This document shows positions 1 through 44,297 of a stretch of DNA of 44,297 nucleotides, in pieces. The translations under genes were made by a program, and so were the position numbers. Numbering within the stretch: position 1 is the stretch's first letter; every line of letters begins with the position of its first letter. The stretch is from Treponema sp. (GTDB taxonomy: Bacteria > Spirochaetota > Spirochaetia > Treponematales > Breznakiellaceae), in contig JAITBG010000064.1 in the NCBI GenBank assembly GCA_031283725.1, positions 1-44,297 of the forward strand. The letters are read 5' to 3'. The notes below the pieces were generated by a model. That model saw only the letters and a list, made by a program, of their open reading frames with translations, had not been told where the DNA came from and searched no databases.

Positions 1-161
1 CCGGCCCCGCAAACAAAGCTCACCCAGCCCTGAAACCCCGTCCGCGAACAAAGCTCACCCAGCGTGAAACCCCAGCCCCGCGAACAAAGCTCACCCAGCC
101 CTGAAACCCCGTCCGCGAACAAAGCTCACCCAGCGTGAAACCCCAGCCCCGCAAACAAAGC
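1..161. repeat. Tandem repeat with alternating 35-bp (A) and 36-bp (B) units, 71-bp higher-order period; truncated by window start
   Basis: AACAAAGCTCACCCAGC starts at 12, 47, 83 and 118, with a partial AACAAAGC at 154; spacings 35/36/35/36. A=aacaaagctcacccagccctgaaaccccgtccgcg, B=aacaaagctcacccagcgtgaaaccccagccccgc(g/a). Confidence 0.95.
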
Positions 162-162
162 C

Positions 163-341
163 CCCCCCCTATGGACCCTTCTAAGCGGCTCGGGAACGCA
201 CCCGAAAGCGTTATCGGGGGTGGCAGGGAAACACACCCAGGGGGGACCCCCGGGGGGTTCCCTGGGCGTGTTTCCCTGACAGGACCCCCTAACCCCTTCC
301 CGTGCGTTCCCGAAAACCAAACAAAGGGTCCATAGGGGGGG
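163..341. repeat. ~180-nt nested imperfect palindrome (MITE/REP-like element or structured RNA)
   Basis: Paired arms: 163-180 with 324-341 (18 bp perfect), 190-201 with 302-313 (12 bp perfect), 224-242 with 260-278 (18/19), plus a G/C-rich apical stem. Confidence 0.85.
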
Positions 342-350
342 CCGGGGAGA

Positions 351-379
351 TAGATTGATTTTTTGTATTTTGTTATACT
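351..379 (+). promoter_or_regulatory. Possible extended -10 sigma70 promoter for the chemosensory operon
   Basis: TGtTATACT at 371-379 in an AT-rich patch, upstream of GAGG and ATG 398; -35 is weak. Confidence 0.4.
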
Positions 380-397
380 TAATACCGAGGTGGGGAT

Positions 398-865
398 ATG
401 CCGGACGAAAATGAAGGATCGGAAGTATTTAACGGGGAAAAATACCTGATATTTACGATTTTGGGGAAATTCTATACTTTCCCTTCCCGGATAATCAGCG
501 AAGTTACCGCTTTTGATACGGTCTACCCCCTGCCGCTGGTGCCGGAATATGTAATGGGAATCATAAACCGCTATTCCGCGCCTTATGCCCTGGTCGATAT
601 AGGTCTTTTAATACAAAAAACCCCCACCCCCCAGTCTAAGGTTGTGGTCCTAAAGGAGACGGTAGAAAAGATAGCCTTCCTTATTGACGATGTGGTGGAC
701 ATTGTCGATGTGGGTCACTCCGATTTATTAAAAGTCGAACAGGGAGTCGAGGTAAACGACTCCACGGATATCATCGAAGCTTCCTTTGGGTGGCATGATA
801 CTAATGTATTCGTTCTTAATATCCGGCAGATTATCAGCCGGGTGGTAAGCGAATTCAGGGTTTAG
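398..865 (+). CDS. cheW: Chemotaxis coupling protein CheW
   Basis: YLIF...YPLPLVPEYVMGIINRY...IAFLIDDVVDIV CheW pattern; first gene of the che cluster. Confidence 0.85.
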   Translation: MPDENEGSEVFNGEKYLIFTILGKFYTFPSRIISEVTAFDTVYPLPLVPEYVMGIINRYSAPYALVDIGLLIQKTPTPQSKVVVLKETVEKIAFLIDDVVDIVDVGHSDLLKVEQGVEVNDSTDIIEASFGWHDTNVFVLNIRQIISRVVSEFRV

Positions 866-875
866 GGGCCGGCGC

Positions 876-1379
876 ATGAGGTTCTTTTTATGTGCGTTTG
901 GAGCTTTTTCCCTGGGAGTCCCGGTATATGCCGTTTCTTCGCTCATAACCGTGCCCTGGGAAGTGGAACAGATGATTGACCGGGACCGGGATGAAAACAC
1001 CTACTTTTCGATCCCCCATTTCTTCCGGAGCCGGGATCATCAGTCCTGGCATCAAGAGATACGGCATGGCCTTATACTTAAGCCGCTGGTTCAGGAGGTT
1101 CCCCTCATCGGCGGCGGGAACGGTGACAATTTCGGCCTTTCCATAGAAGCGGTTATGGAGAAAAACGGCTTTGCGGATAGGCGGAACGTATTACTGGTAA
1201 CGACGGTAGAAAAGGAAATGGATTTTCCCCGGGCGGAGATACAGCCCCTGCCCTCCGTACTCTCGTTGGGGAATAGGGTCTCTTTCTTTTCGGGAGTCAA
1301 CTTTAGCGGTCCTTTGATGAATATTTTTCTGGATCCGGCCGTACTTGTTCAGCGGATGCTTTCGGCCGAGAAAGGGTAG
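876..1379 (+). CDS. Divergent CheW-like protein
   Basis: N-terminal FLCAFGAFSLGVPVYAVSSL and C-terminal EIQPLPSVL...FFSGV...IFLDPAVLV fit a degenerate CheW fold; operon context. Confidence 0.55.
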   Translation: MRFFLCAFGAFSLGVPVYAVSSLITVPWEVEQMIDRDRDENTYFSIPHFFRSRDHQSWHQEIRHGLILKPLVQEVPLIGGGNGDNFGLSIEAVMEKNGFADRRNVLLVTTVEKEMDFPRAEIQPLPSVLSLGNRVSFFSGVNFSGPLMNIFLDPAVLVQRMLSAEKG

Positions 1380-1380
1380 G

Positions 1381-2394
1381 GTGAGGCCGGTGATAAGAAC
1401 GCTGATAGTGGATGATAGCAGTGTGGTACGTTCGATTCTCAGGGATTTCCTGGAAAGCGATGGTGAATTCACCGTGGTCGGAGAAGCGAAGGACGGCAGG
1501 GAAGGGCTTGAAAAAGCCCGGATGCTTAACCCGGATCTTATCACCATGGATATTGAGATGCCCGACGGCCTTGAGGCGACGCAGGAAATCAGAAAGATAC
1601 TGCCCTCCCCGGTTGTGGCGATCAGCACCCACAATACGGCAAAGATGGCCTACGAGACCACGGTGAAGGGGGCCATGGAATTTTACTCCAAGGATAATTT
1701 TACCGCTAAAATGAATCCGCTCAAGCGGTTTCAGATCCTCGAAGCCCTTAAACAGATTGCGGGAACCAGAAACCGCCGTCCCATGGCTGCGGAGCTCTCC
1801 GGGTACGAGGGGAGAAAAACCGTGGGAAACCGGACGATCCTTGCCGTAGTTATCGCGTCATCCACCGGCGGGCCAAAGGCTCTTACCCGGCTGTGCTCCG
1901 CCATTCCCGGGGAATTCCCGGTACCCCTCATTTTGGTTCAGCATAATACATCGGGTTTTGACCGGGGATTCGTTCAGTGGCTTAACGATTATACCCCCCT
2001 GGAAGTAAAGATCGCCGAAGCGGGAGAATTTCCCCACAGCGGGAAATTATACGTGGCCCCCACGGATAAGCATCTTATCCTGGATGCCAAAGGATTTACT
2101 CTTGATGACGGAGAATTGGTAAACAACCAGAAACCCGCGGCGGATCTGCTTTTTAAGAGCGCCGCCGCTTTGTTTGGTCAGAGTCTTATTTCGGTGGTGC
2201 TTACCGGGATGGGCGCTGACGGCGCCGAAGGAACCCGGTTTGTCAGGAACGCCGGCGGCATTACCATTGCCCAGGATGAGAGCACATCACTGATATACGG
2301 TATGCCAAAAGCAGCCTTTGGCACCGGTTGCGTGGATATGGTCCTTCCTCTGGACTGTATAGCCCATCGCCTTGTCGAATTAACCAAAGTATGA
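1381..2394 (+). CDS. cheB: Chemotaxis methylesterase CheB (REC + methylesterase)
   Basis: LIVDDS...MDIEMP receiver; ASSTGGP, VQH and LTGMGADGA catalytic S/H/D motifs. Start moved to GTG 1381 (1390 also possible). Confidence 0.93.
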   Translation: MRPVIRTLIVDDSSVVRSILRDFLESDGEFTVVGEAKDGREGLEKARMLNPDLITMDIEMPDGLEATQEIRKILPSPVVAISTHNTAKMAYETTVKGAMEFYSKDNFTAKMNPLKRFQILEALKQIAGTRNRRPMAAELSGYEGRKTVGNRTILAVVIASSTGGPKALTRLCSAIPGEFPVPLILVQHNTSGFDRGFVQWLNDYTPLEVKIAEAGEFPHSGKLYVAPTDKHLILDAKGFTLDDGELVNNQKPAADLLFKSAAALFGQSLISVVLTGMGADGAEGTRFVRNAGGITIAQDESTSLIYGMPKAAFGTGCVDMVLPLDCIAHRLVELTKV

Positions 2395-3947
2395 GCGACA
2401 ACGTATTGGACCAACTGTCCTCTTGGGCGGAAAAAGCCCTGGGGATAAAAGCGGGGGAGGATGCTTTGGAAAAACTCCGGGCTTATCTGGAAGAAAATCT
2501 AAACCCTGCTGCATCTAACCTTTCCGGCACTTTTGAGCTGCTCCTTTCCTCCCCCGAAGAACGGTTCAATATTGCCCGTTTTCTTACAATTAATGAAACC
2601 TACTTTTTCCGGGAAGAACCTCATTTTGATCTTTTGCTCAAGAAATTGCTGCCGCAGTTTGCCCGTAGAAAAAAAACTTTGCGGGTCTGTTCCGCGGCTA
2701 CATCCATAGGCTGCGAGGCCTACAGTCTTGCTATGCTGATGGACTATTACAGCAGGACCGTAGAAAAACTGGAGTTTCAAATCGAAGCCTTTGATGTGAA
2801 CCGGGAGGTAATAGAAATTGCCAGGCAAGGACGGTATTCGGAAAATGCGTTTAGGAATGACGGAAACCGCTGGAGATATATCCTGGACCAGTACCTTACG
2901 CCGGATGGCGGGGATTATATAGTCGACAAGAGCCTGAAGGAGCGGATACATTTTTTCCCCCATAACATTATGGACGGTATGGAGCCCCTTTCCTTTGATC
3001 TTATTCTGTTCAGAAACGCCCTGATCTATTTTTCTCCCGAAGGCCGCCGGAGGATACTTGATTCCCTGGTGAAAGCCCTTACCGAAGGGGGAGTCCTGCT
3101 CTTTGGCATATCGGAAACCCCGTCGGTGAGCCATCCTTTTCTAGAGAATAAACGTACTTTGGATACATTTTATTTTCAAAAAACATCCGCCGTCACGGAC
3201 CTGGAGGGTGTAGATATTCTTATGGAAATTCCCTGGGAATCCCGGCGGAGCTCGGATCGGAGAACCGCTGCCCGGAGGGTCGCGGATCGGAGGGATTGTG
3301 AGCTATATCGGCGGATTACGGACCGAATGCCCGGTATCCTCGACCGGAGATCCCAAGCCGGAGACCGCCGCGCCGAATCGCCGCCCAGGGTGTCCGGCGC
3401 GGTATTTCCCCAGTCAGCGAAAGTATCCCCTCTGTTACCGGTACTTGCCGGGGATGCAAATCATACCGGAGACGCAAAAAACATCTCAACCCTCCTTGAG
3501 CAGGGTGAAACCATGACGAAGCGGGTTCTTGAAGCCATTAAGAAGGGAAAAGCGGCGCCTCAGGAGGACGAGCTCATTGCGGCGGTCATCTGCCTTCTCA
3601 GCCTGGAGGATTTTGCCGGGGCAGAAACGGTCCTTTCCTTTGCCGAGAAAAAACAGGTATCGGTCTTTACTAAGTTCCTTCGGGGGGAATATAATTACCT
3701 TTCAAATAAAACCGCTCTGGCGGAGACATACTACAAAGAAACTACCGCTTCGGATAACGCTTTTTGGCCCGGTTTTTATAGAATGAGCCTTTTGGCGGCG
3801 GAAGGGAACCGTACTGCTTATGAGTATAAGATAAAAAAGGCCCTGGAAAGCATAGATTTGGGTAAGGAACTTTCTTATGAATGTTTCATTGGGGGGTTTT
3901 CGCCGGATTACTATCGGCGCATCCTCAAAAAGCGCCTAAACGATTGA
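2391..3947 (+). CDS. cheR: CheR methyltransferase with DRR-repeat linker and C-terminal TPR-like region
   Basis: LTINETYFFRE, SAATSIGCEAYSLAM, FDLILFRNALIYF. ATG 2391 overlaps the cheB stop (ATGA). ~250-aa C-terminal extension. Confidence 0.9.
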   Translation: MSDNVLDQLSSWAEKALGIKAGEDALEKLRAYLEENLNPAASNLSGTFELLLSSPEERFNIARFLTINETYFFREEPHFDLLLKKLLPQFARRKKTLRVCSAATSIGCEAYSLAMLMDYYSRTVEKLEFQIEAFDVNREVIEIARQGRYSENAFRNDGNRWRYILDQYLTPDGGDYIVDKSLKERIHFFPHNIMDGMEPLSFDLILFRNALIYFSPEGRRRILDSLVKALTEGGVLLFGISETPSVSHPFLENKRTLDTFYFQKTSAVTDLEGVDILMEIPWESRRSSDRRTAARRVADRRDCELYRRITDRMPGILDRRSQAGDRRAESPPRVSGAVFPQSAKVSPLLPVLAGDANHTGDAKNISTLLEQGETMTKRVLEAIKKGKAAPQEDELIAAVICLLSLEDFAGAETVLSFAEKKQVSVFTKFLRGEYNYLSNKTALAETYYKETTASDNAFWPGFYRMSLLAAEGNRTAYEYKIKKALESIDLGKELSYECFIGGFSPDYYRRILKKRLND

Positions 3948-3959
3948 TAAGGAGCGGAT

Positions 3960-6068
3960 ATGATCTATAAAAACTTGAAGATTACCACTAAGCTGGTTTT
4001 TTCAAGCACCGTATTTATTCTGCCCATCGCATTGATGTTGTTTCTTATAATTTCTAACGCTGATTTGTCCATAGGAAAAGGCAGCAACGAGCGGATGGGA
4101 ATTGGATGCCTGCGTCCTATTGCCGGTCTGCTGAGGATGGTGCCCATGCACCTCAGGGCAGTATTGGAACAGAATCCAGCCGGCGGGGATGCCGGCCGTC
4201 TTGATCAGGAGATCGCCCTTTTACTTGGCGAGTTAATTACAAATCTTGGAGAAACCGGGGATAAGCCAAAATTAGGAAATGTTTCCGGCCGGCGCTATGT
4301 TTCCGGGTTGGATCTTGAAAACAGTTGGAACCAGATGCGGGAAATTCGGGGCGATCAGAGTGTCGCCCTCGCAAGATACAATGCCTTCACCCGGGACCTG
4401 TGGGATCTGCTTGCCTACATTGGCGATGCTTCCAATCTTGTGGGGGATCCGGAATTGGAAAGTTATTATTTTATCCAACTCAGCCTTGATGTCCTTCCCC
4501 GAATCCAGGAACGGCTCATTCAGATAAGTAACCTGGTGCATATATCCCATACCCGGGGAACGATATCCCGGGAAGATCGTCAACAATTACAAGCCTATAT
4601 AACCCTCTTCAGCCTGTCCGATACCCCCCGTCTGCGATCCTCCTTTAATGCGGGACTGGCGCAGATTGAAAATCGTCCCGGCCAGGACCCTCTTCCCTAT
4701 GAGGAACTCGTTTTAAGGGGTGATACCTACACCGCTTCCGCGGAAAGATTTATCGGAATTCTTGAACTGTTCCTTGCCGGGGAAGAGCCGAAGGTTTTAG
4801 AGACCCCGGAAGGTTCCGAAGCTTTGGAAATACCGGAAAATACCGGCATAACTTCCACGGAGCTTTACTATGCCGAAGTACTAACCGCCGCGGTCCAGGC
4901 CTCTACCGCTACGTATCGTGTGTGGCTTGGGGCCCTGGATCAGCTTGATGTTCTCCTGCAGCAAAGGATCAGCGGATACCGGGATTCATTATACAAGTCC
5001 CTTATATTCGCGGTCCTCACTGCCCTTATCGCTTTTATCATTGTGATTTTCAGTTCCGCTGCTATAACCAGATCTACCAGAAGCCTGAAACAGCTCTTTA
5101 AGAGTTTGGATAATAACGATCTTTCCCTGGAGCTGACGGTTCATTCTCAGGACGAATTCGGAGAACTGACGGCCGCCTTTAATCGTTTCCTCAGTAAATT
5201 GCGAAACGCTTTTGTTTCCTTTAACCGGGATGCTTCCCGGGTTTCAACTTCGGTATATGATCTTTCCGCGGCCGCCAAGGAGCTTACCACCACCGCCAAT
5301 GAACAGTCCGCCAGTGTTTCTGAAATTGTCAGTACCATGGAAGACAATAAAAATATGTCCGGCCAGGTGGCGGGAAAAACCGCGGAGGTGGCGGACCTCG
5401 CTGTGAAGACCCGGGAGTTAAGTAGGCGGGGGACAGAATTACGGGATGCCAATCAGGATATGATGCAGGATATCCGGGACCAGAATGATAAAATTATCGA
5501 AGAGATAAAAAACCTTGCGGACATGCTCAGCCGGATCAGCGAGGTTATCGGTATCATCGACGGCATTGCGGATCAAACTAAGCTCATTGCCTTTAACGCA
5601 TCTCTGGAAGCTTCGTCTTCAGGTGAAGCGGGAGCCCGGTTCGCCGTGGTTGCCAGCGAAATACGGCGTTTTGCCGATAATGTGGTGGATTCCACCACAG
5701 AGATAAAGCAGAAGATCGAAGAAGTGCAGGCTGCCTCCAAAACTTTGATTATGGAAGCTAATAACGGTTCAATTCAGATCGATGAAGGCTACGATAGGAT
5801 GGTTGAACAGAAAGAGGTATTTGAAAATATTGTGGTTAATTCTGAGAATGTGGCCATCCGTTCCCAGCAAATTTCTGATCTGAGTAAACAACAGGAATAT
5901 GCTTCCTTGCAAATATTCGCCACCCTGCAGGAAATATCCGCCGGGGTCAAACAATTTGTGGTTGCCACCGCTTCTGCATCAAAAATAGCGGATAATCTTA
6001 ATGTCATGTCCCAGGATCTTCGTGAAACCGTGGGGCTGTACCGTACCAATACAGGAGATTCAAAATGA
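3960..6068 (+). CDS. Methyl-accepting chemoreceptor (TM - large periplasmic domain - TM - HAMP - MA)
   Basis: Two hydrophobic segments, HAMP (DEFGELTAAFN), hairpin tip IADQTKLIAFNASLEASSSGEAGARFAVVASEIRRFA. Confidence 0.93.
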   Translation: MIYKNLKITTKLVFSSTVFILPIALMLFLIISNADLSIGKGSNERMGIGCLRPIAGLLRMVPMHLRAVLEQNPAGGDAGRLDQEIALLLGELITNLGETGDKPKLGNVSGRRYVSGLDLENSWNQMREIRGDQSVALARYNAFTRDLWDLLAYIGDASNLVGDPELESYYFIQLSLDVLPRIQERLIQISNLVHISHTRGTISREDRQQLQAYITLFSLSDTPRLRSSFNAGLAQIENRPGQDPLPYEELVLRGDTYTASAERFIGILELFLAGEEPKVLETPEGSEALEIPENTGITSTELYYAEVLTAAVQASTATYRVWLGALDQLDVLLQQRISGYRDSLYKSLIFAVLTALIAFIIVIFSSAAITRSTRSLKQLFKSLDNNDLSLELTVHSQDEFGELTAAFNRFLSKLRNAFVSFNRDASRVSTSVYDLSAAAKELTTTANEQSASVSEIVSTMEDNKNMSGQVAGKTAEVADLAVKTRELSRRGTELRDANQDMMQDIRDQNDKIIEEIKNLADMLSRISEVIGIIDGIADQTKLIAFNASLEASSSGEAGARFAVVASEIRRFADNVVDSTTEIKQKIEEVQAASKTLIMEANNGSIQIDEGYDRMVEQKEVFENIVVNSENVAIRSQQISDLSKQQEYASLQIFATLQEISAGVKQFVVATASASKIADNLNVMSQDLRETVGLYRTNTGDSK

Positions 6069-7570
6069 CAAATATGGAAGAACGTATCAGCAGGGATGAA
6101 CGGGACGGAGAGGTTATTATTAATTACTTTCGTTTTTCTCTGGCAATGATCTATATGATTGGGCTGGGGGTAATTTCCCTGGTCAGAAAAATGGAAGGGT
6201 TTGATTATATCCCCTGGCGGGCTCATATAGGAACATCGGTGTTTGTGGCCTATTCCATAGTACTTTTTTTCTATCTGCGAAAAAAAGAATTGTTATCCTC
6301 AAAATTTAAATTTGTCTGTGTCATCCTTGATATGATCATTGTATCCGCAGGTATTTTTGTTACCGCAACTTACCCGGAGAATTGTCTCCCCATATCTTTC
6401 CTTTCCATTCAGGCGCTTATCCTGATGATACTTATTGTCCTGGGCGCCTTCCGTTATAACATACCCTGTGCCATATTTTCCGGTATCTGGGCATCCATAA
6501 CCTACGGCTTTGTGATCTTCTTTCACCGTAATGTTATTGATATTCCTTATATAGCTCTGTACAACGGCGAGGCCCTTCAGGTAGCTTTTCCCCTCTATAA
6601 CGAAGCTTTCAGGCTCATAGGATTTACCCTTGTGGGGATTGTTACCGGCATGGCCTGCAGGAGGCACCTTGCGCTCTTTAATAATATGATAAAATCCGAA
6701 TCCGCCGCCGCCGCCGTCGCCGCCCACACGGTTACCCAGACCAAGGACATCGCTGGGGCTATACAGAAATCCACAGATGAAATATTTTTCTCTTCCAAGG
6801 ATATTTACACCACCGCCAACAACCAGGCTGCCAGTGTGCAGGAGATTGAAAGTACCATCAATGAGAATACCCAGATTGCAACGTATATTGCGGAAATGAC
6901 CGGCAGCGTCGCTACCATCGCTACAAAAATGGAAGAGGATGTTATACAGGGTTTTTCAGTTCTTGAAAACAATGTGAACAAGATGGGAGATATTAAGGAA
7001 AAAAACGACGGAATAATTTCCGGGATCATAAACCTGGGGAACAAAATTGCTAAAATACGGGATATAGTCAGAACCATCAATACCATAACTGACCAGACTA
7101 AGGTAATAGCTTTTAACGCCGCCCTGGAAGCGGCAAGCGCCGGGGATAAGGGGAAACGGTTCGCCGTGGTTGCCAGCGAGGTAAACCGCCTCGCGGACGA
7201 TATTGCCGCCCTCACCAAACAGATCCGGGACCAGGTGGAGGAAATACAGGATTCCTCCTCATCCCTAATAGTTTCCAGCGAGGAGGGAGCGGATAAGATC
7301 AGCGAAGGGCTCAAGTTGATTAAGGACCTTGAGGATGTTTTTAAGGAAATACGATCCGGAGCGGAGATGACATCCGCACAGGCTCAGACCATTACCGTAT
7401 CGACCCAGAAGCAGCAAAAATCTTCGGAGCAAATCAATATAGCCATTTCGGATATTTCAAAGGGGTTGAATAATTTTATTCACTCAACCGAGGTGGCTAC
7501 ATCTTCTGCGGAAGGACTTACGGAGATGATCCGGGAACTGGAGTCTATCCTTGAGACTAAAAACAATTAA
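6065..7570 (+). CDS. Methyl-accepting chemoreceptor with multi-TM integral membrane sensor, no obvious HAMP
   Basis: About 6 hydrophobic helices in the first 200 aa; ITDQTKVIAFNAALEAASAGDKGKRFAVVASEVNRLA signalling tip. Confidence 0.9.
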   Translation: MTNMEERISRDERDGEVIINYFRFSLAMIYMIGLGVISLVRKMEGFDYIPWRAHIGTSVFVAYSIVLFFYLRKKELLSSKFKFVCVILDMIIVSAGIFVTATYPENCLPISFLSIQALILMILIVLGAFRYNIPCAIFSGIWASITYGFVIFFHRNVIDIPYIALYNGEALQVAFPLYNEAFRLIGFTLVGIVTGMACRRHLALFNNMIKSESAAAAVAAHTVTQTKDIAGAIQKSTDEIFFSSKDIYTTANNQAASVQEIESTINENTQIATYIAEMTGSVATIATKMEEDVIQGFSVLENNVNKMGDIKEKNDGIISGIINLGNKIAKIRDIVRTINTITDQTKVIAFNAALEAASAGDKGKRFAVVASEVNRLADDIAALTKQIRDQVEEIQDSSSSLIVSSEEGADKISEGLKLIKDLEDVFKEIRSGAEMTSAQAQTITVSTQKQQKSSEQINIAISDISKGLNNFIHSTEVATSSAEGLTEMIRELESILETKNN

Positions 7571-7578
7571 GGCGTTTT

Positions 7579-9921
7579 ATGGCAATTGACAGGGGAAAAT
7601 ACATCGGTAAATTTATCGATGAGGGCGTTGAAAACATCAGGGTTGTAGAATCGCTGCTCTTTGAAATAAAAGACGGTGTTTCGATGGATGATGATCTTGC
7701 AACTCTGCTGCGGGCTCTCCATACTCTTAAAGGATCTGCCCGGATGCTGGAGTTTAAGCGAATTGAATCCCTTACCCATGCCCTGGAGGGAGTTTTTGTG
7801 GCAGTCCGGGAGCAGCGCATCGACCTTACGGATAATGCCATGCGGCTTGCCCTGGCGGCACTGGATACCCTTAAATCGGGACTGGGGACGGTGCAAAAGA
7901 CCCAGGATGACGATATTGATATCCTTGCCTTTGAAAAGGAACTTGCGGCTCTGGCGTCCAACGAGGAATTCCTGGTGCCCGTAAGTCCCGATGCCGAGGG
8001 TGACGCAAAAAAACCGCCCCATATATCGGATCAGAAAACCGCGGCGGCCGATGCGGCCCCTGAGCCCCCGACGGATGGAAAGAAAACAAGGAAGAAAGGC
8101 GAAGAAAACCTTGTTGTCAGCAGCCGGGCTATTGAAGAACGGAGCAGCCGTTCCGTAGAAAAAACGGATTCAAGAGAAGCGGGTAGTCAGGTAGCAAAGA
8201 GGGAGAAGCAGCAGGATGCGAAATCGGAAAGCATCAGGATTTCCCTTTCAAAGATAGATACCATAATTAAAAGCATTGCCTCTCTGCAATCCCTGGAGAT
8301 AGCTTCAAAAACTATTTCCATGGAAACAGAAATATTGCATGAATTGATAAAAGCATATTCCCGGGCCATTAAGGCGTCTAAAATGGTGGACCCCGTATTG
8401 GTAAATCAGTTTAGAAATGTGGAGCAGCTCAGCGGTAAAATAAATTCCAAGCTTAGAAATTATTCCATTGATGTGGGAAATAATACGCGGAATGCTTACG
8501 ATGGAGTAATATCCCTGCGGATGCTGCCGCTTTCTACAATCTTAGAAACGTATCCCCGCTATGTTTTTGAAATGTCCGCGGAGCTTGGGAAAAAAGTACA
8601 GCTTAGCATCGAGGGGAGTGAAAACGAGATCGATAAGAATATTATCGAAATACTTTCTGATGTTTTCCTCCACATGATCCGTAATGCGATAGACCATGGT
8701 ATTGAGCCGCCGGGGGATCGGCTTGCTCTGGGAAAAGATGAAGCGGGGCAGCTTGTAATTAATTGTACCCGTGAAAGCGGAAATATGAAAATTATAATTT
8801 CCGACGATGGCCGTGGCATTGATCTTGAGGCCATACGGAAAAAAGCGGTGGCCCAGGGATTGGTAACCGCCGCGACAGCAGCTTCTCTGGGCCAGGATGA
8901 TCTCACCGGTTTTATATTCCAAAGCGGCTTTACCACATCTAAAGAAATTAACAGCATTTCCGGCCGTGGAGTAGGTATGGATGCGGTACGCGCCAGTATA
9001 GAGCAGCTCAAGGGGAGTATCCTGGTGGAGAGTGTTCCCGGTCAGGGTACGGTGTTTACGATCCTTGTTCCCCTTTCCATCGCTTCTCTTATGGGCTTTC
9101 CTATAGTCTGTGGAGGAATGAAATTTATAATCCCCTCAAATTTTGTTGATACCATCCTTCTTATAAGCCAGGAAGATATTATTACGGTTGTCGATAGGCC
9201 AGGGATAAGATTTGAAAATAGGATTATAAAACTGTATTATCTTAACCAGATACTGCATCTTAAGACCGAGGGCGATCAGAATAGCAGACGGGCCCTTTTT
9301 GTGGTTATCATCCATGCCTACGATGATGTTATTGCCCTGGTAATCGATAGCATCAGCAGTATGCGGTCGGTGATCCTTAAATCAATGCCCGACTTTATGG
9401 AGAGTATCCCCGTTTTTTCAGGGATGGTGTTAAGCGAAGATTATGAGATGGTACCTGCCCTCCACATGCCAACGGTAATACGAATGGCAAAACGTCTTAA
9501 GACCATTGATATGAAGAAAAGACATATTGAATATGAGAAAATGCGTAAATCTGTCTTGGTGGTGGACGATTCTCTGCCCACCAGGGACATTGAAGGAGAA
9601 ATTCTCAGATCCGAGGGCTATAAGGTAGATACCGCAGCGGATGGAGCGGAAGCCCTGGCAGCGGCAAAGAGCAGGTCCTACGATCTCATCTGTACGGATC
9701 TTAATATGCCCATAATGGACGGCTTTATGCTTACCGAAAATGTGCGTAAGAATGAAGACCTGTCCCGAATTCCTATTATTGTTATTTCCTCAAGGGAGAG
9801 TGAAGAGGACCAGAAGCGGGCGGCCATGCTTGGCGCAAACCGCTATATTATAAAAAATTCATTTAATAACTACAACTTGCTTACGGCGGTTAAGGAACTT
9901 ATCGGAGATGCCAATGGATAG
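7579..9921 (+). CDS. cheA: Hybrid CheA-REC histidine kinase
   Basis: Hpt LRALHTLKGSARM; HMIRNAIDHGIE, DDGRGID, SGRGVGMDAV; CheW-like P5 domain; C-terminal REC (VVDDS...TDLNMPIMDG). Confidence 0.95.
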   Translation: MAIDRGKYIGKFIDEGVENIRVVESLLFEIKDGVSMDDDLATLLRALHTLKGSARMLEFKRIESLTHALEGVFVAVREQRIDLTDNAMRLALAALDTLKSGLGTVQKTQDDDIDILAFEKELAALASNEEFLVPVSPDAEGDAKKPPHISDQKTAAADAAPEPPTDGKKTRKKGEENLVVSSRAIEERSSRSVEKTDSREAGSQVAKREKQQDAKSESIRISLSKIDTIIKSIASLQSLEIASKTISMETEILHELIKAYSRAIKASKMVDPVLVNQFRNVEQLSGKINSKLRNYSIDVGNNTRNAYDGVISLRMLPLSTILETYPRYVFEMSAELGKKVQLSIEGSENEIDKNIIEILSDVFLHMIRNAIDHGIEPPGDRLALGKDEAGQLVINCTRESGNMKIIISDDGRGIDLEAIRKKAVAQGLVTAATAASLGQDDLTGFIFQSGFTTSKEINSISGRGVGMDAVRASIEQLKGSILVESVPGQGTVFTILVPLSIASLMGFPIVCGGMKFIIPSNFVDTILLISQEDIITVVDRPGIRFENRIIKLYYLNQILHLKTEGDQNSRRALFVVIIHAYDDVIALVIDSISSMRSVILKSMPDFMESIPVFSGMVLSEDYEMVPALHMPTVIRMAKRLKTIDMKKRHIEYEKMRKSVLVVDDSLPTRDIEGEILRSEGYKVDTAADGAEALAAAKSRSYDLICTDLNMPIMDGFMLTENVRKNEDLSRIPIIVISSRESEEDQKRAAMLGANRYIIKNSFNNYNLLTAVKELIGDANG

Positions 9922-11797
9922 TACTGTTTCACAGGATAAACGGATTCTTCTTTTTGAGGATTCGGATATTTTTGCCGATATGGTTTTGGAATTTCTCGAT
10001 GCCCATGGGTATCAAACGAGACGGGCGGTAAACGGTTTTGAGGGAATCAAAGCAGTATACAGTTATAAACCCCACATCATTATAACCGATGTGGAGATGC
10101 CTCTCTTTAAGGGCTACCAGGCAACCCGCCTGTTGAAATCCCGGAAAAGCACCAAATCTATTCCTATTATTATGTTCACGAGCCTTAGTGAAATTAAGGA
10201 TAAATTCTGGGGAACCCAGGCCGGGGCGGATTTTTATATCGAAAAATCACCGGAAAATTTTGCGGAGCTGCAAAATAGCATAGCCCGGCTTTTAGCGGAA
10301 GCGCCGGAGCCGGATTTTGCGGTGATTGAGCACGAAGGAAAGCGGATCGATGATAATGCCCTGATAGAAACGGTAAACAATCTCCTGGATGCCAAGCTTT
10401 TTCAGACCACGGTAATTGGTATGTTAGCGGAACTTTCCGCTAAACTTGGCTCCCTGGATGATATAGTCAAAGGCTTTTTTGATCTACTTAATTATGTCTG
10501 CGAAGCGGAAATTGTAATGGTGATGATAAAGAGTGAGGATAATTCCCTGGTTGTTTATTCCTCCAATAGTGCAGGTTTTAATGATCTGACTACCGAAGAT
10601 TTTAACGCCATCAGCATTGCTGATTTTGATGACCTGTTTCCTGACTTTCAAGTTGTCACAAGAAAAACAAAGGATTTTTATCCTCCGGGGGATAAGAAAA
10701 AACGGATCGAATCCTATATCAGGGTTCCCCTTTTGGCCGGGGGACAGAAATATGCTACCGTGCATATTGGCAATTCAATAAAAGAATATTTTTCCCCGCT
10801 CATCATGGAGAACCTGGATGTTTTTTTGAAGGCCGCTTCCCCGATTATTGCAAACGCCCTGTCCATGCTGGAGATGGAGGAACTGCAAAAGAAAACTAGG
10901 GTAGCCTTTGCCCGCTATGTTCCCGAGGATGTGATTGATGAAGTTATTCATAGATCATTCGGAACTGCGATCCAGAGTGAAACAAGAAATGTGGTGGTAT
11001 TTTTCCTGGACATACGGAATTTTACCAAGATATCAGAAAACTCAAGCGCCTATGAACTTGTGGGTTTTTTGAATACTTTCTTTTCGATCATGGGAAATGA
11101 AATAATCGCCGAAGGCGGACATATCGATAAATTTATCGGCGATGCCATAATGGCCATATTCGGCGCCCCCCGCCCTCTGTCGAATGCCCACGCCTGCGCA
11201 ATTCGTGCGGCGGTGAATATGATTAAAGCCCTGGCAAAAGTGGATACCACCCAACTCATCCTGCCCGAAAAAGGCCTTGCCGTAGGAATCGGCATTAACA
11301 GCGGGGAATGCGTTGTGGGGAATATTGGTTTCCAGGACCGGATGGACTATACCGTAATCGGCGATACTGTAAACCTCGCATCCAGGCTTGAGGGGGTTAC
11401 TAAAATGTACCGCCACCCGATTATTGTTTCCGAAAATATGTCTGAGGCTGCCCGGGACCAGTTTATATTTAGGAAAATCGATACCGTTCGGGTAAAGGGA
11501 AGAAACAGTCCCGTGGGACTCTATGCGGTATATGCTGCCTATGCCGGAGAAGCGGGGGCCGAAGATTTTCAGGATGCTGCTTCAGCCCTGGTTATTGACC
11601 GGACGTTTCTTGATTTTTATGAAAAGGGGCTTAGGCTTTTTTATATGAAGGAGTGGGAAACCGCCAAGACCTACTTTAACAACGCCCTGCAAATAGATGA
11701 AGGGGATTATCTTTCCAAGCTCTATCTGGAACGGATTGAAGAATACAGCCTCCTAGGCGAACCCGTGGACGGCGCAGTAACCCTGACCGAAAAATAA
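9908..11797 (+). CDS. Response regulator - class III adenylate cyclase (REC, GAF-like, cyclase, TPR-like tail)
   Basis: REC (FEDS...TDVEMP); cyclase motifs FLDIRNFT, DKFIGDAIMA, GIGINSG, DYTVIGDTVNLASRLE. Confidence 0.92.
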   Translation: MPMDSTVSQDKRILLFEDSDIFADMVLEFLDAHGYQTRRAVNGFEGIKAVYSYKPHIIITDVEMPLFKGYQATRLLKSRKSTKSIPIIMFTSLSEIKDKFWGTQAGADFYIEKSPENFAELQNSIARLLAEAPEPDFAVIEHEGKRIDDNALIETVNNLLDAKLFQTTVIGMLAELSAKLGSLDDIVKGFFDLLNYVCEAEIVMVMIKSEDNSLVVYSSNSAGFNDLTTEDFNAISIADFDDLFPDFQVVTRKTKDFYPPGDKKKRIESYIRVPLLAGGQKYATVHIGNSIKEYFSPLIMENLDVFLKAASPIIANALSMLEMEELQKKTRVAFARYVPEDVIDEVIHRSFGTAIQSETRNVVVFFLDIRNFTKISENSSAYELVGFLNTFFSIMGNEIIAEGGHIDKFIGDAIMAIFGAPRPLSNAHACAIRAAVNMIKALAKVDTTQLILPEKGLAVGIGINSGECVVGNIGFQDRMDYTVIGDTVNLASRLEGVTKMYRHPIIVSENMSEAARDQFIFRKIDTVRVKGRNSPVGLYAVYAAYAGEAGAEDFQDAASALVIDRTFLDFYEKGLRLFYMKEWETAKTYFNNALQIDEGDYLSKLYLERIEEYSLLGEPVDGAVTLTEK

Positions 11798-13081
11798 TTA
11801 CTGCAGCACCAGAGATACCGCATCGGGTAGCACCGTGATGGGGGCGTTTTTTCTGCCAATAATTCCATCCGCCATGGTCAGCGCATCCTCCAGGCCTGCG
11901 GCATGGCGCATGTGGAGGGAAGCGATGATCTCCGGAGCAGCAGAAGATACAAATATGACTGTCCTTTTCCGCAGTATCATTGCGGTTAGCTGAATAACCC
12001 ATTGATCGGGAATCGTTTTTTCCCGTCCCCGTTTTTCAATCTTCCCCAGTAGTTCATCCAGGGAAGGGGACTCTTTGAAAATCCGGTAGAAAGATGAAGA
12101 CCCGTGTCCATCCCGGCATTCATTAACCGAAATAATAACCCCCCGCTCTTCGCAGACAAGATCCGCCTGCATGATGGATTTGGTGGATTGATAGATATTC
12201 TGATCCAGAGGATATCCTCCGTTGGAGGTGATCACAATGGGGCCGACGGGAGACTTTACTCCGCAATGTTTCAGAACAAAGTCACAGCCCGCGCGGTGGG
12301 CCTGCTCCATATCTCCCGCGAAGGCCGCAATAATCCGTTTAGCCGGAGAAAGGGCAACGTTCAAGATAAAGGCGAGTTTTGCCTGCCGCGCCGCATAGAG
12401 CATATCCTCATGGATGAGGTTGCCATCCAGGCTTCCGGGACGGGATTTGGGATGGACCGTAAATTCGGCGTTATGGCTGGCAAGCACCGTAGTAAAACTG
12501 GCGATACCCGGCAGGACGCTTTTACGGCCCCCGCTGAAACCCGCGAACTGATGGGGTTCGATAAAACCGTCCGCCGCCAGGAGATCCGCCTCTGCGGCAA
12601 GGTGGTTTATCACCAATTCTCCCCCCGAGGGCAGACGGCCCAGGGAAACCAGGGATGAGGGGTCTTCGGAATTGTGGTTTATGATTGTTTCCCTCAGTGC
12701 TATTTCGGCGCCGAATTTTTTTTCAATTTCCTCCCGGGTTGTGGCCCGGTGGCATCCGGTACCGATAAGGATGGTGATCTTCGCCTCCGGAGAAACCCGG
12801 CGTATTTCCTCAAGCATGGCCGGCAGGGTAAGGTGGCTCGGTACAGGCCGGGTGTGATCGCTGGTCAGGATGACGATATTCTTTTTGCCCCGGGCAAGAA
12901 CAGCCAGTGGAGGGGAAGCGATAGGCGTTGAAAGGGCCTGTTTGATTATATCAAGCTCCGATGCCCCTGATTCCGGAGGCGGGGCGGGGCGGAGCACACG
13001 TACGGTACGTTCCGCCGGAACAGTACAGGATAGCTTTTTTGTACCATAGGGAACTTCAATAAGGACCGTATCAGTATTCAT
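11798..13081 (-). CDS. larA: Nickel-pincer-dependent lactate racemase family protein
   Basis: SDHTRPVP, IGTGCHR, EPHQFAGFSGGRKSVLPG, GGYPLDQNIYQ motifs of the LarA family. Confidence 0.88.
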   Translation of the reverse strand: MNTDTVLIEVPYGTKKLSCTVPAERTVRVLRPAPPPESGASELDIIKQALSTPIASPPLAVLARGKKNIVILTSDHTRPVPSHLTLPAMLEEIRRVSPEAKITILIGTGCHRATTREEIEKKFGAEIALRETIINHNSEDPSSLVSLGRLPSGGELVINHLAAEADLLAADGFIEPHQFAGFSGGRKSVLPGIASFTTVLASHNAEFTVHPKSRPGSLDGNLIHEDMLYAARQAKLAFILNVALSPAKRIIAAFAGDMEQAHRAGCDFVLKHCGVKSPVGPIVITSNGGYPLDQNIYQSTKSIMQADLVCEERGVIISVNECRDGHGSSSFYRIFKESPSLDELLGKIEKRGREKTIPDQWVIQLTAMILRKRTVIFVSSAAPEIIASLHMRHAAGLEDALTMADGIIGRKNAPITVLPDAVSLVLQ

Positions 13082-13177
13082 CGGATAAATATACCATGTT
13101 TTTTTAATTTTTCAAGGGAGATTCTCCCTGTCAGAACTTAGTTGCCCTTTCCCGGTAAAATAGGGTATACTGCACTT

Positions 13178-14281
13178 ATGATACCTATAGCCTTTACCGG
13201 AGGCGGTACTGGTGGGCATATATACCCTGGTTTGGCCGTGGCTATGATCCTGCGTGAACTTCTACCGGGCCGGATTTTTTGGATAGGTTCCGCCGCCGGA
13301 ATGGATCGGTCCATCGTTGAAGGGGCGGGATTTGAGTTCTTCGGCGTACCTTCGGGGAAGCTCCGGCGGTATTTTTCCTTAAAAAATATTTCGGATATCA
13401 TAAAAGTAAACGCCGGGTTTTGGGCAGCCCGGTGTATTCTTAAAAAAGAAAAGCCCGGGCTGCTCTTTTCCAAGGGTGGTTTTGTCAGTGTTCCTCCCTG
13501 CGCTGCCGCAGCTTCCCTGGGTATCCCGGTGTTTACCCACGAGTCGGACTACAGCCCCGGGCTTGCCACCCGGATTAACGCCCGGTTTGCCCGGCGGATC
13601 TTCACCGCTTATGAGGATACGGCGGCTTTTTTTGCCCCGGCCTTTCGGGAAAAAGTAACCGCCGTGGGCAACCCCGTACGGCCCGGCTTCCGTAATGCCA
13701 ATGCCGCCGCCGGAAGGGCTTTCATGGAGATTGGCCCGGAGGAACGGGTCCTGCTGGTCCTGGGGGGAAGCCAGGGCGCCCGGGAGATCAACGAACTGAT
13801 CCGGGAATGCTTGCCTGTTCTTACCAAATATTATACCGTGGTACACCAGACCGGTCCCGGCCAGGATTGGGATTTGCCCGCTTCAGAACGGTACCGGCCC
13901 TATGCGTATATACGGGAGGAGATGCCCCAGGTATTGGCCGCGGCGGAACTGGTCCTGGGACGCAGCGGCGCCGGTACGGTCTGGGAAGCCGCCGCTGCGG
14001 GGAAGCCCATGGCACTCATTCCGCTCCGGGGTTCAGGTACCCGGGGGGATCAGGTGGAAAACGCCGGGGTTTTCGAAAAGGCCGGCGCGGCGGTGGTAAT
14101 CGGCGGGAACGCCAGCAGCTTGAAGGAAACCGCAGTTGTTTTGACCCGTACCATTATTGAGCTTGCGGAAAACGCGGAGCTGCGGAACGCCATGACCGCC
14201 GCTTCGGAGCGTATTGGGAACCGGGATGGGGCGGAGTTGATCGCCCGAATAATACTGTCGGCTGTTACGGGAGAAGTATGA
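13178..14281 (+). CDS. murG: UDP-GlcNAc:lipid I transferase MurG
   Basis: FTGGGTGGHIYPG, GGFVSVP, GNPVR, GGSQGA, RSGAGTV, DQVENA. Start set to ATG 13178. Confidence 0.95.
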   Translation: MIPIAFTGGGTGGHIYPGLAVAMILRELLPGRIFWIGSAAGMDRSIVEGAGFEFFGVPSGKLRRYFSLKNISDIIKVNAGFWAARCILKKEKPGLLFSKGGFVSVPPCAAAASLGIPVFTHESDYSPGLATRINARFARRIFTAYEDTAAFFAPAFREKVTAVGNPVRPGFRNANAAAGRAFMEIGPEERVLLVLGGSQGAREINELIRECLPVLTKYYTVVHQTGPGQDWDLPASERYRPYAYIREEMPQVLAAAELVLGRSGAGTVWEAAAAGKPMALIPLRGSGTRGDQVENAGVFEKAGAAVVIGGNASSLKETAVVLTRTIIELAENAELRNAMTAASERIGNRDGAELIARIILSAVTGEV

Positions 14282-14775
14282 ACATGGCGATCATCGACAT
14301 AATCTTTATTGTGCTGATTTTTATCCTGGTCCTCCGCTGTGCCCTGCGGGGGTTCGTCAGGGAAGTCATGTCCATGGCTTCGGTGGTGCTGGGGCTTTTG
14401 GCGGCCCTTCTTTTTTACAAACCCGGGGCGGCATTTGTCCGGACTAAGATACTGGAGGATGTGGAGGTATTACCGGAATTGATCGCCTTTGTCTCCCTTA
14501 TGATAATCGTTTTCATTGTTATTAAGATACTGGAGCGTATCATCCAGGATATTATCTCCCGGATTACCCTTTTGGGGGGGATCGATCATTCCCTGGGGCT
14601 TGTGTTAGGCTTTCTGGAGGGCCTGCTCCTGGTAAGCCTGATCCTCTTCGCCCTCAGTATACAACCGCTGTTTAATCCAGAATCTCTTCTTGAAAATAGT
14701 TTTTTTGCGAAACTTCTTAACCCTCTGATAGGGGAGATACGGCTGCCCGTGCTGGGGGTAGAAGACAGTGTTTGA
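14278..14775 (+). CDS. cvpA: CvpA family membrane protein
   Basis: IDIIF...RGFVREV...DHSLGLVLG pattern; 4 TM segments, 165 aa. Confidence 0.85.
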   Translation: MNMAIIDIIFIVLIFILVLRCALRGFVREVMSMASVVLGLLAALLFYKPGAAFVRTKILEDVEVLPELIAFVSLMIIVFIVIKILERIIQDIISRITLLGGIDHSLGLVLGFLEGLLLVSLILFALSIQPLFNPESLLENSFFAKLLNPLIGEIRLPVLGVEDSV

Positions 14776-16069
14776 AAATATACTGGGCCAGCCGGTAATA
14801 AGCCTGCTGTCATCGGATATTAACGGGGGAACCCTGGCGCCGTCCATGCTGTTTTCCGGGCCTTTAGCTTCGGGCAAGGGCAGCGCCGCACTGGAGCTTG
14901 GACGTATCCTTTCATGTGAACAATCAAGCGCCTGGAACTGTTCCTGCCCGGCCTGTACCCGTCACCGTCAACTTGTCCATCGGGATATCCTTCTCCTGGG
15001 ACCCCGGAATTTTTCTGCGGAGATTGCGGCCTCCGCCGCAGCTTTTCTGCGTGATCCTTCGGCTCAGGCAGCGCGGTTCCTCTTTATCCGCTCGGTCCGT
15101 AAACTTCTGGCCCGTTTTTCCCCTGTCCTATGGGAAGATGAACCAAAAATAGCAAAACTAAATCCTTACATTCAGTCCCTGGACGAGGATCTGGATGAAT
15201 TGAATATCACGGACAACGAGGCCATTAAAAAGACGGTGGATGGGATACTGAAGAACAGCTTTAAACTTGAGACCGAAGGTATTGGGGATCTGATCCCCGT
15301 ATCCCAAATACGCCGGGCAGCATGGTGGAGCCGCCTGGCGCCCCAGGGGAAGCGGAAGCTTATGGTTATTGAAAATGCCGACCACATGCGGGACGAAGCC
15401 CGTAATTCTCTGCTTAAAATACTGGAAGAACCTCCGAAAACAGTAACTATTGTGCTTGCTTCGGCGCATCCCGAAGCGCTGCTTCCCACTATTTTATCCC
15501 GGCTTCGGCTTTACCGCTTTATTGCCCGGGACAAAGAGGTGGAGGCAACTGTGATACGCAAGATATTCCGGGAAAGCCGGGGGCATGCCGGTCCCATCGG
15601 CGTGTATCTTGATTCCTTCCTTCCGGTTTCCGGAGAAACCCTGTATCCCCTGGCGGCTCTCTTCGCCGCCTCGGTTGCCATGGGTTCGGTAATTGCCTTA
15701 AAGCGATCCGGAGCGGCTCTGAATGATTCTCTGGTCAGCCTGGGGAAATATACCGCCCCCATTGCGGAGGCCGCCGGCCTTGGGCGGCCCTTGGAGGATA
15801 CAAAGTCCCTGGTATCCGCTGTCCTTGAGGGCGCGGAAAATTTTGAGCTCCGCAGCCGGTTTAGCCAATTTTTACAGTTCCTTCTCACCCTGATTGGGGA
15901 AAGTCTCAACGCAGGGGACACGGATGCCATAGCCTATCGGGATATCTGGCGCACCGCAGTCCGGGAGGCGGAGATCGCCGTAGGTACCTACAACCTGAAC
16001 CCCGCCCTGGCCCTGGACCGGTTGGCCTTGGAGCTCAGGAGATCCATGGTACTATTGGTACAGGTATGA
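14768..16069 (+). CDS. holB: DNA polymerase III delta-prime-like clamp loader subunit
   Basis: FENILGQ, LFSGPLASGK, CSCPAC Zn motif, NSLLKILEEPP, LLPTILSR. Confidence 0.8.
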   Translation: MFENILGQPVISLLSSDINGGTLAPSMLFSGPLASGKGSAALELGRILSCEQSSAWNCSCPACTRHRQLVHRDILLLGPRNFSAEIAASAAAFLRDPSAQAARFLFIRSVRKLLARFSPVLWEDEPKIAKLNPYIQSLDEDLDELNITDNEAIKKTVDGILKNSFKLETEGIGDLIPVSQIRRAAWWSRLAPQGKRKLMVIENADHMRDEARNSLLKILEEPPKTVTIVLASAHPEALLPTILSRLRLYRFIARDKEVEATVIRKIFRESRGHAGPIGVYLDSFLPVSGETLYPLAALFAASVAMGSVIALKRSGAALNDSLVSLGKYTAPIAEAAGLGRPLEDTKSLVSAVLEGAENFELRSRFSQFLQFLLTLIGESLNAGDTDAIAYRDIWRTAVREAEIAVGTYNLNPALALDRLALELRRSMVLLVQV

Positions 16070-16147
16070 GAGAATTTATTAAGCGAGCCCTGCAAAAACT
16101 CAACAAGATGACCGGGGAGCATATCCGGGAGCTGCCGTATTCCGCCG
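16048..16147 (+). repeat. Left copy of 100-bp direct repeat (5' end of histidine kinase gene)
   Basis: Matches 24432-24531 with 5 mismatches by my count. In addition, 16152-16175 is identical to 24905-24928. Confidence 0.95.
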
Positions 16148-16308
16148 TTGCGGAAAACCTCGCCAGCCTTACCACTGGTGAAGATATTTTTCCTGAAAAA
16201 CTCCTTAACACCGCCGACGCCTGGAAACAGCGTTTCAGGGACCCCCTGCCCATTATGGCGCGCCGTTCCTGCAAGTGCGCCCATGTACCGCCATGGGGAG
16301 CAATATGA
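16066..16308 (+). pseudogene. Chimeric remnant of the histidine kinase gene at 24450
   Basis: MREFIKRALQKLNKMTGE.IREL.YSA joined in frame to ENLASLTT, followed by unrelated sequence. Confidence 0.8.
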
Positions 16309-18290
16309 AAGAAGTCACCATTAAAGATATTGCCCAGCGTGCCGGCGTTTCCATCGCAACGGTATCACATGTTATCAACTCTACCCGTTATGTAAGCCCC
16401 GAACTGGCAGAACGGGTAATTAAAGCTATAAAAGAGAACAACTACAAAAAAAATATAGCGGAAACTATTACCGTAGGTAGACGTTCACAAATTGCGTTTC
16501 TTGTTCCATGTTTTGAAGATTATACCCCATTGGCTGATGCCATTTCCAGAAATTTATCACGATTTAGATATGCGTTATCAGTATCAATAACAAATGATGA
16601 TATTAATACCGAGAAGCAGCTTTTAATGGCGTCCCTCGGCAATAAATCAACGGAGGGTATTATATTGGTACCCGCCGCAAACAATTCTGATTATTACGAA
16701 ACAATTTTGAACCGGACTATGCCGCTTGTTTTAGCAGATCGTTTTCTTGACAATAATAATATTGATTCTGTTACAACTGATCATGAATTGGCTTTATATA
16801 AAAGTACTGTTTATCTGATTCAATGCGGACACGACAGAATCGTCATAATAACAGGAAGAAAGAACAGCAGCCTCGCCGGAGAACAAGTATCAGGATATCA
16901 AAGAGCCTTGGCCGCAAATCATATCCTCTATCGCCCCGAATTGGTGTTGACAGCCGACAGTTTTCAAGGAGAAATCACCCAGCAACTGCTATATGGGTTT
17001 TACGAAAAAATAAAACCCACTGCCTTAATATCCGGGGTAAACAGGCTTACTCCCAAGGTACTGCGTTTTTTAGACGATCACGGCATTGAGTACCCTAAGC
17101 AGCTTTCATTTATCGGCTTTGGAAATAAAGAATGGACAGAACTCATCGATCCTCCGGTCACTATTATCGAAGAAGATTTTGAAACCATGGGTTCTGCGGT
17201 GGCGGCGAGAATCATTGACAAGATCACTTCGTCCGGCAGGCCGCTTTCAGTAAAAAAACAGCGGATACAGACCGGCTTCTTGCTTCGAAAATCAACACAG
17301 ATGATCGGGCGGGGGCCTTTTGGGGAAGAAGCCGCACCCATTGAAAAATTAGCCCTGTCAGAGAAAGAAATAGAGGATTTGCGGAACGGTCATTTTAAAA
17401 TCGGCATTTCCTTTCATTACGGCAAGACTGCCTGGACACGGCTGCATGAGAACGGAATACGGGATACCCTGGAAAAATATGGCGTACGAATCCTTTCTGT
17501 TACCGAAGCCCATTTTAATCCTGAACTTCAGGTAACCCAACTGGAAGGTTTGCGGATGCAGAAACCCGATGCCATTATTGCTATTCCCTCCGACGATGTT
17601 GTCACAGCAGCCAAATTTAAGGAACTGGCAAAGGAAGTGAAATTAATCTTTATCAGTAATATTCCCTTGGGTATGGAAACGAACGAATACGCGTCCTGTG
17701 TTTCCGTAAACGAACGGGAAGGCGGTTATAACGCCGGCGTTCTCTTGGGTGAATATTTCAAAAATCGTGATAAAGTTCATATCGGATTTATCTCGCACGG
17801 GGCGCCGTTTTACGGAACACATTTACGTGACGGAACGGCGGAGCAGGTAGTCCGTGAAAACTACCCTAGTATTGAAATAGTTTCAGTAAAGTACTTCCAC
17901 AAGATTGAGCGCGCTTACGAGGTATGCAGGGAAATGATCAGAGAGCATCCGGAAGTGGAAGGCTTATATGTTTCGTGGGACGTACCTGCTCTTCAGGTGA
18001 TTACGGCGCTGAAGGAACTCTGCAGGGAAGATATCGCCATTTTCACCTGTGATCTGGACGTGGAGATCGGAACCTATTTGGCAAAAGAGGAAATGGTCAG
18101 AGGGCTTATTGCCCAACGCCCTTATATCCAGGGAACAGCCGTCGGGCTGGCAACTGCCAAAGCGCTCCTTGGAAAAGGGGAATATAAGTACGTCGGCGTT
18201 TCTCCCTACATAGTACAAAAAAACGAATTACTTAAAGCCTGGGAGGATATTTTCCACATCCCCATCCCTATAGATTGGAAATTATCATAA
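16305..18290 (+). CDS. LacI-family regulator fused to a second, sugar-binding-protein-like domain
   Basis: VTIKDIAQRAGVSIATVSHVIN HTH and LacI core; C-terminal ~320 aa resemble the SBP at 19419. Start ATG 16305 after GGGGAG. Confidence 0.9.
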   Translation: MKEVTIKDIAQRAGVSIATVSHVINSTRYVSPELAERVIKAIKENNYKKNIAETITVGRRSQIAFLVPCFEDYTPLADAISRNLSRFRYALSVSITNDDINTEKQLLMASLGNKSTEGIILVPAANNSDYYETILNRTMPLVLADRFLDNNNIDSVTTDHELALYKSTVYLIQCGHDRIVIITGRKNSSLAGEQVSGYQRALAANHILYRPELVLTADSFQGEITQQLLYGFYEKIKPTALISGVNRLTPKVLRFLDDHGIEYPKQLSFIGFGNKEWTELIDPPVTIIEEDFETMGSAVAARIIDKITSSGRPLSVKKQRIQTGFLLRKSTQMIGRGPFGEEAAPIEKLALSEKEIEDLRNGHFKIGISFHYGKTAWTRLHENGIRDTLEKYGVRILSVTEAHFNPELQVTQLEGLRMQKPDAIIAIPSDDVVTAAKFKELAKEVKLIFISNIPLGMETNEYASCVSVNEREGGYNAGVLLGEYFKNRDKVHIGFISHGAPFYGTHLRDGTAEQVVRENYPSIEIVSVKYFHKIERAYEVCREMIREHPEVEGLYVSWDVPALQVITALKELCREDIAIFTCDLDVEIGTYLAKEEMVRGLIAQRPYIQGTAVGLATAKALLGKGEYKYVGVSPYIVQKNELLKAWEDIFHIPIPIDWKLS

Positions 18291-18301
18291 AATACGTCGT
18301 T

Positions 18302-18470
18302 TTTACGTAAATTTTTTATCGATATGTTTCAATAAAAAGAATTACATAAAAAAATACAAAAAATATTTGACAAAACAAATTCGCAATGTTACAATTTTTT
18401 AGTGTTCCAAAGAAATATACACTTTTGAACATATATTTACGTAAATATATAAATTTTTACGTAAATATAT
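18302..18470. promoter_or_regulatory. Three palindromic TTTACGTAAA candidate operators
   Basis: Copies at 18302-18311, 18436-18445 (inside perfect 20-bp palindrome ATATATTTACGTAAATATAT, 18431-18450) and 18456-18465. Confidence 0.7.
18367..18395 (+). promoter_or_regulatory. Near-consensus sigma70 promoter of the sugar operon
   Basis: TTGACA 18367-18372, 17-bp spacer, extended TGnTACAAT (TACAAT 18390-18395). Confidence 0.8.
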
Positions 18471-18494
18471 TATATCCTTTTTGGAGGCGGTTTT

Positions 18495-19316
18495 ATGAAA
18501 GTTGCGTACATGACGAACGGCTGGGGGGCGGTCATGGCTCATTGTGCCGCGGCAAATAATGTGAACGGCGCTTACTATGTTTCAACAGGGGCAGATGCCG
18601 AGGCGGTTGCGGCAATTGCGTCGGCCGGGTATGAGCAAATCGAGATATTTGACGGCAACTTGCTCGCCTATGAAGGCCGGGAAAAAGAATTTAAGGAATT
18701 GCTCAGGGTGAACCGTGTTTCGCTACTGGCCGTTTATAGCGCCGCGAACTTTATTTACGACGAAATACTTCCGGAAGAATTTTTCAGAATAAAAAAGGCG
18801 GCGGCCTTTGCGAAAAATTTCGGCGCGACCCAGATTGCTTTGGGCGGGGGTGCGACAAGGTACGATGGCATAAAAGAAGGGGATTATAAAAAACTCGCCG
18901 CGGCCCTGGACAAAGTATGCGACATAGCCGATGAACTGGAAATGACCGCGAGTTATCATCCACACATGGGGTCTCTTGTGCAATCCCCCGAACAATTGGA
19001 CAAGGTTATACCGTATACCCGCATCTGCCTGTGTCCCGATACCGGACATGTTGTACTCGGCGGGGGAGACCCTGTCGCTATAGTCAAAAAATATACGGAC
19101 AGGATTAAATATATCCACCTTAAGGATGTTACAAAGGCGGGAATGTTTTGTCCGCTTGGAGAAGGATGCATTGATTTCCTGTCAATCGTGGACATCCTTA
19201 AGAAAAGCAATCCAAATGTTTTATATGCGATTGAGTGTGACGGCTGGAACGGCGATCCCAAGAAAGGCGCGGAAATTACTTTCAACTATCTTAAAACAAA
19301 ACTTAATTTCTCCTGA
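18495..19316 (+). CDS. Sugar phosphate isomerase/epimerase TIM-barrel (IolE/LgdB-like ketosugar eliminase or hydratase)
   Basis: YHPHMG, CPDTGH, YIHLKD, PLGEG, IECD metal-binding motifs of the AP-endonuclease-2/xylose-isomerase-like family. Confidence 0.8.
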   Translation: MKVAYMTNGWGAVMAHCAAANNVNGAYYVSTGADAEAVAAIASAGYEQIEIFDGNLLAYEGREKEFKELLRVNRVSLLAVYSAANFIYDEILPEEFFRIKKAAAFAKNFGATQIALGGGATRYDGIKEGDYKKLAAALDKVCDIADELEMTASYHPHMGSLVQSPEQLDKVIPYTRICLCPDTGHVVLGGGDPVAIVKKYTDRIKYIHLKDVTKAGMFCPLGEGCIDFLSIVDILKKSNPNVLYAIECDGWNGDPKKGAEITFNYLKTKLNFS

Positions 19317-19418
19317 TTCTCGGGGGGATGAGTAACGGTGCGGAAGTTTTCTACGCCGATAGTGTGAGGCCAAAAACTGGTTCTCATACAAAAGTATTTT
19401 TTTTGAAGGAGTCACAGT

Positions 19419-20552
19419 ATGAAAAAAGGATTGTTGGTAGTATTATGTGTACTGTTCGTTGCGTCATTTGTCTTTGCCGGCGGCGGTCAGCAGTCAAGCG
19501 GGGGAAGTGCGCCCGCGGCTTCGTCCGCTCCGGTAGTGCTTCCGTCAGGCGCGGTTATGAGTACCGGTCCCCACGGGGAGCAGGCAAGCCCGGCTTCCGA
19601 TCTTTCGCTGACCGCGGATGAACTTGCCAAAATCAAGGCGGGCAAATACAAAGCCGCTATTTGTTTCCATTACAACGGGGACGACTGGTCGGCAGCGCAG
19701 GAAAAAGGTCTGCGGGATCAGTTCGGCAGAATGGGTATTGAGGTTGTCGCGGTTACTTCTGCCAATTTTAACGCCGCCCAGCAGAAGGCCGATATTGAAA
19801 CCGTCCTGGCCTTGAATCCTGACGCGATTGTCTCAATACCGGTCGATGTCGTTTCAGCGGAATCTGTTTTCAAGGATGCCGCGAAAAAAGGCGTTAAAAT
19901 CGTGTTTATGGACAATTGTCCGGATAATATGATAGCCGGTACGGATTACGTTTCCGTCGTTTCGGCAGACAACTACGGCAACGGCGTCGCGGCGGCGGAA
20001 ATAATGGGCGAAAAACTCGGCGGTAAGGGAAAAATTGCGATGGTATACTATGACGCGAATTTCTTTGTTACCAACCAACGGGACGAAGCTTTCCGCAAAA
20101 CAATCCGGGAAAAATTCCCCGGTATCACGATTGTTGAGGAAGCCGGTTTTAACGACGTCAACAAGGGCGCTGAGGTCGGCGGCGCTCTTATCACCAAACA
20201 CCCCGATCTGAACGGGATCTACGCTACCTGGGACATCCCGGCAGAAGGCGTTGTATCGGCACTTCGGGCAAATGGTAGGAATGACATTATTGTAACTACC
20301 ATCGACCTGGGCAATAATGTCGCCAGAATACTCGCGCAAGACGGAATTGTAAAAGGCCTGGGCGCCCAGCGGCCCTATGATCAAGGTGTGGCGGAAGCCA
20401 TCCTTGTCGGATATGCGCTGGTCGGCAAGAAAGCGCCCGGCTATGTTGCGCTTCCGCCGTACAAGGTTACCCACGAGAATGTACTGGAAGCCTATAAAGG
20501 CATCTATTATGTTGACGCTCCGGTGGATATAAGAAACGCGTATAAAAAATAA
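19419..20552 (+). CDS. Sugar ABC transporter substrate-binding protein (CUT2/RbsB-like)
   Basis: Signal peptide MKK...VFAGGGQQ; PBP type 1 motifs (PDAIVSIPVD, VVSADNYGNG). Confidence 0.9.
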   Translation: MKKGLLVVLCVLFVASFVFAGGGQQSSGGSAPAASSAPVVLPSGAVMSTGPHGEQASPASDLSLTADELAKIKAGKYKAAICFHYNGDDWSAAQEKGLRDQFGRMGIEVVAVTSANFNAAQQKADIETVLALNPDAIVSIPVDVVSAESVFKDAAKKGVKIVFMDNCPDNMIAGTDYVSVVSADNYGNGVAAAEIMGEKLGGKGKIAMVYYDANFFVTNQRDEAFRKTIREKFPGITIVEEAGFNDVNKGAEVGGALITKHPDLNGIYATWDIPAEGVVSALRANGRNDIIVTTIDLGNNVARILAQDGIVKGLGAQRPYDQGVAEAILVGYALVGKKAPGYVALPPYKVTHENVLEAYKGIYYVDAPVDIRNAYKK

Positions 20553-20562
20553 GGCGGGTATT

Positions 20563-21735
20563 ATGAAAACATACAACATTGGTTTGATAGGCGCCGGTTT
20601 TATGGCAAAGGCCCACGCCATTGCGTATTCCGGAATGCCTATTTTTTTCTGGCCCGCTCCGGCGCTCGTAAACAAGAAGATAATCGCAGATTTAACCCAG
20701 GAACGGGCCGATGCGGCAGCCGCGCAGTTCGGATTTGAAAAAGGGACAGGAAACTGGAAGGACATCATACAGGATCCGTCGATTGACATTATTGACATTT
20801 GCACGCCGAACAATGCTCACGCGGAAATAGCGATTGCTGCGGCAGCAGCCGGAAAGCACATCATCTGCGAAAAGCCCATCTCCAGAACCGTAGAAGAGGC
20901 CAAAGAGATGTACCTGGCCGTCAAAAAAGCGGGGGTCGTGAATATGCTGGCCTTTAATTACCGGATGACCCCCGCGGTACAGCTTGCCAAGCGGTATATT
21001 GACGAAGGGTCTATCGGGGACATTCTGGACTTCCGCGGTACCTATTTACAGGATTGGTCTGCGGACCCCAATTCGCCCCTTTCCTGGAGATTCCAAAAAG
21101 ACATCTGCGGAAGCGGGGCTTTTGGAGACATCGCTACTCATGTTGTTGACATGCTCCGTTTCCTCATCGGCGATTTTTCGGAGATCAACGCCCGTATGGT
21201 TACATACATAAAAGAAAGGCCCATACAGACGGGAACAGCGGACAGTCTGGGTAACGTGAAGGGCAGCGCGGGTGTTCCGAAAAAAAAAGTAGATGTTGAC
21301 GATCAGTGCTGTTTGGCCGTTAAATGCGCGAACGGCGCCTTTGGCACCATTGAGGCAACCAGGAATGCCTGGGGCCGGAATAATTACATCACGTTTGAGA
21401 TTCACGGGACAAAAGGCTCCCTATATTTCAACTACGAGAGAAGGGACGAGCTTCAGGTGTGTTTTGCGGATGATCCCGGCGACAGGCGCGGATTCAGAAC
21501 GGTATATACCGGACCCGCGCATCCCTACGGAGAAGCCCTCTGGCCCATCCCCGCACTTGGTATAGGTTATACGGAAACAAAAATTGTTGAGATGTATGAA
21601 TTTATCAAAGCGGTTACAGAAGGAAAAGACGTTTCCCCCTCATTCGAGGACGGCTACAATATCGAGCTGATCGGTGAAGCCGCATTTAAGTCGGCAGCTT
21701 CCGGTCAATGGGAAAAAGTCGGAAAAATCGGCTGA
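20563..21735 (+). CDS. lgdA: Gfo/Idh/MocA oxidoreductase, probable levoglucosan dehydrogenase
   Basis: GLIGAGFM, ICEKP, DIATH family motifs. Segments MPIFFWPAP, YLQDWSADPNSPLSWRFQK, YERRDELQV and RRGFRTVYTGPAHPYGE.LWPIPALGIGY match my recollection of Pseudarthrobacter levoglucosan dehydrogenase; 390 aa. Confidence 0.78.
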   Translation: MKTYNIGLIGAGFMAKAHAIAYSGMPIFFWPAPALVNKKIIADLTQERADAAAAQFGFEKGTGNWKDIIQDPSIDIIDICTPNNAHAEIAIAAAAAGKHIICEKPISRTVEEAKEMYLAVKKAGVVNMLAFNYRMTPAVQLAKRYIDEGSIGDILDFRGTYLQDWSADPNSPLSWRFQKDICGSGAFGDIATHVVDMLRFLIGDFSEINARMVTYIKERPIQTGTADSLGNVKGSAGVPKKKVDVDDQCCLAVKCANGAFGTIEATRNAWGRNNYITFEIHGTKGSLYFNYERRDELQVCFADDPGDRRGFRTVYTGPAHPYGEALWPIPALGIGYTETKIVEMYEFIKAVTEGKDVSPSFEDGYNIELIGEAAFKSAASGQWEKVGKIG

Positions 21736-21741
21736 AACCCG

Positions 21742-21788
21742 CCGCCATATCATCCCCTTGCGGAGGATGATATGGCGGTTTATTCTTT
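21742..21788 (+). terminator. Intra-operon hairpin (terminator or RNA stabiliser)
   Basis: 14-bp stem CCGCCATATCATCC / GGATGATATGGCGG followed by TTTATTCTTT. Confidence 0.7.
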
Positions 21789-21817
21789 ATGGACGGGCGT
21801 CGTAAGCCGGAAAAGAT

Positions 21818-23335
21818 ATGACCGGAGATATGTTTGATATGAATGAATCTGTTCTGCAAATGAAAAACATCGCCAAATCATTTTATGGCAACAATGTCTT
21901 GAATAATGTGAGTTTTAATCTTGAAAAGGGTCATGTACACGCAATTGTAGGCGGAAATGGCGCGGGAAAATCCACTTTGATGAAAATCTTGACCGGTGTT
22001 TACAAAAAAGATTCCGGTGAAATCTTTGTTGACGGTAAAAAGGTTGATTTTTCCAATTATTCCGACGCTACATCCGTCGGGATTCGCATGATATTTCAGG
22101 AACTCAGCGTAGTCCCCACATTGACCGTGGTTGAAAATATCTATCTGAACCATGAAGAAAGGAAAGGGCTTTTTAATGACGATAAAGGCATGAAGGAAGG
22201 GGCGGAAAAACTTCTGGCGAGGCTGGGAATCGATATTCCGGTAAACGAAAAAATCGCAAATTTAAGCGTTGGTTACTGCCAATTGATAGAAATTGCCAAG
22301 GCCCTTTCCAAAAAAGTAAAAATTCTTGTTATGGACGAGCCAACAGCCTCCCTTTCCGATACCGAGGTAACGCGCTTATTTAACATTGTGAGAACACTGA
22401 AATCGGAAGGCGTTTCCATCGTATATATATCACACCGGATGAATGAGATCCTCGAGATTTCCGATGAAGTGACTGTACTTAGGGACGGGGAGCATATCAT
22501 CACCGGCGAGGCAAAGAACCTGACCATTGCCGGTATAATCAACTATATGCTCGGTGATACCGAGAGAAATGCTTTTGAGTATCACGAAAGACGGAAAACC
22601 AAAACCCCGGGCGTTATGATTGATGTGAACGGATTGTGCGTTGATAATCTAGTAACGGATGTTTCATTTCATGTCAATGAAGGTGAAATCGTAGGTTTGG
22701 CGGGACTCATGGGTAGCGGCAGGACGGAGATACTTGAGTCCCTCTTTGGAATAAGAAAAATACACAAAGGTAAAATCACTATACAGGGTAAGCCGGTTGA
22801 AATAAAAAACACCCAAAACGCGATAAAGTACGGCATTGCCCTTGTTCCCGAGGACAGGCGCAGGGAGGGACTGGTACTTACCCATACCCTTAAAAACAAT
22901 TTGCTGCTTGCACTCTTTGACAAAGTAAAAAAAAACAGGCTGTTAATTGACGACAGCAAGATTAAAAAGCTTTCTGAAGAAAGCATAGCAGACCTTAATA
23001 TCAAGACAAACAGCATAGATACACTGATAAGCAATCTTTCCGGAGGGAATCAGCAGAAGGTTGTCATTGCCAAGTGGCTGAAAAACAATCCAAAGATACT
23101 GCTTCTGGACGAGCCAACGGCAGGAATTGACGTTGGCGCGAAGGGTGAAATCATTAAAATAATCGAAGATTACGCCGCCGGAGGGAAGAGTGTTATTGTT
23201 GTATCTTCGGAAATATCCGAACTTGTGGCGATGTGTGACAGAATAATTGTTTTGGTTAATGGAAGAAAAACCCAAGAACTTACTAGAAATGAAATAAATA
23301 ATCAGGGGGTTATTCAGCATGCAATTCAAGGTTAG
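21818..23335 (+). CDS. Sugar ABC transporter ATP-binding protein (RbsA/MglA type, two NBDs)
   Basis: GGNGAGKST, VMDEPT, LSGGNQQKV, LLDEPT. Start could be 21830 or 21839. Confidence 0.95.
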   Translation: MTGDMFDMNESVLQMKNIAKSFYGNNVLNNVSFNLEKGHVHAIVGGNGAGKSTLMKILTGVYKKDSGEIFVDGKKVDFSNYSDATSVGIRMIFQELSVVPTLTVVENIYLNHEERKGLFNDDKGMKEGAEKLLARLGIDIPVNEKIANLSVGYCQLIEIAKALSKKVKILVMDEPTASLSDTEVTRLFNIVRTLKSEGVSIVYISHRMNEILEISDEVTVLRDGEHIITGEAKNLTIAGIINYMLGDTERNAFEYHERRKTKTPGVMIDVNGLCVDNLVTDVSFHVNEGEIVGLAGLMGSGRTEILESLFGIRKIHKGKITIQGKPVEIKNTQNAIKYGIALVPEDRRREGLVLTHTLKNNLLLALFDKVKKNRLLIDDSKIKKLSEESIADLNIKTNSIDTLISNLSGGNQQKVVIAKWLKNNPKILLLDEPTAGIDVGAKGEIIKIIEDYAAGGKSVIVVSSEISELVAMCDRIIVLVNGRKTQELTRNEINNQGVIQHAIQG

Positions 23336-24284
23336 TTCCCTAAAAGAGATTGATTGGAGCAGATATATTGTTTATATCGCGTTTGTTGTCGTTTTTCTCT
23401 TCCTTTCGATTTGGCTCGGGGGGCGCGGTTTCCTGTCGGTGAATAATGTACTGAATATCACGCGGCAGACATCTATGATAACCATTATGGCCGTTGCTAT
23501 GACTTTTGTAATCGGGACAGCCCAAATCGACCTTTCAATCGGATCAATTGTCGCCCTTTCATCCCTGGTATGCGCCCTGCTCCTGCGTTCGACGAATAAC
23601 ATAGTTTTATCTCTTGCCGCGTCTGTCGCGGTTGGCGTTTCCGTAGGCGCGATTAACGGTCTTTTAATAACCAAATTGGGTATACCGGCATTTTTGGCAA
23701 CCTTAGGTATGATGGGTATCATCCGCGGCATTGGAATGTGGATAACCAATATGGCGGCTATTGTCATTACCAATGAGACGTTTAACTTTGTTTTTGGCGT
23801 TGGAAATATTGGAGGCTGGTTTCCTGTCCTTCTTATTTGGACGGTCTTGTTTGTCGTATTCGGCGTTATTTTGCTCAACAAAACACCTTTCGGCAAGAAG
23901 ATACTTGCAACGGGGGGAAATGAAATCGCAGCCCGCTTTACGGGGATCAATACCAACAGGGTCAAATTAATAACATTTATTATGAGCGGCGCTTTCGCAG
24001 CTTTTGCGGGAATTCTCTACGCCGGCAGAATGCAGGCGGGGCGTTACACCTTTGGCGAAGGAGATGAAATGTCCACAATTGCGGCTGTAATCCTTGGGGG
24101 AACTAGTATGGCGGGAGGGACCGGTTTTGTTATCGGTACCCTGATAGGCTCGCTCCTGATGGGAATGATAAACAACGGCCTTATACTGGGCGGACTCAGC
24201 GTCAGCCAGCAAACCATTGTCCGCGGGGTAATCATTATTCTGGCTGTTGCGCTATCAAATGTGACGAGGAAAAAAGCGAATTAG
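23319..24284 (+). CDS. Sugar ABC transporter permease (RbsC type)
   Basis: IDLSIGS, IPAFLATLG, GGNEIAARFTGI, IAAVILGGTS. Confidence 0.95.
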   Translation: MQFKVSSLKEIDWSRYIVYIAFVVVFLFLSIWLGGRGFLSVNNVLNITRQTSMITIMAVAMTFVIGTAQIDLSIGSIVALSSLVCALLLRSTNNIVLSLAASVAVGVSVGAINGLLITKLGIPAFLATLGMMGIIRGIGMWITNMAAIVITNETFNFVFGVGNIGGWFPVLLIWTVLFVVFGVILLNKTPFGKKILATGGNEIAARFTGINTNRVKLITFIMSGAFAAFAGILYAGRMQAGRYTFGEGDEMSTIAAVILGGTSMAGGTGFVIGTLIGSLLMGMINNGLILGGLSVSQQTIVRGVIIILAVALSNVTRKKAN

Positions 24285-24431
24285 CCCGGCGTGCCATGCG
24301 TTGGCCCGGCAAAGGAGCGGGTCCACTTGTGGACGGCCAATTTTTGTCTTTTGTAATATTGACAATACTCTCATGATCATCAATATTGACATTATGGAGA
24401 AACAAATAGCTGTATTGTACCCGGAAACTCC

Positions 24432-24531
24432 GGTACTATTGGTACAGATATGAGAGAATTTATTAAGCGAGCCCTGCAAAAACTCAACAAGATGACCGGG
24501 GAGCAGATTCGGGAGCTGCTTTATTCCGCCG
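24432..24531 (+). repeat. Right copy of 100-bp direct repeat
   Basis: Matches 16048-16147. Confidence 0.95.
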
Positions 24532-25679
24532 CTAGCGAAATAGACCGCCTGGAAACGGTACTGGATTCTATCACCGAGGGTATTCTGGTCTGCGATACCG
24601 AACACAACCTGGTACTGGCCAACAAATATGCTAACCGGATGCTTCCCATCAACGCGGAAGAGCAGGGAAAGACGCCGCTGTGGCTTATGGTCCAGGACGA
24701 AAAGATACGGGATTTTTTTGAAATCACCTTAAAAACCGGGGACCGGGTGGAAGATCGGGAATTCGACGTGGAGATCAAGGGAATATCCCGGCTTCTCAGT
24801 ATTAGTGTGCTTCCCCTGGTAAAAGATCGCCAGGTTACGGGCTCCCTCATCTATGTGGAAGATATAACCGAGAAGCGGAGTAAAGAAGCGCAGCTGCGGC
24901 GGGTGGAAAACCTCGCCAGCCTTACCACCCTGGCTGCCGGGGTGGCCCATGAGATTAAGAATCCCCTTGGATCCCTTTCCATACACATCCAGTTGATCCA
25001 GAAAGCCATGGAGGCAAACAAAGAAGTCTATTACACCGCCCGCCCAGAGGGAACAGACTCCCAGAGCAGCGATTCTTGTTCTTATTTTGAAAAAATGGAC
25101 AAGTACATCAGCGTAGTAAACGAAGAAGTGGATCGCCTTAACCGTATTGTGGTAGATTTTTTGTTTGCGGTTCGTCCAATGAACATGGAATTCCGGGAAG
25201 GGAATATTAATTCACTTATAGAAGAAATGGCCGGGTTTGTCCGCTACGAGTTGGAAGAATCGAACATCAAATGTGTTCTGGAACTTGACAAGAACCTTCC
25301 CAGGGTAGACTTTGACCTGCGGTACATGAAACAGGCCCTGCTTAACCTTATAAAAAATGCTATGGCCGCTATGAACGGGGGGGGACGGCTGACCCTAAAA
25401 ACCGAAGGCCGGGATGGGGAAATCCAAATCATTGTGTCGGATACCGGTATAGGGATATCCGAAGAAAACATTCCAAAAATATTTGAACCCTATTTTACCA
25501 CCAAGGAAACAGGCTCCGGCCTTGGGCTGACCCTGGTCTTTAAGATCATCCGGGAACACCGGGGGGAGATCTCCGTAAAATCAAAGGAAGGGGAGGGGGC
25601 CAGTTTCAAAATTACCCTGCCTATACCCCAGAAGGAACGGCGGCTCATCACCTTTGAAGGCGGAAAAAATGCAGTTTAA
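24450..25679 (+). CDS. Cytoplasmic PAS-histidine kinase (NtrB/Hk2-like)
   Basis: PAS (VLDSITEGILVCD...LAN), H-box AHEIKNPL, NLIKNA, DTGIGI, FEPYFTTK, GSGLGL. Confidence 0.93.
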   Translation: MREFIKRALQKLNKMTGEQIRELLYSAASEIDRLETVLDSITEGILVCDTEHNLVLANKYANRMLPINAEEQGKTPLWLMVQDEKIRDFFEITLKTGDRVEDREFDVEIKGISRLLSISVLPLVKDRQVTGSLIYVEDITEKRSKEAQLRRVENLASLTTLAAGVAHEIKNPLGSLSIHIQLIQKAMEANKEVYYTARPEGTDSQSSDSCSYFEKMDKYISVVNEEVDRLNRIVVDFLFAVRPMNMEFREGNINSLIEEMAGFVRYELEESNIKCVLELDKNLPRVDFDLRYMKQALLNLIKNAMAAMNGGGRLTLKTEGRDGEIQIIVSDTGIGISEENIPKIFEPYFTTKETGSGLGLTLVFKIIREHRGEISVKSKEGEGASFKITLPIPQKERRLITFEGGKNAV

Positions 25680-27036
25680 AATTCTGATAGCTGATGATGA
25701 AAAAAATATCCGGGAAGGGCTCGCCGCATCACTGGAGATGGACGGGTACCTTGTCGAAACCGCCGCGGGCGGTGATGCGGCTTTCAAGCGTTTCCAGAAG
25801 GGCGACATCGACATGGTCATCACCGATTTACGGATGCCGGGCTTGAGCGGAGAGGAACTGCTCAAACGGGTGGATTCGGAAACACCGGGTATTCCGGTGA
25901 TTGTCCTCACCGGTCACGGTACGGTGGAAAACGCCGTGGCGGCCATGCGGAACGGCGCCTACGACTTCCTCACAAAACCTGTGGACCTGGATCACCTGTC
26001 TTTGCTCGTAAAGCGGGCGCTCCAGAGCCGGGAACTGTTCCTTCGCCACCGGCGGTTGGAGGAGGAACTGGAACACCGGAAACAGTTCCGGACCATGGTT
26101 GGTACCAGCGCCCCCATGCGCCATGTCTTTGATACCATAAACCGGGCCGCCCCTTCCAAGGCTTCCATCATCATCACCGGTGAATCCGGGGTAGGGAAAG
26201 AACTGGTGGCCGACGCCATTCACGATCTCTCCCCCCGGAAAAACAAGCCCCTGATCAAAGTCCACTGCGCCGCCCTGGCCGCCAGCATTCTGGAGAGTGA
26301 ACTCTTCGGCCATGAGAAGGGGGCCTTTACCGGCGCGGTAGCCCGTACCCGGGGCCGCTTCGAACTTGCCCATGAGGGGACTCTCTTTCTGGATGAGATC
26401 GGCGAAGTCGATCAGAACATTCAGATAAAATTGTTGCGGGTACTTCAGGAAAAAAAGTTTGAACGGGTAGGGGGGGAAGAAACCATCGAAGTAGACGTCC
26501 GCATTGTGGCCGCCACTAACAAGGATCTCAAGGCGGAGATAAAAAAGGGCAATTTCCGGGATGATCTCTATTATCGTCTCAGCGTGGTCAATATCCATGT
26601 GCCCCCCCTGCGGGAACGCAAGGACGATCTCCCCCTGCTCATCACCGCATTTCTGCGAGAATTTGCCGAAGAAAACGGTAAAACCCTGGAGGGAATAGAC
26701 GACAAAGCCCGGGCCGCCCTCTACGCCTACGACTGGCCCGGTAATGTCCGGGAACTGCGGAACTGCATGGAAAGCGCCGTGGTCATGACCCGGAGCGCAG
26801 TGATAACCGCGGAGGATCTGCCCCCCACGGTCCGGGCCCAAAACGATTCAAGCTGGATCAGAATCCCCCTGGGCTCTACTTTGGAGGAAGCGGAACGTAT
26901 CGTCATCCGGGACACCCTCTCCGCTCATAAGGGCAACAAGAGCAAGGCCGCGGAGGTCCTCGCAGTGGGCCGCAAAACCCTGCACCGGAAACTGGCGGAG
27001 TGGGGAGAGGAAGGGGAAGAAAAGAATGAGAAGTAA
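25669..27036 (+). CDS. Sigma54-dependent response regulator (NtrC/Rrp2-like)
   Basis: REC, GESGVGKE, ESELFGHEKGAFTGA, LFLDEIGE, WPGNVREL, Fis-type HTH. Start ATG 25669. Confidence 0.95.
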   Translation: MQFKILIADDEKNIREGLAASLEMDGYLVETAAGGDAAFKRFQKGDIDMVITDLRMPGLSGEELLKRVDSETPGIPVIVLTGHGTVENAVAAMRNGAYDFLTKPVDLDHLSLLVKRALQSRELFLRHRRLEEELEHRKQFRTMVGTSAPMRHVFDTINRAAPSKASIIITGESGVGKELVADAIHDLSPRKNKPLIKVHCAALAASILESELFGHEKGAFTGAVARTRGRFELAHEGTLFLDEIGEVDQNIQIKLLRVLQEKKFERVGGEETIEVDVRIVAATNKDLKAEIKKGNFRDDLYYRLSVVNIHVPPLRERKDDLPLLITAFLREFAEENGKTLEGIDDKARAALYAYDWPGNVRELRNCMESAVVMTRSAVITAEDLPPTVRAQNDSSWIRIPLGSTLEEAERIVIRDTLSAHKGNKSKAAEVLAVGRKTLHRKLAEWGEEGEEKNEK

Positions 27037-27335
27037 AGAACCGCGACAGGGCGGGCTAAACTACCCGTTTCCCCGGATGAGCACGATTTTGACCAGGGTA
27101 ACTATCCAGGAGTGGCTTCTCCGATAGGTTATCTTAGGGGATTTGCACCCCATAGTATCTTCTTGTGCCCTTGGTCCCACTCCTTCAGACTTTATAGATC
27201 ACTATGCAGGCCGCCCTGTGCTATGCCTTGCATGAATCGTGGGGGAGTTTTTGCTCTTGTCCGGGGTGAGGATTTCATCGACGATGGGGGAGTAAACTGA
27301 GAATTCTGTAGTTTATTGGATTTATTGGATTTATC

Positions 27336-27363
27336 TTGACAAAGGGCTATACTGGAATATAGT
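27336..27363 (+). promoter_or_regulatory. Candidate sigma70 promoter for rpoN
   Basis: TTGACA 27336-27341, 16 bp, TATAGT 27358-27363; AGGAG before TTG start. Confidence 0.5.
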
Positions 27364-27381
27364 TCTAATAGGAGTCAATTC

Positions 27382-28743
27382 TTGCAACTTCAGCGCCCGT
27401 CTATTGTTCAAGAGCAGCGTCTCAGGATGAATCCCCAGCAAATTCAGGCTATCAAGCTGATGGGGCTCCCTGTCGTTGATTTACGGGAAAAAATAGAGGA
27501 AGAAATTGAACGGAACCCCGCTCTTGAGGTTTTTGAAGATCATACCGTACTCTCCCTGGATGAGGCCTATACTCCCCGGAAGGAGGAGTATGATTATTTC
27601 GAAACCAGTTCAGATTCCGGTTTTGTCCGTAAAGGGGGGGATGAGGAGAGCTCGGAGCGGCACAAATTCATCGAAGGCGCTCTTTCCCGGCCCGAAACCC
27701 TCCAGGAACATCTCCTCTGGCAGTTCAAACTTGAGCCCCTGGATGATGAGCTCCGCCGGATCGGGGAACTGCTCATCCAGAACCTGAACGAAGACGGTTT
27801 CCACAAAGAGCCCGTGAATCTGCTCCTTAAACATGAGAATCCCGCCCTTATTGTCAAAGCTATGTCTATTATCCGCTCCTTGGACCCGGTGGGCGCCTGT
27901 ACTGCGGATTACCAGGAAAGCCTTCGGGTTCAGGCAGGACTCCTTCCTGACGCCCCTCCGGGGATGATCGATGTTTTGGGCTACCTGGAACAGCTTGAGC
28001 GGGGCAAATTTGGGGAAGTCGGCCGGGAGTTGGGCCGTACCGAAGAGGATCTGCGCCTCTGTTTTGAACGTATCAAGGAGCTTTCCCCCTTCCCGGGCCG
28101 GCGTTTTGCCGCCGATACTACCCGGTATGTGGTTCCCGATGTTCAGGTGATCAAAAAAGAGGGGGAGTTCGTCATCATCCTTAACGATGAGGAGATACCG
28201 GTTCTTGGGATCAACCCCTTCTTTATGAAAATTGCCGGAACGCCAGGTGGAAAGGGTAAACCTGTCCGTGACTTTGTCAAGGAAAACATTAGGGAAGCCC
28301 GGTGGTTTATCCAGTCGATCAACGAGCGGAACCATACCCTTCTCCGGGTTTCCCGGGCAATAGTGGAATTTCAACGCGCATTTTTTGTGAATGGTCCCAA
28401 ATATATCGCCCCCCTGACCCTGCGGGACATAGCCCAGGAACTGGGGCTTAATGAATCCACTATTTCCCGGACATCCCGGGGCAAGTATATGCAAACCGAG
28501 TGGGGGATTTTTGAAATTCGTCATTTCTTTACCAATTCTATCAGCGGCGCCGGTTCCCGGGGTTCGCAATATTCCAAAGAGGGGGTTAAGGAGATAATAA
28601 AGGAGCTTATCACTACAGAAGCCCGGCATTTTTCGGATAAAGAAATCACGGAGATCCTTTCCAGGAAGGGAATCCTTTTGGCCCGGCGCACGGTTGCTAA
28701 ATATCGCAGTGAATTGGATCTGGGATCATCGTATACCCGATAA
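27382..28743 (+). CDS. rpoN: RNA polymerase sigma-54 factor
   Basis: Q-rich region I, NPALE, HTH ESTISR, RpoN box ARRTVAKYR. Confidence 0.97.
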   Translation: MQLQRPSIVQEQRLRMNPQQIQAIKLMGLPVVDLREKIEEEIERNPALEVFEDHTVLSLDEAYTPRKEEYDYFETSSDSGFVRKGGDEESSERHKFIEGALSRPETLQEHLLWQFKLEPLDDELRRIGELLIQNLNEDGFHKEPVNLLLKHENPALIVKAMSIIRSLDPVGACTADYQESLRVQAGLLPDAPPGMIDVLGYLEQLERGKFGEVGRELGRTEEDLRLCFERIKELSPFPGRRFAADTTRYVVPDVQVIKKEGEFVIILNDEEIPVLGINPFFMKIAGTPGGKGKPVRDFVKENIREARWFIQSINERNHTLLRVSRAIVEFQRAFFVNGPKYIAPLTLRDIAQELGLNESTISRTSRGKYMQTEWGIFEIRHFFTNSISGAGSRGSQYSKEGVKEIIKELITTEARHFSDKEITEILSRKGILLARRTVAKYRSELDLGSSYTR

Positions 28744-28769
28744 AAGTATAGACAAACTAAGGAGGCACC

Positions 28770-29111
28770 ATGAACACAGAAGTTAAAGCTGTCCATTTCA
28801 CCCTGAGGGACGACGTCCGGGAGTACCTGGATCGTAAAATCGCCCGAATTCCCAATGCGGAAAATATGATCGTCGATCTGCTTATTACCTTGACCAAGGA
28901 GGCCAAGGACTTTGCCGCGGAAGTTAAGGTGAACTTCCGGTGGGGGGTCTCAATCCATCTGAAAGAGACGGATTTTGAACTCAATCCCGCGATTGATAAA
29001 CTGATGGGTAAACTGGAAACCAAGATAATCAAAGAGAAAGAAAAGGTTAAGGATGTAAAGGAAAAAGAGCGGGCGGAAGAAAAGCGGGATACATCTTTTA
29101 TGCCTTCTTGA
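28770..29111 (+). CDS. hpf: Ribosome hibernation promoting factor (HPF/RaiA)
   Basis: Directly after rpoN; MNTEVKAVHFTL...YLDRKI...AIDKLMGKLE pattern. Confidence 0.85.
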   Translation: MNTEVKAVHFTLRDDVREYLDRKIARIPNAENMIVDLLITLTKEAKDFAAEVKVNFRWGVSIHLKETDFELNPAIDKLMGKLETKIIKEKEKVKDVKEKERAEEKRDTSFMPS

Positions 29112-30123
29112 GCGCAAAGCTATAAACCGCGGGCAGCCGTTTTCCCAGAAAGTCCTCGTCGCGGATTTTTTCCTGCAAGTCCTTTATTTCTGTTTCCGGG
29201 AAATCCAACCGGTTCAGGGTGAAGTTTTTAGCGTTGGCGCTGAACAGGAGTTTGCCCCCCGGGGAGAGGAGTTTTAGGCATTGGTCAATAAGATTCCCGT
29301 GATCTCGTTTTAAGTCCAGGGTGGCGGTCATCTTTTTGGAGTTTGAGAAGGCCGGGGGGTCCAAGATGATGATATCCCAAGTTAAGCCCGCCGGAATGGC
29401 GCCTTCCAGGAAACGGAGTGCGTCCGCACGGATGAGCCGCCAGCGGGGGAGGGCAGCTTCGTTACCGGTAAGGTCCCGGGGGATGATTTGCCGGGCCTCT
29501 AGGTTGTTCAGGGTGAAGTTTGTTTTCGCCCAGTCCAGATAGGTATTGGACATATCCAGGGAATCTACCGACTTGGCTCCTCCAGAGGCGGCATACACTG
29601 AAAAGGATGCGGTATAGCAAAATAGGTTTAGGACCCGTTTGCCCGGCGCTACGGCCCGGACTAGGGACCGGGTTTTGCGGTGGTCCAGAAAGAGCCCTGT
29701 ATCAAGGTAATCCGATAGGTTTACTCGAAAATGTAACCCTCCTTCGTGGACATCCTGAAATTCATGGCAGCCGGTGATCTTTTCGTATTGGGCTTTGCCG
29801 CGCTGCCTGCCTCGTTCTTTCAGGAAGAGCCGATTCAGGGGGATGTCCAGGGCTCGGGAAATTGCCTCTGCCATAGACCTGAGCCAGTGATCCTCCTCTG
29901 CGATTTCCTTTTCGTAGGGCCGTTTGTAGATGGCGCCCGCCACGGCATCACCATAGAGATCTAGAATCAGGGGAATTTCGGGGATATCACGGTCGTAAAG
30001 ACGGAAGGCGTCGGTTCTAATACGCCGGGCCCATTTCCGCAGATGCCGGTACCGTTTTTTCAGCCGGTTCGTTAGCATTTCAGCCTGGGCGGCTGTTTTA
30101 AGAGGCGCTTCCGTTATCCGCAT
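29098..30123 (-). CDS. SAM-dependent 23S rRNA methyltransferase (RlmK-like)
   Basis: FRLYDRDIPE, VNLSDYLDTGLFLDHR, VLNLFCYT, DMSNTYLDWA, ILDPPAFSNSK. Confidence 0.85.
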   Translation of the reverse strand: MRITEAPLKTAAQAEMLTNRLKKRYRHLRKWARRIRTDAFRLYDRDIPEIPLILDLYGDAVAGAIYKRPYEKEIAEEDHWLRSMAEAISRALDIPLNRLFLKERGRQRGKAQYEKITGCHEFQDVHEGGLHFRVNLSDYLDTGLFLDHRKTRSLVRAVAPGKRVLNLFCYTASFSVYAASGGAKSVDSLDMSNTYLDWAKTNFTLNNLEARQIIPRDLTGNEAALPRWRLIRADALRFLEGAIPAGLTWDIIILDPPAFSNSKKMTATLDLKRDHGNLIDQCLKLLSPGGKLLFSANAKNFTLNRLDFPETEIKDLQEKIRDEDFLGKRLPAVYSFALKKA

Positions 30124-30754
30124 CCTGACGGGACTGCATGGTCACACAGAGCATGGCATACCCCGATGAAAGATCCTCGGTTTGTACCACTACCGACTCG
30201 GGAACTTTGAGTTTCGCCGCGGTAAAATTCCAGATCCCCAGGATACCCGCCTTAACCAGGATATCCGCCGTTTCCTGGGCCGCGGGGGAATGGATAGTTA
30301 GAATAGCTACCTTTACCCCTAGCTTATGGACCTCGGTCTCCAGGTCATTCATGGAAAACACTCGTACTCCATGAATGGTGGTTCCGGCCTTTTGCGTATT
30401 TTTGTCAAAAGCCGCCACAATATGCAAGCCGTGGAGCCGGAATTCCTGGTGCCCCATAAGGGCACTGCCCAGATTCCCCGCTCCCACCAAAATCACATCC
30501 TGCATCGAATTCCACCCAAGGAAACGTTCAATGGCGTCAATCAGGGTATTTACCGGATACCCCTTCTTAGGTTTTCCGATAACTCCGGTAATTGCCAGAT
30601 CCTTCCTTACCTGGATGGGCTCTAGACTCAGTTCCTGGGCTATTAGAGTCCCCGATATATATTTACTGCCTTCTTTCTGCATCTGTCGTATAATATTTAA
30701 ATAAGACGGTAGACGCCGTACTGAAGGCGTAGCAGGTATTTTTTGTTTTGCCAA
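30098..30754 (-). CDS. rex: Redox-sensing transcriptional repressor Rex
   Basis: RRLPSY, QVRKDL, GKPKKGY, VGAGNLGSAL, GIWNF; TTG start with AAGGA. Confidence 0.95.
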   Translation of the reverse strand: MAKQKIPATPSVRRLPSYLNIIRQMQKEGSKYISGTLIAQELSLEPIQVRKDLAITGVIGKPKKGYPVNTLIDAIERFLGWNSMQDVILVGAGNLGSALMGHQEFRLHGLHIVAAFDKNTQKAGTTIHGVRVFSMNDLETEVHKLGVKVAILTIHSPAAQETADILVKAGILGIWNFTAAKLKVPESVVVQTEDLSSGYAMLCVTMQSRQDADNGSAS

Positions 30755-30961
30755 AATAGTTCCTTTGCCGATAATTATACAATAGAGGAAAGTCGGCCAT
30801 TACGTCAAGCAAATATAAGCCGATGACACACGGTTCCATCGGCCGGTTCGCTAACGGTAGGGAGCGGAGTTAAAACCGTAATAGGCGCCACATGCACACG
30901 AGCGCCGGGGATATTCTCCAGCGGCCCGCCTTTGCCGATTCACTGGGGGAGATGTGCCGGG

Positions 30962-31414
30962 TTATTCGCTTCTGTCCCGTTTCCGCACCACCACCTTTTG
31001 GGGCCTGCGGTCGGCGGGTTTGCCGGTTTCCGGCTTTGTTTTGGCGTGTGACGCTGAGCGTGGAGCGGTGACGGATAATTTCCCGGCGTATCGTTTTTTG
31101 CCGTAGGGAGAGGCTTCCTTGTTTTCCCTTTGAGGAGCTTCTTTGCGGGGGCGGTCTTCACGGCTTCCGGCGCGGCGTTTTTCCTTGACCGCTTTTTCCA
31201 GTACCCGCAGGGATTCGTCAAAGCCCTTAAGAAATTCCGGGAGGTCCTCCGCAAAGAGGATCACCGATTGGCGCTCGAAGCCGCCCGAATCTTTGTTTTT
31301 GCTTTCTACGATATTGAGGTAAAGGTCTCCCATGCGGTTTTCCTTCACGTTGAAGAAGTAGGTTCTATTTTGTAATCCAACCTTGGTTGAAAATAGTTCT
31401 CCCCGTATACCCAT
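30962..31414 (-). CDS. PUR-alpha-like nucleic-acid-binding protein (DUF3276-like) with basic tail
   Basis: ELFSTKV...RTYFFNVKENRMGDLYLNIVESK...FERQSVILFAED; K/R-rich C-terminus. Start ATG 31414. Confidence 0.8.
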   Translation of the reverse strand: MGIRGELFSTKVGLQNRTYFFNVKENRMGDLYLNIVESKNKDSGGFERQSVILFAEDLPEFLKGFDESLRVLEKAVKEKRRAGSREDRPRKEAPQRENKEASPYGKKRYAGKLSVTAPRSASHAKTKPETGKPADRRPQKVVVRKRDRSE

Positions 31415-31415
31415 A

Positions 31416-33272
31416 CTATGCTCCTGAATAATTGTCCGCTTCGCCGACCATCCTGCGCTGCCATTCGATGAGAGCCCGTTCGATCCGTTTGTCCGAGCCC
31501 TCCACATCCGCCATAACCCGGAATACTGGCTCGGTACCGGAACCCCGCATCCAAATACAGGCCGCTTTATGGCCAGCCCTGTTAATAAAACTAATTTTGA
31601 GGCCCCCCTTCCCGGCGGTGGAGAAATCGGTGATGCCCCGCTTTTCTACAATACCGTTGTAGGCGGCGGCTTCCCAGCCCGTGATGCCGTAGCGGTTCAG
31701 GAGGGATTCTTTCTTTTCTTCCCAGTCCCGAAAAAATACTTTCTGATACCGGCTTTTTAGGAGGCCGTGGTCCGTGGTTTTTACCCGGAGCATTGCCTCG
31801 GGGGTAGAGATTCCAGTGCTGACAAAAGCGGGGAGAGCGGCGATAATGTCGGCCAGGGTAAAGTCCGGGCGGTAGGTTTCGGCTTGGTCGGAAAGATCGC
31901 ACCAGAGTTCAAAGAAGCCCTTCCGATCCCCCTCACTTCGTATGGTGAGGAGTTTTACCAGGGAAAGTACGGTGTTGATAGGGTCTCGCACCGCCGAAGG
32001 ATGGGTAATATTTCCCCCGGCGGAACCTTCCCCAAGGATACGGACGGTATAGCCCTGTTCCCGCAGCTTCCGGGCCAAACTTACCACATTGGCTTCCCCC
32101 ACTTCGGCACGGAACACCGGCACGTCAAAGGCCCGGGCAATCCGGTCGATACGCATGGATGTGGGGTCGTTTACCGCCACCGCCGCCTTATTCAGGGCAT
32201 TACCCTTATTGTCGTAACTTAGTTTTCCGATCCACACCATATGGGCCAGTTCCGAAACACAGGCCAGGGCGAAGACCTCCTGGGCTTCCAGAGCCCGGGC
32301 CTTGTTCTGCCCCTCATCCCAGAAAACCAGATTACCCCGGTCACCGTCACAGTCCGGAACATAGCCTAGGATCATCGAAGGGTCCTTTTCGTGGGTTTTC
32401 TCCAAAAAAAGACGGCAGGGTTCCAAGGCCTTCCCCTCGGGGACTATGTCATGGGTAATTTCTCCGGGTTTGCCGTTCATGGCGTGAACGCTTATCCCCA
32501 GGGAAGTAAGGAACTCCTTGTCAATGGACAGAGTCCGGGCTGAACCGTTAAAGTCCGCCGCCACGCCCAATGGCCGGTGCTGAATACTCCGGAAAATGAG
32601 CCCCAGGATACCCTCCGCGGCGGCTCCTGCGGTTACTTCCCGAGTAAAATCAAAGTAAGCCTGATATGCTTCCTGCTTAATCCGGCTCGCTTCGGCGTAT
32701 ACTTCCTCCAGGGCTTTGGCATCCCCGCGGTTCATCAGTTCTATTGTCTGATTACAACGATCCACTAAGGCCATACGGCGCCGGAATTCTTCGATTAAAA
32801 GGAGAGCTTCGGAACCCGGCAGGACCCCGCCGTCGTTAAGGCCGAATTTAAGACCGTTATACCCTATGGGATTGTGGCTTGCCGAAATATATATAAATCC
32901 GAAGGGTTTACTCCTGCGGGTAAAGGCCATAATTTCCGGGGCGGCGGTGACGGCGGCATACCGGACCCGGCAGCCCGAAGCAAGAAGGGATCGAATTATC
33001 ACATCCGCTATAGCCGGTCCCGTAGGCCGGGTATCCATGCCCACAAGTACCGTAGGGGATTTTTCAGTTTTCTTTATTACATAATCCGCAAAGACCGAGG
33101 CTGCAGCAGCGGCGATAAGGGTATGGGCCGGGGAAATATCCGTATCGGCGCTTTCCCCATGTCCGTCTTTGGCAAAAATCCCCCGCCAGCCTGAAGGTGA
33201 AAGGATCAGCTCTCTCAGGGCAGCGTTAAGCAGGGACTCACGTATGCCGGGATCATCCACTTGGAAATTCAT
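31416..33272 (-). CDS. Phosphoglucomutase/phosphomannomutase family protein
   Basis: GMDTRPTG, ISASHNP phosphoserine loop, PDCDGDR metal loop, RGSGTEP. Confidence 0.9.
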   Translation of the reverse strand: MNFQVDDPGIRESLLNAALRELILSPSGWRGIFAKDGHGESADTDISPAHTLIAAAAASVFADYVIKKTEKSPTVLVGMDTRPTGPAIADVIIRSLLASGCRVRYAAVTAAPEIMAFTRRSKPFGFIYISASHNPIGYNGLKFGLNDGGVLPGSEALLLIEEFRRRMALVDRCNQTIELMNRGDAKALEEVYAEASRIKQEAYQAYFDFTREVTAGAAAEGILGLIFRSIQHRPLGVAADFNGSARTLSIDKEFLTSLGISVHAMNGKPGEITHDIVPEGKALEPCRLFLEKTHEKDPSMILGYVPDCDGDRGNLVFWDEGQNKARALEAQEVFALACVSELAHMVWIGKLSYDNKGNALNKAAVAVNDPTSMRIDRIARAFDVPVFRAEVGEANVVSLARKLREQGYTVRILGEGSAGGNITHPSAVRDPINTVLSLVKLLTIRSEGDRKGFFELWCDLSDQAETYRPDFTLADIIAALPAFVSTGISTPEAMLRVKTTDHGLLKSRYQKVFFRDWEEKKESLLNRYGITGWEAAAYNGIVEKRGITDFSTAGKGGLKISFINRAGHKAACIWMRGSGTEPVFRVMADVEGSDKRIERALIEWQRRMVGEADNYSGA

Positions 33273-33439
33273 GGTTAGCTAGTGTACTTGTTTTTTGCTT
33301 CTGTTGCTATAGCTGAAAATACCCTTAGGCTATAGTAGGAATTGCATTTAACTGACTGAAAAGGTATATTATAAGGTAGCCAAAGGGAAAGAATTTATAG
33401 TATATTAATACTATGTAAACGATATGGATTAATAACCTC

Positions 33440-34669
33440 ATGACGAAAAAATGGAGTATAAAAATGGAGAAAAGAAGAATCTACATAGATTATAATGCGA
33501 CTACCCCTCTAAACAAAGAAGTCAAAGCCGAGATGATAGAGGATTTCGATATCTATGGAAATGCCTCCAGTATGCACAGCTCCGGCCGTCATGCCCATGC
33601 CCGGCTTGAGCAGGCCCGAAAGGCGGTGGGGGATCTGATTGGGGCCCCCGCCAAAACGGTGATTTTTACCTCCGGCGGCTCGGAATCGAACAATATGGTA
33701 TTCCAGACTATATGGCGCCTCACCTCCGGCGAATACGGGAAACCTCTTACCCAGGGCCGGAGGGAAATAATCACCACCGCCATTGAGCATCCCTGTGTGC
33801 TCAACTCCGCGGCCTACCTTAAATCTCTGGGCTTTAAGGTCTATTTCCTGCCGGTAGACGAATACGGCAAAGTCAAAATGGACGAATACCGGAAGGCCCT
33901 GAGCGAAAATACCCTCCTGGTTTCGGTGATGATGGCCAATAACGAGATCGGGACCATCCAGGATATAAAGGAAATAGCCTCCTTGGCAAAAACCGCCGGG
34001 GCCTGGATGCATACCGACGCGGTACAGGCCGCCGGGAAGATTCCCGTTAATGTGGATGACCTCCAGGTGGACTACCTGACCATGTCTGGTCACAAGATAT
34101 ACGGACCCAAGGGCATCGGCGCCCTCTATGTGCGCTCCGGGGCGCCCCTTTTTCCGCTGATCCACGGAGGCCACCAGGAGAACGGTTTTCGGGCGGGAAC
34201 CTACAACAACGTCGGCATCCTGGGCTACGGCAAAGCCGCAGAGCTGGCTAAGCAAAACCTGGAAGCATATGGCCGGGAGATACGGGCCCTGCGGAACCAG
34301 CTACGGGACGGCCTTTTAGCCAATGTGCCGAATATCACTATCAACGGCCATCCCACGGATGTATTACCTAATACCCTGAACGTGTCCTTCCCCGGCGCCG
34401 AAGGGGAATCGATTTTACTGGGCATGGATCTTAAGGGTATTGAAGCTTCCACTGGTTCGGCCTGCGCTTCCGGCAGTCTGGAACCCTCCCATGTACTTAT
34501 GGCCGTAGGGGTAGGGCCGGAGCTGGCCCACGGTTCCATCCGTTTCAGTCTCGGCTGGGGTGTCTCTAAGGAAGATATTCAGTATATTATAGATACGGTG
34601 CCGCCCATCATCGCCCGGTTCCGGGCCATGTCCACGGTTTCATCAACGCCGTCAATAGTACCGTTATGA
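33440..34669 (+). CDS. nifS: Cysteine desulfurase (NifS/IscS)
   Basis: YIDYNATTP, FTSGGSES, SGHKIYGPKG, STGSACAS. Start may be 33464. Confidence 0.93.
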   Translation: MTKKWSIKMEKRRIYIDYNATTPLNKEVKAEMIEDFDIYGNASSMHSSGRHAHARLEQARKAVGDLIGAPAKTVIFTSGGSESNNMVFQTIWRLTSGEYGKPLTQGRREIITTAIEHPCVLNSAAYLKSLGFKVYFLPVDEYGKVKMDEYRKALSENTLLVSVMMANNEIGTIQDIKEIASLAKTAGAWMHTDAVQAAGKIPVNVDDLQVDYLTMSGHKIYGPKGIGALYVRSGAPLFPLIHGGHQENGFRAGTYNNVGILGYGKAAELAKQNLEAYGREIRALRNQLRDGLLANVPNITINGHPTDVLPNTLNVSFPGAEGESILLGMDLKGIEASTGSACASGSLEPSHVLMAVGVGPELAHGSIRFSLGWGVSKEDIQYIIDTVPPIIARFRAMSTVSSTPSIVPL

Positions 34670-34681
34670 GAGAGGTATAGT

Positions 34682-35296
34682 ATGTCCGACTGGTTATATT
34701 CCGATACAGTCAAAGACCATTTTACCAACCCCCGGAACGTACTCATGGAAGATGAGTCCAGCTATCCCGCCGATGCCCGGGGCCTGACGGGGAACCTTAT
34801 TTGCGGAGATCAGATGCTGATGCTTCTGCGGATCAAGGACGATATCATCACCGATGTCCGCTGGAAGACCTATGGCTGCGCCAGCGCCATCGCCTCCACC
34901 AGTGTGCTCTCCGAGACAATCAAGGGTATGAATATCAGGGACGCCTACAACGTCAAACCCGAGGAGCTGGTGGAAAAGATGGGCGGTCTTCCGGCCAATA
35001 AAATCCACTGTTCCGTCCTAGGCGACAAGGCCCTGCGCAAGGCCATTGACGACTACCTCGCCAAAACCGGCCGCCCCGGCCTTTTCAAGGAGACCTCCAC
35101 GGTGATCTGTACTTGCCTGGGTATAACCGACAAAGACTTGGAAAACGCCTACCTTAAGGGCGCCCGCTTCTGGGAGGATTTTCAGGCGGCCACCAAGATA
35201 GGTACCGGTTGTGGAAAAGGGGAATGCAAGGCAAAGGCACTGGAACTGCTCCATGAATACGCTCATATTTACGGGGAAAAGCGGGGCGGGGCCTAA
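34682..35296 (+). CDS. nifU: Fe-S scaffold, IscU/NifU N-domain plus BFD-like [2Fe-2S] domain
   Basis: DHFTNPRN, ICGD, GCASAIAS, KIHCS; C-terminal ICTC...GTGCGKGEC. Confidence 0.9.
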   Translation: MSDWLYSDTVKDHFTNPRNVLMEDESSYPADARGLTGNLICGDQMLMLLRIKDDIITDVRWKTYGCASAIASTSVLSETIKGMNIRDAYNVKPEELVEKMGGLPANKIHCSVLGDKALRKAIDDYLAKTGRPGLFKETSTVICTCLGITDKDLENAYLKGARFWEDFQAATKIGTGCGKGECKAKALELLHEYAHIYGEKRGGA

Positions 35297-35340
35297 TCGT
35301 TAGGTGCAGCCTGTGCTGTTGGTGTGTTTGATGGTTAAAA

Positions 35341-36402
35341 TTACTGCTCCATGCCGGGAAACCTGAGAAAATTCCAGATATTTGAATCTTCCTGGCCTAG
35401 GGACCAAAAACCTATGGATTTAACCCCCATGTCCCGGTACATACTGCCCCGGAGGCTGAGGGAATAGATGTCTTCGTAATAGACCGTAACTTTTACCGTG
35501 GTTTCATAGCTAAAGGTAGGGATGCCGTTTTCCCGGCTGACCTCGGCAATGGTGTTTTCGCTCTTGATCCGTTCGATGCCGGAGTGGAAATACGCCCGGA
35601 AAGGGTTGAAGCTTCCCCAGGTGCGGCCGTAAAAGGGCAGCCCCATGATCAACTTTTCGGGTCCCACGGTTTCTAGGGCATACTCCGCTACGGAACGGCA
35701 CCAGTCCAGGGAAGCGATGGAACCGGGCTCGCTGGTGGACCAGTGCTCGTCGTAGGCCATCACAAATATTCGATCTACCAGGGGCTTAATCTTTTCGTAA
35801 TCGAAGACATCGTCCCTTAGGGTCTTGAACCGGGCCGGCAGAGCGATGGTAAACATCCTATCCCCCAGACCATTCCGCAGTTCCTCTAAAAAGGAAAGAA
35901 AGTTGTCCCCATCCTTGGCAGGGATAAGTTCAAAGTCTATTTGCAAACCGTCATAGGGCTCGGAAGCCGCTAGGAGATCCGTTACCAACTGCCGGCGGAC
36001 CGCGCTTCCCGGTTCCAGGATGAAGTGAGCCAGGGACCGGCTGTTACAGGCAACCACCAGGTGAAGCCGGCCGGGGAAACGGCTAAGCTTTTGCTGGCTG
36101 GGAACGCCCGTAAGCTTGCCATAGATATCAATTTCAGCCCCAAAATAAACCAGGTCCGACAGGGGGTAATTCAGCTTGAGCGCCTGTTCCCGGCCTGCCA
36201 CTAGGTATCCCCATATTTCGGTAAAGTGCAGCACCGGAAGATTCTCGGCGCCCTCCGGAATTTTCCCGTAGGAGAAGTATTCATTTTCCTCCCCACTTTT
36301 CTCCGGATTGCCCCAGTCCTCCGCTGGTTTTTCGTTGTCCGGCAGTCCAGGCGCGGAAGCACAGGAGAATAGGGTAAGAAAGAAACAGAGCAAAAAAACC
36401 AT
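35341..36402 (-). CDS. GH18 family glycoside hydrolase, probable lipoprotein
   Basis: LFSC lipobox, DGLQIDFE catalytic motif, VMAYDEHW, KLIMGLPFYG, GFWSLGQE. Start set to ATG 36402. Confidence 0.82.
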   Translation of the reverse strand: MVFLLCFFLTLFSCASAPGLPDNEKPAEDWGNPEKSGEENEYFSYGKIPEGAENLPVLHFTEIWGYLVAGREQALKLNYPLSDLVYFGAEIDIYGKLTGVPSQQKLSRFPGRLHLVVACNSRSLAHFILEPGSAVRRQLVTDLLAASEPYDGLQIDFELIPAKDGDNFLSFLEELRNGLGDRMFTIALPARFKTLRDDVFDYEKIKPLVDRIFVMAYDEHWSTSEPGSIASLDWCRSVAEYALETVGPEKLIMGLPFYGRTWGSFNPFRAYFHSGIERIKSENTIAEVSRENGIPTFSYETTVKVTVYYEDIYSLSLRGSMYRDMGVKSIGFWSLGQEDSNIWNFLRFPGMEQ

Positions 36403-36469
36403 AGCAAGGGGAGTATATGGTACCGGTTGCTTAATTGCAATATATTCCGAATTTTTATTATAATACTGT

Positions 36470-37288
36470 ATGATTATAGGGATAGACATAGGCAGTACCA
36501 CCACAAAGGCGGTTTCCATCAGCGCCGACGGAAAGATCCGGAAGATAAAAACCAAGGCCATAGATGCGGTAACCTCCGCCACCGGCGCCTTCGGAAAAAT
36601 GTTGATGGAGAATGATTACCAAATAGGGGACATCCAGCGGATCATGATCACCGGCACCGGGGCCTCAAAAATTAAAAACAACCTTTTCGGGATCCCCACC
36701 CAGCGGGTGGATGAGATACAGGCCATTGGTATCGGGGGGATGTTCCTTTCCGGAAAGGATGATATTGTGATCACCAATATCGGCACCGGTACGGCGGTTA
36801 TCGGCGCCCGGAAGGATTCCATAACCCACATAGGAGGTTCCGGAGTAGGGGGGGGGACCATCCTCGGCCTGGCAAAGAAGCTGATCGCCACATCGGACTT
36901 CAACGGCATCATGGAACAGGCGGAACTGGGAAATCTGAACCAGGTGGATCTGACCATGGAGGATATCATGGACATGGACCTGAGCTTCCTGAACCGGGAG
37001 AGCACGGTATCTAATTTTGGGAAGATGCTGGATACCGCCAGGAACGAAGATATAGCTATGGGAATACTGAACCTGGTGTTCCAGGTTATCGGCATGCTTT
37101 CGGTTTTCGCGGCCAAGAGCAAGCACACCGACCGGGTTATCGTTACCGGAAACGGCAGTCACAACCCCATTGGTAAAAAAATTCTGGATGTCATAACCGG
37201 TATGTACAAGGTGTATTTTGAATATCCCGCAGATGCCGAATACACCACCGCCATAGGGGCGGGGCTTTTCTACAATCGGGGGATATAA
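36470..37288 (+). CDS. Type II pantothenate kinase-like ASKHA kinase
   Basis: IGIDIGSTTTK, ITGTGA, NIGTGT, GGSGVGGGT, TVSNFGK, TAIGA. Confidence 0.82.
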   Translation: MIIGIDIGSTTTKAVSISADGKIRKIKTKAIDAVTSATGAFGKMLMENDYQIGDIQRIMITGTGASKIKNNLFGIPTQRVDEIQAIGIGGMFLSGKDDIVITNIGTGTAVIGARKDSITHIGGSGVGGGTILGLAKKLIATSDFNGIMEQAELGNLNQVDLTMEDIMDMDLSFLNRESTVSNFGKMLDTARNEDIAMGILNLVFQVIGMLSVFAAKSKHTDRVIVTGNGSHNPIGKKILDVITGMYKVYFEYPADAEYTTAIGAGLFYNRGI

Positions 37289-37316
37289 GACGTATTGTAA
37301 TACAAGGAGAGTTAAG

Positions 37317-38267
37317 GTGAAAGCCATATTGCTCCATGACGGAGATAGCCGGGAAATTGCCGGGAATCTGCTTAAAACGATAAAAAAACAGAGTATCCAC
37401 GGGGAAACCCTGCTTTTAGAGGGGGCCTGGGAGTCCGCCGAATCCTATATAGGAGAGATTCTGGCGGATACCACTCATGTGATAGCGGTTTTTTCCAATC
37501 CCGTAGGTTCTGGCCCTTCCGGTCTTTCCTTGTTTAGTTTTGCCGCGGGCTTTGCCTTGGGCGCCTGCCTGCCCCTGGTGTTTTATGGTGAAGGCAGCCC
37601 TTCCCTGGCTCCGCGGTTTGTGAAGAACTTTTCTCAGTTTACAAACGATGCGGAATTTCTCGCCTACATGGTCCGGGAAGCGGAGGAGTGGAAGCGGGAT
37701 CATACCCTAAAACAAGCCCGTAGCAGTCTGCTGGAAAGGGGGATGCCGGTTACGGTGGATTACCTGGGGCGCTGCATTGCGGAAAAAAACGGCGAAGCGG
37801 TGGCTCTCTTTCTTCAGGCAGGTTTTTCGCCGGATACCCTGGACAAGACTGGGGTTCCCCTGCTCTGTCTTGCCTCCCGGTCCGGTGACCGGGAAATCGT
37901 AAAGCTGCTCCTCAAGAACGGCGCCTCGGTGAATCTCCCGGCCCGGGACCGGGGCGGTTCCGCCCTTATCGACGCCGCCCTGGGAAAGTACTCTGATATT
38001 CTTGGGGATCTTCTTAAAGTGGGGGCGGATACCGATGTTAAGACCAAGGACGGTCAGTCCGCCCTCATCATTGCTGTGGGGCTCAACGACGAGCCTGCGG
38101 TGGAACTGCTCCTTAAGGCTGGAGCCAATGCGGACGATCCCGACAGTCTCGGGGCCAGCGCCAGGAAATATGCGGCCCTTTTTAACCGATCTGGAATGGC
38201 CAAACTCTTTGCGGCCTATGCCCCGCCGGCTCCGGAAAAACAGGAGAAACCATGCCCAGGGAAATAA
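37317..38267 (+). CDS. Ankyrin-repeat protein with N-terminal alpha/beta (TIR-like?) domain
   Basis: About 4 ankyrin repeats (GVPLLCLAS...LLLKNGASVN, GQSALIIAV...LLLKAGANAD); GTG start with AGGAG. Confidence 0.85.
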   Translation: MKAILLHDGDSREIAGNLLKTIKKQSIHGETLLLEGAWESAESYIGEILADTTHVIAVFSNPVGSGPSGLSLFSFAAGFALGACLPLVFYGEGSPSLAPRFVKNFSQFTNDAEFLAYMVREAEEWKRDHTLKQARSSLLERGMPVTVDYLGRCIAEKNGEAVALFLQAGFSPDTLDKTGVPLLCLASRSGDREIVKLLLKNGASVNLPARDRGGSALIDAALGKYSDILGDLLKVGADTDVKTKDGQSALIIAVGLNDEPAVELLLKAGANADDPDSLGASARKYAALFNRSGMAKLFAAYAPPAPEKQEKPCPGK

Positions 38268-39061
38268 AAAGCAACGTTAAGCGGCTTTTTGAACGGATAT
38301 CCACCGCGGAGTATTTTGTGGCCCTCACCGGCGCCGGAGTAAGTACCCTTTCGGGTATTCGGGACTTCCGGGGGAAAAACGGCCTCTACAACGATCAGGA
38401 TGCGGAAAAGATATTTGATATTAATTATTTCCGCCGGGACCCTTCTTTCTATTACAAGTCCTCGGCGGACTTTATTTACAATATCCATGAAAGGGAACCC
38501 TCCGTGGTGCACAAAACCCTGGCCAGGCTTGAACAGAAAGGCTTTCTGAAGAGCCTTATCACCCAGAACATTGATCTTCTTCATCAGAAAGGAGGGAGCC
38601 GCCGGGTAATCGAAATCCACGGTTCCCCTTCGGTTCACTATTGCCTGAGTTGTTCCAACCTTTCCAGGGTGGAGGAACTGGCCGCGTCGGGGGCAGGGGC
38701 GCCGGAAAACGCCGGAGACCTCATGGGCTTTGACGAGGTTGCCGTCTTGGTCAAGGCCGGGGATTTGCCCCGCTGCAAAAAGTGCGGCAGGGTCCTGAAA
38801 CCGGCGATCACCTTTTTTGGAGAGACCCTCCCGGTGCGGGCGCTCCAGGCGGCCGAGTCCGGCGCTTCCCGGGCGGATCTTATGCTTGTTCTGGGAACCA
38901 CCCTTACGGTCTATCCCGCCGCCGCCATTCCCCAGATTACCCAGCGTAGCGGCGGCGATTTAGTTATCGTTAATAATATGGAAACCCCCATGGATCGATA
39001 TGCCCTGATGAAGTTTGAGGACCTGGGAGAGGTCTTTGAGGAACTTTCACAATTATTATAA
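38252..39061 (+). CDS. cobB: Sir2-family NAD-dependent protein deacylase
   Basis: TGAGVSTLSGIRDFRG, ITQNID, EIHGS, CxxC...CxxC, LKPAITFFGE, GTTLTVYPAA. Confidence 0.92.
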   Translation: MPREIKSNVKRLFERISTAEYFVALTGAGVSTLSGIRDFRGKNGLYNDQDAEKIFDINYFRRDPSFYYKSSADFIYNIHEREPSVVHKTLARLEQKGFLKSLITQNIDLLHQKGGSRRVIEIHGSPSVHYCLSCSNLSRVEELAASGAGAPENAGDLMGFDEVAVLVKAGDLPRCKKCGRVLKPAITFFGETLPVRALQAAESGASRADLMLVLGTTLTVYPAAAIPQITQRSGGDLVIVNNMETPMDRYALMKFEDLGEVFEELSQLL

Positions 39062-39078
39062 TTACGGAGGAACTAACG

Positions 39079-39963
39079 ATGAAGTTTGTACGGAATGCCC
39101 TAATAATTTTTTTGCTGGGTATTTCCCCGGCGCTTATGGCTGAATCTCTTAACACCATGAGCCTGAACGGATCGACCGGCCTGTATACAGTTCCCACCGG
39201 ACGGATCGGCTGGACGAATGATACAAAGATAGGTTTGGATGTTGGATACCACACCATCATTGCAAGCGAGCATAATTACCATTCAGGTGCCAATTACCGT
39301 ATCCCCGATGATGATGATTATGCGCTGAACCATATACCAAAGATCAGCGCCGGCTTTTCTAAGTGGGCGGAAGTTTTTTTTGCGTTTGACTTCCAGCCTC
39401 AGTATGATCTTCCCGGAGATGATAATGATAGTAACAACGATCTGATCACGGGCTTTAAATTTCAACTGCCGGTCAAGTCTCCCGCCACCGACATAGCTCT
39501 GGGGGGAAATTTCCAGTACCTGAACATGGGAAACGATGAATTTAACTACCAAACTTTTCAGCTCTATGCGGCGGTCACCTATGCGGGTACTTTTTTTACC
39601 CTGCCCGCGGAAACCACGGTGGTGCTGGGAAAGACCTTTGCTTTTAATAATGATCATGACGCTTCCCAGCAGGCCTTTAATTTTGACTATGGTATGGGCT
39701 TTGATTTAGTGTTATTTCCCAAGGCCATACCGGACTTTTTTCATTGGATCATAGATTATTCAAACTTTTCCTATTCCGCCAATCCCTGGGGGACGGATGC
39801 GTGGTACCGGGGAGCCCTAAATACGGGCCTCCGCTTAAACTTTAGCTCCATTCCGGCCTTGGCTAAATACAAATTTGTCTTTGACTTTGTGCTGACCGAT
39901 GCTTTTGACGAGAATTACCGATCCTTCGCATTCGGACTGGTTCTGGGGATGCCGATTATATAG
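39079..39963 (+). CDS. Exported hypothetical protein, possible outer-membrane beta-barrel
   Basis: Signal peptide, GSTGL..VP start, aromatic-rich alternating strands, terminal FAFGLVLGMPI strand. Confidence 0.55.
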   Translation: MKFVRNALIIFLLGISPALMAESLNTMSLNGSTGLYTVPTGRIGWTNDTKIGLDVGYHTIIASEHNYHSGANYRIPDDDDYALNHIPKISAGFSKWAEVFFAFDFQPQYDLPGDDNDSNNDLITGFKFQLPVKSPATDIALGGNFQYLNMGNDEFNYQTFQLYAAVTYAGTFFTLPAETTVVLGKTFAFNNDHDASQQAFNFDYGMGFDLVLFPKAIPDFFHWIIDYSNFSYSANPWGTDAWYRGALNTGLRLNFSSIPALAKYKFVFDFVLTDAFDENYRSFAFGLVLGMPII

Positions 39964-41455
39964 AACTATCCGCGGCCCCCAGCGCCGCAAGGGCTTTATC
40001 TACCCGCGCCAGAGATTTTTCCGCCCCCAGTATACGCAGGGAACCGAAAAGGGGAGGGCTGACCCGCGCTCCGGTAATGGCTACCCGTAGCGGCATCAGG
40101 AGATCCCCCAGTTTGATCTCCGCCTTTTCCGATGCGGCCTTGGCAACCGCTTCCGCATCCTCGTCATTTGATTCGGCCATAGGCTTTACCAGTTTCCGGC
40201 CCAGCTTTAAAAGCGTGATCGTCCGCTCCAGGTCCGACTTTTTGGGGAAGAATTCTTCCGCCGGGGGGATCGCGGGTTCGCTGAAAAGATAGCCCAGCTT
40301 TTCCGGGGCCTCATGGAGGAAGACCAGCCTTTCCTTTATCAGGGGCATGGCGGCAGTAAAAGTGTTCCGTTGTTCCGCAGTGGGTTCCGTGGGATCTATC
40401 CCATTGCCGAAAAGTCCCGCGGTAATACTGTATGGCAGGGTCAAAGCGGCAAGCTCCACATCGCTTTTCATACGCATATATTGGCCGTTGTACCATTCCA
40501 GCTTTTTGTAGTCGAAGATCGCGGGAGCCTTGTTGAGCTTGTCCAGGCTGAAACGTTCCACCAGTTCTTCCAAGGTGTATATTTCCCTGCCCTCTTCGTA
40601 GGAGGCGCCCAGGAGGGCCACGTAGTTGAGCAGCGCCTCCGGCAGATAGCCCTGGCGGCGGAATTCGTCGATGCTGGTGGCGCCGTGGCGTTTACTCAGC
40701 TTTTTGCCGTCCTGGCCCATCACCATGGGGAGGTGGCAAAACGCCGGGGGCTCCCAGCCGAAACTGTTATACAATATTATGTGCATGGGGGTAGAGGAAA
40801 GCCATTCCTGGGCACGGAGCACATGGGTAATTTCCATAAGATGATCGTCCACAACATTGGCCAGGTGGTAGGTGGGAAATCCGTCTGATTTGAGGAGCAC
40901 CGGGTCGGGACTCACGTCATCGTTCTTCCACTCCATATCCCCCAGGATCTGATCCCGGACCTTAGTCGTTTCCCCAAGGGGTATCTTGAGCCGTATGGTA
41001 CAGGGGTCCCCGGTCTGAGCCCTTTTCGCCGCTTCCGCCGGGGGAATGTCCCGGCAGTGACGATCGTACCCTGCGTTGCTGGAATGGGCCGCTTCCCGTT
41101 CCGCGCGTACCCTGTCCAGCCGTTCGGCGGAGCAGAAACAGTAATAGCCCCGGCCTTTTTCTACCAGTTCAAGGGCGTACTTTTTATACAGCCCAAACCG
41201 TTCGGACTGCACATAGGGGCCCGCGGGGCCGCCGGTGTCCGGGCCTTCGTCCCAATGAATGCCCAGCCAGGCAAAGGTATCGTAGAGGTTTTTGACGAAA
41301 GCTTCGTCATACCGGGCGCGGTCCGTATCTTCCAGGCGGAGTATAAACCGCCCTTCCCCGGAACGGGCGAAAAGGTAGTTAAACAGGGCGGTTCGTATTC
41401 CCCCTATATGCTGCAACCCCGTGGGGGATGGCGCGTAACGGTCTCTGATAATCAT
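39956..41455 (-). CDS. gltX: Glutamate-tRNA ligase
   Basis: RYAPSPTGLQHIGG (HIGH), YYCFCS, KLSKR (KMSKS). Start ATG 41455. Confidence 0.96.
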   Translation of the reverse strand: MIIRDRYAPSPTGLQHIGGIRTALFNYLFARSGEGRFILRLEDTDRARYDEAFVKNLYDTFAWLGIHWDEGPDTGGPAGPYVQSERFGLYKKYALELVEKGRGYYCFCSAERLDRVRAEREAAHSSNAGYDRHCRDIPPAEAAKRAQTGDPCTIRLKIPLGETTKVRDQILGDMEWKNDDVSPDPVLLKSDGFPTYHLANVVDDHLMEITHVLRAQEWLSSTPMHIILYNSFGWEPPAFCHLPMVMGQDGKKLSKRHGATSIDEFRRQGYLPEALLNYVALLGASYEEGREIYTLEELVERFSLDKLNKAPAIFDYKKLEWYNGQYMRMKSDVELAALTLPYSITAGLFGNGIDPTEPTAEQRNTFTAAMPLIKERLVFLHEAPEKLGYLFSEPAIPPAEEFFPKKSDLERTITLLKLGRKLVKPMAESNDEDAEAVAKAASEKAEIKLGDLLMPLRVAITGARVSPPLFGSLRILGAEKSLARVDKALAALGAADSSI

Positions 41456-41513
41456 ACCGTTACTATATTGAATTTTTCCGAAAAGGGAAATAGGCTTCTG
41501 TAAAGGAGCATCC

Positions 41514-42968
41514 ATGGGAACCAACGATGATGATAAAAAAACCGAAGGCCAGCTGCTTTCGGAGAAACTGTGTTTTGATATAAAGAACTGCTGGGACGCC
41601 GCATCCGAAGAGGCCCTTAAGGAAATTGAGTCCTTTGCCAAAAAATACAGGGGATTTCTGGATCGTGGAAAGACCGAGCGGGAATTTGTGGAAGCCGCCC
41701 TGGAACTCCTTAAGGATCTGGACTTTAAGGATATGGACGTTTTATTAAAGGAAACAGGGAGGCTAAAACCCGGTGCAAGGGTGTATCAGAATATCAAGGG
41801 CAAGTCCCTGGTTTTTGCAGTGATCGGTCACAAGCCCTTCCCCGAGGGCATCAATATTGTGGGCGCCCATGTGGATTCTCCCCGGATCGATCTAAAGACC
41901 AACCCCCTCTACGAAGATACCGAGTTAGCCATGCTGGACACCCATTATTATGGGGGGATAAAACATTACCAATGGCTCACTATCCCCCTGGCCATACACG
42001 GCACGGTGATAAGCAAAGACGGTTTCCGGCGGAAGATATGTATAGGGGAAGATGAGGATGACCCGGTTTTTTGTATCACCGACCTGCTGCCTCATCTTGC
42101 CAAAGAGCAGATGGCGAAGAAGGCGTCGGACTTTATCGACGGCGAGGGGTTGGACATCCTCGCGGGGTCCCGGCCCTTCAAGGACCCCAAAGCCAAAGAT
42201 AAGGTTAAACTCAGACTGCTCAGCCTGCTTCACGAACAGTACGGCATCATGGAAGAGGATTTTGCCGGCGCGGAGCTTGAGTTTGTCCCCGCCCATAAAG
42301 CCCGTGACCTGGGGTTTGACCGGAGCATGATTGGCGCTTACGGCCACGACGACCGCTGCTGCGCCTTCGCGGCTCTCCGTGGGACGCTGGACCTTGCCGG
42401 AACCGCTTTTCCTGAAAAGACCGTGGTCTGCCTCCTCACGGACAAGGAGGAGATTGGCTCTATGGGGAACACCGGCGCTCAGTCCCGGCTCTTCGAAAAT
42501 TTCGTGGCCTACCTGGGGGCAAAAACTCTGGACACGTATTCTGAGATAAGCCTGCGGCAGTGCCTGGGCAAATCTTCCATGCTCTCCGCGGATGTAAATT
42601 CCGCCTATGACCCAAACTATGATTCGGTGTATGACAAAAAAAACGCTTCCTACTTCGGCAAAGGTATGGTGCTCAGTAAAGCCACCGGCCGGGGAGGCAA
42701 GTTCGGAGGCAGCGAGGCCAACGCCGAGTTCTGCCGGAAAGTTCAGGGCATCCTCAACCGGAACAACGTCCAGTGGCAATACGGCGATCTTGGTAAGGTT
42801 GACAAGGGCGGCGGCGGGACCATCGCCCTGGATGTGGCCAACCTGGGGGTAGAAGTTCTGGACTGCGGCATTCCGGTATTGTCCATGCATTCGCCCTTCG
42901 AGGTGATCAGCAAGATTGATCTCTATACCACCTATAAAGGATATGTAGCGTTCCTGCGGGAAGCGTGA
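41514..42968 (+). CDS. M18 family aminopeptidase
   Basis: GKTERE, GAHVDSP, HYYGGIK, GHDDR, DKEEIGS, GGGGTI, SMHSP. Confidence 0.92.
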   Translation: MGTNDDDKKTEGQLLSEKLCFDIKNCWDAASEEALKEIESFAKKYRGFLDRGKTEREFVEAALELLKDLDFKDMDVLLKETGRLKPGARVYQNIKGKSLVFAVIGHKPFPEGINIVGAHVDSPRIDLKTNPLYEDTELAMLDTHYYGGIKHYQWLTIPLAIHGTVISKDGFRRKICIGEDEDDPVFCITDLLPHLAKEQMAKKASDFIDGEGLDILAGSRPFKDPKAKDKVKLRLLSLLHEQYGIMEEDFAGAELEFVPAHKARDLGFDRSMIGAYGHDDRCCAFAALRGTLDLAGTAFPEKTVVCLLTDKEEIGSMGNTGAQSRLFENFVAYLGAKTLDTYSEISLRQCLGKSSMLSADVNSAYDPNYDSVYDKKNASYFGKGMVLSKATGRGGKFGGSEANAEFCRKVQGILNRNNVQWQYGDLGKVDKGGGGTIALDVANLGVEVLDCGIPVLSMHSPFEVISKIDLYTTYKGYVAFLREA

Positions 42969-43001
42969 TCAAAGAATAAATTCGAATCGGAGGCCGAATC
43001 C

Positions 43002-44219
43002 ATGAGTAACAAAGCTTTGATAGAAAAAACCCTGGAGCGGGGCGGCGGAATTTTCCGTCTGAATCCGACATTTGTTCCCAGGCCCTTTGGAAAAGCGGGA
43101 CGGCGGCTTAAACTTCACCCGGACGACTACTATGCCCTTGGGCTTATGCGGGGTTCCATCAAAGAGCGTTGGTTCGCTTCCACCGTTGCCGCCCAGAACG
43201 GCCCTCTGGCCCCTTCCGATGAAGGGATGAGCTATATATCCGCCGGGTATGACCGTGACGAAAAATTCACCCTGAAGGAAGCGGTGGATCTGCTTGGCGC
43301 TCAAATTGTCGGCGAAGATCTGATGAGGAAATACGGCGGCTGGCCCATGTATGCCAAATTTTTTGATTTCTTCAATCCCTTGTTTCATCACGTGCATTTG
43401 ATGTTTGAGCACGCCGCCAAGGTGGGCAAGCTGGCGAAGCCCGAATCCTATTATTTTCCAAAGCAGTTGAATAATCATCCCGGTGAATTTAACGCCACCT
43501 ATTTCGGCTTTGACCCCGCGGTAAAACCGGAACAGGTTAAACAACGCCTCCGGGACTATAACAAGGGCGATACCCGGATTACCGAGTTATCCCGGGCCTA
43601 CCGGGTAGAACTGGGCACCGGCTGGTATACCCCGGCGGGGGTTGTTCACGCCCCGGCTTCCGTCCTTACCTATGAACCCCAATGGAATTCGGATGTGAAC
43701 TCCGTGGAGGAGAATGTGGTATCCGGAGAGATATATCCCCGGGATATGCTGGTGGCGGAATGTCCGCCGGATAAAAAGGACGATATTGACTATATCTTTG
43801 GCCTCCTGGATTGGGAGAAAAACGTCGATCCAAATTATAAGGAGCATTATTTCCGGCCCCCGGTAACTATTGTTTCCAACAAGGCCTATACGGAAAAATG
43901 GGTTTCCTATGCCAATGAATACTTCGGCGCCAAGGAACTTACGGTTGAGCCCGGGCAGAGCGCGGCCCTTAACGACGGAGCCGCCTACGGCCTCATCTGC
44001 GTTCAAGGGCACGGCAATCTGGATAACCATACCATAGAAGCCCCCACCTTACTCCGCTTCGGGCAGCAGAGCAGCGACGAATTCTTTGTTTCCGAAGCTT
44101 CGGCGAAAAAAGGCGTGACCCTTACCAATTTGAGCCCCGTGGAACCCCTGGTTATCCTCAAGCATTTCGGGCCGAATCATCCTGAAATGCCGAAAACGGT
44201 TCCCCCGGATTTTGCATGA
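43002..44219 (+). CDS. Cupin-fold protein, mannose-6-phosphate isomerase class I-like
   Basis: ERW, KFFD...LFHHVH, KPESYYF, GVVHAP, YEPQ metal-binding cupin pattern. Confidence 0.6.
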   Translation: MSNKALIEKTLERGGGIFRLNPTFVPRPFGKAGRRLKLHPDDYYALGLMRGSIKERWFASTVAAQNGPLAPSDEGMSYISAGYDRDEKFTLKEAVDLLGAQIVGEDLMRKYGGWPMYAKFFDFFNPLFHHVHLMFEHAAKVGKLAKPESYYFPKQLNNHPGEFNATYFGFDPAVKPEQVKQRLRDYNKGDTRITELSRAYRVELGTGWYTPAGVVHAPASVLTYEPQWNSDVNSVEENVVSGEIYPRDMLVAECPPDKKDDIDYIFGLLDWEKNVDPNYKEHYFRPPVTIVSNKAYTEKWVSYANEYFGAKELTVEPGQSAALNDGAAYGLICVQGHGNLDNHTIEAPTLLRFGQQSSDEFFVSEASAKKGVTLTNLSPVEPLVILKHFGPNHPEMPKTVPPDFA

Positions 44220-44297
44220 AAATATAGCGCATGATGAATTCGCCCAGCTTCTTCCGGAGGGTCGTTATGATTAAACCGGACAGCAGTGATAGCCAAA

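What the first reader, a model, noticed from the sequence alone, without database searches (positions are those of the whole stretch)
398..11797. Wsp-like chemosensory operon whose output is an adenylate cyclase
Seen: eight co-oriented, tightly packed genes: cheW, cheW-like, cheB, cheR with tail, two MCPs, cheA-REC and a REC-cyclase. There is no stand-alone CheY or CheX and no flagellar gene. Established: this parts list mirrors Pseudomonas Wsp (WspA-F plus WspR), an 'alternative cellular function' system, but WspR has a GGDEF output. Here the output domain is a class III cyclase with both metal Asp (FLD, GD), the ATP-selecting Lys (DKFIGD), Thr in DYTVIG (class IIIb type) and N/R in NLASR. 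Inference: a receptor array with methylation-based adaptation directly phosphorylates an adenylate cyclase, giving chemosensory control of cAMP in a spirochaete. I know of no characterised example with this exact layout.
Basis: partly seen in the sequence, partly recalled or inferred. Interest (0 to 1): 0.85.

Follow-up and report, generated by a model that had tools for sequence, protein, structure and literature searches.

The report
Chemoreceptor operon wired to cAMP synthase
A termite-gut spirochaete carries a second chemotaxis-type operon that ends in a gene for a predicted cAMP-making enzyme instead of a motor switch; this kinase-enzyme pairing is kept across many spirochaetes and likely lets a receptor array set cAMP levels directly, an output that appears untested in the laboratory.

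Summary
The 82%-identical CheA of Treponema primitia is published as class ACF (non-motility), and the genome has a separate flagellar-type set. The cyclase follows cheA directly in 37 of 37 informative loci found through the cyclase. In reverse, 28 of 44 CheA-REC places in 401 spirochaete genomes are followed by it. Catalytic and ATP-selecting residues are intact. The phospho-acceptor Asp is kept in 36 of 36 loci outside one clade. In that rumen-type Treponema clade the receiver has decayed (full site in 0 of 11) while the gene stays beside cheA, so phosphotransfer is not the only possible coupling. Best reading: CheA phosphorylates the cyclase and sets cAMP (inferred, about 0.7). It works like Wsp but is not Wsp. 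A REC-cyclase output in an ACF cluster was tabulated once in 2012, and my ten searches found no experimental study. Verdict: new variant of a known kind, conserved and testable; interest 0.52.

The parts
398..865 (+). cheW1, coupling protein (155 aa)
   Evidence: Pfam CheW E 2e-12; conserved in first place
876..1379 (+). cheW2, divergent CheW-fold adaptor (167 aa), counterpart of the second Wsp CheW
   Evidence: no Pfam hit; hhalign to CheW 95.6%; AF2 model matches CheW/CheA-P5 chains
1381..2394 (+). cheB, REC + methylesterase (start 1381 or 1390; longest ORF from 1345); strain-level 6-bp in-frame deletion just after the phospho-Asp
   Evidence: Pfam; alignment; deletion also in an independent assembly at depth 43 and absent from a relative
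2391..3947 (+). cheR with linker and TPR-like C-terminal domain
   Evidence: Pfam CheR E 8e-39; tail conserved; only weak, below-cutoff TPR-type hits in 4 of 5 orthologs and none in the window protein
3960..6068 (+). MCP1: two TM helices, all-helical NIT-like periplasmic domain, HAMP, 40-heptad-length signalling domain
   Evidence: NIT is an Atlas lead only (score 0.94, no Pfam hit)
6065..7570 (+). MCP2: membrane-embedded N-terminal domain of at least five TM segments, no periplasmic domain, no HAMP detected
7579..9921 (+). cheA-REC: Hpt (H48), dimerisation, HATPase, CheW domain, receiver (D707); no P2; ACF class by orthology
   Evidence: 82% identical to P0121, listed as cheaACF
9908..11797 (+). 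soluble REC (D61) - helical linker - GAF - transducer helix - class IIIb cyclase - TPR-like tail (629 aa)

Best explanation
The eight genes form a self-contained, ACF-class chemosensory operon whose kinase CheA likely passes its phosphate to the receiver domain of the cyclase encoded next to it, which is predicted to switch ATP-to-cAMP synthesis. Shown: the parts list, the ACF class of the CheA ortholog, intact phosphorylation and catalytic residues, and conserved linkage. Inferred steps: (1) MCP1 (periplasmic ligand) and MCP2 (membrane-level cue) build an array with CheW1, CheW2 and CheA that is separate from the flagellar array, because their signalling domains are about 60 residues shorter than those of the genome's other receptors. 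(2) CheA autophosphorylates H48 and transfers phosphate to D61 of the cyclase, to CheB for adaptation against CheR, and to its own receiver as a sink or brake; no CheX or CheZ is in the operon. (3) D61~P rearranges the dimer through the helical linker, GAF and transducer helix and most likely activates it, as reported for cyanobacterial CyaC; I put activation at about 2:1 over inhibition. (4) The GAF may add a small-molecule input. (5) cAMP would be read by cNMP-binding proteins, of which the genome has two, adjacent on contig C156. The signal and the behaviour controlled are not known; a lifestyle switch, not motor bias, is the likely use.
For: ACF class of the 82%-identical ortholog (PMC10782961 Table S2). 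A separate P2-bearing CheA with CheW-CheR-like and CheX-like genes, plus FliM, lies elsewhere in the genome. Cyclase directly after cheA in 14 of 14, 6 of 6 and 17 of 17 loci with upstream DNA. Of 80 cyclase loci from a broad scan only 7 had che genes, all spirochaete members of this family. In the family, CheA is in 10 of 36 and the cyclase in 11 of 36 genomes, the same 10 plus one where the cyclase starts its contig. Reverse: 28 of 44 CheA-REC places. The cyclase domains beside these CheAs form one clade (25 rows, support 99) with subgroups like those of the CheA tree. Phospho-Asp in 36 of 36 and full D+T/S+K in 35 of 36 loci outside one clade; REC has the lowest dN/dS in the protein, 0.06. 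K408 aligns with the Cya2 position where E488K turns a guanylate into an adenylate cyclase (PMC5995499). Precedents: WspE phosphorylates WspR (PMC8552884); receiver phosphorylation activates CyaC (as cited in PMC3009899).
Against: No biochemistry exists. In 11 loci of one Treponema clade the cyclase receiver has the Asp in 2 of 11 and the full site in 0 of 11, yet stays beside a CheA whose own receiver is intact in 10 of 10, so linkage does not need phosphotransfer. In Dictyostelium ACR, conserved receiver Asp residues had little effect on activity (PMC3009899), so conservation is not proof. In one family genome only cheA and the cyclase remain together (L035), and one CheA of the clade has no cyclase next to it (L187). 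The cyclase is split in 2 of 11 family genomes (L033, L040). My own CheA trees do not group this CheA with Wsp-type CheAs (few references, long branches). The genome has two more class III cyclases, so cAMP is not controlled by this operon alone.
Confidence: 0.7

Rival explanations
1. The cyclase belongs to the pathway but is controlled mainly without its own phosphorylation: by docking on CheA (or CheA-REC~P) or by a ligand of its GAF domain; D61 is a minor tuner or phosphate sink.
For: Pseudo-receiver clade: full site in 0 of 11 with linkage kept and CheA-REC intact in 10 of 10; one nested clade, support 99. The GAF is conserved (dN/dS 0.12). ACR precedent.
Against: Outside that clade the site is kept in 35 of 36 loci across several families. 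Its rapid decay once lost suggests that structure alone does not hold these residues. The GAF lacks the Lys and Asp of the recalled NKFDE cyclic-nucleotide motif, and no ligand is known.
Confidence: 0.15
2. The cyclase is only co-transcribed; another kinase phosphorylates it, and this CheA signals to a receiver encoded elsewhere, such as the stand-alone CheY-sized protein on contig C174.
For: The genome has 25 receiver-containing frames and several hybrid kinases. One CheA of the clade lacks the cyclase (L187).
Against: 46 of 46 loci have cheA immediately upstream and none holds a small stand-alone receiver. The pair survives loss of the other che genes (L035). CheA lacks the P2 CheY-binding domain that the genome's other CheA has.
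Confidence: 0.08
3. The pathway works as proposed but the product is cGMP, or both nucleotides.
For: The best sequence matches among solved structures are Cya2 of Synechocystis (a guanylate cyclase) and its engineered variant. Sequence rules for class IIIb specificity have exceptions (recalled).
Against: Lys at the specificity position in 38 of 41 rows, the rest truncated or masked, and Thr/Ser at the second position. Lys at this place makes Cya2 ATP-specific.
Confidence: 0.05

Closest known systems
Pseudomonas Wsp system (WspA-F + WspR) and the Burkholderia WspH variant
   Same: ACF class; two CheW, CheR with a tail, CheA-REC without P2, CheB, receptors of similar signalling-domain length, and one multidomain response regulator as output.
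   Different: Output is REC-GAF-class III cyclase, not REC-GGDEF or REC-kinase. Order is W-W-B-R-MCP-MCP-A-output against MCP-W-R-W-A-B-output. Two receptors with other sensor domains. CheA is only about 33% identical and not in the WspE clade in my trees.
CheR-TPR cluster of delta proteobacterium NaphS2 (D8FCI6) in PMC3447774 Table S2
   Same: ACF-type cluster whose response regulator is listed as REC + mononucleotidyl cyclase.
   Different: One table row from another phylum, with no GAF noted, no nucleotide assigned and no experiment. I could not fetch it; my GAF profile found no full-length ortholog in 301 genomes of the phylum of G451, a Desulfurivibrionaceae genome.
Pseudomonas aeruginosa Pil-Chp pathway with CyaB
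   Same: A chemosensory array controls cAMP through a class III cyclase (PMC13599512); CyaB is among the best structural matches.
   Different: Tfp class and indirect: PilG~P modulates a separate cyclase. Here the receiver is part of a soluble cyclase encoded in the operon.
Cyanobacterial CyaC (Spirulina/Anabaena)
   Same: Class IIIb cyclase with receiver and GAF domains, activated by receiver phosphorylation (as cited in PMC3009899).
   Different: Uses its own or a phytochrome-type histidine kinase, not a CheA array with methylation-based adaptation; other domain order.

Membership tests
ACF-class chemosensory system | CheA assigned to the ACF class by the class-specific models | tested here: met
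   By proxy: the 82%-identical, syntenic ortholog (782 aa, TREPR_RS11400) is cheaACF in PMC10782961 Table S2. The class models themselves were not available.
ACF-class chemosensory system | CheA = Hpt, dimerisation, HATPase, CheW, receiver; no P2 | tested here: met
   same architecture as the ACF rows
ACF-class chemosensory system | Multidomain response regulator in the cluster, no stand-alone CheY | tested here: met
   criterion from PMC3447774
ACF-class chemosensory system | CheR fused to TPR | tested here: inconclusive
   Conserved helical tail with a TPR-like pattern; Pfam TPR-type hits below cut-off in 4 of 5 orthologs, none in the window protein; tail absent in several loci
ACF-class chemosensory system | 40-heptad chemoreceptors (label recalled, not from a call) | tested here: met
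   MCP1 HAMP end to tip 141 aa; 146 and 140 aa after the tip; Wsp-type references 140-158; two other receptors of the genome 169
ACF-class chemosensory system | Output other than flagellar or pilus motility | not testable with these tools
   needs mutants or reconstitution
Wsp system proper | REC-GGDEF (WspR) or REC-kinase (WspH) output | tested here: not met
   output is REC-GAF-cyclase
Wsp system proper | wspA-B-C-D-E-F-R gene order and WspE-clade kinase | tested here: not met
Spirochaete flagellar (F2) chemotaxis system | CheA with P2, CheW-CheR-like fusion, CheX | tested here: not met
   these lie on contig C163, not in this operon
Class IIIb adenylate cyclase | Two metal-binding Asp, Lys plus Thr/Ser specificity pair, Asn/Arg transition-state pair (subclass rule recalled) | tested here: met
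   D368, D412, K408, T482, N489, R493; fold match to Cya2, CyaB and CyaC, target TM 0.85
Class IIIb adenylate cyclase | Converts ATP to cAMP | not testable with these tools
   needs an assay

The most novel reading that the evidence does not exclude
An old, spirochaete-specific chemosensory subclass couples a receptor array straight to a dedicated soluble adenylate cyclase, and in the rumen-type Treponema branch the coupling has become phosphorylation-independent: CheA or its phosphorylated receiver controls the cyclase by binding a pseudo-receiver. A chemoreceptor array would then regulate an enzyme without phosphotransfer to it, and the two branches would form a natural pair for showing how.
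Probability: 0.25. Interest if true: 0.75.

Novelty: new variant of a known kind. Interest (0 to 1): 0.52.

Why it matters
ACF pathways are common but few have a known output; the model case makes c-di-GMP. This one would be a direct array-to-cAMP pathway, simpler than Pil-Chp, where the link to the cyclase is indirect. All parts lie in one operon, the output enzyme is soluble, a cultured carrier exists (T. primitia), and cAMP is easy to read in E. coli, so both the wiring and the receptors' ligands can be tested. It would also give a first handle on cAMP signalling in termite-gut and rumen treponemes. The clade with a decayed receiver makes a sharp question testable: can a CheA control an enzyme without phosphorylating it?

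Tried and rejected
Complex prediction of the CheA Hpt domain with the cyclase receiver gave no answer (score 0.08, mark 0.32) and is not used either way. No RNA holder was listed for the window. My CheA trees with 5-7 outside references could not place the kinase in a class (long branches), so the class rests on the published table. Independent recruitment of cyclases, tested on the CheA tree: one search rejected one clade (p 3e-8) but had left the nested cyclase-less L187 outside the group; without L187 it is not rejected (p 0.21), and two further tests were skipped for time. Only the cyclase tree and gene order support separate recruitment in family f22. cAMP binding by the GAF: motif degenerate, no close solved structure. 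Nitrate sensing by MCP1: Atlas lead only, no Pfam NIT hit in 6 of 6 sensor domains. MCP2 membrane domain: no family. No conserved flanking partner such as a phosphodiesterase or CRP. Promoter and terminator scans were uninformative. The TPR-like tail is not special to this family: 32 of 78 control cyclases have it. The CheB deletion as an assembly error is unlikely. Spread outside spirochaetes: only two weak partial GAF hits in 301 genomes of the phylum of G451; the broad scan covered 3 of 64 parts, so this is not shown absence. The paper that defines the ACF class (Wuichet and Zhulin 2010) was not held.

Full report
OBSERVATION. The window is a whole contig of a 2.5-Mb, 79%-complete genome. 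A termite-gut metagenome holds 97% of the operon's sampled words and may be its source. The closest named homologs are from Treponema primitia and other Treponema or Spirochaetaceae records. Eight ORFs run on the + strand from 398 to 11797 with gaps of -14 to +12 nt. Pfam assigns CheW, nothing, REC-CheB, CheR, HAMP-MCP, MCP, Hpt-HATPase-CheW-REC and REC-cyclase. The unassigned second gene is a divergent CheW: profile match 95.6%, and its AF2 model (pLDDT 79) matches CheW and CheA-P5 chains with E down to 2e-6. Against a congeneric genome all eight genes have dN/dS of 0.09-0.26.

THE CYCLASE. The 629-aa protein has no membrane segment. The AF2 model (pLDDT 82, pTM 0.48, so domains are reliable and their arrangement is not) shows a receiver, a helical linker, an alpha/beta domain at about 160-325, a long helix into the catalytic domain and a three-helix tail. 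The middle domain is a GAF: 13 of 29 orthologous segments hit Pfam GAF_2, best E 1e-6, though the window's own does not, and the profile retrieves many long proteins with repeated matches, as multi-GAF proteins would give. The catalytic domain matches Cya2, CyaB and CyaC at target TM 0.85. D368, K408, D412, T482, N489 and R493 are present; K408 is in 38 of 41 aligned rows, the rest being truncated or masked. K408 aligns with the position where E488K converts Cya2 from guanylate to adenylate cyclase (PMC5995499 passages). The subclass label IIIb rests on recalled rules. The receiver has E17, D18, D61, T91 and K113.

CLASS OF THE PATHWAY. A 782-aa CheA from a syntenic operon is 82% identical to the window's and is recorded as the T. 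primitia ZAS-2 protein. Table S2 of PMC10782961 lists the 782-aa T. primitia CheA, with this architecture, as class ACF, along with CheAs of T. bryantii, T. saccharophilum, T. brennaborense and two Leptospira. The genome has a second kinase with P2, followed by a CheW-CheR-like fusion and a CheX-like gene, a second cheR-cheB pair, FliM and a stand-alone CheY-sized receiver. The operon's receptors have about 140 residues per signalling arm, like Wsp-type receptors, against 169 for two other receptors of the genome (the script failed after printing this table). My own trees could not place the kinase among classes.

LINKAGE, FORWARD. Full-length orthologs of the cyclase occur in 11 of 36 genomes of the family and 4 of 24 of the rest of the order. 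A stricter REC-GAF query hit 18 of 401 genomes of the phylum, the window's included (it missed the divergent rumen-type forms). Where upstream DNA exists, cheA-REC is the gene immediately before: 14 of 14 (one more locus starts inside the cyclase), 6 of 6 and 17 of 17. The full eight-gene order is kept in 8 of 9 informative family loci; in L035 only cheA and the cyclase remain. Other families mostly put the receptors first: MCPs-W-W2-B-R-A-cyclase. Control: of 80 cyclase loci from a partial genome-wide scan, 7 had che genes, all spirochaete members of this family; two non-spirochaete REC-cyclases had none. In the family, CheA is found in 10 of 36 genomes, all among the 11 with the cyclase.

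LINKAGE, REVERSE. CheA-REC matched 44 places in 39 of 401 genomes. Directly after it: REC-GAF-cyclase in 28 (window included; one cut by a contig end, one broken by an N run), a pair of cyclase genes in 1, a multi-receiver cyclase in 1, cheB and then a REC-cyclase without GAF in 4, and no cyclase in 10. Nine of the 10 have other gene orders and other outputs, such as kinase, PAS or GGDEF proteins; one, L187, belongs to the clade. The cyclase domains linked to this CheA clade form one group of 25 rows with support 99, apart from 19 control cyclases, the genome's two others and the f22 enzymes. Its subgroups resemble those of the CheA tree, which fits long joint inheritance; kin are not independent, so this is not a statistical test.

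THE RECEIVER SITE. Outside one clade the phospho-Asp is kept in 36 of 36 loci and the full D+T/S+K site in 35 of 36. In 11 loci (nine from family f3 and two Treponema assemblies, one from a roe deer reticulum) the Asp survives in 2 and the full site in none, while CheA's receiver is intact in 10 of 10 and CheB's in 8 of 11. Their CheAs form one nested clade (10 rows, support 99), so this looks like one secondary loss. It cuts both ways. The site can decay, so its retention elsewhere points to use. But the gene pair survives without it, so another coupling is possible. Dictyostelium ACR shows that conserved receiver residues can matter little (PMC3009899 passages).

MECHANISM. Shown: parts, class by orthology, residues, linkage. 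Inferred: MCP1 (two TM, NIT-like helical sensor as a lead only) and MCP2 (five or more TM, no HAMP, no known family) signal through two CheWs to CheA. CheA~P feeds D61 of the cyclase, CheB and its own receiver. The signal passes through linker, GAF and transducer helix to the catalytic dimer, most likely activating it, as for CyaC. CheR and CheB adapt the array; MCP1 has three candidate methylation motifs in the signalling domain and MCP2 one (loose recalled pattern). The genome has two cNMP-binding proteins, adjacent on C156, as candidate readers, and two other cyclases. I give 0.70 to direct phosphotransfer, 0.15 to phosphorylation-independent control, 0.08 to mere co-transcription and 0.05 to cGMP.

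WHAT IS KNOWN. It works like Wsp (PMC8552884 passages) and is a member of the ACF class, but it fails the Wsp tests of output and gene order. PMC3447774 (abstract, passages and the whole Table S2) lists one CheR-TPR cluster, in delta proteobacterium NaphS2, with a REC-mononucleotidyl-cyclase regulator, so the idea is in print as a table row. Chemosensory control of cAMP is known from Pil-Chp, through a separate cyclase (PMC13599512 passages). Ten searches of the held library showed no paper on this spirochaete operon or on a CheA that phosphorylates a cyclase; for most hits I saw only the listing. PMC9239204 and PMC4821796 (passages) added nothing. Subscription papers are largely missing, and Wuichet and Zhulin 2010 with its Table S1 of ACF regulators could not be read and may bear on novelty. 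Earlier notes of this scan describe a two-gene version in another spirochaete and looser cases elsewhere; these are unchecked leads.

VERDICT. A real, conserved and intact ACF operon with a dedicated REC-GAF-cyclase output. New variant of a known kind: anticipated in silico, apparently uncharacterised, and easy to test. The decayed-receiver branch is the most surprising addition. Interest 0.52.

Noticed in passing
L050, L051, L185, L186, L188-L193, L198: Treponema clade in which the cyclase receiver is a pseudo-receiver (full site in 0 of 11) although the gene stays directly after cheA, usually flanked by several receptors.
   Followed up: partly
L194:11807-13081, L196:11898-13196, L199:11625-12908, L200:11373-12653: Family f22 has another CheA-REC cluster (R-W-MCP-A-B-output) ending in a receiver fused to a distant, class IIIa-type cyclase with ATP-type residues; the cyclase tree points to a separate recruitment.
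   Followed up: partly
L206:5401-7419: CheA-REC followed by a cyclase with two clear and one degenerate receiver, outside the main cyclase clade.
   Followed up: no
   Followed up: partly
window 3255-3370 (CheR residues about 289-325 from the 2391 start): Four to eight DRR/ERR repeats, mostly five residues apart, in the CheR linker of the four genomes of the window's genus only. Arginine-rich repeats of this kind can bind c-di-GMP (recalled, untested).
   Followed up: no
window about 1564: In-frame 6-bp deletion in cheB two residues after the phospho-Asp loop motif; only in the window among 11 aligned CheBs, confirmed in an independent assembly. It may weaken adaptation in this strain.
   Followed up: partly
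window 1-345: A 35/71-bp tandem repeat (4-161) and a palindromic dispersed repeat (about 171-345) found on 15 contigs lie upstream of the operon; a copy also lies on C156, the contig with the cNMP-binding genes.
   Followed up: no
P0132, P0133: The same REC-GAF front end is fused to a histidine kinase-REC-Hpt (Treponema sp.) or kinase-REC-cyclase output, so the output module can be swapped. Neighbourhood not seen.
   Followed up: no
L127, L128 (G347); L190, L198 (G377): Two genomes each carry two copies of the operon.
   Followed up: no
L033, L040: The cyclase gene is split by a stop or frameshift in two family genomes; error or pseudogene not resolved.
   Followed up: no
window 24450-28743: A kinase, a sigma-54-type activator and an RpoN-like gene lie together on the same contig (read from translations; not scanned).
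   Followed up: no
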